Positions 1 through 64,000 of a stretch of DNA of 64,000 nucleotides are shown here, one piece after another. The position numbers and the translations under genes were made by a program. Source of the stretch: an uncultured Gemmatimonadales bacterium (GTDB taxonomy: Bacteria > Gemmatimonadota > Gemmatimonadetes > Longimicrobiales > RSA9). The stretch spans positions 1-64,000 of the forward strand of contig CAWFKH010000001.1 of assembly GCA_963816355.1 (NCBI GenBank), read 5' to 3'. Below the pieces are notes generated by a model. It was not told the origin of the DNA. It ran no database searches and was given only the letters and a program-made list of their open reading frames with translations. Numbering within the stretch: the stretch's first letter is position 1; each line of letters begins with the position of its first letter.

Positions 1-378
1 CCGCGTTCAGCCTGCTGGCAATCGGGCCGGTGTTCGGGATCGTGGCCATGGCGCGGCTGCAGGACATGCGTCTTGCGACAAGCCCGGAGGTCGTTGAGAG
101 CGGCGTGTCCTAATCCAGGCGGCGGTCAATGCCGTCCGGGCACCGGCCATCCACCCCGCGAGCACGAGCCGGCCACGCCGCTTCCACCAGGACGCCTCCC
201 CGCGCGGAGCGTCCACGCGCCGCGCCGTCACCCCCAGCGACGCGATCGCCCGCTTCGCCTCGATCTGCCGGGCCTCGGCGGCGCAGCCCAGCCCCTCCAC
301 TGCCTGCCGGCGGCCCGAAAGCGGGGCGGGCGGCGGAAACGCGACGGCGCCATCCGCCCGCCGCGGGGGCCGCGGCCT

Positions 379-690
379 TCAGCCGCTGCCGCACCGGGAC
401 AGAGCCGCACGGATCACCGCGACGGTGGGGGCGCCGTCCGCCCGGCAGGCCATGGCCATGCTGGCTCCGTCCGCCCCCGTGACATCCTCCCCGTCCACAA
501 GGACCGTCGGGGACCCGAATCGACGGAACCGCTCGGGCGTGCTTTCCTCGGAGAGGTTCCACTCCTGCCAGGCGTCGTCCGCTCCCGAAGCGCCCGTCGC
601 CGCCCGCAGGTTGGCCCGCGCCTTGTCGGCGTTGGGACAGCCGTCGAAGTACACCAGCTCGACCGTGCGATTGCCCATGATCGCTCCCAT
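379..690 (-). CDS. Small thioredoxin-fold protein of the type found in heavy-metal (mer-like) loci
   Basis: VELVYFDGCPN ... GSPTVLVDGEDV ... ACR motifs; ATG at 690 or 678; lies downstream of a MerR-type promoter. Confidence 0.7.
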   Translation of the reverse strand: MGAIMGNRTVELVYFDGCPNADKARANLRAATGASGADDAWQEWNLSEESTPERFRRFGSPTVLVDGEDVTGADGASMAMACRADGAPTVAVIRAALSRCGSG

Positions 691-694
691 GATT

Positions 695-781
695 CGCTGC
701 GTCCGTCGGACAGGCTGTCGAGGATCGGGTACGCGCGTGTCTGCTCGTTCGCGGCGCACGCCCGCACGCGTGGACCGTCAT
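695..781 (-). pseudogene. Possible collapsed remnant of a MerR-family regulator
   Basis: ATG ACG GTC follows the -10 box; a different frame reads RVRACAANEQTRAYPILDSLSD, resembling the MerR C-terminal C-x7-CPIL motif. Confidence 0.35.
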
Positions 782-786
782 GCCGT

Positions 787-818
787 AAGATAGACCCCGT
801 ACCATACCACGGAGTCAA
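787..818 (-). promoter_or_regulatory. MerR-type promoter/operator
   Basis: Minus strand reads TTGACT-20 nt-TATCTT with the dyad GACTCCGT-N8-ACGGGGTC; a long spacer plus a dyad is the MerR hallmark. Confidence 0.75.
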
Positions 819-938
819 GGGGTGCGTCGGTCGTTGTGAAGGAGGTCGCGCTGCGCACGGGCGGCGGCTTCGCCACGTGCTCTCGTACACGGCCCTCTCG
901 CTCTCGAGCACCCGGACGGCCCGGCCGGAGCGCGATGA

Positions 939-2015
939 TCAGTGGCCCGTGCCCAGCCGCGGGCCACCGTTCACCCGCCAGCGGATGTTCGCGAGCAGCA
1001 CCACGTGGTCGGCGCGCAGCGCGTCGTAGCCCTTCCCGAAGCCGGTCGAGATCCACAGCTCGTCCGCCGCGCGGAACTCGACGCCGCCGGTCCAGCCCGT
1101 CGTCGGCGCGGCGCCGCCCACGGGATCGCTGTTGTGCTCCAGCTCGAGGAAGGCGTTGACGACGGCGCTGCCGAAGACGGCGCGCGCGCCGGTCCGCCAC
1201 GCCGTCGCCGCGTCGACCGTGTCGATCCCCGCGCGGTGGTCGAGCCGCGTCTGCACCATGAGCTGACCGTCCGCCGTGAGCGGCAGCGCGAGCGCGGCCC
1301 AGCCGCTGATGCCGCTCCACGCGCCGGCGCTCAGCACCGACTCCCTCAGCCGCACGCCGGACGCGAGCGCGACGGAGAGGCTGCTCCCGTTCCAGTGGCG
1401 GTCCAGCCACCTGCGGCGCAGCTCCGCGTTGCCGCCCGCGGCGCACGCCCGCACCGAAGCGTCCGTCGCCTCCGCGCTCGCCATGTTGCACGCCACGAGC
1501 ACGGCGCGCAGCGAATCGCGGAAGGCGCGGTCCGCCATCGGGTCGCTGCGGTCCAGGATCGTCGTCCGCAGCCCGAACGCCAGGTCCGTCGAAGCGCTGT
1601 CGCCCGACGCGCGCGCCGACGCCGCCGACACCGACAGGTTCGCCAGCATGTACTTCAGCGTGTGACCGTACTGCGACGCCGGGATCGAGACACCCGGGAT
1701 CCACGGCCACGGCGCCGCCTCCACCGCGAAGCCCTGCCGGAAGCGCCCCTCCGCGTCGATCCCGTTCAGCAGGCCCACCCCGAACTCGCGCGCCGTCGTG
1801 GGCCGCTCCACCTTCGTCGGTGAGACGTCGAGGTAGGTGAACGCCGGCGACTGCGGCACCGCGTACGCCTGCTGCGCCGCCGCCGCGGCCGGGAACGCGA
1901 GCGCGCCGAGCGCGCCGAGCAGGCAGAGCCCGCCGAGCGGCCCGAGCGCGCCGAGCATGCCGAGCGCGCCGATCGGCCCGAGCATGCCGAGCGCGGCGCC
2001 CCTATTCGTCGTCAT
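939..2015 (-). CDS. Hypothetical secreted/outer-membrane protein
   Basis: Signal-like N-terminus ending AAAAA-QQ; amphipathic beta-strand-like C-terminal half; overlaps the upstream ORF. Confidence 0.65.
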   Translation of the reverse strand: MTTNRGAALGMLGPIGALGMLGALGPLGGLCLLGALGALAFPAAAAAQQAYAVPQSPAFTYLDVSPTKVERPTTAREFGVGLLNGIDAEGRFRQGFAVEAAPWPWIPGVSIPASQYGHTLKYMLANLSVSAASARASGDSASTDLAFGLRTTILDRSDPMADRAFRDSLRAVLVACNMASAEATDASVRACAAGGNAELRRRWLDRHWNGSSLSVALASGVRLRESVLSAGAWSGISGWAALALPLTADGQLMVQTRLDHRAGIDTVDAATAWRTGARAVFGSAVVNAFLELEHNSDPVGGAAPTTGWTGGVEFRAADELWISTGFGKGYDALRADHVVLLANIRWRVNGGPRLGTGH

Positions 2016-2373
2016 CGAGCTCGACCTCCCGGCTGCGGAGGGCCACGCCGTCCTCGTCCGTCCTGCCGCGCTCCTCGAAGCGGCCGCCAGTCAGCGTGTC
2101 GCCATCCTGTGAGAACGCGACCGACGCCTTGATCGGCGTGTCCGGGTTGCCGGCGAAGATCATCCGGTATCGGACCGCCGTCCCGGCCGGCACCGGCCCC
2201 AGCCGGTAGCGGTGCGCGGTGGCGTGCACGTCCTCTTCGTCCGTCCCCCTCGCGAACGGGGTCCAGGAGCCGCCCGGCGGCTTCTGCCAGAGCACGTACG
2301 ACACCGCCTGCGGCGAGTCCAGCGAGATCTCGACGTCGACCGGCTTCGCCGCAGCGAGCGTCAGCGGGGTCAT
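2002..2373 (-). CDS. Hypothetical protein
   Basis: 123 aa, GGAGG RBS, non-shadow composition. Confidence 0.65.
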   Translation of the reverse strand: MTPLTLAAAKPVDVEISLDSPQAVSYVLWQKPPGGSWTPFARGTDEEDVHATAHRYRLGPVPAGTAVRYRMIFAGNPDTPIKASVAFSQDGDTLTGGRFEERGRTDEDGVALRSREVELDDDE

Positions 2374-2576
2374 GGCGCCTCCCTTCGGGTGGACCGCGCG
2401 TATGAGCGGCGTGGCGGGCGATCGCCGCGGCGGATAACGTGGGCAGGGGCAGGACGCCTACCATGCCGCCGGCGCGCCCCGCCGGTCAAGGATCTTTCGC
2501 CGACCTGCACTGGTAGTCCTGCCCGCGTCGGTCATGGCGGACACCGCAAGCGACCGCGCCGTTCCGTAGGGATCCG

Positions 2577-2599
2577 CCCCACGCACCGTGGGGGTTTTT
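2577..2599 (+). terminator. Intrinsic terminator-like hairpin
   Basis: CCCCACG-CAC-CGTGGGG followed by GTTTTT. Confidence 0.55.
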
Positions 2600-2688
2600 C
2601 TCATCCCGCCACGGCACCTCTCCGACAGCAACTCCACCCGCCCCGCCGCAGCGTAGGTAGGTCGGGACACTCTCGCAGGGGGAGGAAC

Positions 2689-3753
2689 ATGCTCGGCTCA
2701 CGAGCCGGTCGTGCGGCGTCGATGCTGCGGCTGCTCCTGCCGCTGCTGCTGGTCGGCGGCGGTTGCAGCGACGCGACCGCCCCCCAGGACAGCGTCTACG
2801 CGAGTCGTTTCGAGAGCGTCTGGCGCCGCTTCGACGAGACCTATCCGTATTTCGAGTACAAGAACATCGACTGGGACGCGGCGCACGCGGAGTACGCGGC
2901 GCGGGCGGAGGCGGCGACGTCGCAGCAGGAGCTCGTCGGCGTGCTCCTCGACATGCTCGCCCCGCTGCGCGACCTCCACGTCAACCTGTTCCGCCCGGAC
3001 GGCGCTCAGATGCCGACCTACCGGCCGGACGTCGCGATCAACTGGGACCACGACACCTGGCTGAGCTACATCGGCACGACCCGCTGGCACCAGGCCTCCG
3101 GCTCGACCTGGGGCTGGGGCCGCTTCGGCGACGTCGGCTACATCGTCATCGGCGACTGGAGCGACGCGCACGTGCAGGCGACGGCCGTCGACGTCGCGCT
3201 CGACAGCCTGCGCGACAACCGCGCGATCATCATCGACATCCGCCCCAATCCCGGCGGCAACAGCTCCATCGCCTTCGCGGTCGCCGCCCGCTTCTCGGCG
3301 ACGGCGTGGACCGGCATGTACGTCCAGTACAGGAACGGCCCGGCCCATGGCGACCTCGGCCCGCTCACGCCCGAGACGATCTTGCCGCGCGGCCCCTGGC
3401 AGTACCTCAAGCCGGTCTTCCTGCTCGTCGGCCGCGGCGACGCCAGCAGCAGCGAGGGCTTCATCTCCGCCATGCGCGAGCTCCCGAACGTGCGCATCCT
3501 CGGCGACACGACCGTCGGCGCCACCGCCAACCCCGCCTTCTACGACCTCGGCGAGGGCTGGCAGTACGCCGTCTCCCGCTGGATCGGCTACACCGCCGAC
3601 AAGCAGATCATCGAGTGGAACGGCATCGCCCCCGACGAGGTCGTCCCCTGGACACCCGCAGACTTCACCCGCCACTACGACCCCATCCTCGAGCGCGCCC
3701 TGAGCGAAGCCGGCGGACGCGCCGTCAAACCCGCCGCCCCCCCAGACCCCTGA
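2689..3753 (+). CDS. S41 family peptidase, lipoprotein
   Basis: GGAGG RBS; lipobox-like VGGGC; YPYFEYKNIDW, IIDIRPNPGG, SSSEGF and GIAPD motifs. Confidence 0.85.
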   Translation: MLGSRAGRAASMLRLLLPLLLVGGGCSDATAPQDSVYASRFESVWRRFDETYPYFEYKNIDWDAAHAEYAARAEAATSQQELVGVLLDMLAPLRDLHVNLFRPDGAQMPTYRPDVAINWDHDTWLSYIGTTRWHQASGSTWGWGRFGDVGYIVIGDWSDAHVQATAVDVALDSLRDNRAIIIDIRPNPGGNSSIAFAVAARFSATAWTGMYVQYRNGPAHGDLGPLTPETILPRGPWQYLKPVFLLVGRGDASSSEGFISAMRELPNVRILGDTTVGATANPAFYDLGEGWQYAVSRWIGYTADKQIIEWNGIAPDEVVPWTPADFTRHYDPILERALSEAGGRAVKPAAPPDP

Positions 3754-3930
3754 CCCCAGACCCCAGACCCCAGACCCCAAACCCCAGACCCGCGCCGCGC
3801 CCCAAGGCGCGCGCCCCCCCTGACCCCTGACCCCAGACCCGCGCCGCGCCCCAAAGGCGCGCGCCCCCCCAGACCCCCGAACCCCAGACCCACCCCCAGA
3901 CCCCCTCCGCAGACCCCAGACCCCTAAACC
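3740..3930 (+). repeat. CCCCAGA heptamer tract with an embedded duplication of about 35 bp
   Basis: Tandem CCCCAGA/CCCCTGA units; cccgcgccgcgccccaa(a)ggcgcgcgccccccc occurs twice. Confidence 0.85.
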
Positions 3931-4082
3931 CAACCGCGCCACGTGGATGCACCCACGCAGTCGGGCACCCCCCTACAACCACCACCCTCTTTCCCCACCC
4001 ACATTTCCGGCTTCCTCCCACAGATCCACCCCCTCTCATCATTTAGCATATCCCTGTGCACATATCGGACAAGGGACGACCC

Positions 4083-4487
4083 ATGATCTCACGAACGGCT
4101 GAACACGCGCTCCGCGCCACGCTCTTCCTGGCACGACACCAGGGAGGACGGCCGGTGCCGGTCGCGGCGATCGCGACCGCGCTGGACGCGCCCGCGAACT
4201 ACCTCGGCAAGACGCTGCAGACGCTGGCGTCGGCGGGGGTGCTGGACAGCCAGCGCGGGCCGGGCGGCGGGTTCCGCCTGGCGCGGGCGGCCGACGCCAT
4301 GACGGTCGCGGACGTGATCGGCGTGGTGGAGGAGCCGAAGGGATCGGGGATGTGCCTGCTGGGCGACCAGCGGTGCTCCGGCGTCGCGCCGTGCGCCGCG
4401 CACGTGCGGTGGGAGGCGGCGCGGCGGGAGGCGGCGGAGCCGTTCCGGCGAACGACGATCGCGGACCTGCTGGCCGCGGCGAACTGA
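4083..4487 (+). CDS. Rrf2 family transcriptional regulator (Fe-S type)
   Basis: [24 protein letters not shown]-x6-C-x5-C-x2-H. Confidence 0.9.
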
Positions 4488-4509
4488 ACGAACGAGAGAG
4501 GGGACGACG

Positions 4510-5580
4510 ATGAGTCGCAAGATGCGGATTTTCGGAGCGGCCGTGACGATGGCGGTCCTGGTGGGCGGCTATGCCGCGGCGAAGAGCGTCGGCTCCGCGG
4601 GCGCGGGTGAGGCGTGGCTCGCGGCGCCGTCGCTGCCGGAGGTGAAGGGTGAGGTGGTGGAGCAGCTTGCGGCGCCGCCGGCGGTGCCGGCCCCGATCGA
4701 CCGCGACTACGCCACGAAGGTGGTGGTGAACCTGGAGACGGTCGAGAAGACGATGCGTCTGGCGGACGGCGCCGAGTACGCGTTCTGGACGTTCGGCGGC
4801 ACCGTGCCCGGCCCGATGATCCGGGTTCGCGAGGGGGACCTGGTCGAGCTGCACCTGAAGAACGCGTCCACCAGCACCATGCCGCACAACATCGACATGC
4901 ACGCCGTGACCGGGCCGGGCGGCGGCGCGGTCGCGACGGTGACGCAGCCGGGGCAGGAGAGCGTGGTCACGTTCCGCGCGCTGAAGCCGGGCCTCTGGGT
5001 CTACCACTGCGCGATCCCGGGCATGGTCGCCACGCACCTCGCCAACGGCATGTACGGCGCGATCCTGGTCGAGCCGAAGGCGGGCCTCGCGCCGGTCGAC
5101 CGCGAGTACTTCGTGATGCAGGGCGAGGTCTACACGAAGGAGCCGTTCGGCACGCCGGGGCTCGAGCACTTCGACTTCCAGAAGGCGCTCGACGAGAACC
5201 CGACCTACGTCCTCTTCAACGGCGCGGTCGGCGCGCTCACCGGCGACGCCGCGCTGCAGGCGAACGTGGGCGACCGCGTCCGGCTCTTCGTCGCCAACGC
5301 CGGGCCGAACCTCGTCTCGAGCTTCCATGTGATCGGCGAGATGTTCGACAACGTCCACGTCGAGGGCGGCACCCTCGTCAACCACGACGTGCAGACCACG
5401 CTGATCCCCGCGGGCGGCGCCGCGATCACCGAGTTCCGCGCGGACGTGCCCGGCACCTTCCTGCTCGTCGACCACTCGATCTTCCGGGCGATGCACAAGG
5501 GCGCGCTCGCCCAGCTCAAGGTGGAGGGTCCCGCCGTGGCGTCGATCTACAATCCCGGCAAGGCCGCGGTCGGACAGTGA
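4510..5580 (+). CDS. nirK: Copper-containing nitrite reductase
   Basis: [24 protein letters not shown] and LVDHSIFR copper-ligand/catalytic motifs; N-terminal signal. Confidence 0.93.
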
Positions 5581-6830
5581 GCCTCCATGCGACGAGGCGC
5601 GCCGCGCGCTGCGCGGCCGCCCTCCTCGTCCTCGCCGCCGCGCCCGCTCGGGCACAGACGACCCCGCCCGCCCGGGCGAGACCGCCGGCGGAGGCGAGAC
5701 TGCCGGCGGGCGACTCCGCGGCGGCCGGAGCGATCGAGCTGGGCGGGCAGCTCCGCCCGCGCTTCGAGAGCCGCTCGAACGCGCCCGGCGCCGCCGCCTT
5801 CACGTCCATGCGGACGCGCATCCACGCCGCCGTCGCTCTCGCGGACGTCGCGAAGCTCTTCGTCCAGGTACAGGACGTCCGGTTCTGGGGCGGCGAGACG
5901 AACACGCTGACGGACTTCACCGCCGACGCCTTCGACCTGCACCAGGCGTACGTCGACCTGGGCACGAGCACCGTGCTCCGCGTCGGCCGCCAGGAGGCCT
6001 CGCTGGGAGGGCAGCGGCTCGTCGGCGCCGTGGACTGGGCGCAGCAGGGCCGCGCCTTCGACGGGCTCCGCCTCCGCACTCCCCTCGCCGCCGGTTTCGC
6101 GCTCGACGCGTTCGCCTTCCAGCTCGCGGAGTCCGCGGCGGCACCGCAGACGGCCGACGCGTCGCTGCTCGGCGCCGTCGTCGCCCTGCCGTCCGCCGCC
6201 TCGCTCGCGGCGCAGGCGTACGTCCTGAACGACCGCGCCGGGGCAGGCACCGATCGCGCCACGCTCGGCGCCCGCGCCGCCGGCGACGTCGCAGGCTTCC
6301 CCTACCGCCTCGAGGGCGCGTACCAGACCGGCCGCCACGCCGACCGCGACGTCGCCGCCTACCTCGTCGCGGCGCGCGTGGGCCACGCCGTAGGCGGCCG
6401 CGCCGCCGTCACGCTGTGGTACGACTACCTCTCCGGCGACGCCGATCCCGCCGACGACACCGAGCGCGTCTTCGACACGCTCTTCGCCACCAACCACAAG
6501 TTCTACGGCTACGCCGACCTCTTCACGGCGATACCGGCGCAGACCGCCGGCCACGGCCTCCAGGACATCGCGCTGAAGACGTCGCTGCGGCCGGCGCCCG
6601 CGCTCACGCTCGGCGCCGACCTGCACGCCTTCCGCGCCGCGGCCTCCGCCGGCCTGCCCTCCTCCCGCTACGGCGAGGAGCTCGACGTGACGGCCGCCTG
6701 GCGCTGGCGTCCGCCCCTCGCCCTCTCCGCCGGCGTCTCCGGCGTCGCCCACGGCCCCGCGCTCCCCGCCGTCGGCGGCCCCGCCCGCGACTTCGCGTTC
6801 GTCTACCTGATGCTCGACGCCACCTTCTGA
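5577..6830 (+). CDS. Alginate-export-family outer-membrane beta-barrel
   Basis: [44 protein letters not shown]; terminal Phe; GTGA overlap with nirK. Confidence 0.8.
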
Positions 6831-6844
6831 GGAACGCGAGCCGG

Positions 6845-6905
6845 GACCCCCAGACCCCCGTACCCCAGACCCCCCGCAGACCCCCTCCGCAGACCCCAGA
6901 CCGAT
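6845..6905 (+). repeat. CCCCAGA-type tract
   Basis: Shares an exact 26-mer with 3897-3922. Confidence 0.75.
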
Positions 6906-6940
6906 CGAACCGCAGCCGATCGCAGAACCCACCCACCCCC

Positions 6941-7534
6941 CTAGCCCCCCGCCCCCTCCGCCCGCCTCTCCTCCCTCAGCCCCGCCAGCGCACCCGTCCA
7001 TCGAACCATCTCATCCAGCATCGCCCGCGCCGCCTTCTCCTGCACCTCGCCCGGCCGAAACTCCCCGCTCCCGGCGTCGATCAGCTTGGCGAAGAACGGC
7101 ACCGACACCGCCTCGAACATGGGCACGATCTTGAGTGTCGTCGCGATCATCTTGATCATCTGGACCGAGCGCGTGCCGCCGGAGACGCCGCCGTAGCTGA
7201 CGAAGCCCATCGCCTTGTACGCCCACTCGTGCACGAGGTAGTGCAGCGCGTTGATGATCGCGGCGGGCGGGCCGTAGTCGTACTCCGGCGTGACGACTAC
7301 GAAGGCGTCGGCGCGGTCCACCACCTCGCTCCACGCCCGCGTGTGCGCGTGTTCGTAGCGCCGCAGCCGCGGGTGGCGCGGCTCGTCGAAGAGCGGCAGA
7401 TCGACCACGGCGAGGTCGACCCGTTCGACGTCGAAGCCGCCGTGCAGCCGCGCGCGTTCCATGAACCAGTCCGCGACGAGCGGTCCCTGCCGCCCCTCGC
7501 GCGTGCTGGCGACGATCACCTCCAGATGCGGCAT
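6941..7534 (-). CDS. NADPH-dependent FMN reductase
   Basis: ASTREGRQG, VTPEYD, FVSYGGVSGG. Confidence 0.9.
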   Translation of the reverse strand: MPHLEVIVASTREGRQGPLVADWFMERARLHGGFDVERVDLAVVDLPLFDEPRHPRLRRYEHAHTRAWSEVVDRADAFVVVTPEYDYGPPAAIINALHYLVHEWAYKAMGFVSYGGVSGGTRSVQMIKMIATTLKIVPMFEAVSVPFFAKLIDAGSGEFRPGEVQEKAARAMLDEMVRWTGALAGLREERRAEGAGG

Positions 7535-7714
7535 CGCTGCCTCCCCTCCTCCGGTCTCGCTCCTGTTTCCGCGCGACCGGCGTGCACGATCCGGACCCCC
7601 GCCGGGCCGCCGTGCCGGCGCGTTCGGCGCTCGGCGTCCCTTGCCGACATCGTCTCCGCCCGCGTATCGTGCCGCTCCCACCCGTGCCATGCCGACCGAA
7701 CCCGCGAGGAGCCG

Positions 7715-9793
7715 ATGAACACGTTCCGCATCGCAGCCCCGCTGCTGCTGCTCGCCGTCGTCGCGCCCGCCGTGCGCGCCCAGGAGCGGAGCGCCCCGAG
7801 CTCGGGCGACCGCCTCCAGCTCGCGCAGTACCTCGATCTCGAGGGCATATCCCAGCCGCGGCTCTCACCCGACGGCCGCCGGATCGTCTACACGCGGCGG
7901 TGGATCGACAGGGAGAACGACCGCCGCGAGTCCTCGCTCTGGATCGTGGACGCGGACGGCGGCCGCAACCGCTTCCTCGTCGACGGCAGCGACGCGCACT
8001 GGTCGCCGGACGGAACGCGCATCGCCTACCTGGCGGAAGGCGAGCCGTCCGGGACGCAGGTCTTCGTGCGCTGGATGGACGCCGAAGGCGCCCGCACGCA
8101 GGTCACGCGGCTGACGGAGTCGCCGTCCGACATCGCGTGGGCGCCCGACGGCAAGGCGATCGCCTTCCGCATGCTGGTGCCGCAGAAGAACGCCTGGAAG
8201 GCGGAGGGCGCGGTCTCCGCGCTGCGGCCGGCCGGCGCGAAATGGACCGACGCGCCGCGCATCGTCGATCGCCTCCGCTACCGCCAGGACCGCGTCGGCT
8301 ACCTGCGCGACGGCTACCACCACGTCTTCGTCGTCTCCGCCGACGGCGGCACGCCGCGCCAGATCACCGATGGCGAGTTCGACGACGGCGCGCCCGAGTG
8401 GGCGGGCGACGGCGCCGCGATCTTCTTCTCCGGCCTGCGCGAGCCGGACGCCGAGTACGCCTGGCGCGAGTCCGAGATCTACGCCGTCGATCCCGCCGGC
8501 GGCGCCGTGCGCCGCCTGACGCACCACCCGGGGCCGGACCGCGGTCCGGTAGTGTCGCCGGACGGGCGCTTCGTCGCCTTCACGGGCTTCGACAGCACGG
8601 ACGCGACGTGGCAGGACGCCGACCTCTACGTCATGAGCGCCGACGGCACGGGACGACGCACGCTCACCACCGGCCTCGACCGCTCTCCCGCCGACGTGCG
8701 CTGGGCCGCCGACGGCGCCGGCCTCTACTTCGACGTCGACGACGCCGGCTCCCGCAACCTCTACTTCGTGCCGCTGCGCGGCGGCGCGCCGCGGCCCCTC
8801 ACCCGCGGTGCGCAGATCCTCGCCGTGAGCGACGTCGGCCGCGGCGTCGGCGTCGGCACCGTCAGCACGCCGCGCTCGCCGGACCGCCTCGTCGCCGTGG
8901 ACCTGAAGTCCGGCGCGCTCACGCCGCTCGTCGACGTCAACGCCGACATCCTCGCCGGCAAGCGGCTCGGCGATCTCGAGGAGATCCGCTACCCCTCCAA
9001 GGGCGGCCTCTCCATCCAGGGCTGGATCCTCAAGCCGCCGCACTTCGACCCCGCGCGCAGGTACCCGCTCATCCTCACCATCCACGGCGGACCGCACGCG
9101 ATGTACGGCGTCGGCTTCAACTTCGCCTGGCAGGAGTGGGCCGCGAACGACTACGTCGTCCTGTACGTCAATCCGCGCGGCAGCACGGGCTACGGCAGCG
9201 CGTTCGGCAACGCCATCAAGAACGCCTATCCGGGCGACGACTTCGCCGACCTGATGACCGCCGTCGACACCGTGATCGCGCGCGGCTACGTCGACACGCA
9301 CCGCATGTTCGTCTACGGCTGCAGCGGCGGCGGCGTGCTCACCGCGTGGACCGTCGGCCACACCGACCGCTTCGCCGCCGCCGCCTCCCTCTGCCCCGTC
9401 ATCGACTGGGTCAGCTTCGTCGGTGAAACGGACGGCCCCGGCTGGTACTACAACTTCGCCAAGCTGCCTTGGGAGGACCCGAGCGAGCACCTCCGCCGCT
9501 CGCCGCTCATGTACGCCGGCCACGTCAGCACGCCCACCATGCTGATGACCGGCGTCCTCGACCTGCGCACGCCGATCCCGCAGACCGAGGAGTTCTACCG
9601 CGCGCTCAAGCTGCGCAAGGTGCCCACCGTCATGGTCCGCATGAACGGCGAGTACCACGGGACGACGTCGAAGCCCTCCAACTTCCTGCGCACGCAGCTC
9701 TACCTGCGCACCTGGTTCGAGCGCTGGGGCGGCACCGCAACCGCGCAGCGGACCGATGGCGGCGGCGAGCCGCCGCCGCAGCCGCGCCGCTGA
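7715..9793 (+). CDS. S9 family peptidase (beta-propeller plus catalytic domain)
   Basis: Signal peptide; WSPDG repeats; IHGGPH, GCSGGG, DLRTP, EYHG. Confidence 0.92.
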   Translation: MNTFRIAAPLLLLAVVAPAVRAQERSAPSSGDRLQLAQYLDLEGISQPRLSPDGRRIVYTRRWIDRENDRRESSLWIVDADGGRNRFLVDGSDAHWSPDGTRIAYLAEGEPSGTQVFVRWMDAEGARTQVTRLTESPSDIAWAPDGKAIAFRMLVPQKNAWKAEGAVSALRPAGAKWTDAPRIVDRLRYRQDRVGYLRDGYHHVFVVSADGGTPRQITDGEFDDGAPEWAGDGAAIFFSGLREPDAEYAWRESEIYAVDPAGGAVRRLTHHPGPDRGPVVSPDGRFVAFTGFDSTDATWQDADLYVMSADGTGRRTLTTGLDRSPADVRWAADGAGLYFDVDDAGSRNLYFVPLRGGAPRPLTRGAQILAVSDVGRGVGVGTVSTPRSPDRLVAVDLKSGALTPLVDVNADILAGKRLGDLEEIRYPSKGGLSIQGWILKPPHFDPARRYPLILTIHGGPHAMYGVGFNFAWQEWAANDYVVLYVNPRGSTGYGSAFGNAIKNAYPGDDFADLMTAVDTVIARGYVDTHRMFVYGCSGGGVLTAWTVGHTDRFAAAASLCPVIDWVSFVGETDGPGWYYNFAKLPWEDPSEHLRRSPLMYAGHVSTPTMLMTGVLDLRTPIPQTEEFYRALKLRKVPTVMVRMNGEYHGTTSKPSNFLRTQLYLRTWFERWGGTATAQRTDGGGEPPPQPRR

Positions 9794-9883
9794 GCGGAAC
9801 GACGCCGAATCTGCGGAGCGCGCGTCCTGCCGTCGCGGACGTCGCGGGTGGCGTACGGGTTGCCGCGGGCCGGGCGCGGCGCC

Positions 9884-11812
9884 TCAGTCCGCCGCGTCTC
9901 CCGCCGGCGCATCCAAGATGGCGCGCACCGCGGCGAGCAGCTCCGGCGTGCTGAACGGCTTCTGCAGGTAGGCGGTCGCGGGCGAGGCGAGGTCGGCCGC
10001 TTCGATCACGTCGTCCGGATAGCCGGACATGAACAGCACCCGCAGGTCCGAATTTCGCGCGACGAGCCGCCGCGCCAGTTCCAGCCCGGTCATCTCCGGC
10101 ATCACCACGTCGGTCAGGACCACGGCCGGGAGCGAATCCGGCGTCACGTCGATGTGGGCGAGCGCCTCGCTCCCCCTGGCCGCCGTCGTCACCTCGTAGC
10201 CGGCGTTCCGCAGGATGCGCGCGGCGATGGAGCGGACGCCCGCGTCGTCCTCCACGATCATGACGCGCTCGCCGGCGCCCGCGAGGGATCGGCGGTTCGA
10301 GGGGGTGGCCGCTTCCGGCTCGGCCTCGGCGTCCACGTGGGGCAGGAACACGCGGAAGGTCGTGCCCTCTCCGACGCGGCTCTCGACCACCACTTCGCCC
10401 TGCAGCTTCTGGACGACGGCGAGCGTGCTGGCGAGCCCGAGGCCGGTTCCCGCCCCCGCCCGCTTCGTGGTGAAGAACGGCTCGAAGATGTGCTGCAATG
10501 TTTCGGCATCGATGCCGTGGCCGGTGTCGGTCACGGCCACCTCGACGTAGCGTCCCGGCGGCAGCGGCGCGCGCAGCCCGCGGATCTCGCCGGGCGCGAC
10601 GTCGCGTGCGACCACGGCGAGCGACAGCACGCCTCCCTTCGACATCGCGTCGCGCGCGTTCACCACCAGATTCATCACGATCTGCTCGATCTGGGCGGGG
10701 TCGGCGCGCACGGTTGCGCCGTCGTCCTCGTAACGGGTGCGGAACTCAATGTCCTCTCGCACGAGCCGTCGCAGCATGCTCTCCATCCCGCGGGCCAGGG
10801 CGACGAGGTCGAAATTGCGGAGCTGGACCACCTGACGGCGGCTGAAGGCGAGGAGCTGCCGGGTGAGGTTGGCGGCGCGCGAAGCGGCGAGCTGGATCTC
10901 CGTGGCGGCCTCGCGGGTGGAGGGCGTCGGGTCGTCGGCGAGGAGCATCGAGACGTAGCCGTCGATCGCCGTCAGGATGTTGTTGAAGTCGTGCGCGACG
11001 CCGCCCGCGAGTCGACCCACGGCCTCGATCCGATCCGAGTGCCGGACGCGCTCCTCCAGCTTCCGTTGCTCGGTGATGTCGCGCAGCATGTGGACGTGCC
11101 GGTCGGCGCTGAAGCCGGTCGAGCGCACCTCGACGAGGCGCTCCACGCCGTCGTCGAAGCGAAGCGCGACTTCGCGCGGCGAATCCGTCGCCTCGGCCGG
11201 CGCCTGGTCGGCGGCCGGCGCGGTCGGCAGCAGATCGCGGAGCGGCCGCCCCAGGACGGCGGACTCGACCCGTCTCAGGATCTCGAGCCCGGCTCGATTG
11301 CACCGTTGCGCGACGCCGTCCGGCCCCGTCACCAGGACTCCGTCGGCGACGGCGTCAAAGAGTCGTCGGAGCTGCTCTTCGCTCTGCTGCAGCGCCGTCT
11401 CGGCGATGCGGCGGCTTCTGCGTTCGGCCGCCTTCTCAAGGGTCTTGAACAAGGTCTCCGGCTCGACCGGCTTCAGGAGATAGTCGAAGCTCTGCTCGCG
11501 AAGGGCGCGGATCGCGCTGTCGACGGTCGCGTTGCCGGTGAGGATGACCACTTCCGTCTGGCGCGATGCGGCGCGCAGCATGGCGACGAGCTCCATGCCG
11601 TCCATGTCCGGGAGGCGCAGGTCGACGAGCGCGATGAGCGGCGGATCGCCGAGATGGCTCGCGACTTCGATCCCTTCCCGCCCCGACGTCGCGGTCCGAG
11701 CGCGGTAGCCGCGCAGGCGCAGGATGTCGGTGAGCGTTCTCAGCAGCGCGCTGTCGTCGTCGACGATGAGGACGTCGAGCTGTCCGAGCGCGTCAGTCGA
11801 CATGGGCGGCAT
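9884..11812 (-). CDS. Hybrid sensor kinase (REC-PAS-HisKA-HATPase-REC)
   Basis: GGVAHDFNNIL, NLVVNARDAM, FEPFFTTK, GTGLGL; two receiver domains. Confidence 0.92.
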   Translation of the reverse strand: MPPMSTDALGQLDVLIVDDDSALLRTLTDILRLRGYRARTATSGREGIEVASHLGDPPLIALVDLRLPDMDGMELVAMLRAASRQTEVVILTGNATVDSAIRALREQSFDYLLKPVEPETLFKTLEKAAERRSRRIAETALQQSEEQLRRLFDAVADGVLVTGPDGVAQRCNRAGLEILRRVESAVLGRPLRDLLPTAPAADQAPAEATDSPREVALRFDDGVERLVEVRSTGFSADRHVHMLRDITEQRKLEERVRHSDRIEAVGRLAGGVAHDFNNILTAIDGYVSMLLADDPTPSTREAATEIQLAASRAANLTRQLLAFSRRQVVQLRNFDLVALARGMESMLRRLVREDIEFRTRYEDDGATVRADPAQIEQIVMNLVVNARDAMSKGGVLSLAVVARDVAPGEIRGLRAPLPPGRYVEVAVTDTGHGIDAETLQHIFEPFFTTKRAGAGTGLGLASTLAVVQKLQGEVVVESRVGEGTTFRVFLPHVDAEAEPEAATPSNRRSLAGAGERVMIVEDDAGVRSIAARILRNAGYEVTTAARGSEALAHIDVTPDSLPAVVLTDVVMPEMTGLELARRLVARNSDLRVLFMSGYPDDVIEAADLASPATAYLQKPFSTPELLAAVRAILDAPAGDAAD

Positions 11813-12518
11813 CGATCATCTCCAGCAGGCGGTCGGGCGCGAACGGCTTCTCCAGTTTGCCGTGGATCCAGTCCGGCGGGAGCGCGGTCGCGGTCTCCCG
11901 CAGCAGCACCGGGTGGCCGCTGTAGAGGATGAGCACGACGGACGGGTCGACGCTCCGGATGGCGAGGATCCCGCGCCGCGGATCGAGGCCGTCCAGCCGA
12001 AGGTCGAGCACCACGATCGCCGGCGCCGCCCGCTCCATCTTCTGCACCGCATCGCGGATGTCGGTCGCCTGAAGGACGGGGTGGCCGCGGCGCCGCACGA
12101 TGTCGGCGAGCGTCGAAAGGAACTGCGGGTCGTCGTCCACCACCAGGATCGGCCGCGGATCGGGACCGACCTCCTCCAGCAGCTTCAGCAGCTGCGGAAT
12201 CGCGACCGGCTTCGGCAGGACGCGAAGCACGCCGCACCGCTCCGCCTCCGCCAGCAGCTCGGCCGCCGTGTAGGCGGTCATCAGGATCACGCGGATGCCC
12301 GGGCGCAGCTCGCGCATCCGCTTCAGCGCCTCCACGCCGTTGATCCCGCCCATCTTGATGTCCATCAGCACGACGGAGAAATCCGAGGCCCGCACCGCCT
12401 CGAGCGCCGCCTCGCCGCTGTGCACCCCCTCGCTCTCCCAGCCCCGCAGCCGCAGCAGGTCGCACAGCGTTCGAACCATCTGCCGGTCGTCGTCCACCAC
12501 GAGGATGCGCCCGCTCAT
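11793..12518 (-). CDS. Tandem receiver-domain response regulator
   Basis: Two ILVVDDD receiver domains with no output domain. Confidence 0.88.
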   Translation of the reverse strand: MSGRILVVDDDRQMVRTLCDLLRLRGWESEGVHSGEAALEAVRASDFSVVLMDIKMGGINGVEALKRMRELRPGIRVILMTAYTAAELLAEAERCGVLRVLPKPVAIPQLLKLLEEVGPDPRPILVVDDDPQFLSTLADIVRRRGHPVLQATDIRDAVQKMERAAPAIVVLDLRLDGLDPRRGILAIRSVDPSVVLILYSGHPVLLRETATALPPDWIHGKLEKPFAPDRLLEMIDAAHVD

Positions 12519-14383
12519 GCGTCCGCCTTGCCGTGCGCGGGCATCCGGAGCCGGAACTCCGCGCCCGCTCCGCCTTCGCCTGTCGCCACCGTCAGCTCAC
12601 CGTCGTTCGCGCGGATCAGCCGCCGTGACACGGCGAGGCCGAGGCCGATGCCGCGTGCCTTCGTCGTGTAGAGTGGCTCGAAGATCCGATCCGCGTCCTC
12701 CGGCGCGACCCCCGGGCCGGTGTCGGCGACGCGGAGCTCGATCGCCTCGTCGCTGACGCGCTCGGCCGAGAGGCGGAGCGTACCCTCGCCGTCCATCGCC
12801 TGGACCGCGTTCGTCAGAAGGTTCAGCACGACCTGGCCGACCTGCACCGGATCGACCAGGACCGCCGGCAGGTCGTCCGGAAAGCTGCGTTCCACCCGTA
12901 TGCCGTCGTGAACGCCCAGGGGATCGAGCTGCGAGTCGACGAGCGCTTCCACCGCGATCGCTCGCCGCTCCGGATCCCGGACCCGCGCGAAGTCCAGCAG
13001 ATCCGACACGATCCGGCCCGAGAGGGTCACCTGCGTGCGCAGGATGTCCAGATATTCGCGGACGTCCGAGGGTACGTCGGTCAGCCGGGCGTCCAGATAG
13101 TAGAGCGCGTTCGTCATCACGCCGAGCGGGTTGCGCAGCTCGTGTCCCACGCCGCTCGCAAGCTGGCCGATGATCGCGAGCTTCTCGTTCGCCACGAGCT
13201 GGTCCTGCGTCGACTCCAGCTCGCGCAGCGCCCTCTCCAGCTCTCGCGTCCGATGGCGGACCTGCTCCTCGAGTCCCCGCTGCGAGGCCTCGACCTTCTC
13301 CGCCATCCGGTTGAACGCCCGCCCCAGCACCGCGACCTCGTCCCCACCGCGCACCGGCACCCGCTCCGAGTAGTCCATGCGGCTGATCCCTTCCGCCGCG
13401 CTCGTCAACGCCGTCAGCGGCCGCGTCATCCGACCGGCCGAGACGAACGCCGCGACGACGCCCGCGAGCAGCACCAGAAGGGCCACCAGCGACAGGCGCC
13501 CGAGCGTCGCACGGGCCGGGGCCAGCGCCGCCGCCCTCGGCATTCCGGTCCACACCGCCCACGGCGTGCCGGGGACCGCTTCGATCGCGGCGAGGGCTGT
13601 CGTCGTCGCGGCCGCATCGGCGCCGGCCGCCGCGGCCTCGAGCTCGGCCGCTCCGGGGCCCGGGACCCGTTTCGTGAGGTCCGTCCACACGCCGCCGTCC
13701 CGGTTGCCCAGCCGCAGATACATGTCGGCGCCCAGCAGTTGACCCAGGCGACGTGCGCCCTCGACCGTCGACAGCCGGCGCGACGCGATCAGCCGCGCCC
13801 CGGACGCGGAGTCCCCGACCGGAACGACCACCGTGTATCGGGCACCGCTCTCGTCCGCTTCGATCGGCCCGATCCCCGGCACGACGCTCGACGCGCGCCG
13901 GGCCGCGGCGCCGGCGCCCGCGGCCGCCGCGGCCCCGCCACCCGCGGCCGCCGCGGCCCGCCCACCCTCGATCGCCGCCGAGTCGCTCGACCCCGCCGCC
14001 GCGCCCGCCAGCTCCAGCGGCGGCGCGCCCGGCGTCTCGAGACGGAGGCCCACGACGAGCGCGCCCCCCCGCGCCGCGGCCTCGAGCGCGCTGCGGGCCG
14101 CCGCCCGCGCGGCCGCATCATCGGCGGCGGCGCCGCTCGCGTACGCGACGATCGCCGCCTCCCGCGCGACGCGACGCGTCTCGTCCCGGACGCCGACCAC
14201 ACCGGTCTCCAGCAGCCCCGAGATCTGCTGGGCGACGGCGCGGGAGCGGGCTACCGCCGTCTGCGTCAGCACCCGCGTCAGCTCCCGATACGCCATCCAG
14301 GAGAACGCCGCGAGCACAGCCAGGAGCAGCGTCGCGATCAGCACCGCGAGGCGCCGTCGCAGCTTCCAGTTCGAAGGTCCCAT
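12515..14383 (-). CDS. Membrane sensor histidine kinase with HAMP domain
   Basis: Two TM segments, HAMP (DEVAVLGRAFNRM), GHELRNPL, NAVQA, GIGLGL. Confidence 0.9.
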   Translation of the reverse strand: MGPSNWKLRRRLAVLIATLLLAVLAAFSWMAYRELTRVLTQTAVARSRAVAQQISGLLETGVVGVRDETRRVAREAAIVAYASGAAADDAAARAAARSALEAAARGGALVVGLRLETPGAPPLELAGAAAGSSDSAAIEGGRAAAAAGGGAAAAAGAGAAARRASSVVPGIGPIEADESGARYTVVVPVGDSASGARLIASRRLSTVEGARRLGQLLGADMYLRLGNRDGGVWTDLTKRVPGPGAAELEAAAAGADAAATTTALAAIEAVPGTPWAVWTGMPRAAALAPARATLGRLSLVALLVLLAGVVAAFVSAGRMTRPLTALTSAAEGISRMDYSERVPVRGGDEVAVLGRAFNRMAEKVEASQRGLEEQVRHRTRELERALRELESTQDQLVANEKLAIIGQLASGVGHELRNPLGVMTNALYYLDARLTDVPSDVREYLDILRTQVTLSGRIVSDLLDFARVRDPERRAIAVEALVDSQLDPLGVHDGIRVERSFPDDLPAVLVDPVQVGQVVLNLLTNAVQAMDGEGTLRLSAERVSDEAIELRVADTGPGVAPEDADRIFEPLYTTKARGIGLGLAVSRRLIRANDGELTVATGEGGAGAEFRLRMPAHGKADA

Positions 14384-14497
14384 CGTGTCGGGATTGGCGT
14401 GACGGCATCCCGGGACGGGATGCATCGTCCTCGGGGAGACCGGGCGGTGGGGAGGAGGGTACCGCGCGAGGCCGTGGGCGCCGCTGCCCACACAGCC

Positions 14498-14526
14498 ATT
14501 CTCCCGCGCCTGGCGCCCGCTGTCAA
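14498..14526 (-). promoter_or_regulatory. Sigma70-type promoter for the kinase operon
   Basis: TTGACA-17 nt-GAGAAT. Confidence 0.55.
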
Positions 14527-14603
14527 GGTTTTCCCCACCGCCACCATGTGCGCGGGATCCGCCGATGACGCCGCCACGACGAGGCCCCGGGATGCCGGTG
14601 GCG

Positions 14604-16877
14604 TCAGTTCACGGGCCGCTGCGTCCCCATGATCCGGTACACGATGTCCTGGGGGAACTCCGGCGGGAAGTTCGTGCCGGTCATCGCGTCGGTGAGCGTG
14701 CAGCTGCCCGGCCCGCTCGGGCACATGATCGTGCCGGTCTGCATGAGATGGATGTCCGGGTACTGGCCGCCGGCGAAAGTGCCGGTCCCGGTCGCCGTGA
14801 ACGCGCCGGTCGCGGGATCGAACATGCCGGTGAGCGGCACCCACGGCGACGGGCCGGTGACGGTGATCTGGTCGCCGGCCACCACGATGTCGAGCGTCTG
14901 CACCGTCGGCATGCCGATGAAGGGCTCGTGGTTGCTGGGATCACTCTGCACCGTGATCTGCACGTCGTACGTCCCGTTCTGCGGCGGCGGAGCGCACGCG
15001 TTGCCCGGCGCGCCGGGGGTGAAGCTGCCCGCGTGGGCGGCGGCGGGCACGATGCCATCCGCGCCCGCAGCGCCCGCGGCGCCCGGACCCTTGCCGTCGC
15101 CGCCGTTCCCGCCGTTGCCCACGGCGCTCACCGTCTGAGCGCCATCGGCGCCCGCCGGAGCGCCGCCGCCGCCGCTGCCCGGACCGCCGCTCGCGCTCGC
15201 GCCCTTGCCGCCGTCGCCGCCCGGGTCGTCGGGGCAGCGCGGCGCGCCGTTGCCGCCGGTGCCGCTCTCGAACACCGCGTCGCCGCCCGCGCCGCCCGCG
15301 CCGATGAGGGCGTCGTTCTGGTCGCGCAGGTCGGCCGTGCCGCCGTCGCCGCCGTGCGCCGCGATCGCGCCCGCGGCCGCGCCCGGCGGGTGCGCGTCGT
15401 CGCCGTCGCCGCCGTTCCCGACGTGCGCCGTCGCCTTGCCGCCGGCGCCCGCGTCGCCGCCCTGCACGCTCACGCCGGCGAGCCCGGTGACGGCGCCGCT
15501 CGAGGCGAGCTGCTTGTCCGGCGTGCCGCCGCCCGCGCCCGCCGTCGCGGTCGCGTCGCCGCCGCCCTGCGCGGCGTCGCCCCGCGCGGCGGCGTCGACG
15601 CCGTCGGCGCCCGTCGCCGTGGCGGCACCGCCCGCGCCGCCGTGGCCCACGCGCAGCGTGAGCGAGCCGGCGTCGATCGAGATCGAGCCGTTGGCGCGTA
15701 CCTCGATGAGGCCGGGCCGGCCGCCATCGCCGCCGGTCGCCGCGGCCGGGGGCGCCTTCGCGGCCGTCGCATCGCTCGTCGCCGTGGCGACCGCGCTGCC
15801 GCCGTCGCCGCCGTCGCCGGACGCGATGCTGTTGCCGCCGCCGGAGAAGCTGATGTCGCCGGTCGCGCGGACGCGGATGCGGCCGCCGTCGCCGCCGTCG
15901 CCCCCCTTCGCCTGGGCGGACGAGGCGCTGGTGTGGCTGCCGTCGCCGCCGTTGCCGCCGCCCTGCCCGACGACCGCGACGGCGCCCTGCACGTCCAGGC
16001 TGCCGCGGCACGACAGCGTCCACGTGCGGCCGTCCTTGCCGGCCGTGCCGTCCTGGCCGTCCGATCCGTCGCGCGGCGGGTCCGCCATGAACGAGCGACC
16101 CGCCACGATGCAGAGCGCGCCGTTCGCCTGCGGCTCGATCCCCGCCGCGAAGATCGGCGCGCCCGCGACCGTCGGGAAGTCGGCGTCGCCCAGCGTCGGG
16201 TCGTTCTGGATCTCGACGTCCCCCGAGCTGGCGAGCGTGCCGGCGCCGAGCGTGAGGTTGCCGTCGCCGACGATCTTCAGCTCCGGCGGGCTGTCGCCCG
16301 CGTCGCCGCTGCACGCGTTGCTCACGTCGCCGGCGATCGTCACGTCGCCTTCGCCGACCAGCGACAGCTCGACGCAGTCGCCCTTCAGGTCGCCCTCGAT
16401 GTCGATCGGCCCGCTCGAGCTCAGCGTCGCCTGGCCGGTGACGGTCACCGTCACGCCCGCGGGGATCGTGATGCTGGCGTAGCTCTTCGACCCCTCGACG
16501 TTCGTGTCCGCCGTGGGATTGAAGGCGACGGGCGCGACCGTGACCTCGGCGCTGCCGCTCTTGCCGCCCGCGGTCGCGGTGATCGTCGCCGTGCCCGGGC
16601 CCACCGCCGTTGCCAGGCCGGCCGCGTCCACCGACGCGATCGCGGCCGCGCTCGACGACCACGTCACGGTGCGGCCGGTGAGCGTGTTGCCCGCCTCGTC
16701 ACGCACCGTCGCCGTGAGCTGCTGCGTATCGCCGACGCCCAGGCTCGCGGTCGCCGGCGTGACCTCCACGCTGCCGACCGGGGGCGGGCCCGACGGCCCG
16801 GAATCGCCGCCGCACGCGGCGGTCGCGAACAGCGCCGTCGCCAGCGCCGTCGCTCGGATGGAGCATCTTCCAATCAT
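14604..16877 (-). CDS. Lipoprotein with Ig-like (Big_2) domain and a long Gly-rich repeat region
   Basis: Lipobox TAAC; VEVTP..TQQL.ATV..VTWSSS..ASVD..G; GGxGGxGG repeats. Confidence 0.8.
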   Translation of the reverse strand: MIGRCSIRATALATALFATAACGGDSGPSGPPPVGSVEVTPATASLGVGDTQQLTATVRDEAGNTLTGRTVTWSSSAAAIASVDAAGLATAVGPGTATITATAGGKSGSAEVTVAPVAFNPTADTNVEGSKSYASITIPAGVTVTVTGQATLSSSGPIDIEGDLKGDCVELSLVGEGDVTIAGDVSNACSGDAGDSPPELKIVGDGNLTLGAGTLASSGDVEIQNDPTLGDADFPTVAGAPIFAAGIEPQANGALCIVAGRSFMADPPRDGSDGQDGTAGKDGRTWTLSCRGSLDVQGAVAVVGQGGGNGGDGSHTSASSAQAKGGDGGDGGRIRVRATGDISFSGGGNSIASGDGGDGGSAVATATSDATAAKAPPAAATGGDGGRPGLIEVRANGSISIDAGSLTLRVGHGGAGGAATATGADGVDAAARGDAAQGGGDATATAGAGGGTPDKQLASSGAVTGLAGVSVQGGDAGAGGKATAHVGNGGDGDDAHPPGAAAGAIAAHGGDGGTADLRDQNDALIGAGGAGGDAVFESGTGGNGAPRCPDDPGGDGGKGASASGGPGSGGGGAPAGADGAQTVSAVGNGGNGGDGKGPGAAGAAGADGIVPAAAHAGSFTPGAPGNACAPPPQNGTYDVQITVQSDPSNHEPFIGMPTVQTLDIVVAGDQITVTGPSPWVPLTGMFDPATGAFTATGTGTFAGGQYPDIHLMQTGTIMCPSGPGSCTLTDAMTGTNFPPEFPQDIVYRIMGTQRPVN

Positions 16878-17052
16878 GGGAGTCCCTTTCCCGGGGAGAG
16901 GGTTCGGCGGCTCTCATGCTGAACCGCGGTCCGGCTGCTGCGGGATTGTCGAGCGTGCGGACGCGAGTCGCGGCCGCGCGAGACCTGCGTGATGCGCGCC
17001 GGCGAAGCCGACGTCTGGCGGAGCGCGGAGTTGGGCCCCTTGAAGCAGGGCC

Positions 17053-17082
17053 ATTGTGCTCCCGCCCCCTTCGCCCTGTCAA
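17053..17082 (-). promoter_or_regulatory. Sigma70-type promoter
   Basis: TTGACA-18 nt-CACAAT, about 170 nt upstream of the Ig-domain gene. Confidence 0.45.
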
Positions 17083-17258
17083 GCGGGCCGGGCCGAGCGG
17101 AGCGGGGCCCGGGACGAAGGCACCGCTTCCGCGATCCGACGCTTCCCCCTACCTTTCCTTGTCAGCGAGTCGGTCGCCCCGCCCGAGCACCGACCGGAGC
17201 ACCGTCGCTCGCCGACCGCCGCCGGTCCCCCGTCCGGCGCGGGTCTGGAGAACCCACC

Positions 17259-19379
17259 GTGCATCGACGCTTCACCCTCGCCCTTGGCATCGCCGCCGCG
17301 GCCGCCGCGGCCGCGCTGTCGGTCGCCACGCCCGTCGACCGCGTCGACGACGCCGCCGCCGAGACGGTCGCTGCCGACACGGGCGGCCTCGCGCCCTACC
17401 TGGACGCCGCCGCCTCCCCCTTCGACAGCGCCGGAATCGGGTTCCTCGCCCGCGGCATCGCGCTGCGCGCCCGCGGCGAGGCCGCCGCCGCGGCCGCCGC
17501 CTTCGACTCCGCCGGCCGCAGGCTGCCCGGCCTGCGCGACTGGGCCGCGTTCCTCGCCGCCGAGGCCGCGGCCGACGCCGGCGATGTGGCGGGCGTGCAC
17601 GCCGCACTCGCCGCGACCGAGCCCGGCCTCGCCGCGGCGCGCGGCTGGGAGGTGCTGGTGCGGGCGCAGCGCCGCGCCCGCGACCCGGTCGGCGCCCGCG
17701 CCACCGCCGAGCGCGCCGCCCTCCTGGCGCGCGACCCCGTGCGCCACGCCGCCGCGCTGCTGCGCACCGCGAGCCTCGCGCTCGTCCTCGGCGACACCGC
17801 CTCCGCAACCGCCTCGCTGCGGCTCGCAATGCGTCTGGCGCCGCGCGCGGGCGAGGGCGCCGAGGCGGCGCGCGCGCTGGCCGGGCTGCGCTCCGCGACG
17901 GCCGATGACGGCCTCCGCATCGCGCGGCTCTACCTCGCCAACGGCAATCGCAGGCGCGGCATCGAGGGGCTCCTCGCCTACCTCGACCGGCCCGGCCGCG
18001 ACCCGGTCGAGCGCCAGCGTGCCCGGCTCGACCTGGCCGACGCCCGCCTCGCCGACGGCGACTACCGCCGCGCCGTCAAGGGCGCCCTCGCGGTCGCCGC
18101 CGGGCCCGCATCCCCCGCCCTCGGCGCCCGTGCGCTCGTCCTCGCCGGACGCGCCCGCTACCGCCACGGCCAGGCCACCGCGGCACGGGCCGTGTTCCGC
18201 GACGCCGCGCGCCGCTTCCCGCGCGAGCCCGCGACCGCCGAAGCCCTCTTCTTTCTCGGGGACTTCGCGCACGACGCCGGCCGCATCGACGAGGCGCGCG
18301 GCCTCTACGACCGCACGATCGCCGTCGACTCGACGAGCGACGTCGCAGGCGAGGCCGCGATGCGCCTGGGCGGCCTCGCGCTCGTGAGCGGCGACGCGGC
18401 GCGCGCCGCGCGCGCCTTCGACGCCTGCCGCCGCACGCACCGCACCGGCGACTACTACGCGCGCGCCAGCTACTGGGCCGGACGCGCCTACCTGCGCGCG
18501 GACGACACGGCGCGCGCCGCCGACCGCTTCCGTGAAGCGCTTCGCGCCGACCCGATCTCGTTCCACGCGATGCGCGCCGCCGACCACCTGCCGGACGTCG
18601 AGTGGCGCTCCGCGCTCGCGCCGGCGCCCGCCACCGCGCCCGGCGTGGGGCCGCACGTGGTGGCGGGGCTGCGCCGGCTCGACGTGCTGCGCGCGCTCGG
18701 CCTGGACGACGGCGCCCGCCTCGAGATCGCGCGCCTGCGCACCCACCTCGCCGGCCGCGAGGGCGGCGCCTACGCCCTCGCCGAAGCGCTGCGCGACCGC
18801 GGCGAGATCGCGCTCGCCGTCCGCCTCGGCCGCGACATCCGGCGCGATCGCGACGCCTGGGACGAGCGGCTGCTGCGCATCGTCTACCCCTTCCCGCTCC
18901 GCTCGACCGTGGTGGCGGAAGCGCGCCGGCACGGCCTCGACCCCGCGCTCGTCGCCGGCCTGATCCGGCAGGAATCGCTCTTCAACCCGCGCGCGGTCAG
19001 CTCGGCCGGCGCGGTCGGCCTCATGCAGATCCTGCCGAGCACCGGCCGCGCCCTGGCGCGCAGCGAGGGGATCCGCCCCTTCTCGCGGTCGATGCTGCGC
19101 GAGCCGGACGTCAACATCCGCCTCGGCACCCGCTTCGTCGCCGACCTTCTGGGCAGCTACGGCGGCAGCCTCGCCGAGATGCTCTCCGCCTACAACGCCG
19201 GCAGCGGCCGCCTCGACCGCTGGCGCGCCCAGCCGGAGCACGACGACGCGGAGCTCTTCGTCGAGCGCATCCCCTTCCCCGAGACGCGTGAATACGTCCG
19301 CACCGTGCAGCAGAACGCCCGCATCTACGCCGCCATCTATCCCGACGACGACGAGGACGCCGCGAGCGCTCTCCGCTGA
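17259..19379 (+). CDS. Soluble lytic transglycosylase with TPR-like region
   Basis: IRQESLF, GAVGLMQ, AYNAG, IPFPETREYV; GTG start inferred. Confidence 0.9.
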   Translation: MHRRFTLALGIAAAAAAAALSVATPVDRVDDAAAETVAADTGGLAPYLDAAASPFDSAGIGFLARGIALRARGEAAAAAAAFDSAGRRLPGLRDWAAFLAAEAAADAGDVAGVHAALAATEPGLAAARGWEVLVRAQRRARDPVGARATAERAALLARDPVRHAAALLRTASLALVLGDTASATASLRLAMRLAPRAGEGAEAARALAGLRSATADDGLRIARLYLANGNRRRGIEGLLAYLDRPGRDPVERQRARLDLADARLADGDYRRAVKGALAVAAGPASPALGARALVLAGRARYRHGQATAARAVFRDAARRFPREPATAEALFFLGDFAHDAGRIDEARGLYDRTIAVDSTSDVAGEAAMRLGGLALVSGDAARAARAFDACRRTHRTGDYYARASYWAGRAYLRADDTARAADRFREALRADPISFHAMRAADHLPDVEWRSALAPAPATAPGVGPHVVAGLRRLDVLRALGLDDGARLEIARLRTHLAGREGGAYALAEALRDRGEIALAVRLGRDIRRDRDAWDERLLRIVYPFPLRSTVVAEARRHGLDPALVAGLIRQESLFNPRAVSSAGAVGLMQILPSTGRALARSEGIRPFSRSMLREPDVNIRLGTRFVADLLGSYGGSLAEMLSAYNAGSGRLDRWRAQPEHDDAELFVERIPFPETREYVRTVQQNARIYAAIYPDDDEDAASALR

Positions 19380-19497
19380 CGTCGCCCCCCCGCCGCCGGG
19401 TTTGTCTCGCGGCCCCGCTTGCCCCATCGTGACACGTTCCAGACCGCCGGCCGCGCCCCGGCCCGGCGAAGCGTGACCGGCCGTGGAAGGAGCCGCG

Positions 19498-20616
19498 ATG
19501 GAACTGCTCGACTACGGGTTCTTCGGGAACCCGCTCAGTGCCTGGGGAACCGCGATCCTGCTCGCGCTCCTCGCCTACCTCTTCCTCGCGGGACTCCGCC
19601 GCCTGCTCATGCGCGGGCTCGCCCGCTTCGCGAAGTGGACCACCGGCTCCTACGACGACCTGATCGTAGAGCTGATCGACCGCACCCGCTTCTTCTTCCT
19701 CGCCGCCCTCGCCGTCTACGCCGCCACCCGGTTCCTCGTCCTCGGATCCGGCGCCACGCAGGTGCTCCGCGTCGCCGTCGTCGTCGCCGTCGTGCTGCAG
19801 GCCGGCGCCTGGGGCAACCGCGTCATCGCCTTCTTCATCGGCGTCCACCTCACCTCGATCGGCGACGACCCCGCCGCCGAGACGACCCTCTCCGCCCTCG
19901 GCTTCATCGGGCGTCTCCTGCTGTGGAGCGTCCTCGTCCTGCTCGCCCTCAGCAACCTCGGCGTCGACATCACCGCGCTGGTCGCCGGCATGGGCGTGGG
20001 CGGCGTGGCGATCGCGCTCGCCGTGCAGAAGATCCTCGGCGACCTGTTCGCCTCCCTCTCGATCGTGCTCGACAAGCCGTTCGTCCTGGGCGACTTCATA
20101 CTCGTCGACGACCTGATGGGGACGGTCGAGCACATCGGCCTCAAGACGACGCGCCTGCGCAGCCTCGGCGGTGAGCAGCTCGTCTTCGGCAACACCGACC
20201 TCCTGTCGAGCCGCATCCGCAACTACAAGCGGATGAACGAGCGACGCATCCTCTTTTCCTTCGGCGTGGTCTACCAGACGCCGCGCGACACGCTCGAGCG
20301 CATTCCGGGGATGGTGAAGGAGATCGTCGAAGGGATCGAGCAGACGCGTCTCGACCGCGTCCACTTCAAGGCGTTCGGCGCGTCGTCGCTCGATTTCGAG
20401 GTCGTCTACTACATGCTCGTCCCGGACTACAACGCGTACATGGACGTGCAGCAGCGCATCAACCTCGCGCTCTTCAGCCGCTTCGAAGAGGAAGGGATCG
20501 AGTTCGCCTACCCCACGCAGACGCTCTTCGTCGAGCGCACGGGGGAGCCCGCCGCGGCACCGAACGGCGACGGCGGCACCCCGCCCGCGCACGCCGGCGC
20601 GCGCAGCGAGCGCTGA
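19498..20616 (+). CDS. MscS mechanosensitive channel
   Basis: GVGGVAIALA, DKPFVLGD, GTVEHIGLKTT, IEFAYPTQ. Confidence 0.92.
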   Translation: MELLDYGFFGNPLSAWGTAILLALLAYLFLAGLRRLLMRGLARFAKWTTGSYDDLIVELIDRTRFFFLAALAVYAATRFLVLGSGATQVLRVAVVVAVVLQAGAWGNRVIAFFIGVHLTSIGDDPAAETTLSALGFIGRLLLWSVLVLLALSNLGVDITALVAGMGVGGVAIALAVQKILGDLFASLSIVLDKPFVLGDFILVDDLMGTVEHIGLKTTRLRSLGGEQLVFGNTDLLSSRIRNYKRMNERRILFSFGVVYQTPRDTLERIPGMVKEIVEGIEQTRLDRVHFKAFGASSLDFEVVYYMLVPDYNAYMDVQQRINLALFSRFEEEGIEFAYPTQTLFVERTGEPAAAPNGDGGTPPAHAGARSER

Positions 20617-20641
20617 GCCGCGCCGCCGCGAGCCACCGCCC

Positions 20642-22081
20642 TCAGCGCACGGGGAAGACCGCCCGTCCCACGACGATGCGCGTCGAGTGCGCGCGCTTCC
20701 CGCCCGCCGCGGCCCCGGGTACCGCCTCCGTCCACGCCGCGAACGCGCGTCCCGCGTGGATCGAGACGCCGGTGTAGTCGCCCAGGAACTCGCCGCCCGG
20801 CTGGAACGCGCGCTCGCTCCACGGCCGGCGCCGGAACGTCCGCCCGCCGTCCGCCGACCACGCGAGCATGTAGCGCAGGGCGTGATCCGGCTCCTGCCTG
20901 TAGTAGCCGACGACGACCAGCCCCGTCGCCGCGTCGACCGCCATCCACGCGAAGAACCGGTCCCGCGCGTCGGACGCCGAGTTGGCGCTGACCGGGATCG
21001 GCGCAGACCAGGTGGCGCCGCCGTCGTCGGACGTCGAGAGGAAGACCGCCGTCGCCCCGAGCCGGCCGTCCGCCCACTCGACGTACAGCCGACCCGTGCG
21101 CGCGTCGACATCCAGCGACGGGTAGCCCTGCGCGCGGTCGATCCCCGGCACGCCGAAGACGATGTCCGGCGTGCGCGCCACCAGCACGTCCGGACCGAAC
21201 GTCGCCCCGCGGTCCCTCGAACGATCGAGCCGGATCCCGGTCGAGTCGCTCCACACGACGTACACCGTGCCGTCCGGCCCCACCGCCACGTCCGTTCCCT
21301 CGTCCGCGCCCACGCTGTCCTTCGGGCTTCCGGCGCGGTCGCTGATCTCGATCGGCGGCGAGAAGCTCTTCCCCCGGTCCGCCGAACGGCTGAAGAGGAT
21401 CACCGATTCCGTGCGCCGAAACTCCGTCCACGCCACGTAGATGCGGCCCCGGCGCGCCGGGTCGTCGCTGCGGTCGATCCCCATCATCGGCTTGTCCTCG
21501 AACGGGATCCCCGGCCGCTCCATCCGCTCGATCACCGGCGTCGGATACTCCCACCACGTGAGCCCGCCACTGTCCGATCGGTTCAGGAAGATGCCGTTGT
21601 GGTGCGCGCGCGCCCCCAGCGTGTCGTAGCTCTCCGGCCGGTGGAACGCGATGTAGAGCGCGTACGCCCGCCCGTCCGCGTCGAACTCGACCGACGGATC
21701 GCCGGACAGGTCCCACTCCTCCCCGCCCGGAAGCGGCTGCCGCACCCACGTGTCGCCGTCGTCCACCGACGACGCCACCGTCGCCGGAACCTGGTAGGCG
21801 ACCACCACGTTCGCCGGATTGTACGGGTTGATCGCGATCGACGGCTCGTCCTGATAGCCGATCCCCGTCACCGGCGTCGACGCGACCACCGGCTCCCCCA
21901 CCGTGGTCGGAAGCGGCGTCCCGGGGACCACCCCGCCGCAACCCGCCGCGAGCCCGCCCGCCCCGAGCGCGAGCGCCGCGCGCCACGCGGCGCCGGCGGC
22001 CCCGATCGCCGCGCGCGCGCGGCGCCGCCCGCCGGCCCGAGCGTGGGGCACGCCGCGACTCCCCGCTGCCTCTGTGTCCAC
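20642..22081 (-). CDS. Sialidase-like BNR/Asp-box lipoprotein
   Basis: Repeated SxDxGxTW/F Asp boxes; lipobox LAAGC; GDY near the C-terminus; start approximate. Confidence 0.8.
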   Translation of the reverse strand: MDTEAAGSRGVPHARAGGRRRARAAIGAAGAAWRAALALGAGGLAAGCGGVVPGTPLPTTVGEPVVASTPVTGIGYQDEPSIAINPYNPANVVVAYQVPATVASSVDDGDTWVRQPLPGGEEWDLSGDPSVEFDADGRAYALYIAFHRPESYDTLGARAHHNGIFLNRSDSGGLTWWEYPTPVIERMERPGIPFEDKPMMGIDRSDDPARRGRIYVAWTEFRRTESVILFSRSADRGKSFSPPIEISDRAGSPKDSVGADEGTDVAVGPDGTVYVVWSDSTGIRLDRSRDRGATFGPDVLVARTPDIVFGVPGIDRAQGYPSLDVDARTGRLYVEWADGRLGATAVFLSTSDDGGATWSAPIPVSANSASDARDRFFAWMAVDAATGLVVVGYYRQEPDHALRYMLAWSADGGRTFRRRPWSERAFQPGGEFLGDYTGVSIHAGRAFAAWTEAVPGAAAGGKRAHSTRIVVGRAVFPVR

Positions 22082-22284
22082 GTGCGCCTCTTCCTGAGCT
22101 CCCCCTCGCCGCTCCGGGCGGCGGCGACCGCCAAGAGTAAGGGACACGCCGTCACGCCTGCAAACGTCACCCCCCGCGAGCCCCTCCGCTCCGCCTCCGC
22201 CGGCCCTGTTGCGAGCGCGCCCCGCACGCCCGCATCTTGCCAGGCCGCTTCAGCGTCTTCTCACCGTTCGACGGAGGTGCGCCG

Positions 22285-22803
22285 TTGAGGATCGTCGCGG
22301 GGCGCTGGGCCGGCCGCGACCTCGTCTCGCCGCCCGACCGCCGCGTACGCGCCACCGCCGAGGCGGTCCGCGCCGCGATCTTCGAACGCATCGCGCCGGC
22401 GATCGACGGCGCCCGCGTCCTCGACCTCTTCGCCGGCACCGGCGCGCTCGGCCTCGAGGCGCTCTCCCGCGGCGCGCGCGACGCCGACTTCGTCGAGACG
22501 CGCCCCTCCAGCCTGCACGCGCTGCGCGCCAACATCGCCGCGCTGCGGGTGCGGCGCCGCACCCGCGTCTTCAAGCGCGACGCGCTGCCGTTCGCGGCGT
22601 CGCTCGATGCCGGCGCCTACGACATCGCCTTCGCCGACCCGCCCTACCGCTCTCGCATGCTCGACCGCCTCGTCGAGACGTGGCGGCGCCGCGGCTTCGC
22701 CACGCTCCTCGTCGCCGAGCACGCCGCCGACCACGTGCTGCCTCCCGGCGGCGAGCAGCGGCGCCACGGCGACACCGCCGTCACCCTCTACCGCCGCGCC
22801 TGA
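22285..22803 (+). CDS. rsmD: RsmD family RNA methyltransferase
   Basis: RIVAG, LDLFAGTGALGLEALSRGA, DPPY; TTG start after GGAGG. Confidence 0.85.
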   Translation: MRIVAGRWAGRDLVSPPDRRVRATAEAVRAAIFERIAPAIDGARVLDLFAGTGALGLEALSRGARDADFVETRPSSLHALRANIAALRVRRRTRVFKRDALPFAASLDAGAYDIAFADPPYRSRMLDRLVETWRRRGFATLLVAEHAADHVLPPGGEQRRHGDTAVTLYRRA

Positions 22804-22888
22804 TAGCCGGTGGCGCCGCGCCCGCCGTCGCGCCCGCGAGGGACGCCGGCGCCCGAGACCGCGGTCGCGCGCCGGCCCGCGCCGGCCG

Positions 22889-23974
22889 TTACTGCGCCGC
22901 GCCGAACCGCACGCCGGCGAGCCGCCGCTCGATCAGAGCGACGAGCGTGTCCGGCAGCGGTGCGTACTGCAGCGGCGGCGCGTACTGCTGTCCGTCGTGC
23001 ACGCCCCAGCGCACGAAATCGACGAGGGCGTGACCCTTCGGCGTGTCCGGCTGATCGCCGCACAGCAGCATCCACGTGAAGGAGGAGATCGGATACGCCT
23101 GGGCCCCGGGCGCGTTCACCACGGAGAGGCGGAAGTCGGTCCCGGCCGAGACGCTGCCGGCCACGCCCGCGGCCGCGGCCGTCGCGCCCTCCAGTGATGG
23201 CTGCACGTAGTTCCCGGCCGCGTTCCGCAGCACCGCGAACGGCAACTGGTTCTGCGTCGCGTACGCCAGTTCGACGTAGCCGACCGCCCCCGGCACCTGC
23301 TTCACCTGGCCTGCGACGCCCTCGTTCCCCTTGCCGCCCAGCCCCACCGGCCACGCCACGTCCTTGCCCTTGCCCGGCCCCGCCTTCCACGCCGCGCTCG
23401 TCGCCGACAGATAGTCCGTGAAGATGAAGGTCGTGCCGCTGCCGTCGCTCCGGTGCACCACCAGGATGTCCCTCGACGGCAGGCTCACGCCCCGGTTGAG
23501 CGCGCGGATCGCGGGCGCGTCCCACTTCGTGACGCGCCCCAGGAAGATCTCCGCCAGCACGTCGCCCGTCAGCTTCAACGGCTGCGTGACCTCCGGCAGA
23601 TTGTAGATCACCGCGACGGCGCCGAGCACCGTCGGGATCTGCAGCACGTCCTTGCACTCCGCCTTGCCGAGCTCCTCGTCCGTCATCGGCGCGTCCGTGC
23701 CGCCGAAGTCGACGATCCCGCTCGAGAACTGGCGGATCCCCGCGCCCGACCCGACCGACTGGTAGTTCACCTGAGTGCCGCGCTCCCGCGCGTACACGGA
23801 GGACCATTTCGAGTAGATCGGGTACGCGAAGGAGGACCCGGCGCCGGTCAGCTTCGCCGCCGCGCCCCCCCCGCCGGCGCTGCCGCCGGCTCCCGCCTGC
23901 GCCTCGGGCTGCCGCTCGCCGCCGCCGCACGCCGCGAGCGCCAGCATGGCCGTCACGGTCAACCAACGTCTCAT
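22889..23974 (-). CDS. pstS: Phosphate ABC transporter substrate-binding lipoprotein
   Basis: GAGSSF, YQSVGSGAG, RSDGSGTT, GKGNEGV; lipobox LAAC. Confidence 0.95.
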   Translation of the reverse strand: MRRWLTVTAMLALAACGGGERQPEAQAGAGGSAGGGGAAAKLTGAGSSFAYPIYSKWSSVYARERGTQVNYQSVGSGAGIRQFSSGIVDFGGTDAPMTDEELGKAECKDVLQIPTVLGAVAVIYNLPEVTQPLKLTGDVLAEIFLGRVTKWDAPAIRALNRGVSLPSRDILVVHRSDGSGTTFIFTDYLSATSAAWKAGPGKGKDVAWPVGLGGKGNEGVAGQVKQVPGAVGYVELAYATQNQLPFAVLRNAAGNYVQPSLEGATAAAAGVAGSVSAGTDFRLSVVNAPGAQAYPISSFTWMLLCGDQPDTPKGHALVDFVRWGVHDGQQYAPPLQYAPLPDTLVALIERRLAGVRFGAAQ

Positions 23975-24164
23975 CGTTCGTCCTTTCTCCCGCTTGCGTT
24001 GCCGGCGTCGCCGCCCGCCGATCGCCAGGATCGTTCCGTCGCCGGACGGCGACGGGAACGGCTGCAAGCTCGAACGCTTTCGTCACGGTCCCGCCACCAC
24101 CGGCGTAACGGCGCCGTCACGCGCGCCGAGCGGACGCGGCGGTGCGTCCCGCCGGGGCCGCGGC

Positions 24165-24941
24165 TCAGCCGAAGCGGCCGGTGATGTACGCCTCCGTGCG
24201 CTCGTCGCGCGGCCGCGTGAAGAGCAGGTCGGTCGGCGAGAACTCGATCAGCGCGCCGGAGAGCAGGAAGGCCGTATGGTCGGAGATGCGCGCCGCCTGC
24301 TGCATGCTGTGCGTCACGATGACGATCGTCATCGAGGCGCGGAGCTCGTCCAGGAGTGCCTCGACGCGCTCGGTGCTCACCGGGTCGAGGGATGCCGTCG
24401 GCTCGTCGAGGAGCAGCACGGCGGGCCGCATCGCGAGAGCCCGCGCGATGCAGAGCCGCTGCTGCTGGCCGCCGGAAAGCGCGGTCGCGCTCTCGTCGAG
24501 ACGGTCCCTGACCTCGTCCCACAGCGCCGCCTCGCGCAGCGCGCGCTCGACCGTCTCACCGCGGCGCTCTCCGCCGCGCGGCAGCACCTTGAGGCCGGCC
24601 GCCACGTTGTCCGCGATCGACATCGTGGGGAAGGGCGTCGGCCGCTGGAAGACCATGCCGACGTGCCGCCGCACGCTCACCGGGTCGACGTCGGACGCGT
24701 AGATGTCGCGCCCGTCGAGCAGCACCTCGCCCTCCGCCCGCGCGCCGGGCACCGTCTCGTGCATCCGGTTGAGGCAGCGCAGGAACGTGGACTTGCCGCA
24801 GCCGGACGGGCCGATGATCGCCGTGACCTGCCGGTCCGCGAGCGGCAGCGTCACCGACCGGATCGCGTGCACCGCGCCGAAGTACGCGTCGAGCTGGTGC
24901 GTACGCATGCGCGCCCGAGCGTCGCCCGCCGCCGTCGCCAC
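24165..24941 (-). CDS. pstB: Phosphate ABC transporter ATPase
   Basis: [33 protein letters not shown]. Confidence 0.95.
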
Positions 24942-24944
24942 GGC

Positions 24945-25829
24945 TCACTCCCCCGCGCCGTAACGCCGCCGGGTGGCGAAGCGCGCGGCCATCCCGATCA
25001 GCAGGATCACCATGATCAGCACGAGCGCACCCGCCCACGCGAGTGCGTGCCACTCGTCGTAGGCGCTGATCGCGTAGTTGAAGATCTGGAGCGGGAGCGC
25101 GGCGATCGGGCGGTTCAGCGAGACCGACCAGAACTGGTTGCCGAACGCGGTGAAGAGCAGCGGCGCCGTCTCGCCCGCGATCCGCGCCATCGCCACCATG
25201 ACGCCCGTGACAATGCCGCCCGCCGCCGCCGGCAGCACGACCCGCAGCGACGCGCGCCAGCGCGGATACGCCAGCGCCAGCGCCGCCTCCCGCAGCGAGT
25301 TCGGTACGACGCGCACGATCTCCTCCGTCGTGCGCGTCACCGTCGGGACCATCATCGCCGCCAGCGCGACGCCGCCGGCGAACGCCGAGAAGTGCCCCAT
25401 CGGCCGCACGATCAGCTCCCACGCGAAGATCCCCATCACCACGGAGGGCAGGCCGTTGAGGACGTCGGCGAGGAAGCGCACCGTGGTGGCGAGCCGGCCG
25501 CGCTTCCTCTCCGCCAGGTAGACGCCCGCACCCACCCCGATCGGCACCCCCATCGCCGTCGCGAGCCCGATCAGGATGAGCGTGCCGACGATCGCGTTCG
25601 CCATGCCGCCGCCCGCCTCCCCCACCGGCTTCGGCAGCGCCGTGAAGAACGAAGGCGAGAGCGAGCGCGCACCCTTGTCGACCAGGTAGAAGAGGATCAG
25701 CGCCAGCGGCGCCAGCACGATCGCCGCCAATGCGTACGTCGTCCCGATCATGAACGCGCTGCGGAAGCGCCGCCACGGCGACGTCCGCCGCTTCGCCCAC
25801 GAGCCGCCCGCCGGCGCGTCGGCCCTCAC
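24945..25829 (-). CDS. pstA: Phosphate ABC transporter permease
   Basis: GGMANAIVGT, LREAALAL, ARIAGETAPL; GTG overlaps the pstC stop. Confidence 0.93.
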   Translation of the reverse strand: MRADAPAGGSWAKRRTSPWRRFRSAFMIGTTYALAAIVLAPLALILFYLVDKGARSLSPSFFTALPKPVGEAGGGMANAIVGTLILIGLATAMGVPIGVGAGVYLAERKRGRLATTVRFLADVLNGLPSVVMGIFAWELIVRPMGHFSAFAGGVALAAMMVPTVTRTTEEIVRVVPNSLREAALALAYPRWRASLRVVLPAAAGGIVTGVMVAMARIAGETAPLLFTAFGNQFWSVSLNRPIAALPLQIFNYAISAYDEWHALAWAGALVLIMVILLIGMAARFATRRRYGAGE

Positions 25830-26827
25830 TCCCCCTCCCGCGCGGTCCGCCACACCAGGTAGCGCGCCAGCCCGTTCACCACGAGCGTGATCAGCAGCAG
25901 CACGAAGCCCACCGCCATCAGCGCCGACAGGTGCAGGTCTCCCGACGCCTCGCTGAACTGGTTCGCGATCAGCGACGCCATCGTGTAGCCCGGCGCGAAG
26001 AGCGACGCGGCGATCTCGTTCCGGTTGCCGATCACCATCGTCACCGCCATCGTCTCGCCGATCGCCCGCCCCAGCCCCAGGATCACGCCGCCGATGATCC
26101 CCGACTTCGCGTTCGGCAGCACCGCGCCCCGGATCATCTCCCACCGCGTCGCGCCCAGCGCCAGCGCCGCCTCCCGCTGCGAGCGCGGCACCGCCAGCAG
26201 CACCTCCCGCGACACCGCCGAGATATAGGGAAGGATCATCACCGCCAGGATCAGCGCCGCCGCCAGCATGCTCGGGCCGTACGCCGCACCCCGGAAGAAC
26301 GGCGTCGCCCCCAGCCCCAGTCCGTCCCGCAGAAACGGCATCACCACCGTGCGCAGCACCGGGATCAGCACGAAGATCCCCCACAGCCCGTACACCACGC
26401 TCGGAATCGCCGCCAGCAGATCCACCAGGAACGACACCGGCTGCCGCAGCCACCCCGGCGCGAACTCCGACAGGAACACCGCCGTCCCCACCGCGAGCGG
26501 CGTCGCCAGCACCAGCGCCAGCACCGACGACACCACCGTGCCGTAGATCGCCGCCGCCGCCCCGAACCGGCCCGCTCCCGGGTCCCACTCGCTGCTCACC
26601 AGAAAGCTGAGACCGAACTGCCGCAGCGCCGGCCACGCCGCGATCCCCACTACCACGAACACCAGCAGCAGCAGCACCGGAACGCTCGCCGCGAACACCG
26701 TGATCGTCGCATCGTACAGACGGTCGCCCCACCCGCCACGGTCCGGCGGTCCCGCGCCGAAACGCGGCTCCGCCGGCCCCGCCGCACCCACGTCTTCGCT
26801 CGCCTCGACGCTCACGTCCGCCGACAT
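25826..26827 (-). CDS. pstC: Phosphate ABC transporter permease
   Basis: LAAIPSVVYGLWG, EAALALGATRWE, GRAIGETMAV. Confidence 0.93.
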   Translation of the reverse strand: MSADVSVEASEDVGAAGPAEPRFGAGPPDRGGWGDRLYDATITVFAASVPVLLLLVFVVVGIAAWPALRQFGLSFLVSSEWDPGAGRFGAAAAIYGTVVSSVLALVLATPLAVGTAVFLSEFAPGWLRQPVSFLVDLLAAIPSVVYGLWGIFVLIPVLRTVVMPFLRDGLGLGATPFFRGAAYGPSMLAAALILAVMILPYISAVSREVLLAVPRSQREAALALGATRWEMIRGAVLPNAKSGIIGGVILGLGRAIGETMAVTMVIGNRNEIAASLFAPGYTMASLIANQFSEASGDLHLSALMAVGFVLLLITLVVNGLARYLVWRTAREGE

Positions 26828-27012
26828 CCGCCTCTCCGGCTCGGCTGGCCTCGACTCCCCCTCTCCCCCAGGACCCGCTCCCCCGCGGCCGCGCCTGTGG
26901 TAATCTTCTGCCGCCTGTCCCCTCCCGATCACGGCCGCGTAACGAAAAGGTATCGGCCACGGCGCGTCCCATTCCGCTTGGCCGCCGCGACGTCAGCCCC
27001 TATCGTTCCCAC

Positions 27013-27561
27013 ATGGCATATCTCAACCGGAACTCGCTGCGCGCCGCCGCCTGCGGCGTCGGACTGGTGGCGACGCTGCTCGCGCCGGCGCCCGCCGCGG
27101 CGCAGGCGCCCGCCGCCGCGCCTGCGACCGCGGCCGACTCGGCGGCGGCCGGCCTGCGCGCGCAGGCGGGGACGGGCCGGCAGGTCCGCATTGATCTGCG
27201 CGACGACGGCCGCCGCACCGGCTCCGTCGTGGAGCTGCGGCCGCCGCTGCTGGTGCTGCGGACGGCGGAGGGGGCGAGCCCGATCCAGCTCGACCGCATC
27301 GAGGCGGCGTGGGTGCGGGAGCGTGCGACCGGCCGCGGCGCGAAGATCGGCGCGATCACCGGCGCCGTTGGAGGCGCGGCGGGCGGCGTGCTCGCGGGGC
27401 TGGTCGTGGCGGCGTTGTGCGAGTCCGACTGCCCGTCCAACTCGACGCTGCAGACGGTCGCCTTCACCGCCGGGGGCGCGCTGCTGGGCAGCGCCGCGGG
27501 CGCGCTGCTCGGCGCGACGATCGGCGCGGCGCTGCCGCGCTGGCGCCGGATCTATCCATGA
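27013..27561 (+). CDS. Hypothetical secreted protein with glycine-zipper segments
   Basis: Signal peptide; GAxxGAxxG hydrophobic repeats. Confidence 0.65.
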   Translation: MAYLNRNSLRAAACGVGLVATLLAPAPAAAQAPAAAPATAADSAAAGLRAQAGTGRQVRIDLRDDGRRTGSVVELRPPLLVLRTAEGASPIQLDRIEAAWVRERATGRGAKIGAITGAVGGAAGGVLAGLVVAALCESDCPSNSTLQTVAFTAGGALLGSAAGALLGATIGAALPRWRRIYP

Positions 27562-28160
27562 GCGCGCGACGCGCGGCGGCGTGCTCCGGCGCGGCGATCG
27601 CGGCCTTCGTGGCCGTGGCGCTGCCGCCTGCGCTCGCGCCGGCGCCGGCGTGCGCGCAGGCGATCGGCGCGTTCTCGCTCACCGGCGGCTATGCGGCGCA
27701 CGCGCGCGGTAGTGGCGGCGGCGGCGGCGAGCTCGCGGTCGCGTTCACGCCGGTGTTCGGCCCGCTGTCGTTCGGACCGGAAGTCGGCGTCGCGGGGCTC
27801 GGCCGGCAGCCGGTGGCGAGCGAGTGCCCGGTGGTGGATTGTCCGGACCGGCTCGGCGTCGCGCCCGAGGTGGCGTGGCACGCGGGCGGCGTGGTGCGCC
27901 TCGAGGTGGGGGCGCTGGCGCTGCGGCCGTACGCGGTGGCCGGCGCCGGCCTCTACTCCTGGCGCTCGTCCACGAGCGACGTGACGACCTCGCTCGAGCT
28001 CGTCGGCTACTCGGCAGGACTGGGCGTCCGTTCGCGGCTGCCGTGGGCCGCCTGGAGCGCGCGCCTCGAGGCGCGCCGCCACGACAACCTGAGCCACAGC
28101 GGCAGCGCCCGTGAGCTCGCCTTCTACACGGTCTCCGCCGGCCTGTCCCGCGTCTGGTGA
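27558..28160 (+). CDS. Small outer-membrane beta-barrel-like protein
   Basis: ATGA coupling; signal peptide; RPYAVAGAG; terminal Trp. Confidence 0.65.
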   Translation: MSARRAAACSGAAIAAFVAVALPPALAPAPACAQAIGAFSLTGGYAAHARGSGGGGGELAVAFTPVFGPLSFGPEVGVAGLGRQPVASECPVVDCPDRLGVAPEVAWHAGGVVRLEVGALALRPYAVAGAGLYSWRSSTSDVTTSLELVGYSAGLGVRSRLPWAAWSARLEARRHDNLSHSGSARELAFYTVSAGLSRVW

Positions 28161-28197
28161 CGGCCCCGCCCGCCGGCCCCGGCTCCCGGAACGATCC

Positions 28198-28998
28198 CTG
28201 ACGGACCCCACCCGCGTCGAACGATTCCGCGCCGCCCGCCGCGATCCGGCGCTCGCGGTCCTGGAAGGGATCCACCCCCTCAAGCACGCGCTGCGCTTCG
28301 GCGCGCGGGTCGTCGAGGCCGTCTCTCCCGACCCGGAGCGGATCGCCGCACTGGCCCGCGACCTCGCGCCGGACGTCGCGCCCCGCATCGAGGCGCTGCT
28401 GCGCGTCGTTCCCGAGGAGGTCTTCGTCGAGCTCGCCCCCGCGCCGCCGACCTCCGGCGTCCTCGCGCTCGCGCACCGCCCCCGCCAGGACCTCCGCGCC
28501 GCCCTCGCCCACACCGGCTCCGCCCCCGTCGTGCTGCTCGACCGCCCCACCCATCTCGGCAACATCGGCGCGGTCGTCCGCGTCGCCGCCGCCGCCGGCG
28601 CCGCCGCCGTCGTCACCACCGGGCCCAACGACCCGTGGCACCCCGCAGCGCTCCGCGGCGGCGCCGGGCTGCAGTACGCGCTGCCGGTCGCGCGCCTGGA
28701 CGCCGCCCGCTTCGCCTCGCCCGGCGAGCTCCCCGTCGCAACCGCCGCGGCGCTGCCCCCGTTCGGACGGACCGTCGTCGCGCTGGACCCGGACGGCGAT
28801 CCGCTCGAAGACGTCAGCCTGCCCGCACGCGCGATCCTCGCCTTCGGCTCCGAGCGCCGCGGCCTCGCCGCCTGGATCCTCGATGCCGCCGACCGCCGCG
28901 TCGCGATCCCCATGCGGGCCGGCGTCTCCAGCCTCAACCTCGCCACCGCCGCCGCCGTCGTGCTCTACGCCCGTCGGCGCGAGCCCCGCGACGGCTGA
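28198..28998 (+). CDS. TrmH/SpoU family RNA methyltransferase
   Basis: HLGNIGAVVR, FGSERRGL, IPMRAGVSSLNLA; start uncertain. Confidence 0.88.
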   Translation: MTDPTRVERFRAARRDPALAVLEGIHPLKHALRFGARVVEAVSPDPERIAALARDLAPDVAPRIEALLRVVPEEVFVELAPAPPTSGVLALAHRPRQDLRAALAHTGSAPVVLLDRPTHLGNIGAVVRVAAAAGAAAVVTTGPNDPWHPAALRGGAGLQYALPVARLDAARFASPGELPVATAAALPPFGRTVVALDPDGDPLEDVSLPARAILAFGSERRGLAAWILDAADRRVAIPMRAGVSSLNLATAAAVVLYARRREPRDG

Positions 28999-29244
28999 AG
29001 CCGCCGGGGTACGCGACCGTCCTCCGTCGCGGCCCCCCTTGGGGGGACCACCCGCCCCTGAGCGGGGACGGTCCGCAGACCACGCTTGCCGAACCGCGCT
29101 GGACCGCCTACCGTAGTGGACCTGCCCAGTCTCCCGGTCCGCGCTCCGGGAGCCGCACCGAGCGCACGAACAGCGCTCCGCTGCTTGCACTGGTCCGGCC
29201 CTCTTCGGCCATCCCAGCGTAACCCGCTACACGGAGTCTCGTCG

Positions 29245-31098
29245 ATGCGACGCCATCTCGTCCTGCTGTTCGCCCTCGGCATCGCCGCATGCCAGGACAT
29301 GACCCAGCCGCCGGGAACCGCCACCGGGCCCGCCGCGGACGTCGCGCCGCCGGCGGCGGTGCAGAGCGGCCGCGACCGCGTCGTCGCCGGCGAAGTGATC
29401 GTGAAGCTGCGCGACGGCGCGAACGCCGCCGACGTGGCGCGCGCGCACGGCCTCGCCCTCGGACGCAGCGGCTACCGCGACGCCTTCACCGTCCTGCGCG
29501 GCGCGGCCGGCGCCGAGCGCGCGAATGCTTCGGCGCTCGCGCGGGACGCGCGCGTCGTTTACGCCGAGCCGAACTACCTGCGCCAGACGAGCACGTTCGA
29601 CACCCGCCTGTGGGCGTACTTCAACCCGGGCGGCCTGACGATCAAGTTCACGCGCGGGCGCAACAGCGGCCAGGTGGTGACGTCCGACCTCTCGAAGGCG
29701 GACGCGGACGAGGACAACATCGAGGGCTACGCGAGCGGCGGCTCCCCGGTCGTCATCGGCAGCATCGACACGGGCGTGCAGTTTGACCACACCGAGTTCT
29801 CCGGCGTAAACCTGATCGCCGGCCGCGACTGGTACTCCGGCGACGACGACCCGTCCGACGAGGACGGCCACGGCACCCACACGACCGGCACCATGGCCGG
29901 CCGCACCGTGGGCGTCGCCGGCGTCTCCGGCGCGGGCCCGAACGTCAGCGTCTACGTGCAGCGCGTGTGCGGGCCGCAGGGCTGCCCGACCAGCGCGATC
30001 GTGAACGCGATCAACGCCGCGGCGGACTTCCTCTCCAGCGGCAGCCACATCGTCGCCGTCAACATGAGCCTCGGCGGCGCCAGCGAGTCGCAGGCGGAGC
30101 ACGACGCGATCCAGCACGCGACAGACAACGGCGTGCTCGTCATCGCCTCCGCCGGCAACGGCGGCACCGGCACGGTCTCCTGCCCCGCGTGCGACGCGAA
30201 CGCGATCTCGGTCGCGGCGACGAACTGGCGCGACACGCTCACCTACTATTCGAACTGGGGCGGCGGCCTCGACATCTCCGCGCCGGGCGGCGAGATGTTC
30301 TCCAACACGACCGAGGAGAGCGGCATCTACAGCTCCTACCTCGGCGGTGGCTACGCCTACCTGCAGGGCACCTCGATGGCGGCGCCGCAGGTCACCGGCG
30401 CGGCCGGCGTCGTCGCCTCCGTGACCGGGCTGCGCGGATCGGCGCTCCGCACCCGCATCCTCGGCTCGGCCGACGACCTCCACGACGCCAATCACTTCGG
30501 CGCGGGCCGCCTCAACACGTACCGCGCGGTGACCAACACGACGCTGTCGGCGGCGGCCGACCAGGTGAACGGCGGCGGCACGACCAACGCTCCGCCCACC
30601 GCCGCCTTCACGTCGAGCTGCAGCGGCCTCACGTGCAGCTTCACCGACGGCAGCAGCGACAGCGACGGCTCGATCTCCGCGCGGAGCTGGAGCTTCGGCG
30701 ATGGCGTCGGCTCGGCGGCGACGAACCCGTCGCACACGTACGCCTCCGGCGGCACGTACACCGTCACGCTCACGGTCACCGACAACGGCGGCGCAACGGG
30801 CTCCATCAGCCACGATGTCGCCGTGAGCGCCGGCTCCGGCGGCGGCGACGTCATCGTGCTCGGCGTGACGCAGTCGAACAAGGGGCCGAACGTCTTCGCC
30901 GAGCTGGCCTGGACGGGCGCGAGCGCCGCGAACGTGGACATCTACCGCGGCCTGAACAGCGCCACGCCGTCGCTGCTCACCACCACGTCCAACACCGGCT
31001 CCTTCTCGGACAAGCTCGGCAGGAGCTTCACCGGCACGGTCCAGTACAAGGTGTGCGACGCCGGCACCGCCGTCTGCTCGAGCCTGGCCGGCTTCTGA
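29245..31098 (+). CDS. S8 subtilisin-like peptidase with PKD domain, lipoprotein
   Basis: IDTG, HGTH, AGN, GTSMA; WSFGDG..HTY..GTYTVTLTVTD. Confidence 0.93.
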   Translation: MRRHLVLLFALGIAACQDMTQPPGTATGPAADVAPPAAVQSGRDRVVAGEVIVKLRDGANAADVARAHGLALGRSGYRDAFTVLRGAAGAERANASALARDARVVYAEPNYLRQTSTFDTRLWAYFNPGGLTIKFTRGRNSGQVVTSDLSKADADEDNIEGYASGGSPVVIGSIDTGVQFDHTEFSGVNLIAGRDWYSGDDDPSDEDGHGTHTTGTMAGRTVGVAGVSGAGPNVSVYVQRVCGPQGCPTSAIVNAINAAADFLSSGSHIVAVNMSLGGASESQAEHDAIQHATDNGVLVIASAGNGGTGTVSCPACDANAISVAATNWRDTLTYYSNWGGGLDISAPGGEMFSNTTEESGIYSSYLGGGYAYLQGTSMAAPQVTGAAGVVASVTGLRGSALRTRILGSADDLHDANHFGAGRLNTYRAVTNTTLSAAADQVNGGGTTNAPPTAAFTSSCSGLTCSFTDGSSDSDGSISARSWSFGDGVGSAATNPSHTYASGGTYTVTLTVTDNGGATGSISHDVAVSAGSGGGDVIVLGVTQSNKGPNVFAELAWTGASAANVDIYRGLNSATPSLLTTTSNTGSFSDKLGRSFTGTVQYKVCDAGTAVCSSLAGF

Positions 31099-31226
31099 GC
31101 TGAGGGCGCAGGCGCGCGGGGGCGGGCGGCGGCGCTCGCGCGCGCCGCTCTTCGCGACGCGTCCGCCCGCCGGAGCGGGCCGGGCCCCCAGGGCCCGGCC
31201 CGCTTTTCGCATCACGCGGTCCGGCC

Positions 31227-33395
31227 ATGTCCGCGCACGAGGAGGCCCCGCTCACCGACGCTACGACGGCGGACCGTCGCATCGCGGAGATCCTGGGCCG
31301 CATCGACGTGGCGTTCGTCGCGGTCGACAAGGCGTGGACCGTGACCGACGCGAACGCGGCCGCCGCCCGCATGATCTGTGCGGCGCCGGACGTCCCGGCG
31401 GCCCGCCTGGTCGGCGACAACCTGTGGCGGCTGTGGGTGGGCGCGGTCGGCAGCGACCTCGAGCGTGAGTGCCGCGACGCCATGGCGCGCTCCGTTCCGG
31501 TGCGCGTCACGCAGGAGCTGCCGTCCCTGCGCGCGTGGGTCGAGTGCCGCGTCTACCCCGCCGCCGACGGACTCGCGATCTTCGCGCTCGACGTCACCGA
31601 GCGGAAGCGCCGCGAGGCGGAAGACGACTTCCTCGCGGCGACCGCCGACGCGATCGCCGCCGGCGTCGACGACGACGACACGCTGCGCCGGCTCGCCTCG
31701 CTCACGATCCCGTTCCTCGGCGACGCGTGCGTCGTGGACGTCGTCGGCGGCGACGGCAAGATGCGTCGCATCGCCGCAGCCGATGCACGCGGCGGGCGGC
31801 ACGACTTCGCTGCCCGCCTCGGCGGTTCCGTCGACGGCGTCGAAGAGAGCGGCGTCCTCGCGCGCGTGTTCCGCACCGCGGTGCCGCAGATGAGCGGCCC
31901 CTCCACGCCGGATCCGGTCGACCTCCTCGCCACGCGGGAAGACGCGCGCGCCCTGCTGCGGGCCGCGGGGGTGAGCGCGTTCGTGTGCGTTCCGATCCAA
32001 GCTCCGCCTTCGACCTTCGGCACGGTGCTGCTGCTCCGCATCGGGGCCGGCCGGGGTCCCTGCGAGCGCGACCTCGAGTTGGCGCGCGAGGTCGGCCGCC
32101 GCGCCGGCATCGCGGTGCAGCACGCCCGGCTGCACCGGGCCGAGCGCGACGCGCGCGCGCGCGCCGAAGCGGAGGTCGAGCGCAGCAAGCGCCTGCAGGC
32201 GCTCACCGCCGCGCTCTCCGGCGCCCTCGACGCCGCCGCGATCGCACGCGTCGCTCTCTCCGAGATGATGCCCGCGGCCGGCGCGGCCGCCGGCGAGATC
32301 GTGCTCCTCGACGAGCGCGGCGCGGCCCTCGTGACGCTCGCGTCGCGCGGCTTCGGCGAGGACGTGGTGCGGCGCTACGAGCGCTACCCGCTCGACGGCT
32401 CGACCCCCGCGACCGTCGTCGTGCGCACCGGCCGCCCCCTGTTCCTGCCCTCCGCCGCCGAGCTCCAGAGCCGATTCCCCGCGAGCGCGCAACTCGAGCG
32501 CGACGCCGGATACGCGGCCAGCGCGACGCTCCCGCTAGCGGTCGAGGACCGCGCGTTCGGCGCGCTCACGTTGCACTGGACCGAGGACCGCGAATTCGAC
32601 GCCGCCGATCGCGATCTGCTGCTCTCCGCGACCCGCCAGTGCGCGCAGGCGTTCGAGCGCGTCCGACTCTACGAGGCCGAGCGCGTCGCGCGCGCGGAGG
32701 CGGAAGCCGCCAACCGCGCCAAGTCCGAGTTCCTCGCCGTCATGAGCCACGAGCTGCGCACGCCGCTGAACGCGATCGTCGGCTTCACGGAACTGCTGCA
32801 GCTCGGCGTCCGCGGCCCGCTGCGCCCCGAGCAGCAGCAGGACCTGGCCCGCGTGCGCACCGCCGCCGCGCACCTCCTCGGCATCATCAACTCCGTGCTG
32901 AACCAGGCGAAGATCGAGGCGGGCCAGCTCGACTACCACCTCTCCACGTTCCCTCTCGACCCCGTGCTCCGCGAGACCTACGAGCTGGTCGAGCCGCTCC
33001 TCGCCGCCCGGGGCCTCGGCTTCCGCTCGACCGGCCCCGACGACGAGGTGCACGTCCACGCCGACCGCGAGAAGCTCAAGCAGGTGCTGCTCAACCTCCT
33101 CGGCAACGCCGTGAAGTACACCGAGGAGGGCGGGATCGTCGTGACGATCGACACGACCGCGGACGCGGTCCACCTCCGCATCCGCGACTCCGGCATCGGC
33201 ATCTCCGCCTCCAAGCTCGAGCACATCTTCGACGCCTTCGTCCAGGTCGAGCCGTCGATCACCCGCACCCACGAGGGCATCGGCCTCGGCCTCACCATCA
33301 GCCGCGCCCTCGCGCGCGGCATGGGCGGCGACATCCACGCCGAGAGCACCCTCGGCCGTGGCTCCACCTTCACGCTCCGCCTCCGCCGCGCCTGA
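31227..33395 (+). CDS. PAS/GAF/GAF sensor histidine kinase
   Basis: MSHELRTPLNAI, NAVKYT, GIGLGL. Confidence 0.92.
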   Translation: MSAHEEAPLTDATTADRRIAEILGRIDVAFVAVDKAWTVTDANAAAARMICAAPDVPAARLVGDNLWRLWVGAVGSDLERECRDAMARSVPVRVTQELPSLRAWVECRVYPAADGLAIFALDVTERKRREAEDDFLAATADAIAAGVDDDDTLRRLASLTIPFLGDACVVDVVGGDGKMRRIAAADARGGRHDFAARLGGSVDGVEESGVLARVFRTAVPQMSGPSTPDPVDLLATREDARALLRAAGVSAFVCVPIQAPPSTFGTVLLLRIGAGRGPCERDLELAREVGRRAGIAVQHARLHRAERDARARAEAEVERSKRLQALTAALSGALDAAAIARVALSEMMPAAGAAAGEIVLLDERGAALVTLASRGFGEDVVRRYERYPLDGSTPATVVVRTGRPLFLPSAAELQSRFPASAQLERDAGYAASATLPLAVEDRAFGALTLHWTEDREFDAADRDLLLSATRQCAQAFERVRLYEAERVARAEAEAANRAKSEFLAVMSHELRTPLNAIVGFTELLQLGVRGPLRPEQQQDLARVRTAAAHLLGIINSVLNQAKIEAGQLDYHLSTFPLDPVLRETYELVEPLLAARGLGFRSTGPDDEVHVHADREKLKQVLLNLLGNAVKYTEEGGIVVTIDTTADAVHLRIRDSGIGISASKLEHIFDAFVQVEPSITRTHEGIGLGLTISRALARGMGGDIHAESTLGRGSTFTLRLRRA

Positions 33396-33497
33396 AGCCC
33401 CGCGCTGGCATGGCGGTTGCCCCGCAAGGTGCGACCGGAGCCGCGTTCCGGGGCGTCGCCCCGCCGGCTCTCCTGACGACGCGCAACGGAGGTCGCC

Positions 33498-34496
33498 ATG
33501 GCCATCAGCCCCATATCCCGACGGCCCGATCACACGCTCCCGGCCGGCACCCCGGACGTCCGTAGCTGGGAGGTCCGATCCGCGGTCGACGACGAGAGAG
33601 TCGGTACGGTCGACGACATCCTCGTCGACGACGAACGCGACGACGCCCGCTTCCTCGACGTCGACCTCGGGCCGCTTCACGGCCATCGCCTGCTGCCGGC
33701 ACGCCGCACGCGCCCGGACGGCGAGCGCCGCATCCTCTGGGTCGACGGCCTCGCGCGCGACGACCTCGAGAACGCGCCCAAATACGCGCTCGACGGCGAC
33801 GTCGTCCCCGCCGACCACGTCCGCCGCGCCGAGGCCGCCTACGACGCCGCGAGCGAGCGCCGCGCCGCGGAAAGCCGCGAAGCCGCGCGCACGCCCGCCG
33901 GCCGCCCCGCCGCCACCGGCGTCCCCGGCGACTCCCCCGCGCGCCTCGCCCGGCTCGACGACCTCGACGAGTACCGCGTCGCCGGCGGCGACGCCGACCC
34001 GCGCGGCTGGAAGCTCGTCACCATCGAGGCGAAGCCGGTCGGCAAGGTGGCGGAGCTGCTCGTCGACATCGAGGAGCGCAGGGTCCGCTACCTCGACTGC
34101 GACCTCGACGAGAAGACGCTCCGGCTCGAACCGCTCGACCGCCACGTGCTCATCCCCGTCGAGCGCGTCCGCCTCGACCCGCGCCACCACCGCGTCGTCG
34201 TCGACGGACTCCTCGAGCGCGACCTCCGCGACTACCCCGTCTACGGCGGCCTGCCGCTGCGCGGCGAGGACGCGGCTCGCATCCGCGCGGCGTTCGAGGA
34301 CGACGGCGCTGGCGACGCGATCCGGCGCAGGGAGGAAGTGCAGGCGGCGCCGCGCCGCGAGGAGACCGCCGTCGAGGAGCCGGCGAGTGATGAGCGCCGC
34401 CGCGTCGAGGCGGTCCAGCTGCGCGGCGAAGGCGAGGAGGTCCGCATCCATCTGAGCGGCGACGACATCGTGATCGAGAAGCGGCCGCGCACCTGA
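33498..34496 (+). CDS. Tandem PRC-barrel protein
   Basis: DVRSWEV..VGTVDDILVD and DPRGW..VGKVAELLVD. Confidence 0.8.
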   Translation: MAISPISRRPDHTLPAGTPDVRSWEVRSAVDDERVGTVDDILVDDERDDARFLDVDLGPLHGHRLLPARRTRPDGERRILWVDGLARDDLENAPKYALDGDVVPADHVRRAEAAYDAASERRAAESREAARTPAGRPAATGVPGDSPARLARLDDLDEYRVAGGDADPRGWKLVTIEAKPVGKVAELLVDIEERRVRYLDCDLDEKTLRLEPLDRHVLIPVERVRLDPRHHRVVVDGLLERDLRDYPVYGGLPLRGEDAARIRAAFEDDGAGDAIRRREEVQAAPRREETAVEEPASDERRRVEAVQLRGEGEEVRIHLSGDDIVIEKRPRT

Positions 34497-34588
34497 GGCC
34501 GCCACCCGCCGCCGCCCCCGCGGGCGAACGCCGGCCGGCCTCGGGGCGGGTGCGGCGGCGACCATCGAGGAGAGGAGGGATCGAAGAT

Positions 34589-34852
34589 ATGGCAGAGATC
34601 GGCATCGAGCGCCGCCCCCGGCGCAAGCTGTGGCCGTGGCTGCTCGCGCTCGTCCTCATCGTCGTCGCCGTCGTCGCGTTCTGGGCGTGGTACTCCGGTG
34701 GCCTCGGCACGAAGCCGGCCCCCGCCGACGACGTCACCGCGCCGGCGGGCGCGCGGCACCCGGGCGCGGAAGGAGCGCCCGGCGGGGCCGGCGTGCCGGC
34801 CAGGCCCGGCGTAGCGGGACGTTGCCCGCGCGGCGAGCAGGCGCCACCTTGA
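34589..34852 (+). CDS. Small single-pass membrane protein
   Basis: GAGG RBS; MAEIGIERR..WPWLL followed by a TM helix. Confidence 0.65.
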   Translation: MAEIGIERRPRRKLWPWLLALVLIVVAVVAFWAWYSGGLGTKPAPADDVTAPAGARHPGAEGAPGGAGVPARPGVAGRCPRGEQAPP

Positions 34853-34907
34853 GCGCGACATCCGCGCGCTGCGGCGCGCCCCTTCCCGCACCGACACGAC
34901 ACGCCCC

Positions 34908-35489
34908 TTGAGCGACGAACGCGTGCCGCTGCCGCGCCTCGCGGCCGGGATCGACCGCCTCAACGAGTTCGTCGGCACCATGATCCAGTGGCTGGCACTG
35001 GTGATGGTGGGGGTCGGCGCCTACAACGCGCTCGCCCGTTACGCGAGCCGCTGGGCCGGCATGCCGCTCACGTCGAACGCGCTCTTCGACGTGCAGTGGT
35101 ACCTCTTCAGCCTGATCTTCCTGCTCGGCGCCGCCTACGGCCTGAAGCACGACGTCCACGTGCGCGTCGACGTGCTCTACGCGCGGCTCGGCCCGCGGGC
35201 GCAGGCGTGGGTCGACCTCCTCGGCACGCTGCTCTTCCTCCTGCCGTTCTGCGCCCTGATGCTGTGGACGTCGTGGCCGGCCGTGCGCAACTCATGGGCG
35301 ATACGCGAGACCTCGCCCGACCCCGGCGGCCTCGCCCGCTACCCCATCAAGACCGTCCTTCTCGTCTCCTTCGTGCTCCTCCTGCTCCAGGGCCTCTCGC
35401 GGATCCTCCGGACGATCGGCGTGCTGCGCGGCGCCCCGCCGGAGGAGGCGGGCATCGACCGCGCGCACCACCACGGGGAGGGCGTCTGA
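34908..35489 (+). CDS. TRAP transporter small permease (DctQ-like)
   Basis: QWYLF, HVRVDVLY, ETSPDPGGL. Confidence 0.9.
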   Translation: MSDERVPLPRLAAGIDRLNEFVGTMIQWLALVMVGVGAYNALARYASRWAGMPLTSNALFDVQWYLFSLIFLLGAAYGLKHDVHVRVDVLYARLGPRAQAWVDLLGTLLFLLPFCALMLWTSWPAVRNSWAIRETSPDPGGLARYPIKTVLLVSFVLLLLQGLSRILRTIGVLRGAPPEEAGIDRAHHHGEGV

Positions 35490-36790
35490 GCGGCCACGTC
35501 TGGGGCCCCCTCATGTTCGTCGGGGCGCTCGCCCTCATCTTCACCGGCTACCCCGTCGCGTTCGCGCTCGCCGGCACCGCGATGCTCTTCGCGCTGCTCG
35601 GCTCGATCGCCGGCGTGTTCGACCCGGCGCTGCTCAGCGCGATGCCCGAGCGCGCCTTCGGCATCATGTCCAACTACACGCTCCTCGCCGTGCCCTTCTT
35701 CATCTTCATGGGCACCGTCCTGCAGAAGTCCCGCCTCGCCGAGCAGCTGCTCGAGACCATCGGCATCCTCTTCGGCCGCTTCCGCGGCGGCATCGCGCTC
35801 GGCGTCGTCTTCGTCGGCGCGCTGCTCGCGGCCGCCACCGGCGTCGTCGGCGCCTCCGTCACCGCGATGGGCCTCATCTCGCTGCCCGTGATGCTGCGCT
35901 ACGGCTACCGCCGCGAAGCCGCCCTCGGCGTCGTCGCCGCGTCCGGCACCCTCGGCCAGATCATCCCGCCCAGCATCGTGCTGATCGTGCTCGGCGACCA
36001 GCTCGGCGTCTCCGTCGGCGACCTCTTCGCCCACGCGCTCCTGCCCGGCCTCGCGCTCACCGCCCTCTACACGATCTACATCGTCGTGCTGGCGACGACG
36101 CGGCCGCACGCGCTGCCCGCCATGCCCGCCGCCGCGCGCGACGTCCACGGCATCGACCTGCTCCGCCGCGTCGCCTTCTCCCTCGTGCCGCCGCTCTTCC
36201 TCATCCTCGTCGTGCTCGGCAGCATCTTCGCCGGCCTCGCCACGCCCACCGAGGCGGGCGCGCTCGGCGCCATCGGCGCGATGGCCCTCGCGGCGGCGAA
36301 CCGGCGCCTCGACCGCGCCGCGCTCCGCGCCGCCATGCTCGAGACCTCCAGGCTGACCATCATGGTCGTCTTCCTGCTCATCGGCTCGACCGCTTTCTCC
36401 CTCGTCTTCCGCGGCCTCTACGGCGACATCTGGATCGCCGACATGCTCACCGGCCTGCCGGGCGGCGCGCTCGGCTTCCTCATCGCCGTCAACCTCGTCA
36501 TCTTCCTGCTCGGCTTCTTCATCGACTTCTTCGAGATCGCCTTCATCATCGTGCCGCTCATCGTCGCGCCCGCGGCCCAGCTCCACATCGACCTCGTCTG
36601 GCTCGGCATCGTCATCGCGCTCAACCTCCAGACCTCCTTCCTCACGCCGCCCTTCGGCTTCTCGCTCTTCTACCTGCGCGGCGTGACGCCGCCCGAGATC
36701 CCCACGACCTCGATCTACCGCGGCGCCGTGCCGTACATCGCGATCCAGGCGCTGCTGCTCGCGGTCGTGATCGCGCTCGCGCACCCTTGA
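35486..36790 (+). CDS. TRAP transporter large permease (DctM-like)
   Basis: GYPVAFAL, SGTLGQIIPPS, QTSFLTPPFG; start is 35486 (CTG) or 35513 (ATG). Confidence 0.92.
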   Translation: MSGHVWGPLMFVGALALIFTGYPVAFALAGTAMLFALLGSIAGVFDPALLSAMPERAFGIMSNYTLLAVPFFIFMGTVLQKSRLAEQLLETIGILFGRFRGGIALGVVFVGALLAAATGVVGASVTAMGLISLPVMLRYGYRREAALGVVAASGTLGQIIPPSIVLIVLGDQLGVSVGDLFAHALLPGLALTALYTIYIVVLATTRPHALPAMPAAARDVHGIDLLRRVAFSLVPPLFLILVVLGSIFAGLATPTEAGALGAIGAMALAAANRRLDRAALRAAMLETSRLTIMVVFLLIGSTAFSLVFRGLYGDIWIADMLTGLPGGALGFLIAVNLVIFLLGFFIDFFEIAFIIVPLIVAPAAQLHIDLVWLGIVIALNLQTSFLTPPFGFSLFYLRGVTPPEIPTTSIYRGAVPYIAIQALLLAVVIALAHP

Positions 36791-36793
36791 GCG

Positions 36794-36990
36794 CTCGCCG
36801 GGCGGCGAGGGAAGCTCGGCCTGGCGGCGAGGGAAGCTCGGCCTGACGGCCGAGGGAAGCCCGCCTGGCGGCGGGGGAAGCTCGCCTGCGGCGAGGGGGG
36901 CGCCTGGCGGCGCGGAAGCTCGGCCTGACGGCCGAGGGAAGCCCGCCTGGCGGCGGGGGAAGCTCGCCTGCGGCGAGGGGGGCGCCGGAC
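36794..36990 (+). repeat. Array of GGAAG-linked GC hairpins (REP-like)
   Basis: Units of about 20-22 bp with an 82-bp higher-order duplication, between convergent genes. Confidence 0.85.
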
Positions 36991-36999
36991 GGCGTGGGG

Positions 37000-38166
37000 T
37001 CAGGGGGAGGGGCGGGGGAAGGCGAAGGAGGCATAGGAGAGTTCGGGGCGGGCGAAGTAGGCGAAGGCGGTGCGGCGGAAGGCGGACCACTGGTCGTGGA
37101 TCTTGCGGAAGGACGGGTTCTGCGCGGCGAGGTCGCCGAGGACGCTGTCGGCGGCGCGGGCGGACGCTTCCATGACGTCGCGCGGGAACTCCCGCAGCTG
37201 GACGCCCTTCTCGCCGACGAGGCGCTGGAGCGCCTTCGGGTTCGCCTCGTCGTAGCGTGCGAGCATGTCCTGGTTGACCTCGCGCGTCGCGCTCTCGAGC
37301 ACGTGCCGGTAGCCTTCGGGAAGCTGGTCCCAGGCGCGCTGGTTCACCTGCAGCGAGATCGTCGGACCGGGCTCCCACCAGCCCGGGTAGTAGTAGTACT
37401 TCGCGATCTCGTCGAAGCCGAGCTTCTCGTCGTCGTACGGGCCGACCCACTCCGTCGCGTCGATCGCGCCGCGCTCGAGCGCGGGGTAGATGTCACCGCC
37501 GGCGAGCACCTGCACCGTCACGCCCAGGCGGCTCATCACCTCGCCGCCGAGCCCGGGAATCCGCATCCGCAGCCCCTTCAGATCGGCCAGCGAATCCACC
37601 GGACGGCGGAACCACCCGCCCATCTGGCAGCCGGTGTTGCCGCACGGAAAGCTGAGCATGCCGAAGTCGGCGAAGACGTCGCGCAGCAGTTCCATGCCGC
37701 CGCCATGATAGAGCCACGCGGCGCGCTGCCGTGCGTTGAACCCGAACGGCACCCCGGAATCGAACGCCAGCGCCGGGTTCTTCCCGATGTAGTAGTACGA
37801 CGCCGTGTGCCCCGCCTGAACCGTCCCCTGCTGCACCGCGTCCATCACCTGCAGCCCCGGCACCAGCTCGCCGGCCGGATAGACCCGCAGCGTGAAACGG
37901 CCGCCCGTGAGCTGCGCCACCCGCGCCGCCAGCGTCTCCGCGTTGCCGTACAGGATGTCGAGGCCGCGCGGAAAGCTCGATGCGACGCGCCACGTCACGC
38001 TCGGGCCCGCCACCGCGCCCGTCGCTCGCGACGACGCGCCCGCGCCCGGCGATCCCTGGCCGCACGCCGCCGCGACGCCGCTGCCGGCGGCGGCGACGCC
38101 GGTGCCCGCCGCCGCCAGCGCCGCCTTCCCGAGGAAGCTGCGTCGTCCCATCGGTGGATTGCTCAT
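37000..38166 (-). CDS. TRAP substrate-binding protein (TakP/DctP-like), Tat signal
   Basis: RRSFL; GNTGCQMGGWF, EWVGPYDD, YYYPGWWEPG. Confidence 0.92.
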   Translation of the reverse strand: MSNPPMGRRSFLGKAALAAAGTGVAAAGSGVAAACGQGSPGAGASSRATGAVAGPSVTWRVASSFPRGLDILYGNAETLAARVAQLTGGRFTLRVYPAGELVPGLQVMDAVQQGTVQAGHTASYYYIGKNPALAFDSGVPFGFNARQRAAWLYHGGGMELLRDVFADFGMLSFPCGNTGCQMGGWFRRPVDSLADLKGLRMRIPGLGGEVMSRLGVTVQVLAGGDIYPALERGAIDATEWVGPYDDEKLGFDEIAKYYYYPGWWEPGPTISLQVNQRAWDQLPEGYRHVLESATREVNQDMLARYDEANPKALQRLVGEKGVQLREFPRDVMEASARAADSVLGDLAAQNPSFRKIHDQWSAFRRTAFAYFARPELSYASFAFPRPSP

Positions 38167-38220
38167 CGTCGTCCAGCTCCGTACCGTGTCTTTCGAGGGC
38201 CTCGAACCGGGTGCCACCGC

Positions 38221-38761
38221 TTGGTCAAGTCGATCCTGTTACTACGCGGCATCAACGTCGGGGGCAAGAACGTCCTGCCGATGGCCGAGCTCACGCGGGT
38301 GCTCGAATAGCTCGGCGTCGAGGACGTGCGGACGTACATCCAGAGCGGCAACGCGGTCTTCCGCGGACCGGAAGCCGGCGTCGCCCGCGCTGTCGCGGCG
38401 GATCTCGGACGCGATCGAGCGGCGCCGCGGCTTCAGGCCGCACGCCCTGCTGTTGAGCGAGGAGGCGCTGGCGGACGCGATCGCGTCGAACCCGTTTCCG
38501 GATGCGGAGGCCACGCCCCGGACACTCCACGTCTTCTTCCTCGACGCCCGGCCGGTGAACGCCGACGTCGAGTCCCTGGCCGAGCTCCGCGCGCCCTCCG
38601 AGCGCTTCCACCTCGCGGACCGCGCCCTCTACCTCCACGCGCCCGACGGAATCGGCCGCTCCAGACTCGCCGCGAACGTCGAGAAGCGCGTCGGTGTCCC
38701 CGCCACCGCTCGGAACTGGCGCACCGTCCAGAAGCTGTGGGAGATGGCGCAAGCCCCGTGA
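38221..38761 (+). pseudogene. DUF1697 family protein, disrupted
   Basis: LLRGINVGGKN..M..L, then TAG at 38308, then VRTYIQSGNAVF, then a frameshift near 38385, then NPF..TARNWRTV. Confidence 0.85.
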
Positions 38762-39040
38762 GACCGCCGGCTCTCCCCGCCGGCCATCCCCCGGGGCCGC
38801 GCTCCCGGCCGCGCTCCCGGCCGCGCATCCGCCGCGCACCCGCCCCCCATCCGCACGAGGCGCGAGGGGCGGGGCTGATGCCCGCACGAGGCGCGAGGCG
38901 CCGGCCTGATTCCCGCACGCGACACGAGGGGCCCCGGCGGAATCCGCCGGAGCCCCTCGCCCTCTCCCGGGAGCCCCGCGATCTCCAGGGAGCGCCACCG
39001 GAGCCCCCGTAGGCCCCAGCACCCGCAGCCCCCGGACCTG

Positions 39041-42000
39041 CTACCTCTCCGCCCCGCCCTCCTCCCCGCCCTCGGCGTCCTCCGCCGAACCCTGCCCCTT
39101 CACGTGCACCGTCTGCCGCAGCGTCTGGCCACCCGCCGTCAGCACCACCGTGTAGTCCCCGCTGTCCACGGTGCCCGGCCCGCCGCCGAAGCCGCGGAAC
39201 CCGCCGAAGCCCCGGATGCCGGAGCTGCGCAGCGCCTGGAAGATCTCGCGGATCACGTCGGTCGGCACCTCGCCGCCCGCCGCCCCCGCGCCGCCCGCCC
39301 TCGCGGCACCCGCCGCGGCACCCGCCCCCGCAGCCCCGCGTTCCCGCGGCGGCGGCGACTCCGCCGGCCGCGCGACGAACGGCTCCCCCGCCACCACGCC
39401 TTCACCGCGCCCGCCGCCGCCGAAGAAGCGGCGGCCGCCGCCCTCGATCTGCGCGAGCGCGCGGTCCACCATCCGCCGATCCATTCCGGACGACACCAGC
39501 GAGTCCCCGATCTCCTTCAGCCGCACCACCCTCGCCACGCTGTCCCGCTTCTCCGAAGGCGACAGCGGCCCGCGCGGCTCCGGCTTCTTGCGGAAGTCCC
39601 ACGCCACGTGGTGAAGCCCGCGGCTGCCGGGGCCCGTCAGCGTCTGCACCGTGTCGCCCGCCGCGTTCAGGATCGCGATGTGGACCTGCTCCGCCCGCGG
39701 CGGCCGCCGGAATCCACCCGCGCCCGCGGCGCCCGCCCGAGCGCCCGCGACTCCCGCCCGAGCGCCGGCGCCGGCTCGTTCGCCCGCCCCGGCACCGGCT
39801 CGAGCACCCGCGGCGCCCGCCTGGGCGCCCGCGGCCGCGCCCTCGTCCCCGGCCGCGCCGTCGCCCGACAGCTCCGCCGCCGCCGGCGCCAGCGCCTGGG
39901 GCAGCCAGTAGGAGATCGTGGCGCCGTAGTCGGGGCTGGGCGCCTGGAAGAACTGCTGCGCGACCGACTCGCCGCCGATGGGCGGGTCGCCGAACTGGAA
40001 CGCGCTGTCGGGGTCGAAGAGGACCGGCCCGGCGAGGTCCGCCTTCGGCAGCTGCTCGAGAGGCGCGATGCCGACGATCCACAGCGAGCGGCCGTGCGTG
40101 CCGGCGATCAGCTCGTGGTCGCGCGGGTGGATCTTCAGGTCGAAGACGGCGACCGTCGGGAAGTTCTCCATGAACGCCCGCCAGCTCGCGCCCCGGTCGG
40201 TCGACACGTAGACGCCCACGCCCGTGCCGGCGAAGAGCAGGTCGCGGTTGTACGGGTCCTCGCGGATCACCAGCACGAAGTCCGGGCCGCCGGTGGGCAG
40301 ACCCGCGGCGATCGAGCGGAAGCTCCTGCCGCCGTCGTTCGTCACGAAGACGTACGGCTTGAAGTCGTTCGTCGTGTGGCCGTCGAACGTGACGTAGAAC
40401 GTGTTCGCGTCGAAGTGCGACGGCTCGATGCGGCTCACCCACGTGGTGTCCGGCACCAGCCCCTTGAAGCGCGGCGTCAGGTTCGTCCAGTGGCCGCCGT
40501 CGTCCGGCGAGAGCCAGACGTTGCCGTCGTCGGTGCCCGCGTAGAGCAGGCCGCGCGTCACCGGCGACTCCGCGAGCGCCGTGATCGTCGCGTACGTCTC
40601 GGCGCCGGTCACGTCCGGCGTGATGCCGCCGGTCGTCGCCGTGCTGACCCGGATCTTCGCCGTGTCGCGCTTGCTCAGGTCCGGCGAGATCACGATCAGC
40701 GTGTCGCCCCGGTTCGGCGACTTCAGCACCTTGTTCGCGCCGACGTAGAGCACGTGCGGGTCGTGCGGCGAGAGGAAGAACGGCGTGTCCCAGTTGAAGC
40801 GCAGCGCGCTGTCCACCGAGTCCGCGAACTGGCGCGCGCGCAGCTCGGCCAGGTGCTTCTTCACCGCCGCCGGCGGCGGCGACGTCGTATCGCCGCGCTC
40901 CACGACGATCGAGTCCTCGTACTCGCGGTAGCGGTCCTCCCACCCCGGCTTGCGCAGCCGCTTCGACTCGCCGCTCGCCATGTTCACGCGCACCACGTTG
41001 CCGCCCTGCGACTCCGCGTAGACCGTGTTCGCGTCCGTCGGGTCCTGCGCCGTGTAGAAGCCGTCGCCTCCCGCGATCGTCGCCCACATGTAGTTGTCCA
41101 GCATGCCGCGCTGCCGCCGGCTCGGCCCACACCACGAGCCGTTGTCCTGCAGCCCGCCGCACACCCGGTACGGCGTCCCCATGTCGAAGCTGATCGCGTA
41201 GAACTGGCCGATCGGCAGGATGTTCACGTACTCGTAGTTGCCGCCGCGGTCGAACGTCTGCGCCACGCCGCCGTCGTTGCCGACGATGAAGTGCTCCGGG
41301 TCCGTCGGATCGATCCACATCGCGTGGTCGTCCACGTGCACGCCGTTCGTCCCCGTGCGCACCGTCTTGCCGCCGTCGTCGGAAAACTGGAACGGCGTCG
41401 ACGACCAGTAGATCCGGTTCGGATCCTTCGGGTCGACCCTCACCTGCGAGTAGTAGAACGGGCGGTTGTTCCGGTCGTTCATCTTCGCCCACGTCGCGCC
41501 GCCGTCGCCCGAGCGGTAGAGGCCCGACTCGTTCGGCGCCTCCTTCGTCTTCCCCGCCGCCTCGACCAGCGCGTATACGACGTCGCGGTCGCTGGGCGCG
41601 ATGGCGATCCCGATCCGGCCCTTCATCCCCTCCGGGAATCCGCCCCCCTTCACCTCCGCCCACGTGGCGCCGGCGTCCGTCGACTTCCACAGCGCGCCGC
41701 CGGGGCCGCCGCTGTTCAGGAAATACGGCCCGCGCACCCGCTGCCAGCTCGAGGCGAAGACCACGTCCGGATTCGCCGGGTCCAGCGCGACGTCGACGAA
41801 GCCGGCCTTGTCGCTCACGAACTTGCTCTTCTTCCACGTGCGGCCGCCGTCCGTCGTCTTGTACAGGCCGCGCTCCGGGTTCGCGCCCCACGCGTGACCC
41901 AGCGCCGCCACGTAGACGACGTCCGCATCGCGCGGATCGACCACGATGCGGCCGATCTGCTGCGTCGCCTCCAGCCCCATCGACTGCCACGTCAGCCCGC

Positions 42001-42397
42001 CGTCCGTCGACTTGTAGACGCCGCCGCCCGGCAGGATCGAGTTGCGCGAGTCCTCCTCCCCCGTCCCCGCCCACACCTGCATCGTGTCGCTCGGCGCGAT
42101 CGCCAGATCACCCATCGACGCCACGCGCTCGTGCTCGAACACCGGCCGGAACGTCGTCCCGGAATTCGTCGTCTTCCAGATCCCGCCGCCCGCGGCGGCG
42201 ACGAAATACGTCTTCGACGGACTCGCGATCCCCTCGATGTCCGTCACGCGGCCGTCCACGTTCGCCGGCCCGATCGTGCGCCAGCGGAACGCCGCGAGGA
42301 ACGTCGAATCCGGTGCGGCGCTCGACTGCGCCTGCAGCGGCGCGGCGCAGAGCGCCGCCAGCGCGAAGACGGCACCACGGAGGCGTTGCTTCTTCAT
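39041..42397 (-). CDS. Large VPS10/BNR beta-propeller (glycosyl hydrolase-like) secreted protein
   Basis: WRTIGP..GRV; many S/TxDGGxTW repeats; GGLQDNG; THGRS. Confidence 0.88.
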   Translation of the reverse strand: MKKQRLRGAVFALAALCAAPLQAQSSAAPDSTFLAAFRWRTIGPANVDGRVTDIEGIASPSKTYFVAAAGGGIWKTTNSGTTFRPVFEHERVASMGDLAIAPSDTMQVWAGTGEEDSRNSILPGGGVYKSTDGGLTWQSMGLEATQQIGRIVVDPRDADVVYVAALGHAWGANPERGLYKTTDGGRTWKKSKFVSDKAGFVDVALDPANPDVVFASSWQRVRGPYFLNSGGPGGALWKSTDAGATWAEVKGGGFPEGMKGRIGIAIAPSDRDVVYALVEAAGKTKEAPNESGLYRSGDGGATWAKMNDRNNRPFYYSQVRVDPKDPNRIYWSSTPFQFSDDGGKTVRTGTNGVHVDDHAMWIDPTDPEHFIVGNDGGVAQTFDRGGNYEYVNILPIGQFYAISFDMGTPYRVCGGLQDNGSWCGPSRRQRGMLDNYMWATIAGGDGFYTAQDPTDANTVYAESQGGNVVRVNMASGESKRLRKPGWEDRYREYEDSIVVERGDTTSPPPAAVKKHLAELRARQFADSVDSALRFNWDTPFFLSPHDPHVLYVGANKVLKSPNRGDTLIVISPDLSKRDTAKIRVSTATTGGITPDVTGAETYATITALAESPVTRGLLYAGTDDGNVWLSPDDGGHWTNLTPRFKGLVPDTTWVSRIEPSHFDANTFYVTFDGHTTNDFKPYVFVTNDGGRSFRSIAAGLPTGGPDFVLVIREDPYNRDLLFAGTGVGVYVSTDRGASWRAFMENFPTVAVFDLKIHPRDHELIAGTHGRSLWIVGIAPLEQLPKADLAGPVLFDPDSAFQFGDPPIGGESVAQQFFQAPSPDYGATISYWLPQALAPAAAELSGDGAAGDEGAAAGAQAGAAGARAGAGAGERAGAGARAGVAGARAGAAGAGGFRRPPRAEQVHIAILNAAGDTVQTLTGPGSRGLHHVAWDFRKKPEPRGPLSPSEKRDSVARVVRLKEIGDSLVSSGMDRRMVDRALAQIEGGGRRFFGGGGRGEGVVAGEPFVARPAESPPPRERGAAGAGAAAGAARAGGAGAAGGEVPTDVIREIFQALRSSGIRGFGGFRGFGGGPGTVDSGDYTVVLTAGGQTLRQTVHVKGQGSAEDAEGGEEGGAER

Positions 42398-42554
42398 CCT
42401 GACCTCGATCGCTGTGTGGACGTGGACCCGGCGCGCGGCCGCTCGCGACCGCGCTCGGCCGCCTCGGCCGCCTCGGCCGCGCGGGAGTCGGAGACGCGGC
42501 CCCGCCCGGGCCGCTCAGCCTTGAACGACGCGCGGCGCCCGCAAAACGTTGAGC

Positions 42555-43346
42555 TCAGCGCAGCGACAGCGTCACGCCGGCCAGCAGCCGCGCATCGTCC
42601 GGCCGCAGATCCGCGGGCGGCCGGCTGTCCCGCCGCCACTCGAGCGAGAGCTGCACGCCCACCCCGTGCGCGACCGCGACGTCCAGCCCCGCGTCGCTCA
42701 GCACGCGGTAATCCGCCGGCGCCCGCAGCCGCGGCTGGAAGTACAGCACCTCCGTCGCGCTCACGCCCGGCCGCAGATCGAGCGTACCCGCGACGATGCC
42801 GTCCAGCCGCGTCGTTCGCTCCCGCGCGCGCTCCCCCGGCGCCAGCCGCGACGCGTCCAGCCGCTCCCACTCCAGCATCGCGCCCACCCCCGCGTCCACG
42901 CGCCCGCCCGCCCCCGCCGCCAGCCGGCGCCGCACGCCGCTCCCCACCAGCACGCGCCGCTCGAGCAGCAGCCGCGCGTTCGACTGCACCTGCACGAAGT
43001 GGAACGTGCGCCAGCGCCGCGTCAGGAAGTAGCTGTAGCGGAGGTGCACGTAACGGTTGTCCACGAGCCGCTCGCCGCCCCGCTGCTGCAGGTAGTCCGC
43101 GCCCGCGAACAGCCGCACCCAGTGACGCGCCGCGCGGTAAGCCGCCCCGGCGCTCACCGACGCCTGCGCCACCCGCGTGTTGCCCGCGCTCACGCTGCCC
43201 GTGCCCGCGAAGTCGAGCTGCGCCCCCATCACCGTGTCCGACTGCAGCCGCTCCACGTTCAGGATGCTCTGGCCGCGCGCCCCGGCCGCGACTCCGAGCA
43301 GCAGGACGACGGCGGCGGCGCACGCCGCCGTGGCACTCGCCTGCAT
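42555..43346 (-). CDS. DUF481-like outer-membrane protein
   Basis: Signal peptide, ILNVE, AGNT, YFQP; beta-strand pattern. Confidence 0.65.
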   Translation of the reverse strand: MQASATAACAAAVVLLLGVAAGARGQSILNVERLQSDTVMGAQLDFAGTGSVSAGNTRVAQASVSAGAAYRAARHWVRLFAGADYLQQRGGERLVDNRYVHLRYSYFLTRRWRTFHFVQVQSNARLLLERRVLVGSGVRRRLAAGAGGRVDAGVGAMLEWERLDASRLAPGERARERTTRLDGIVAGTLDLRPGVSATEVLYFQPRLRAPADYRVLSDAGLDVAVAHGVGVQLSLEWRRDSRPPADLRPDDARLLAGVTLSLR

Positions 43347-43463
43347 CCGCTCCCTCCTCTTCCGACGCTGCACCCCTGGACGCCGCCCGCGCCCGCGCTC
43401 ACCTTCCCCCGCGTCCCGCTGTCACGGGAACCCGATCGCTCCCCGCTCGATTGCGATGGCACG

Positions 43464-44186
43464 ATGCACACGTTCGCCTCGATCCTCGCCGGCGGCCTTG
43501 CCGACGACCTGCAGCGGCACCCGCTGCTGGCCCTCGGCACGCTCTTCGGCGCCGGCGTGCTGACCAGCCTCACGCCGTGCATCTACCCGATGATCCCGAT
43601 CACCATCGGCGTCATCGGCGGGAGCGCGGCCGCGGACCGCACACGCCGCCGCACCGTCCTGCTCACGCTCACCTACGCCGCCGGGCTCGCGCTCCTCTAC
43701 GCGCTGCTCGGGCTGCTCGCCGGGCTGACCGGATCCCTCTTCGGCACCATCAGCGCCAACCCGTGGGCGCGCTTCGCCACCGCCAACCTGCTCCTCCTCT
43801 TCGGCCTGGCGATGCTCGACGTGTTCCCCCTCGCCGCGCCCGCCCGCCTCGTCGCCTGGGCCGGCCGCCTCGGCGGCGGCTCCTTCCCCGCCGTCTTCCT
43901 GCTCGGCGCCACATCCGGCCTCGTCGCCGCGCCCTGCGGCGCGCCCGCGTTCGCCGCCGTCCTCACCTGGGTCGCCGGACAGGGGAGCCCCGCGCTCGGA
44001 TTCGTGTATCTCTTCGTGTTCTCGCTCGGGATGACCGCGCTGCTCATCGTCGCCGGCATCTTCTCCGGCTCGCTCGCGCGCCTGCCGCGCGCCGGCCGCT
44101 GGACCCTCTGGGTCAAGCGGATCGCCGGCGTCGTCCTGATCGGGATGGCGGAATACTACTTCATTCAGATGGGAATGGTACTGTGA
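43464..44186 (+). CDS. ccdA: CcdA/DsbD transmembrane disulfide transporter
   Basis: SLTPCIYPMIP and APCGAP with six TM segments. Confidence 0.88.
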   Translation: MHTFASILAGGLADDLQRHPLLALGTLFGAGVLTSLTPCIYPMIPITIGVIGGSAAADRTRRRTVLLTLTYAAGLALLYALLGLLAGLTGSLFGTISANPWARFATANLLLLFGLAMLDVFPLAAPARLVAWAGRLGGGSFPAVFLLGATSGLVAAPCGAPAFAAVLTWVAGQGSPALGFVYLFVFSLGMTALLIVAGIFSGSLARLPRAGRWTLWVKRIAGVVLIGMAEYYFIQMGMVL

Positions 44187-44800
44187 TCGGATCCAGAATC
44201 GACAGGCCCGAATCGACCGGGACGTCGCCCGAATCGACCGGGACGTCGCCCGAATCGATCGGGACGTCGCCCGAATCGACGCGCCGCCTCGCCGGCGCCG
44301 CGCGCCTCGCGCTCGGCGCGCTCCTCGCCGCCGCCTTCACCGCCGCGCCGGCCGCGCTGCGCGCCCAGGACATCGGCCTCGACGTCGGCACCGCCCCGCC
44401 GGCCGTCACCATCGAGGACCTGCAGGGCAACGCCGTCGACCTCGGCGCCTACGTCGGCAAGCGGCCCGTCCTCCTCGAGTTCTGGGCCACCTGGTGCCCC
44501 ATCTGCAAGGCGCTCGCGCCGCGCATCGAGGCCGCCCACCGCCGCTTCGGCGACCGCGTCGACTTCCTCGTCGTCGCCGTCGCCGTCAACGAGACGCCGC
44601 GCTCGATCCGCCGCCACCTGGCGAAGAACCCGGTGCCCGGCACGGTGCTGTGGGACGTCGACGGCCGCGCCACGCGCGCCTTCGACGCCCCCACCACCTC
44701 CTACGTCGTCGTGCTCGACCGCGCCGGCCGCGTCAGCTACACGGGCAGCGGCAGCGACCAGGACCTGGAGGGCGCGCTGGCGAAGGTCGCCGGCGGCTGA
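44183..44800 (+). CDS. TlpA family thiol-disulfide reductase
   Basis: EFWATWCPIC; GTGA overlap with ccdA. Confidence 0.88.
   Translation: MIGSRIDRPESTGTSPESTGTSPESIGTSPESTRRLAGAARLALGALLAAAFTAAPAALRAQDIGLDVGTAPPAVTIEDLQGNAVDLGAYVGKRPVLLEFWATWCPICKALAPRIEAAHRRFGDRVDFLVVAVAVNETPRSIRRHLAKNPVPGTVLWDVDGRATRAFDAPTTSYVVVLDRAGRVSYTGSGSDQDLEGALAKVAGG
44207..44280 (+). repeat. 21-bp tandem repeat, about 3.5 copies
   Basis: cccgaatcga(c/t)cgggacgtcg, encoding PESTGTS. Confidence 0.9.
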
Positions 44801-44845
44801 GGCGAGCGCTCCGCCGAGCGCGCCCGGGACCCGGACCGACGGCGC

Positions 44846-45469
44846 TCAGCCGCCGCCCGCGCTGTCCGGCGGCACGAGCCGATCGAGCGCCGCACCCAGC
44901 TCCTTGTACGCGGTCGGATCGATCTCGCGGAACGGCGTCGCCGTGTAGGCGATCTTCCCGTCCGGCCCCACCACATACAGGTTGCGGTTCGTGAGGTCCG
45001 GCCGCTGCGGGAAGACGGCGCCGTACGCGCGGCCGACCACCGCGCCGCTGTCGCTCGCCATGAGGAAGGGGAACTCGTCGTCGCGGGCCCACGACGCGAG
45101 ATCGGCGGGCGAGTCCGTGCTGATCGCGATGAGCACGATCCCGTGGCCGTCGTGGAAGAGCTGCGCGTACTGATCACGGTACGCGTGCATTTGGATCGTT
45201 CAGCCCTTCGTCCGCGCGCGCACGAAGAAGGACAGCACGACCGTCTTCCCCTTGTAGTCGCTGAGCCGCACCGGCTCCGCCAGCACCCCCCAGCGCGTCG
45301 CCCCCGGCATGCTGAAGTCCGGCGCGACGTCGCCCGCCTGCAGCGGCTTCACGTCCACCTTCGCCGGCGCGGCTCCGCCCTGCTGCGCCAGCGCCGGCGA
45401 CGGCGCGCCCAGCGCCGCCGCGACGCCTCCGGCCGCCAGCCAACCGAGCAGCTTCGCTCTCCCTCTCAT
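44846..45469 (-). CDS. Exported peroxiredoxin-like (BCP/PrxQ-type) selenoprotein; UGA at 45202-45200 read as Sec
   Basis: ORFs 45200..45628 and 44846..45190 are in one frame, joined by TGA-ACG-ATC-CAA; APDF..LSDYKGKTVVLSFF..T-K-G-U-T; SECIS-like stem downstream. Confidence 0.85.
45164..45185 (-). promoter_or_regulatory. Candidate bacterial SECIS element
   Basis: CGCGUAC-CGUGAUCA-GUACGCG; the stem follows the UGA after a 14-nt gap. Confidence 0.7.
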
Positions 45470-45593
45470 CGCATTCCTCCTGTGACGTTCGGCCCTCGCG
45501 CGGCCGAGCGGCCGCGCGAGAAAGTTCGGTCCGCGCCCAACATACGCGCCCTCGCCGGCACCCGCGAACCGCGCCCGCGAGACGCGACTCGCC

Positions 45594-46838
45594 TCACGCC
45601 ACGCCGCCGTCGCGCGCCTCCTGCGCAATCCGCCCGCCGCCCCCGGGGTTCCCCTCCTCCTCCAGCTCGCCTCGCTGCGCTTCCTCGGGCGGCACCGCCA
45701 CGCGCCGCGCGACGAGCACGTCAGTCGAGGAATGCACGACGATCGACGCGGCGATCACGACGGCGGCGAGCTGGAACACCTTCCCGGCCTGCTCGGCGCC
45801 GCTGCGCAGGACGAGGATCGCGAAGACGACGGAGGCGAACCCCTTCGGTCCGAACCACGCGGCGACGAGCTTCTCCTTGCGCGAGAGGCGGCTGCCCAGG
45901 AGCGCAATGCCGATCGCCAGCGGCCGCGCGACCACCAGCGCGAGCCCCACGAAGGCCAGCTCCGCCAGGCCGAAACCCTGAAAGAGCCGCCCCGCGAGCA
46001 GCGTCCCGAAGAGCAGCACGCCGGCGAACTTGAGCAGGTCCGCGATCCCCTCGCCGAACTCCCGGAACGCCTTCGAGAACCGACCGCCGGTCGAGCTGAG
46101 CGTGGCCCCCGCCGCGAACGCGGCCAGGAACTCGTTGGCGTGCAGCAGCCCGGCCGTCGCGTAGACGATCATCGCCACCGCGACCGCCACGAAGCGCTGG
46201 TACGCGTCGCTCACGCCGAGGAAGCGGAAGCCGGTGACGCGCACGGCGCACCACGCGATCGCGACGCCGACGGCGAGACCCGCCGCGACCGAGCCGGCGA
46301 GCCGGAACGCGAGCGAGCTCGTGTCGTAGGTGGCCAGGATGCCGAGCACGATCGGCAGCGCCAGGCCGTCGTTCAGCCCGCTCTCCACGTTCAGCAGGTG
46401 GCGCAGCCGCCATGGCACCTCCGCCCGCTGCACGAGCGCCGCCGCGAAGACCGGGTCCGTCGGCGAGAGGACGGCGCCCAGGAGGAACGCTTCCCGCCAG
46501 CGCACTCCGACCACCACGTGCGCCGCCAGCGCCGTGAGGCCCAGCGTCAGCGGCATGCCGACCAGCAGCGCGCGACCCGGCGCCCGCCAGCCGCGCCGCA
46601 GGTCGTCCAGCCCGGTGCGCGTGCCGTCCGTGAAGAGGACGCTGAAGAGGACGATCTGCGCCAGGTAGCGCACCGACGCGGCGTCCGCCCTCACCCGCAC
46701 CAGGCCGAAGCCGCCGCCGCCCACCAGCCAGCCCGCCACGAGGAAGACCACCGCCGAGGAGACGATGCTCCGCCGCGAGTAGTCCGAGACGATCGCGGCA
46801 AGGAAGAGGGCCAGCGCGAATGCGAGTACGGCGGTCAT
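45594..46838 (-). CDS. Cation:proton antiporter (CPA1/NhaP-like)
   Basis: LSPTDPV, ESGLNDG, WFGPKG. Confidence 0.9.
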   Translation of the reverse strand: MTAVLAFALALFLAAIVSDYSRRSIVSSAVVFLVAGWLVGGGGFGLVRVRADAASVRYLAQIVLFSVLFTDGTRTGLDDLRRGWRAPGRALLVGMPLTLGLTALAAHVVVGVRWREAFLLGAVLSPTDPVFAAALVQRAEVPWRLRHLLNVESGLNDGLALPIVLGILATYDTSSLAFRLAGSVAAGLAVGVAIAWCAVRVTGFRFLGVSDAYQRFVAVAVAMIVYATAGLLHANEFLAAFAAGATLSSTGGRFSKAFREFGEGIADLLKFAGVLLFGTLLAGRLFQGFGLAELAFVGLALVVARPLAIGIALLGSRLSRKEKLVAAWFGPKGFASVVFAILVLRSGAEQAGKVFQLAAVVIAASIVVHSSTDVLVARRVAVPPEEAQRGELEEEGNPGGGGRIAQEARDGGVA

Positions 46839-46921
46839 GGCACCGGCGCTTCCGGTGCAAGCTCCAATCCACGCGCCGGGCGTGCGGCCCTACGCGCCGC
46901 CCAGCGAGCGCCGCTCCCCGC

Positions 46922-47497
46922 CTACCCGCCGCCCGCCAGCCGCGCGAAGTGCGCCTTGCGCAGCTTCGCGATCTTCGGCTCGATCACCAGCCGGCAGTAC
47001 GACTGCTCCGGGTTGCGCCGGAAGTACTCGCGGTGGTACGCCTCCGCCGCATAAAACGCCTCCAGCGGTGCGACCTCCGTCACGATCGGCCCCCGCCACG
47101 TGCCCGCCCGCTCCAGCTCCGCGATCGCCGACTCCGCCGCCTCGCGCTGCTCCGGCGTGTGGTAGAAGATCGCCGAGCGGTACTGCGTGCCGACATCCGC
47201 CCCTTGCCGGTTCGGCGTCGTCGGGTCGTGGATCGTGAAGAAGACGTCGAGCAGGTCGCGGTAGCTCACCACCGCCGCGTCGAACCGCACCTGGACCGCC
47301 TCCGCGTGCCCGGTCCCGCCGCCGCACACCTGCCGGTACGTCGGGTTCGCCACCGTGCCGCCGGTGTAGCCGGATACCACCGACTCCACCCCGCGGATCA
47401 GCTCGAACGCCGCTTCCAGGCACCAGAAGCAGCCGCCCGCCAGCGTCGCCGTCTCCAGCGCCCGCTCCTCCACTCGCCCTCCCTCGCTCCCGTCCAT
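46922..47497 (-). CDS. msrA: Peptide-methionine (S)-S-oxide reductase
   Basis: GGCFWC, GHAEAV, HDPT..NRQGADVGTQYRS, AEAYH. Confidence 0.95.
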   Translation of the reverse strand: MDGSEGGRVEERALETATLAGGCFWCLEAAFELIRGVESVVSGYTGGTVANPTYRQVCGGGTGHAEAVQVRFDAAVVSYRDLLDVFFTIHDPTTPNRQGADVGTQYRSAIFYHTPEQREAAESAIAELERAGTWRGPIVTEVAPLEAFYAAEAYHREYFRRNPEQSYCRLVIEPKIAKLRKAHFARLAGGG

Positions 47498-47511
47498 CGC
47501 CCGACTCCCCT

Positions 47512-49545
47512 TCAGCTCGCCGCGCCGCCGCCCGCGCCGGCGGGCAGCGTGCGGGCGAGGAGCGGACCGATCTCGGGGCCGCGGCCCATGAAGGCGCGGT
47601 AGAGCGCGTCCGGCTCTGCGCTCAGTCCCGGCCGCAGGATCGCCTCCGCGAACGCCTCGCCCACCGCCCGGCTCAGCAGGCCCTCCCGCTTGAAGCGCGT
47701 GAACGCGTCCGCGTCCAGCATCTCGCTCCACTTGTACGAATGGTACGCCGCCGCGTAGCCGCCGCCGAAGATGTGGGTGAAGGCGCACAGGAAGTCGTTG
47801 TCGGCGAAGTCCGGCCGCACCGCGTAGCGGCCGAGCACCTCGCGCCCGCGCGCCAGCGGGTCGCCCGCCGCGTGCGCGTGCAGGTCGAGGTCGACCGCGC
47901 CGAAGCCGAGCTGCCGCATCTGCGCGCTCGCGGAGCGGAAGTCGCGCGAGCGGCGCAGGCGCTCCACCACCTCGCCCGGGATCGGCTCGCCGGAATCGAC
48001 GTGGCCGGAGAAGAGCGGCAGCGCCTCCGGCTCCCAGCACCAGTTCTCCATGATCTGCGACGGCAGCTCGACGAAGTCGCGAGGCACGCGCGTGCCCGAG
48101 CGCGTCTTCAGCTCCGCCGTCGACAGCGCCGCGTGCAGCAGGTGGCCGAACTCGTGGAAGAGCGTCTCCACCTCGCCGTGCGTGAGCAGCGGCGGCCCGC
48201 CTTCCGGCGGCGGCGTGAAGTTCGCGCACACCGCGATCAGGTGCGGTTCGAAGCCGCGCTCCGCCGGCCCGCCCGTGACCAGCCCCTCCTTCCACGCGCC
48301 GCCCCGCTTCGTCGGCCGCGGGAAGAGGTCGAGGTAGAACGACGCCCGGTGCACGCCGGCGTCGTCGCGCAGCTCGAAGTAGCGCACGTCCGGGTGCCAC
48401 AGCGCCTGCGTGGCGCGCTCCTCCACTTGCACGCCGAAGAGCCGGCCCGCGATCTCGAACAGCCCCTCGAGCACCCGCGGCAGCGGGAAGTACGGCCGCA
48501 GCGCCTCCTCGTCGATGTCGAAACGCTCGCGCCGCAGCCGCTCCGCCAGGAAGGCGACGTCCCACGGCTCCAGCCGCGCGTAGCCCTGACGCCCCGCCGC
48601 CGCCTCCAGCGCCTCGCTCTCCGCGCGGAAGTGCGGCGCCGTCCTCGTCGTCAGCAGCGCGACGAACTCCTCCGCCCGCGCCGCGGAGCCGACCATGTTC
48701 AGCTCGGCCGCGTACTGCGCGAAGCTCTCCCGGCCGAGCAGCGCCGCCAGCTCCCGCCGCGCCGCCAGGATGCGCGCGATCACCGGACGGTTGTCGTACG
48801 GCGGACGCGAGGCGACCGAGACGTGCGCCTCGTGCATGCGACGTCGCAGGTCGCGCCGCTCCGCGTAGCGCTGGAATGGCGCGTACGACGGCGCGTGCAG
48901 CGTGAACACCCAGCCGTCCACCCCGCGCGCCGCCGCCTCCCGCCGCGCCAGCGAGAGCAGCGACGCCGGCAGCCCCGCCACCTCCGCCGCCTCGCGCAGG
49001 TGCAGCGAGAACGCGTTCCGCGAGTCCAGCACCTGGTTCTCGAAGCGCGTCTGCAGCTCCGACAACTCCACCCGCAGCGCCGCCACCCGCTCCCGCGACG
49101 CCGCCGGCAGGCTGGCACCCGCGTGCCGCAGCTCCCGCAGCGCCCGCTCCAGGTAGAAGCGCCGCGGCTCCGCCAGCGCGCGCGCCTCCGCCGTCTCCGC
49201 GTACTCGCGCAGCGCCCCCCACACCGCCGGATCCGTGTCGATCCGCGCGAAGAACCGCTCGTACTCCGGCTGCGCCTCCGCGTGCGCCGCCCGCAGCGCC
49301 GGCGTGCTCCATACGTTCATCAGGTGCTCGACGATCCCGCTCACCCGCTCGACCCGCGACACCTCCTCGTCGAGCCGCGCCACCGTGAGCGCGAACGTGC
49401 GTCCGCCCGCGCCACCCGCCAGCTCGCCGATCCCCCGCTCCGCCCGCGCCACCGCCGCGCGCACCGCGCCCCGCACGTCGGCCGCCGTGATGCGGTCGAA
49501 GCGGACCGGAAAATCTTCCTCCAGCAGCGCGTTCAACGCCGGCAT
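47512..49545 (-). CDS. M3 family oligopeptidase
   Basis: FHEFGH, DFVELPSQ, HIFGGGYAA. Confidence 0.92.
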   Translation of the reverse strand: MPALNALLEEDFPVRFDRITAADVRGAVRAAVARAERGIGELAGGAGGRTFALTVARLDEEVSRVERVSGIVEHLMNVWSTPALRAAHAEAQPEYERFFARIDTDPAVWGALREYAETAEARALAEPRRFYLERALRELRHAGASLPAASRERVAALRVELSELQTRFENQVLDSRNAFSLHLREAAEVAGLPASLLSLARREAAARGVDGWVFTLHAPSYAPFQRYAERRDLRRRMHEAHVSVASRPPYDNRPVIARILAARRELAALLGRESFAQYAAELNMVGSAARAEEFVALLTTRTAPHFRAESEALEAAAGRQGYARLEPWDVAFLAERLRRERFDIDEEALRPYFPLPRVLEGLFEIAGRLFGVQVEERATQALWHPDVRYFELRDDAGVHRASFYLDLFPRPTKRGGAWKEGLVTGGPAERGFEPHLIAVCANFTPPPEGGPPLLTHGEVETLFHEFGHLLHAALSTAELKTRSGTRVPRDFVELPSQIMENWCWEPEALPLFSGHVDSGEPIPGEVVERLRRSRDFRSASAQMRQLGFGAVDLDLHAHAAGDPLARGREVLGRYAVRPDFADNDFLCAFTHIFGGGYAAAYHSYKWSEMLDADAFTRFKREGLLSRAVGEAFAEAILRPGLSAEPDALYRAFMGRGPEIGPLLARTLPAGAGGGAAS

Positions 49546-49636
49546 CTCTCCCTCGTCTCGGGTCCCGCCGCGCCGCGAACGCCGCCGCGCCCCACCGCGC
49601 CGCGCCGCGCGCGCCGTCCGCCCGACGCGCGACCGA

Positions 49637-50830
49637 TCACGGCTCGCCGGTCATGATGAAGAGCGGGCGGCCGTTGAACTCGTAGATCGGGCGCAGCCGG
49701 TCGGTGTTGTAGTACTTCGCGACGCGGACGTACTTCTTGGCGCCCGTGACGGCGTCGATCGGCACGCTGTCGTAGTGGCCGTGGTGGATGCTGACGAGGC
49801 GGCCGAAGTTGCCGCCGAGCACGAGGTCGAGCGCGAGGTTGCCGAACGCCATCGGCACGATCGAGTCCATCGCGTCCGGGTCGCCGGAGCGCACGAGGTA
49901 GCCGAGCCGCTGGTTCACGACGTCGATGCGGCGGCCGCCGTTGTACTTCGGCGAGCGGTCCTTCAGCAGCGCGGCCACCTTGTCGCCCACGCCGCCCAGC
50001 TTGCGGTGCCCGTACTGGTCGCGCTCCTCGCTCTCGAACGACATCTCCGCCTCGCCCAGGATCGTCGCGCCCTCCGACACCAGCACCACCGCGTAGCGGC
50101 TGGGGTGCCGGTTGCGATCGTACACCAGCAGCTCCGTGAGGCGCTCGATGTCGAACGGGTGCTCCGGAATCACGCAGCGGTCCGCCGCCCCCGCCATCGT
50201 CGGCAGCAGCGCGGTGAAGCCGGCGTAGCGGCCGAACACCTCGATCACCAGGAAGCGCTCGTGCGAGCCGGCCGACGTGCGCAGCCGGTGCGTCAGCTCG
50301 ATCGTGCGCGTGACGCACGTGCTGAACCCGATGCAGTAGTCGGTGCCCGGCACGTCGTTGTCCATCGTCTTCGGCACCGCCACCGTCGGCACGCCCGCCG
50401 CGTGCAGCCGCGCCGCGTAGCTCAGCGTGTCGTCGCCGCCGATCGGGATCAGCGCGTCAACGCCCAGGAATTCGAGGTTCTTCAGGATCTCCGGCGTGAT
50501 GTCGTTGACGTCCGCCCCGTAGCGTCCGGCGAGGTGCGGCGGCACGCGCTCGCGAGGGAGGTGGCTCGGCCGCGTCCGCGAACTGTGCAGGAACGTGCCG
50601 CCGGTCCGCCCCGCCCGGTTCACGATCGCCTCCGTCAGCTCCTGGACGTGCTCGCCGTTGTCCGCGCCCGCCTCCGGCACCAGGTCCACAAGACCCGCCC
50701 AGCCGTGGCGGATCCCCAGGACGCGGTAGCCCTCGCGCGCGGCGCGGATCGTGATCGCGCGGATCGCGGGATTGAGGCCGGGGACGTCACCGCCCCCGGT
50801 GAGAATGGCGATGGTGCCCTTGCTGGCCAT
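49637..50830 (-). CDS. pfkA: 6-phosphofructokinase (PfkA family, PPi-type signature)
   Basis: TGGGDVPGLN, GGDDT, PKTMDND, EVFGRYAG. Confidence 0.9.
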   Translation of the reverse strand: MASKGTIAILTGGGDVPGLNPAIRAITIRAAREGYRVLGIRHGWAGLVDLVPEAGADNGEHVQELTEAIVNRAGRTGGTFLHSSRTRPSHLPRERVPPHLAGRYGADVNDITPEILKNLEFLGVDALIPIGGDDTLSYAARLHAAGVPTVAVPKTMDNDVPGTDYCIGFSTCVTRTIELTHRLRTSAGSHERFLVIEVFGRYAGFTALLPTMAGAADRCVIPEHPFDIERLTELLVYDRNRHPSRYAVVLVSEGATILGEAEMSFESEERDQYGHRKLGGVGDKVAALLKDRSPKYNGGRRIDVVNQRLGYLVRSGDPDAMDSIVPMAFGNLALDLVLGGNFGRLVSIHHGHYDSVPIDAVTGAKKYVRVAKYYNTDRLRPIYEFNGRPLFIMTGEP

Positions 50831-50912
50831 GGTGACGTGCTCGATCTGCGGTGTGGAGGTCGGCGGCGATGCGGGACGTGCGGCGCGCGGCTCTCCGCGT
50901 GGATCCCGCGCC

Positions 50913-51146
50913 TCAGCGCGAGTCGCCGCCCTTGTAGCGGTACGTGATGCGGCCCCGGGAGAAGTCGTACGGCGACACCTCGAGCGCCACCCGGTCCCCC
51001 TGCAGCACCCGGATCTTGAACTTCGACATCTTGCCGCTCGCGTACGCCAGAACAATGTGACCGTTGTCGAGCTGGACCCGGAAGTTCTGGTCCGGGAGCA
51101 CCTCCGTCACCACGCCTTCCACCTGAATCGCTTCCTGCTTCGCCAT
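50913..51146 (-). CDS. infA: Translation initiation factor IF-1
   Basis: [35 protein letters not shown]. Confidence 0.95.
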
Positions 51147-51392
51147 AGATCGCCCCGCGCCACGTGAGCCTGCCCTGCACGACGACGCCCGCCGAGCGCG
51201 CCGGCGGCGCCGCGTCGATCGGGCGGTTCGCACCGGCGCACCCCGCGCCGGTGAATTCCTCTGAATCTACTCCTTGCGGCGTACCCGCGCCACCCGTTCC
51301 CGCGCCCGCTCTTGTCCCCGCGCCCGCCGCCCGCCATCCTTGCCCGACCGCGCCTCCCGCCCACGCCGCGCCCCCCGAACCGGACGCCCGCC

Positions 51393-52220
51393 ATGTTTCC
51401 GAGCTACGCCGCGCTGCACCCGGAGATCGTCCACTTCGTCATCGCGCTCCTCATCGTCGGCGTCGCCTTCCGCGTCGTCTCGCTCGGCCGCTGGTTCCGC
51501 TTCACCGACGGCGCCGCCGCGACGCTCCTCCTCGCCGGCACCGCCGCCGCCGTCCTCGCCGTCAGCACCGGCCAGCGCGCCCACGGCGCCGCCGAGCGCA
51601 TCCCCGGCGCGCGCCAGGCCGTCCAGGAGCACGAGGAGTGGGGCGAGCGCACCCGCGACGCGTTCCTCGTCGTCTCCGCCCTCGAGATCCTCGCCCTCCT
51701 CGCCGCCGCCGCCGGACCCGACAGGCGACGCCGCCTCGTCACCGGCCTCAAGGCCGCCTCCGCCGTCGTCGGCGTCGCCGGCATCGCCGTCCTCTTCGAG
51801 GCCGGTGAGCACGGCGGCGACCTCGTCTACGGCTACGCCGGCGGCGTCGGCACCCGCTCCGGCGACACCGCCGATATCCGCCACCTCCTCGTCGCCGGCC
51901 TCTACAACGAGGCGATGGTCGCCCGCCGCGCCGGCGACCACACCCGCGCCGCCGCGCTGCTCGCCCAGCTCGCCGCCCTGCGGCCCGCCGACCCCGCCAC
52001 CCGCCTCCTCGAGATCGAATCGATGATCCAGGACCGCGACCAGCCCCGCGCCGCCCTCGCCGCCCTCGACTCCATCGCCGCCGCCCCCGCCGCCGACCGC
52101 TTCACCCGCTTCCGCGCCGGCCGCCTCCGCGCCGCCGCGTACGAAAAGCTCGGCATGCCGGACTCCGCCCGCGCCGTCACCGAGGCGCTGCAGCGCGAGC
52201 TCCAGGCCGCGCGGCGCTGA
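51393..52220 (+). CDS. DUF2231-type membrane protein with TPR-like tail
   Basis: LHPEIVHF, HEEWG, GEHGGDLVY. Confidence 0.75.
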   Translation: MFPSYAALHPEIVHFVIALLIVGVAFRVVSLGRWFRFTDGAAATLLLAGTAAAVLAVSTGQRAHGAAERIPGARQAVQEHEEWGERTRDAFLVVSALEILALLAAAAGPDRRRRLVTGLKAASAVVGVAGIAVLFEAGEHGGDLVYGYAGGVGTRSGDTADIRHLLVAGLYNEAMVARRAGDHTRAAALLAQLAALRPADPATRLLEIESMIQDRDQPRAALAALDSIAAAPAADRFTRFRAGRLRAAAYEKLGMPDSARAVTEALQRELQAARR

Positions 52221-52504
52221 CGGCCGGCGCCCTTCCCGTGACGCCTCGTCACCGCCTCGCCCCGCCCCATCCCGCCGCGCCGCGGCGGCGGAACGCACCG
52301 CCCCGGCGCAGAGTACCACTCTCGTGGTGGCGTGGCGCCCGGCTGGGGCCGGGTGCGCCACGCCGGCCCCAGCGGCGTTCCTCCGCTCCGATCACGACCG
52401 GCGCCCTGTGCACGGCGCGTCCGAACGATAGATTGTCGGTCCAGATCCCCCATGGCCCGGGCAGCCGGATCGCCCGCGCCCACACCCGCACCGCGTAGGC
52501 CCGC

Positions 52505-53269
52505 ATGCGCCGCCCTATGGCCCGCCTCGACCTTCTCCCCACCCTCCTCCTCGCGCTCGCAGCGAGCACCCTCGCCCGTCCGGCGCGCGCGCAGCAGGCG
52601 CAGGATGCGAAGAAGACGTTCACCCTCGTCGGCCGCATCACCGCGGCAGGCGGCGACGCGCCGCTCGAGGACGCGATCGTCTCCCTGCTGGACCAGGACG
52701 TGCACGTCTTCACGGATGGGAAGGGCCTCTTCGCGCTGCGCGGCGTCCACCCCGGCCTCACCGTGGTGCGCGTCGAGCGGATCGGCTACGCGGACTTCCA
52801 GCAGGCGGTGCAGCTCGAGGAGGGCTCCGCCATGCACATCGCGCTGAAGGCCCAGCCGATTCAGCTCGAGCGGCTGGACGTCCGCGTCAGACAGCTCGAC
52901 AAGCGGCTCGCCGACTACCCCTATCCGGTCCTCACCTTCGACCGCGAGGCCATGCGCAGCGCGCCCGACCTGACCGCCGAGGAGTACCTGCGCACGCGCG
53001 CCATGATCCTGCCCACGCGCTGCAGTTTCCAGCTCCAGATGGGCGGCTGCATCTACTACCGCGGCCGCTCGATCGAGCCGTCCGTCTACCTCGACGAGGC
53101 GAAGCTCCTCGGCGGCCTGGCCGCGCTGCGCACCTTCCACGCGAACGAAATCGCCCGCCTCGAGGTGTTCCGCCACGGCACCATGATCCGCGCCTACACG
53201 CTCCGCTTCATGGACCAGCTCGCCAAGGGCCGCGAGAGCTTCGGCCTCGCGCCGCTCCCCCACCACTGA
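52505..53269 (+). CDS. Secreted protein with carboxypeptidase-regulatory-like domain
   Basis: Signal peptide; TDGKGLF, RIGY. Confidence 0.7.
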   Translation: MRRPMARLDLLPTLLLALAASTLARPARAQQAQDAKKTFTLVGRITAAGGDAPLEDAIVSLLDQDVHVFTDGKGLFALRGVHPGLTVVRVERIGYADFQQAVQLEEGSAMHIALKAQPIQLERLDVRVRQLDKRLADYPYPVLTFDREAMRSAPDLTAEEYLRTRAMILPTRCSFQLQMGGCIYYRGRSIEPSVYLDEAKLLGGLAALRTFHANEIARLEVFRHGTMIRAYTLRFMDQLAKGRESFGLAPLPHH

Positions 53270-53277
53270 GCCGGACC

Positions 53278-54960
53278 GTGCCCCCACGCGACGAGCCCCC
53301 CGGCCTGGACCGCCGCGCCTTCATCCGCACCGGTTCCCTCGGCGCCGCCGCCGCCGCGCTCGGCCTGCCCGCCCCGCTCGACGCCGACGCGCCGCCCGCC
53401 GCGCCATCCCCACCCGCGCCGCCCGCCACCGCACCGCCGCCCGACTTCGAGCTCGCCGAGCTCACCGTCGCCGACCTGCGCCGCGGCCTCGCCTCCGGCC
53501 GCTGGACGTCGCGCCGCCTCGTCGAGCTCTACCTCGGCCGCATCGACGCCGCCGACGCGCGCGGCCCCGCGCTGCGCGCCGTCCTCGAGACCAATCCGGA
53601 CGCGCTCGACATCGCCGACCGCCTCGACGCCGAGCGCCGCGCCGGCCGCTCGCGCGGTCCGCTGCACGGCCTGCCCGTGCTCGTCAAGGACAACATCGAC
53701 ACCGCCGACCGCATGACCACGACGGCCGGCTCGCTCGCGCTCGAGGGCTCGATTGCGCCCCGCGACGCCGGCCTCGTGCGCCGCCTCCGCGCCGCGGGCG
53801 CCATCGTCCTCGGCAAGGCCAACCTCAGCGAGTGGGCCAACTTCCGCTCGACCCGCTCCTCCTCCGGCTGGAGCGGCCGCGGCGGCCAGGTGCGCAACGC
53901 CTACGTCCTCGACCGCACCCCCTGCGGATCCAGCTCCGGCACCGGCGCCGCCGTCGCCGCCAGCTACTGCGCCGTCGGCGTCGGCACGGAGACCGACGGC
54001 TCGATCGTCTGCCCCTCCGCCGCCGACTCCCTCGTCGGCATCAAGCCCACCGTCGGCCTCGTCAGCCGCGCCGGCGTGATCCCCATCTCGCACACGCAGG
54101 ACACCGCCGGCCCCATGGCCCGCACCGTCGCCGACGCCGCGATCCTGCTCGGCGCGCTCGCCGGCGCCGACGACCGCGACCCCGCCACCGCCGCCGCGCG
54201 CGGCCACATCGCGGCCGACTACACGAAGTTCCTCGACCCCGCCGGCCTCCGCGGCGCCCGCATCGGCGTGCCCCGCGAGGGCCTCTTCGGCTACAGCCCC
54301 GAGGCCGACCGGATCGTCGACGACGCGATCGCCGCCATGAAGGACGCCGGCGCCGTCGTCGTCGACCCCATCGCGCTGCCCCACGTCGACGACTACGCCC
54401 GCGACGAGCTCACCGTCCTCCTCGTCGAGTTCAAGGCGGACCTCGACCGCTACCTCGCCGACCACCCCGCCGCCCCCATCCGCTCCCTCGCCGACGCCAT
54501 CGCCTTCAACGAGGCCCACGCCGAGCGCGAGATGCCGTGGTTCGGACAGGAGCTCTTCCTGCGCGCCCAGGCCGCCGGCCCCCTCACCGACCCCGCCTAC
54601 CTCCAAGCCCGCGAGCGCGGCCTCCGCCTCGCCGGCCCCGACGGCATCGACGCCGCCCTCGACGCCCACCGCCTCGACGCCCTCCTCGCCCCCACCGGCG
54701 AGCCGCCCAGCGTCATCGACCTCGTCAACGGCGACCACAACCTCGGCGGCGCCTCCGGCCCCGCCGCCGTCGCCGGCTACCCCCACGTCACCGTCCCCGC
54801 CGGCTACGCGGCCGGCGCGCCCGTCGGCCTCTCCTTCTTCGGCCGCGCCTGGAGCGAGCCCACCCTGATCCGCCTCGCCTACGCCTTCGAACAGGCGACC
54901 CTCGCCCGCCGGCCCCCCCGCTACCTCGCCTCCGCCGAGACGCCCTTCGCCCCCCGCTGA
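53278..54960 (+). CDS. Amidase-signature enzyme, Tat signal
   Basis: RRAFI; KDNIDT, GSSSG, GTETDGSI. Confidence 0.93.
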   Translation: MPPRDEPPGLDRRAFIRTGSLGAAAAALGLPAPLDADAPPAAPSPPAPPATAPPPDFELAELTVADLRRGLASGRWTSRRLVELYLGRIDAADARGPALRAVLETNPDALDIADRLDAERRAGRSRGPLHGLPVLVKDNIDTADRMTTTAGSLALEGSIAPRDAGLVRRLRAAGAIVLGKANLSEWANFRSTRSSSGWSGRGGQVRNAYVLDRTPCGSSSGTGAAVAASYCAVGVGTETDGSIVCPSAADSLVGIKPTVGLVSRAGVIPISHTQDTAGPMARTVADAAILLGALAGADDRDPATAAARGHIAADYTKFLDPAGLRGARIGVPREGLFGYSPEADRIVDDAIAAMKDAGAVVVDPIALPHVDDYARDELTVLLVEFKADLDRYLADHPAAPIRSLADAIAFNEAHAEREMPWFGQELFLRAQAAGPLTDPAYLQARERGLRLAGPDGIDAALDAHRLDALLAPTGEPPSVIDLVNGDHNLGGASGPAAVAGYPHVTVPAGYAAGAPVGLSFFGRAWSEPTLIRLAYAFEQATLARRPPRYLASAETPFAPR

Positions 54961-55032
54961 GCCCACCCCCCGCCCCCCCCCCGCGACGCCGCCGCCTTGC
55001 GCGGCCGGCCGGCGCGCCGTACTCCAGAAGTC

Positions 55033-57862
<2,830 letters not shown>

Positions 57863-57866
<4 letters not shown>

Positions 57867-58591
57867 CCGACACCCTCACCGTCGCCTGGAAGGAGTGGAA
57901 GGAGCTCTTCGCCGAGGGCGGCCGCCGCCGCAGCGGCTGGTTCCGCATCGCCATCCTCCTCGCCCTCGTCGGCGTCGTCCTCCCCCTCCAGTCCGGCCCC
58001 GCCTGGACCTCCTCCCCCGTCCTCCTCGCCATGGCCGCCTGGATGCCCTTCATCCTCATCTCCGCCATCATCGCCGACGCCTTCGCCGGCGAGCGCGAAC
58101 GACACACCCTCGAAACCCTCCTCGCCAGCCGCCTCTCCGACACCGCCATCCTCGCCGGCAAGATCGCCGCCGCCGTCGCCTACGGCTGGGGCGTCATGCT
58201 CCTCGCCTGCGCCGTCGGCCTCGCCGTCGTCGACATCGCCGCCCGCAAACCCCTCCTCTACCCCGCCTGGATGGTCGCCGGCGTCCTCGGTGTCGGCCTC
58301 CTCACCTCCCTCCTCGCCGCCGGCGCCGGCGTCCTCGTCTCCCTCCGCGCCCCCACCGTCCGCCAGGCCCAGCAGACCCTCAGCATCGCCTCCATGCTCC
58401 TCGTCTTCGTCCCCGCCTTCGGCCTCCCCGCCCTCCCCGCCCACCTCCGCCACGCCGCCCTCGCCCGCCTCGCCCGCCTCGACCCCCACGCCCTCGTCGC
58501 CACCGCCGCCGCCGCGCTGCTCCTCCTCGACCTCGCCCTCATCGCCGCCGCGCGGGCGCGCTTCCGCCGGGGACGCCTCATCGCGCGATGA
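57863..58591 (+). CDS. ABC-2 type permease
   Basis: VAWKEWKE, FAGERERHTLETLL; six TM segments. Confidence 0.88.
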
Positions 58592-58599
58592 CGCTCGCT

Positions 58600-58826
58600 C
58601 GCTCGGCGAGGGGAAGCTCGCTGCGCGAGGGGAGCCGGCTTCGCCGGGGAAGCTCGCCGGGCGAGGGAAGCCGGCTTCGCCGGGGACCTGCTTCGCAGGG
58701 GAAGCTCGCTGCGCGAGGGAAGCCGGCTTCGCCGGGGGGCCTGCTTCGCAGGGGAAGCTCGCTGCGCGAGGGAAGCCGGCTTCGCCGGGGGGCCTGCTTC
58801 GCAGGGGAAGCTCGCTGCGCGAGGGG
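58600..58826 (+). repeat. Array of GGAAG-linked GC hairpins with a 53-bp higher-order period
   Basis: CTCGC-TGC-GCGAG, CCGGC-TTC-GCCGG and CCTGC-TTC-GCAGG; GAAGCTCGC recurs at 58701, 58754 and 58807. Confidence 0.9.
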
Positions 58827-58984
58827 ACGGTACGGGCGCGCGCCCGCGCGTCGGCGCCTCCGGTCCCTGCTCCCGCGGGGGGCGTCCCGCCTTTCCGGCG
58901 CTCCGCCCCGGGGCGGCGTGGCCGCCACCGAACCGGCGCCCGCCCCGCCGCGGCACGCCGCCGGCCGGAAGATCCCATCCCTAC

Positions 58985-59013
58985 TTGACATGGCGCCCCT
59001 CCCTCTTCACCTT
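58985..59013 (+). promoter_or_regulatory. Sigma70-type promoter
   Basis: TTGACA-17 nt-CACCTT. Confidence 0.5.
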
Positions 59014-59020
59014 TAGCGTC

Positions 59021-59170
59021 GATGGCGTGTCGTTCGCGGTGACGACCCGCCTCAACCGGAAAAGAGAATCAACCCGTTATCCTGTTCGGCTGTGCGACGT
59101 CAGCACCGCGGCCCCGGTGGGTCAGGCCCGGTCGCTCGACGGCCCCTCGCCTCTCCCCCGAGCGCGCCAG
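59021..59170 (+). ncRNA. Putative structured RNA, family unassigned
   Basis: Starts right after the promoter; 5' GGCGUGU can pair with 3' GCGCGCC; internal stems need G-U pairs on this strand; no credible ORF. Confidence 0.35.
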
Positions 59171-59361
59171 CACGCTTGCAGTGTACCACCCGGGTACGCC
59201 CAGTCCCGGACCAGTGCCGCGCGCGCGACCACAGTTATTTGAAACTATGGATTAGCCCCCTCGCTTGCGAGAGCGGAGCCACCAGCGGAGTCCTTCAGCG
59301 GAGCGCCGCAGCCCACCCTAGCGGATCCGGGCTGACGCAACCCGAAAGGAGGTGAGCTGAG

Positions 59362-59436
59362 TTGACGGCTTTCTTTGCCGCCCTTTTCGCTGGTTTCGCG
59401 AAGCTTCTTATGGCGGGTGTCACCATCATTCATTAA
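59362..59436 (+). CDS. 24-aa hydrophobic peptide MTAFFAALFAGFAKLLMAGVTIIH
   Basis: AAAGGAGGTGA Shine-Dalgarno at 59345-59355, TTG start 6 nt later, TAA stop. Confidence 0.65.
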   Translation: MTAFFAALFAGFAKLLMAGVTIIH

Positions 59437-59469
59437 GTGAGTGAGGGGGCTTTTCTTTCTTAAGACATC

Positions 59470-60805
59470 ATGCCAAAGAAGATCGCCCTACTCTTTGCTG
59501 CCGTAGTTGTCCTCGGCGCAGCATCGTTCTGGCCGTTGCCGCTTGCCGACATTGCGGCGCCTAAGCGGCACGGCGATGGGCGGCTTGTTGACGCTGACTG
59601 TCTTGGGGGTGCTGGCCGAGTTCCTTCCAGTTCAGTACAGTGTCGAAGGGCGCGAAGCGTCATCGTCCATCTCCTTCATCCCAATGTTCGTCATCGGACT
59701 GTCGTTCCATCCGACGACGACCGTATTGGCTACGGCGCTGATAATTGGGACAGCCTCTACGCTTGGCCATAAGCTCCCTGCTTGGAAGACGATATTCAAT
59801 GTTTGCCAAGTCGCTCTAGCTGTCCGCCTTGGTTCAGAGTTATACTATTATCTGTCCACTTCAACTCTGCCGATTCTACATTATGATGTAGTAGCACTTG
59901 CAGGTCTTTCGCTTACGTTCTTTATCACAAATACAGTACTCGTCTCCTTTTTCTATTCCATAGACCAATCGACTCCGTTTCTTCCAACGCTCAAACGAAT
60001 TGCCGGACCGGGTGGTTCCAATCTCTATTATGACCTTCTAGTTAGCCCTCTAGCTCTGCTCGTATCATACGTATATCGAAGCAGTGGCTTGAGTGGCGTA
60101 CTATTGTTAGTATTGCCACTTTACATCCTGCGCCATTCTTACGTCGCCATGCTGCAGCTCCAACAGGCGAATCGCGCCCTCCTGAAAGTATTGATCAAGG
60201 CCATTGACACGCGCGACCCTTATACGTCTGGTCATTCTCTCCGTGTATCACTCTTAGCCCGAGCGATAGCGGAGGACATGGGCGTTCGGGGGAGACGTCT
60301 CGATGATGTCGAGACGGCTGCTCTGTTGCACGACATTGGAAAGGTCGACGGAATATACGCGGAGTTGATTCGGAAGCCGCACGCTTTGTCCGCAGATGAA
60401 GTCAAAGTTATTCGAACACACGCGACAAAGGGAGCGGACTTCGTTGGCGGGCTAAGGACGTACAGCGACGGCATAGTTCTGAGTATCAGGCATCATCACG
60501 AAAAATATGATGGTTCAGGGTACCCAAATGGTCTTCGCGGCTCTGAGATCCCACTTGCGGCACGCATAATTCAGATTTCCGATAGCATTGACGCGATGCT
60601 TTCTGACAGGCCTTACCGATCTGCCCTGTCTCTTGAGCAGGTTCACACGGAGCTTAGGCGGTGCGCGGGAAGTCAGTTTGATCCAGGAATCGTGGACAAC
60701 ATGCTTGAGAGGGGATCCCTCACACGAATGCTGCCGACCCTCCGGCTTCATGGGGGCAAGACTGCAGCGGTTCTCCCGCGCATTGAAGCGTCAGCGGCTG
60801 TCTGA
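59470..60805 (+). CDS. Multi-pass membrane HD-GYP phosphodiesterase with an apparent frameshift near 59542
   Basis: TM N-terminus; DPYTSGHSLRV, LHDIGK, HHEKYDGSGYP, DSIDAM..RPYR; the first TM helix lies in a different frame. Confidence 0.85.
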
Positions 60806-60829
60806 TTCAGCTTACTTATAGGAGGCGCC

Positions 60830-61033
60830 GTGCAGACTAGACATTGTCCCTCCTGTGGCTCCGATCACTTGGAGCGCGCCACTTGCGGGCCGGCTGAGTT
60901 GCCGCTTGCGGACGGGAGTGCAATTCGCCTGCTAGTACTTGGATGCTTGAATTGTGGGCACGTTAGTCTATGGATCCCAGAGGCCGACGATGGAAGTGGC
61001 GCAAAGTCCTTGGGGAGTCAGTCATTCTTATAG
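60830..61033 (+). CDS. Small zinc-ribbon-like protein
   Basis: AGGAGG RBS; CPSC and CLNCG. Confidence 0.6.
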   Translation: MQTRHCPSCGSDHLERATCGPAELPLADGSAIRLLVLGCLNCGHVSLWIPEADDGSGAKSLGSQSFL

Positions 61034-61522
61034 GCCTAGCGCAGCAGTTGTCAATGTCCTAGAAGATACGCTATCTGCTGGTGGTAAGTGCTTACCCGCT
61101 CAGATTGAGTACTTCCCGTCGAGCCGCTCCGGGGGTCAACTAGCAGACAGTCTATAAGTACTTCATCCAAAGAAGAATAGACGGGTCCCCAAATGGTCGG
61201 CCCGAGCGCGGCTCGGTGCAGATCGATCGTCCGGCACGGCGTTCCTCCACGAGGATCCGGAGCCAGTGCTACTTCAGGGCGGACGTACAAGGTTGCGAGA
61301 CTTCGTCCGGTCGATGAAGCCGCGCCTTTATCCGCGGCGTGAGGGAGCGTGTCGAGACGCTTCCCGGACAGCAGACGAGATCGACGTCTCGACTTCAGCG
61401 GCTGCCGTTGCCGGGCGGTGAGACCGGAGCCGTTCGTGCGTTTTCCCTTTCTTGACAGGAGCCCCGGGAGGCGGGAGATTTGCAGACGCTGTCGCCCCTT
61501 GTTCCGACTGTCGAAATTGTAG

Positions 61523-61732
61523 ATGCCCACCGGCAAACGCCGCGTTGCGATCAACCTGCCTTACGGCGAATACGAGGAAATGGCCGCTATCGCGGACGAG
61601 CACAACGTCTCACTCGCGTGGCTAGGCGGCCAATTCATGGAACGCTACCGCGAGGAATCTTTGCAGCTTCCCCTTCCGCTTCGGACCAACAGAAGTTTAG
61701 AACGAGGACCGGGAGCACATGCCGCGCAGTGA
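61523..61732 (+). CDS. Ribbon-helix-helix (CopG-like) regulator
   Basis: RVAINL..EYEEM..IA..NVSLAW; overlaps the endonuclease start. Confidence 0.6.
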   Translation: MPTGKRRVAINLPYGEYEEMAAIADEHNVSLAWLGGQFMERYREESLQLPLPLRTNRSLERGPGAHAAQ

Positions 61733-63089
61733 TCTCCCCTTTGGCAGCGAGTTTTCGCCCGACCAGATTGATCTGGCCACGCTACTGGATCTCGCGCACC
61801 AGCACGGCGAGGACTGGAAAGGATTCGAGGCCGCCGTACGGGCGCGCTATTTCGAGAATTACAAGACGTCGGACTACAACAAGGACAAGCTCGCCAATAA
61901 CGCGAAGCTCTCGTTGCGCGCCTATGGCCTGATCGGCGCGAAGGATGCCACGCTGACGGAGGCCGGATTAGCTCTCCACGCTTTGCATCAGGATGAGAGG
62001 CTCCTGCTAGATGCGTTTGCCAAGCACATTTTAAAGCACTGCCAGGGTATGAACTTCGTGCAGTGCCTCCTCGATATGCAGGCGGCGGGCGAGAGGATCA
62101 CCCTCTTGAGCCTCCGCCGTGGTCTTGAGGAGCGGGGGCTTTCCGTGCCGCGCGGCGGGAAGCACATGAGCACGTTGCGGCTCTGGCTGGACCGGGCCGG
62201 TGTCATCGTAAGCGGCTACCGCGTGGATCAGGCCCGTCTCAACGATATCCTTGGCGTTAAAGTGGAGGAATTCGAGGCTCTGGCAAGCTTTTCGGGCGAG
62301 CAGAAAGCCTTTCTGAAGACGCTCGCGAACATGGAGGGTGGCCGGCCGCATCTGTCGAACGATATCGAGCGGCTTGCCACGGCGACCTACGGCATCACGT
62401 TCAACGAGAAGAACCTGCCCAAGCAGGTTTTGTATCCGCTGGAGAAGACGGGCTACATCGCGCTTGAACGCGGCACACAAGAGCCCGGGCGCGGCGCTAA
62501 GCCTTTTTTGGTGACGGCAACCGAGAAGCTCGATGCCGACCTGATTGCACCGCTCATTGCGCAGATGGAGCGCCAGATCCAGGCTGATATCCGGCCGCTG
62601 CTTCGCAAGCCGCTTTCAGAGATCTTGGAGGAGCTGACGGAGGAGGACGCGCACACACGCGGCCTTGCCCTCGAGGCTCTCGCCTTCAAGCTCATGAGGC
62701 TCGTCGACCTCACCTATGTCGCGACCCGTCTTCGAGGCAGCCAGACCGGAGGGGCGGAAGTCGATCTGATCTTTGAAGGCGCCCGTCTGGTGTTCTCCCG
62801 CTGGCAGATCCAATGCAAGAACACGCGGAGCGTGTCGCTGGACGATGTTGCCAAGGAAGTGGGGCTCACGCACTTCCTGAAAAGCAACGTGATCGTGATG
62901 GTCTCGACCGGGACGGTCGGCCCGGAGGCGCGCCGCTACGCCAACAAAATCATGCGGGACTCTAACCTGTGCATCGTCATGGTGGACGGTACCGACCTCG
63001 AGCTAATCGAGGAACGGCCGGCCGGAATTGTCGATGTCTTCAGCCGCGAGGCCCGTCATGCGATGGACCTAAAAAGGCTCGAACTATAA
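61719..63089 (+). CDS. Restriction endonuclease with C-terminal Mrr-like PD-(D/E)XK domain
   Basis: G.ALE..GGAEVDL..IQCKN; adjacent methyltransferase. Confidence 0.8.
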   Translation: MPRSDLPFGSEFSPDQIDLATLLDLAHQHGEDWKGFEAAVRARYFENYKTSDYNKDKLANNAKLSLRAYGLIGAKDATLTEAGLALHALHQDERLLLDAFAKHILKHCQGMNFVQCLLDMQAAGERITLLSLRRGLEERGLSVPRGGKHMSTLRLWLDRAGVIVSGYRVDQARLNDILGVKVEEFEALASFSGEQKAFLKTLANMEGGRPHLSNDIERLATATYGITFNEKNLPKQVLYPLEKTGYIALERGTQEPGRGAKPFLVTATEKLDADLIAPLIAQMERQIQADIRPLLRKPLSEILEELTEEDAHTRGLALEALAFKLMRLVDLTYVATRLRGSQTGGAEVDLIFEGARLVFSRWQIQCKNTRSVSLDDVAKEVGLTHFLKSNVIVMVSTGTVGPEARRYANKIMRDSNLCIVMVDGTDLELIEERPAGIVDVFSREARHAMDLKRLEL

Positions 63090-63105
63090 AGGGAAGGAAC
63101 AACGG

Positions 63106-64000
63106 ATGCCGCAGAACGGCGTGAACAGGGCTAAGCCGTTCCACACAACCGCGTTCGGGCGAATCATCTGCGGCGATAGCTTGCAGGCGCTGTCTGCCCG
63201 TGCAGAAGGCTCGGTTAATCTCATCATGACCAGCCCGCCCTTCGCGCTCGTGCGAAAGAAGGACTATGGAAACGTCGAAGCCAACCAGTATATAGACTGG
63301 TTTCGCCCGTTCGCGGGGGAGTTCAAGCGCGTCCTCACCAATAATGGCAGCCTCGTTATTGACATCGGCGGGTCCTGGAAGAGGGGCTATCCGACCCGAA
63401 ACCTGTATCACTTCAAGCTGCTTGTTATGTTGTGCGAGGAGTTCGGGTTTCATCTTGCGCAGGATTTCTACTGGTGGAATCCGTCAAAGCTCCCGACGCC
63501 AGCAGAGTGGGTAAATATCCGCCGCATCCGGGTTAAGGATGCGATCAACACAATCTGGTGGTTATCGAAAACGCCTTGGCCGAAGGCCAGCAACCGGCGA
63601 GTCCTACAGCCTTACAGCGACAGTATGCAGGATCTTCTCGAAAGAGGCTATAAGGCGAAGAAGCGCCCATCCGGGCACGACATCAGTGAGAAATTTAGCA
63701 TCAACAATGGAGCGGCGATCCCGCCCAACCTGATCGCCATACCCAACACGGAAAGCAACAGCTTTTATCTGCGCTACTGTGAGGAGAACGGCCTAAAGCC
63801 CCACCCAGCGCGGTTTCCAACGGATCTACCAGAGTATTTCATTCGGATGCTGACAGACCCGGGCGACTTGGTCGTGGATCCGTTCGCAGGAAGTTGCGTC
63901 ACCGGCGAAGTGTCGGAGCGCCTTCAGAGAGAGTGGGAGTGCATTGAGCTTCTGCCGGCGTATTGCGAGGCTGCCCTTGGACGTTTTATTCGCCCTGCCG
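63106..64000 (+). CDS. Site-specific DNA methyltransferase, beta class, probably N4-cytosine (partial)
   Basis: Translated by hand: GDSL..TSPPFALVRKKDYGN ... HPARFP ... VDPFAGS; SPPF precedes FxGxG as in M.PvuII; no stop before the window end. Confidence 0.9.
   Translation, partial: MPQNGVNRAKPFHTTAFGRIICGDSLQALSARAEGSVNLIMTSPPFALVRKKDYGNVEANQYIDWFRPFAGEFKRVLTNNGSLVIDIGGSWKRGYPTRNLYHFKLLVMLCEEFGFHLAQDFYWWNPSKLPTPAEWVNIRRIRVKDAINTIWWLSKTPWPKASNRRVLQPYSDSMQDLLERGYKAKKRPSGHDISEKFSINNGAAIPPNLIAIPNTESNSFYLRYCEENGLKPHPARFPTDLPEYFIRMLTDPGDLVVDPFAGSCVTGEVSERLQREWECIELLPAYCEAALGRFIRPA

Follow-up and report, generated by a model that had tools for sequence, protein, structure and literature searches.

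A predicted exported selenocysteine peroxiredoxin of Gemmatimonadota with ccdA-TlpA neighbours and a probable recurrent coupling of selenocysteine to loss of the active-site proline

Results

Organization of the locus

The window, i.e., the whole stretch of 64,000 nucleotides analysed here, carries a peroxiredoxin gene of 207 codons plus a stop codon at 44846..45469 on the minus strand, a strand that the original prediction did not give. A GGAGG ribosome-binding site, read from the sequence (45476..45480, minus), lies 6 nt before its ATG. As had been proposed, two open reading frames join in frame across a single TGA: the upstream one ends at 45200 and the downstream one runs from 45190 to 44846. 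The TGA is codon 90 of 207 (45200..45202, minus), stands in the context FFVRARTKG-TGA-TIQM and occupies the peroxidatic position, where we infer selenocysteine (Sec). No Cys occurs anywhere in the 207-residue translation of 45469-44846. The claim that the Thr before the UGA and the downstream Arg are kept also holds: these are Thr87, the Thr of TxxU, and Arg162 in TNRNLYVV (44984..44986, minus), the conserved catalytic Arg of peroxiredoxins. Arg162 is conserved in 246/246 sequences and Thr87 is Thr or Ser in 244/246, while the preceding Arg86 is invariant in the lineage (246/246; Arg86 and Thr87 at 45209..45214, minus). Val83 (45221..45223, minus) takes the Pro position of Pxxx(T/S)xxC in an alignment to 2ywn and 2cx3. 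By eye, the N-terminus resembles a signal peptide of the Sec type, predicted to cover residues 1-28 (45386..45469, minus) and to end in Ala-Leu-Ala (ALA|QQ), in agreement with the earlier claim of export.

A SECIS-like hairpin (45164..45185, minus) follows 14 nt after the UGA. It has the 7-bp stem that had been described (CGCGUAC/GUACGCG) and an 8-nt loop, CGUGAUCA, with G at loop position 2, and it is the minimum free energy hairpin. Convergent with the peroxiredoxin gene, on the plus strand, lie a ccdA gene (43464..44186), whose product consists of the DsbD transmembrane domain alone and has both Cys motifs (PF02683, E 6e-44; start inferred), and a gene for a TlpA/ResA-like thioredoxin (44183..44800) with a WCPIC motif and an export-like N-terminus. 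The TlpA start codon is placed by its overlap with the ccdA stop codon. Within the TlpA frame, at 44200-44290 on the plus strand, a PESTGTS repeat of about four copies precedes the signal-like stretch.

There was no real match to Rfam within 43000-47000, and a promoter scan at the locus found none. One terminator-like match inside the coding region was taken as a chance match. A search for RNA runs containing this DNA found none, which speaks neither for nor against expression. A single DNA run, X1 (share 0.09), gave only scattered short pieces over the locus; one 151-bp contig from it spans 45167-45317 including the TGA with 0 differences, at low depth and possibly not independent of the source.

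Peroxiredoxin fold and the missing resolving residue

Read through the UGA, the protein has TxxU and matches PF00578 (AhpC/TSA; E 7e-28) at 97.5 bits against a cut-off of 26, and codon 90 aligns with the peroxidatic Cys of BCP structures. The fold model, in which Cys was folded in place of Sec, is confident (pLDDT 88.9) except for residues 1-30. In it, residue 90 lies at the first turn of the helix that residues 88-99 form. The top matches, both in sequence and in a Foldseek search with the model, are BCP, Bcp4 and AhpE; BCP and AhpE structures match about equally, and the fold is BCP/PrxQ- or AhpE-like. Among the best-matching structures (2ywn, 2cx3, 3hjp and 1xxu), identity is 25-29% for 3hjp, 2ywn and 1xxu. 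The protein differs from these BCP/PrxQ and AhpE proteins in having Sec, no Pro and a signal peptide. It stays under every NCBIfam cut-off, PrxU included, and the best NCBIfam match is PRK09437 with 62 bits against 140. PrxU of Eubacterium acidaminophilum, reportedly described by Sohling in 2001, also has Sec at the peroxidatic position. However, its NCBIfam profile (NF040737) is longer, with 233 positions, and the Sec peroxiredoxin scores only 54.1 against a cut-off of 270.

Under the strict definition of a peroxiredoxin, Thr or Ser at -3 and the distal Arg are present (Thr87 and Arg162), and the Pro of Pxxx(T/S)xxC is absent. Because this Pro is called "absolutely conserved" in the accessible text of PMC4749874, strict membership fails at Val83. 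The lack of a resolving residue, also part of the original prediction, extends to the whole lineage, in which none of 126 Sec cores holds a Cys. Thus, resolution must come from outside. Members of the BCP/PrxQ and AhpE groups without a resolving Cys are known, according to the available part of PMC4749874.

UGA codon, hairpin and selA in related genomes

Of 61 relatives, 43 have a match to the protein, as do 235 of the 301 genomes from the class and 88 of the 121 in a phylum sample; the 17 genomes of three families outside the class have none. Its named relatives are Gemmatimonadota. At the catalytic codon, 169 homologous loci have TGA (134) or TGC/TGT (35) and no other codon, which is the Cys/UGA correspondence that had been suggested as a check; since the loci combine top hits with rows chosen by hand to cover the listed matches without a stop and a range of families, the ratio of TGA to Cys among them is not representative. 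Removal of 9 duplicates and a single cyanobacterial row, with 14 distant Cys paralogues set apart, left 126 TGA genes to be compared with 19 Cys orthologues. Among database proteins, four that carry Trp or Leu at the Sec position were excluded as likely code-4 calls or errors. The rule of TGA or Cys at this codon holds in proteins down to about 45% identity.

The hairpin follows the TGA. Its 20-nt core is exact in 115 of the 126 TGA genes and present with at most two mismatches in all 126, whereas it occurs in neither form in the 19 Cys orthologues. All six inner pairs are kept in 125/126 TGA genes and in 1/19 Cys orthologues. Since the hairpin forces it, the TGA genes use a rare codon: the loop codon is CGT in 121/126 of them, compared with 93 of the 1232 Arg codons elsewhere in the same genes. 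Covariation of the stem, another check proposed earlier, is seen at the closing pair, which swaps among C-G, U-A and G-C and is able to pair in 98/126 genes against a mean of 52 and a maximum of 67 in permutations that ignore kinship. The hairpin is therefore conserved with UGA only and lost in 19/19 Cys orthologues. Its stability by itself is weak evidence: the folding z-score of the single hairpin is -0.01 to -1.2 relative to shuffled sequences, which is not unusual, and 840 of the 61,291 TGA triplets of the genome (1.4%) precede a comparable 7-bp stem. We take the hairpin as real because it is conserved across homologues. Its place directly downstream of the UGA and its small, G-containing apical loop agree with the feature of bacterial selenoprotein genes described in the accessible part of PMC1088965.

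A search for selA in 80 genomes found it in 38 of 38 TGA-bearing genomes but in only 1 of 17 genomes whose only orthologue has Cys; the remaining 25 have a distant paralogue only or no match. The pattern of codon, hairpin and selA fits the prediction of Sec decoding and not a nonsense mutation. We are highly confident, from these comparisons, that UGA90 would be decoded as Sec and that this is a real selenoprotein gene. A genome without Sec machinery, together with homologues that have neither Cys nor UGA, had been named as the sign of a pseudogene; here, both the machinery and the Cys/UGA correspondence are present.

Some genomes hold more than one gene of this kind. Cys and Sec copies stand in tandem in one genome (G231:C19:42149-43191; L111 and L112), and another (G150) has one Cys and one Sec copy on separate contigs. 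Such paired copies are possibly a backup for low selenium. In addition, a second group of exported single-Cys peroxiredoxins with 33-47% identity occurs in the same class (L098 and L117-L129), in some genomes beside the Sec gene.

Selenocysteine machinery of the source genome

The source genome (3.85 Mb, 97% complete) has all four of selA, selB, selC and selD, for which a search had been advised. The selA match has an E value of 3e-139, tRNA-Sec (selC) scores 68 bits with anticodon TCA, and for selB the C-terminal domain was matched. SelD is itself a selenoprotein gene and carries its own in-frame TGA in GAG-U-ACK. At the selD locus (G000:C1:251924-252844, minus), a 7-bp hairpin after the TGA is unlike that of the peroxiredoxin gene. 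The selB gene is frameshifted in the assembly and lies in two frames (C3:884040-885305 and 885410-886045, within G000:C3:884040-886048), with the break in an Ala-rich low-complexity linker ahead of the SECIS-binding domain. Elsewhere in this genome, 21 tRNA genes are arrayed within about 3 kb (G000:C6:406157-409191, minus).

Position 83 and the catalytic residue

The motif PxxxTxxU is described as highly conserved in the available text of a 2026 review (PMC13188914). The original prediction noted Val in place of the usual Pro as a feature of this gene. Val83 is confirmed, but as one case of a loss of Pro throughout the lineage, usually to Phe or Tyr, that is tied to Sec. Pro occurs in 6/126 Sec members compared with 119/120 Cys members. 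No other column tells Sec from Cys nearly as well: the separation is 0.94 at column 83 and 0.44 at the next one. In the Sec members, position 83 is Phe in 78, Tyr in 36, Pro in 6 and other residues in the rest, and the non-Pro residues are nearly confined to aromatic or beta-branched ones. Cys without Pro is found in 1/102 Cys proteins and, in a wider set, in 5/76 Cys peroxiredoxins.

In trees from which the catalytic site, the Pro position and the residues encoded by the hairpin had been masked, several well-supported nodes place Cys/Pro rows next to Sec/non-Pro rows. The careful tree, of 54 rows picked after larger quick trees had been seen, has 17 Cys/Sec changes and 16 Pro changes; among its 9 starred independent pairs about 8 are concordant and 0 opposite (p about 0.008). 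The larger quick trees have only 4-5 starred pairs (p 0.25). AU tests reject a single clade for the Pro rows (p 9e-7) and for the Cys rows (p 2e-74), and weakly for the 10 nearest Cys rows (p 0.03). On this phylogenetic evidence, the repeated coupling of Sec and Pro in the lineage is probably real. Since the hairpin is near-identical in all Sec rows, Sec appears to be ancestral and Cys secondary in the lineage, and thus Pro was most likely regained repeatedly.

Six Sec members keep Pro (L138, L139, L140, L143, L145 and L112; family f8), five of which share a clade with a Cys member. They provide a control from nature for Sec combined with Pro. One protein, P0073, has Cys with Phe at the Pro site and sits on a short branch among Sec rows; this is either a very recent change from Sec to Cys before the return of Pro or a sequence error.

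Outside the lineage, 56 of 60 scorable Sec peroxiredoxins keep Pro (scored by eye in part 19 of 59 of the GOS file, with 3 entries excluded). Thus, a general rule that Sec means no Pro was rejected; Sec permits but does not demand the loss. As judged from these sequences, Cys nearly demands Pro and Sec only allows Pro to be lost. Three Sec peroxiredoxin entries of another lineage in the same part (PMC2398784, supplement 3, part 19) are also without Pro, possibly an independent case of Pro loss. Two of these have a long C-terminal extension like the phosphatase fusions described in the accessible part of PMC2398784.

Export and the CcdA-TlpA neighbours

A hydrophobic N-terminal stretch is present in 125 of the 126 TGA homologues by a heuristic of our own, which upstream reading can fool, and the Ala-Gln junction (A28 and Q29) is invariant in alignment A1. 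The protein is predicted to be exported, and the exported form appears to be conserved in the lineage.

The adjacent ccdA-TlpA pair was absent from the original prediction. Across 79 loci without duplicates, a set weighted towards close homologues and with flanks of 1.5-4 kb, the neighbours of the peroxiredoxin gene include TlpA in 58 and ccdA in 54; TlpA was not seen within these flanks in the other 21. The pair is convergent with the peroxiredoxin gene in the source genome, where they do not form one operon, and it is co-oriented upstream of the gene in some loci (L033 and L091), so that there are two arrangements overall. Pairs of the ccdA-TlpA type often serve cytochrome c maturation. By analogy and from the conserved neighbourhood, we suggest that CcdA-TlpA is likely the reductant supply of the Sec peroxiredoxin. 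That the protein is a predicted exported peroxidase recycled by CcdA-TlpA is, in our judgement, a reasonably likely reading of the locus.

Discussion

We propose the following cycle for this protein. SelB bound to the hairpin would deliver Sec-tRNA to codon 90, a step for which the comparative evidence is strong, and the predicted signal peptide would then export the protein. Sec90, together with Thr87 and Arg162, would attack H2O2 or an organic peroxide to give a selenenic acid, as expected from the family. Since a resolving Cys is missing, the CxxC of TlpA may reduce Sec90 via a mixed selenenyl-sulfide, and CcdA may re-reduce TlpA from the cytoplasm; both steps are suggested by synteny and by the precedent of PprX. 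The selenolate would tolerate loss of the active-site Pro, which may be why lineages back at Cys carry Pro again. Taken as a whole, a single-selenol exported peroxiredoxin that reduces peroxides in the cell envelope is the explanation that we favor, with fair confidence, from the sequence comparisons.

The kind of selenoprotein is already known. Sec peroxiredoxins ('Prx', PF00578, TxxU) are a catalogued family, as seen in the available parts of the Sargasso 2005 (PMC1088965) and GOS 2008 (PMC2398784) studies and of a review (PMC13188914), and they share with the protein described here TxxU at the peroxidatic site and a downstream bacterial SECIS. Nor can the gene be called a hidden selenoprotein, as it had been, because a member of the same lineage, AACY01587908, is already listed as 'Peroxiredoxin' in Sargasso 2005 (PMC1088965); the GOS 2008 file (PMC2398784) contains its AYRDQY motif three times. 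In the accessible text of these catalogues, the entries of the same lineage begin after the signal peptide and are given without a taxon, and export, the missing Pro and the neighbours are not remarked on. Some other Sec peroxiredoxin entries of GOS seem, by eye, to carry signal peptides.

The closest functional precedent is PprX of Caulobacter crescentus. According to the available portion of PMC3322552, ScsB-TlpA feeds this periplasmic peroxiredoxin and ccdA partly complements scsB. PprX is an exported BCP/PrxQ-like protein whose thioredoxin-like donor is supplied by a membrane protein of the DsbD family, an arrangement like the one proposed here. However, it has Cys, the full PxxxTxxC motif and, as described, a resolving Cys outside the standard positions. 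It is partnered in the membrane by ScsB, whereas CcdA is found beside the Sec peroxiredoxin, and that source reports it in proteobacteria and cyanobacteria. A literature search, which most subscription papers lay outside, found no publication on Gemmatimonadota or exported Sec peroxiredoxins, on ccdA-TlpA neighbours of Sec peroxiredoxins, or on Pro substitution or Sec/Pro coupling. Export, the ccdA-TlpA adjacency and the Sec-Pro coupling were thus not found in the literature searched. A work by Nelson from 2011 is said to tabulate active-site conservation and may report Pro exceptions.

The loss of Pro in Sec members could be neutral drift under relaxed constraint, or an effect on mRNA or translation close to the UGA, rather than a chemical adaptation, with only the return of Pro together with Cys being selected, and we rate the chances of this at slightly under even. 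In its favor, several different residues occupy position 83, and most other Sec peroxiredoxins keep Pro; on the other side stand the near-confinement of the site to aromatic or beta-branched residues and the three Pro-less entries of another GOS lineage. This reading concerns Pro only and is compatible with the proposed decoding, export, peroxide attack and reduction by TlpA and CcdA. A more specific idea is that selenium has reshaped the active site, Pro having been given up in this lineage because a non-Pro residue 83 frees a backbone N-H near Sec90, so that the selenenic acid could be trapped as a reversible Se-N bond. Such trapping has been reported for GPx1 and GPx4 in the accessible part of PMC8533274, and by this analogy we regard it as a speculative and rather doubtful possibility here. 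If it were true, the bond would do the work of the absent resolving Cys until TlpA reaches the enzyme in the oxidising periplasm. Every return to Cys, of which there would have been many, would then require that Pro be regained through two base changes from Phe or Tyr.

Alternatively, the gene could encode a real exported selenoprotein that acts as a redox relay or sensor to envelope thiols or draws on another reductant, with ccdA-TlpA serving cytochrome c maturation. The loss of Pro and the extra invariant Arg86 would suit such a role, as would the convergent orientation of ccdA-TlpA and the loci in which TlpA was not seen. In addition, pprX deletion in Caulobacter gave no peroxide sensitivity, according to the available text of PMC3322552. 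Yet Thr and Arg are kept, the Cys orthologues have the complete PxxxTxxC, and the neighbourhood is kept in most loci in two arrangements, and so we consider a relay or sensor unlikely and peroxide reduction fed by CcdA-TlpA the better account.

The split selB raises the further question of whether a true selenoprotein gene of the lineage is silent in the source organism since selB is really broken there. However, among 36 family relatives, selB is in one frame in 29, split in 1, interrupted by contig ends in 2 and without a match in 4, and the sole other split (G035, a few-contig assembly) shifts in the opposite direction in the same low-complexity linker. Frame changes between another assembly (G032) and that of the source also affect 3 of 69 control genes, and selA, selC, the selD TGA and the hairpin are intact. 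Two genomes (G013 and G021, 85% and 62% complete) have the TGA gene but no selB match. The frameshift is probably an assembly slip, and a silent gene is very unlikely. That the TGA is a true stop, so that the locus would be a nonsense pseudogene or would encode two separate small proteins, the second restarting at Met94, is hardly credible: gene callers do split there (among 149 representatives, residue 89 is the last in 16 and residue 94 the first in 35) and 114-aa fragments are present in NCBI, but solely TGA or Cys stands at the catalytic codon in proteins to about 45% identity, the hairpin and selA follow the TGA, and 4/126 TGA genes have no ATG at codon 94.

The gene matches in 235/301 genomes of a class that is common in soil and sea, yet gene callers split it. 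Annotation therefore lacks what is probably a near-core defence enzyme of the envelope, as well as CcdA-TlpA as its likely supply line. Being nearly invariant, the hairpin is well suited as a marker for work on SECIS elements. The roles of selenium and of the invariant Pro are usually probed with engineered mutants. Here, nature offers repeated pairs of Sec/non-Pro and Cys/Pro proteins at 60-70% identity, a test of what selenium adds. With these natural pairs, the four-way comparison of Sec or Cys with Pro or Phe is directly testable.

Follow-up and report, generated by a model that had tools for sequence, protein, structure and literature searches.

In the agr system (AgrD/AgrC) a hypervariable block spans the peptide together with the sensor-encoding 5' portion of the receptor (PMC3673130). 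In SHP/Rgg and ComS/ComR the signal is cut from a short precursor: XIP comprises 7 residues of a 17-residue precursor (PMC13361665). In C. difficile, c-di-GMP class I riboswitches control small membrane proteins, and MASE is not mentioned in the available part of that account (PMC13724677). Proteins that join MASE9 to HD-GYP are on record from T. maritima (TM1467) and S. venezuelae (HdgA) (10.1101/2021.11.05.467447, PMC6205966), of which HdgA showed no phenotype (PMC6205966). The study defining MASE9 considers its ligand to bind within the membrane; its main text – supplements may show gene neighbourhoods – names no ligand and uses the terms 'peptide' and 'small protein' 0 times (10.1101/2021.11.05.467447). 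Neither an upstream peptide nor a leader RNA is mentioned in the available parts of the papers on MASE9-HD-GYP proteins (10.1101/2021.11.05.467447, PMC6205966). The available part of a review lists direct receptors within c-di-GMP networks for two molecules of quorum sensing, BDSF and AI-2, and for no peptide (PMC8846402).

In the window (the whole stretch of 64,000 nt analysed here) a MASE9-HD-GYP gene is preceded by an unannotated gene of 24 codons, which lies within a conserved leader RNA (Table 1). The small open reading frame (sORF) follows the Shine-Dalgarno (SD) sequence AAAGGAGGTGA, starts with TTG at 59362 on the + strand and translates as MTAFFAALFAGFAKLLMAGVTIIH; its stop ends at 59436, and 33 nt separate it from an ATG at 59470. 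The original prediction had drawn attention to this long SD, the TTG start, the 24-residue product and the 33-nt gap, all of which are borne out by the letters of the sequence. The 11-nt SD occurs three times in the 3.85-Mb genome, the other two occurrences being the anti-SD sites of rRNA on the opposite strand. The small gene is real: the evidence from its homologues is set out below.

Table 1. Positions of the module and of the adjoining island genes within the window
Feature	Position	Strand	Remark
Helix P1, 5' arm, C-rich	59254..59268	+	pairs with 59437-59451
Four AGCGGA repeats (at 59272, 59284, 59297 and 59320)	59272..59325	+	conserved leader RNA
Leader hairpin bearing the fourth repeat (TAGCGGA)	59308..59335	+	pairing judged by eye in individual sequences
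Shine-Dalgarno of the small gene	59345..59355	+	conserved in homologues
Small gene: 24 codons, hydrophobic helix, Gly, short tail	59362..59436	+	dN/dS 0.28; ORFs in homologues
Variable tail, where the hypervariable cassette begins	59422..59436	+	allele switch in run X1 and assembly breaks in relatives
Helix P1, 3' arm, G-rich, followed by a T-rich run	59437..59451	+	long-range pairing
Receptor codons 1-30, with the first membrane helix	59470..59560	+	frameshift near 59558-59561 cuts off the rest
Remainder of the receptor: MASE9 and HD-GYP	59561..60805	+	Pfam match 59723-60127; HD-GYP at about 60185-60688
Low-GC island genes outside the module: zinc-ribbon ORF, RHH-like ORF, Mrr_cat endonuclease, N4/N6 methylase	60830..64000	+	methylase extends to C1:64425

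If the sORF belongs with the receptor, then it should accompany related receptors elsewhere. HD-GYP loci were drawn from a GTDB scan, from the phylum to which the window belongs (Gemmatimonadota) and from the phylum of a Thermincola genome, loci with less than 340 nt of upstream sequence being excluded. Under a fixed rule (13-36 codons, an SD of at least 5 nt, a hydrophobic product and an end within 170 nt) an sORF is present at 92 of the 122 MASE9-type loci – so labelled by search origin or by helix count – compared with 1 of 55 other HD-GYP loci, although related loci in this comparison are not independent. Several failures of the rule are errors of start assignment, because clear ORFs are visible at those loci. 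In a sample from Actinomycetota, from which one locus of an unpublished genome was excluded, a looser rule finds the sORF at 21/26 MASE9-HD-GYP loci, and genes of this kind preceded by an sORF occur in at least three phyla. The association is not due to chance. A conserved upstream sORF, for which the original prediction had proposed to look, is what the homologues carry; their lacking it had been named as the outcome that would speak against the idea.

The sORF is absent from all six MASE9-GGDEF loci and from some MASE9-HD-GYP loci (those of Kribbella and Tepidibacillus, plus L136 and L140). Six further loci (L191, L199, L300, L308, L311 and L320) have a MASE9-HD-GYP gene and the leader repeats and no ORF that passes the rule; their starts or SD sequences may be atypical. 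In Bacillota, paired MASE9 genes lie 25-50 kb apart on one contig (G301:C7, G365:C6, G445:C36, G480:C1, G319:C11 and G309:C3): G301 has an HD-GYP gene with the peptide and a GAF-GGDEF gene without it, with flagellar genes beside each.

The homologous peptides are 14-35 residues long and consist of a hydrophobic helix followed by a Gly and, often, a terminal Trp. The Gly lies at -8 to -4 in 89/102 peptides, a Trp is among the last four residues in 73/102, and Cys is present in nine of the 102. No Pfam or NCBIfam family matches them, while an AgrD control peptide did match. The N-terminus is basic in 7 of 77 peptides from Gemmatimonadota, compared with 23 of 25 from elsewhere, and the low figure in the former means that a signal-peptide route is not general. 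One peptide (L102) carries a duplicated tail, GKILW being present twice. For 22 pairs picked by hand, dN/dS is approximately 0.28 and is equal for the peptide body and the tail; between the window and its close homologue L146 the 15 body codons show nine synonymous and three non-synonymous differences. These codon changes, which the original prediction had expected to reveal constraint, indicate that the small gene is under purifying selection, tail included. The module is present once in this genome, in which no second protein with the same C-terminal tail was found.

The receptor in the window scores above the cut-off for MASE9 (PF20972; 28.5 and 30.3 bits against 24.3) and matches HD_5 with 105.8 bits. 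All the motifs of an HD-GYP domain are present (GHSxRV, HDIGK, HHExxDGxGYP, DAMxxxRPY and GxQFDP), and the protein is a predicted c-di-GMP phosphodiesterase, hydrolysis being expected from its family. An intact HD-GYP domain, as originally claimed, is thus confirmed at the level of its motifs; the same claim of one multi-pass membrane protein does not hold for the sequence as it stands, since the ATG at 59470 and the HD-GYP ORF are in different frames: codons 1 to 30 (59470-59559) lie in one, and the remainder, from 59561, in the next. In the two closest homologues, L146 and L147, which are of the same family, the reading frame of the receptor is intact. The frameshift is either an assembly error or a real loss: comparison of relatives' proteins with this genome gave no frameshift-like event in 25 loci (about 20 kb), which are too few to gauge an error rate, and among the sequencing runs listed as containing the sequence none is of RNA and only the soil run X1 covers part of the stretch, with no reads over the frameshift. 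Both the frameshift and the structured RNA were overlooked in the first reading of the sequence.

A structural model of the intact homologue L146 (pLDDT 94.7) suggests what MASE9 might be. VIA-align of this model with 4hzu_S gave a Z of 14.5, which barely exceeds the tool's caution level for helical proteins, with an rmsd of 2.8 over 161 aligned residues, and the top 14 rows are all entries of ECF transporters. Foldseek likewise placed only ECF entries in its top ranks, with weak E-values (0.015 and above), and sequence identity between MASE9 and ECF S-components is 6-18%. The MASE9 domain is predicted to have the six-helix fold of an ECF S-component. Such components hold vitamin-sized ligands in an outward pocket, into which a tail of 4-6 residues might fit.

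A further set of observations concerns the boundary between what is conserved and what varies. A contig from run X1 (one contig of depth 5, translated by hand) is identical to the window over 282 nt (59142-59423) and then switches tail at codon 21, reading L-L-E-stop where the window reads I-I-H-stop: the length is equal, and the G-rich arm after the stop is different yet still able to pair. A search of 73 genomes of the family with a leader pattern gave 30 loci, of which 22 are left after removal of the window's own locus and seven chance matches without an ORF. Six of these 22 end, or enter an N-gap, inside the sORF – five of them at the pivot Gly or only a few codons away from it – and three more end within MASE9. 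At two loci (L252 and L258) a gap opens at the tail and closes at residues 194 and 213 of the receptor, where the HD-GYP part starts. Assuming a generous one break per 5 kb, 0.4 breaks inside the sORF are expected where six are observed (P approximately 2e-6). In a second family 2/25 loci break inside the sORF, neither of them at the tail, and two break inside the receptor. Coexisting alleles would explain the breaks; dropout of low-GC sequence or of G-runs is the alternative.

Within one genus, identity is 91-98% for leaders and 93-100% for peptide bodies, while the MASE9 protein is 68-79% identical between loci with different tails and 84-89% between loci with the same or nearly the same tail. 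Natural allele pairs differ by one to four residues of the tail, each with its matched sensor. The HD-GYP and MASE9 trees conflict, for groups that were selected after the identities were known. L270 and L273 (different tails) are sisters for HD-GYP (support 99/97), a pairing that the MASE9 tree rejects (p-AU 0.043). For L270 and L272, which have the same tail, the HD-GYP tree rejects a pairing (p-AU 0.008), and the MASE9 tree gives them only weak support as a group (48/0). Across 29 non-overlapping pairs, MASE9 identity and tail similarity are correlated once HD-GYP identity is controlled for (rho 0.55, p 0.002), whereas HD-GYP does not track the tail given MASE9 (rho -0.14). Peptide-receptor co-variation, also anticipated in the original prediction, is therefore found, with exceptions: L157 and L161 share a tail and have MASE9 at 56% and HD-GYP at 83% identity, and L118 and L127 differ in tail with little gap in MASE9. 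Linkage alone can yield part of the co-variation, because adjacent DNA travels together. Together these data show that the tail and MASE9 vary as one block between the conserved leader and peptide body on one side and the HD-GYP domain on the other.

The tail is probably an allele-specific ligand of the adjacent MASE9 that switches the breakdown of c-di-GMP. Because its last residues vary together with MASE9, the peptide is likely to be the strain-specific signal that the sensor has been missing; judged from sequence, it is best read as a ligand precursor or an intramembrane partner. The peptide would be targeted to the membrane, where its last 4-6 residues would serve as the ligand of MASE9, and binding would switch the fused HD-GYP domain, the predicted phosphodiesterase. 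The hydrophobic helix would place the tail on the membrane's outer face, and a housekeeping peptidase could then cut it free, or it could be displayed without leaving its anchor. The leader RNA would set the amount of peptide, probably by way of a protein that binds the AGCGGA repeats, and different tail-sensor pairs would act as strain-specific channels, like agr types. A wider proposal is possible, and we offer it tentatively: that these loci represent an undescribed class of peptide signalling in several phyla, with a precursor of 14-35 residues made from a structured RNA, a tail of 4-6 residues and a receptor of S-component fold that controls c-di-GMP directly; that tail-sensor alleles are swapped as a cassette and coexist in natural populations as kin-recognition types; and that the AGCGGA leader is a new class of regulatory RNA with its own binding protein.

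Co-variation would also arise if the whole peptide were a fixed membrane subunit or a cell-internal modulator of MASE9, with no signal passing between cells and with the tail co-evolving simply by touching the sensor. MgrB and SafA, which reportedly modulate PhoQ as small membrane proteins, provide the model. The window peptide has a 19-residue hydropathy of 2.0, as expected of a membrane subunit; the peptide body co-varies with MASE9 as well (rho 0.48, p 0.008, the same 29 pairs); and no processing or export gene is found nearby, there being no dedicated processing gene beside the window copy, and neither AgrB nor DUF5317 was found in the genome. Yet several tail-sensor alleles behind one and the same leader and body would be left unexplained by a fixed subunit, and the body is near-invariant where MASE9 has diverged by 30%. 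We consider this explanation unlikely.

The leader bears on a second alternative. At least two AGCG(G/A)A repeats are present in 96 of 105 leaders, compared with 10 of 3744 windows used as controls. This set was made by first setting aside 16 loci in which either the ORF call was not credible or the leader was unrelated; in the unfiltered set the figures are 99 of 122 MASE9-type loci and none of 55 controls. The arms of the long-range helix P1 – one approximately 90-160 nt before the sORF start and the other just past the stop – pair with a strength above the 95th percentile of controls in 86 of the 105 loci, and cognate arms outscore swapped arms in 69/69 and 22/22 loci. A weaker helix, in which the last repeat pairs with the spacer of the sORF's own SD, is found in 45/69 and 16/22 loci. 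The small hairpin in Table 1 was read by eye because RNAalifold gave no consensus pairs on the MAFFT alignment of leaders, and the window unit folds no better than shuffled sequences (z -1.18). In the window region Rfam 15 gives no hit at E<=1, nor does it on the leader at 14 other loci: the sORF lies in a conserved RNA of no Rfam family. The repeats are less general than the sORF, being absent from Streptosporangiaceae loci in which the sORF is present and occurring at least twice in only 11/26 loci from Actinomycetota. TRAP and CsrA, as candidate binders of the repeats, have no above-cut-off match in the genome; the leader patterns found nothing in JGI metagenomes or viral contigs, a looser class-wide pattern was uninformative, and promoter and terminator scans of the window remained at chance level. 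Elsewhere in the genome, from C5:26695 onward, there are 27 repeats containing AGCGGA with no MASE9 gene seen; the same factor may bind there, or this may be a simple repeat.

Given such a leader, the sORF might be a cis-acting element, its translation opening the long-range helix and freeing the start of the receptor while its product matters little. P1 encloses the sORF in nearly all loci; in Gemmatimonadota its 3' arm ends a median of 11 nt upstream of the start of the receptor, and an SD-like motif is missing from 34 of 64 receptors there. Coupling of this kind is weakened by two observations: an SD-like motif lies within the arm at only 17/64 loci of Gemmatimonadota and 1/18 other loci (it is not there in the window), and the start region of the window receptor is predicted to be unpaired (0.88). 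Moreover, coupling needs neither constraint on amino acids nor co-variation of tail and MASE9. As a complete explanation it is rather doubtful, but a cis-acting leader may operate alongside the tail as ligand.

Messenger RNAs of type I toxins are locked by pairing of their 5' and 3' ends, and the peptide might by analogy be a small membrane toxin, or bacteriocin-like, with MASE9 as a matched immunity protein or alarm sensor. The hydrophobic product of 14-35 residues, the strong SD, the end-to-end pairing together with the weak pairing over the SD spacer, and the matched variable pairs are all in keeping with this. We nevertheless regard it as very improbable: the module is single-copy here, with one motif copy in most relatives, the site is conserved behind the same upstream gene in 100/120 loci, and we know of no type I toxin paired with a sensor enzyme. 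It is equally improbable that MASE9 diversifies for other reasons (small-molecule ligands or phage pressure) and the adjacent tail merely hitch-hikes, for while the S-component fold normally binds vitamins or metals and MASE9 occurs on GGDEF proteins without a peptide gene, the tail is itself under purifying selection, keeps its Gly and Trp, and near-identical tails match similar MASE9 domains despite synonymous divergence (L271/L269: 88% identity in protein, 73% in DNA).

The gene upstream of the module in those 100 of 120 loci, in both phyla, encodes a protein of 224-244 residues without a Pfam family. In a structural model its C-terminal domain resembles the regulatory domain with which LeuA/CimA bind Leu/Ile (Z 9.5, rmsd 3.1, 109 aligned), and it is a candidate regulator of the leader; its N-terminus forms a small alpha/beta domain (L012:1905-2573 and homologues). 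The window copy and its two closest homologues do not have this gene in front, and homologues of the protein are encoded in the genome away from the module (C5:161068-161694, C3:391687-392445 and C3:416189-417172). This detachment bears on the original prediction that the module is a compact, horizontally moving unit. Relocation within the family is likely, because the window copy stands at the head of a low-GC island that includes a restriction-modification system, and another copy (L217) lies beside an integrase. Horizontal movement is nevertheless supported only in part: the closest homologues belong to the same family, low GC3, being widespread among the receptors (mean 0.63 in 72 homologues), is no proof of transfer, and in the island no integrase and no convincing end repeats were seen, nor a tRNA in the window. 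It is the tail with the MASE9 part that clearly varies as a block.

Some features of the surroundings are recorded here in their own right. The island lies between an ABC exporter and hut genes, and in it a small RHH-like gene precedes the Mrr_cat and N4/N6 methylase genes; on its left side, right after the stop of the ABC permease, are imperfect tandem repeats of about 30-40 nt (58600-58830). DUF5317 follows the module in 2/3 Bacillota loci examined (L225 and L227) and in none of five genomes of Gemmatimonadota. At four loci of Gemmatimonadota (L218, L221, L223 and L224) a gene for a large AAA_16/TPR regulator, with BTAD in L224, converges on the receptor, and at two of these a diguanylate cyclase fused to an iron-hydrogenase-like Fe-S domain lies upstream of the module (L223:5516-7315 and L224:5289-6992). 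A second peptide-to-HD-GYP arrangement exists in Bacillota, where a true AgrD-family peptide (L030:1674-1805; TIGR04223, 40.2 bits) lies 67 nt ahead of a gene for a five-helix membrane HD-GYP protein.

The module is undescribed in the literature searched, which consisted mostly of papers outside subscription. MASE9 is an orphan sensor, and the missing phenotype of HdgA is possibly due to an absent signal. If the tail is indeed the ligand of MASE9, then peptide signalling would be tied straight to c-di-GMP in Bacillota, Actinomycetota and Gemmatimonadota, a transporter fold would gain a role in signalling, and a new cis-regulatory RNA would be added. Loss of the receptor from some metagenome assemblies, which break at the tail, would explain why the arrangement has been a blind spot.

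Among the known systems, the module shares two features with agr: a short peptide gene adjoins a membrane sensor, and a hypervariable peptide-sensor block is present. In agr, however, the block takes in the whole peptide, whereas here it takes in only the tail; the output is a one-component HD-GYP domain rather than a histidine kinase; and the window peptide has no Cys for a thiolactone. The AgrD model (TIGR04223) left the window peptide and seven homologues unmatched while recovering the control (L030), and AgrB (PF04647) has no match in the genome, control genomes also falling below the cut-off. Membership of agr is rejected on two counts, the missing AgrD match and a receptor that is not a kinase. 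With SHP and ComS the module shares a short precursor with a C-terminal core, encoded beside its receptor, but those signals return to the cytoplasm by re-import and bind a TPR regulator there, whereas the candidate receptor here is a membrane domain fused to an enzyme. No adjacent cytoplasmic TPR receptor of the RRNPP type is present in the window island, and membership of this group is likewise rejected, although the anatomy would fit an exported and re-imported C-terminal core. The small proteins of C. difficile resemble the window peptide in having a structured leader, an association with the membrane and a tie to c-di-GMP; they differ in being outputs of riboswitches, whereas here the leader matches no Rfam family and the peptide gene goes with a single sensor enzyme. 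The described MASE9-HD-GYP proteins are matched by the window receptor in both domains, with MASE9 above cut-off, and differ from it in that the latter is frameshifted. Finally, the ECF S-components (FolT, BioY, RibU and ThiT; 4hzu_S) have a fold that MASE9 is predicted to share, with the difference that in MASE9 it is fused to a signalling domain and would have a peptide as its ligand.
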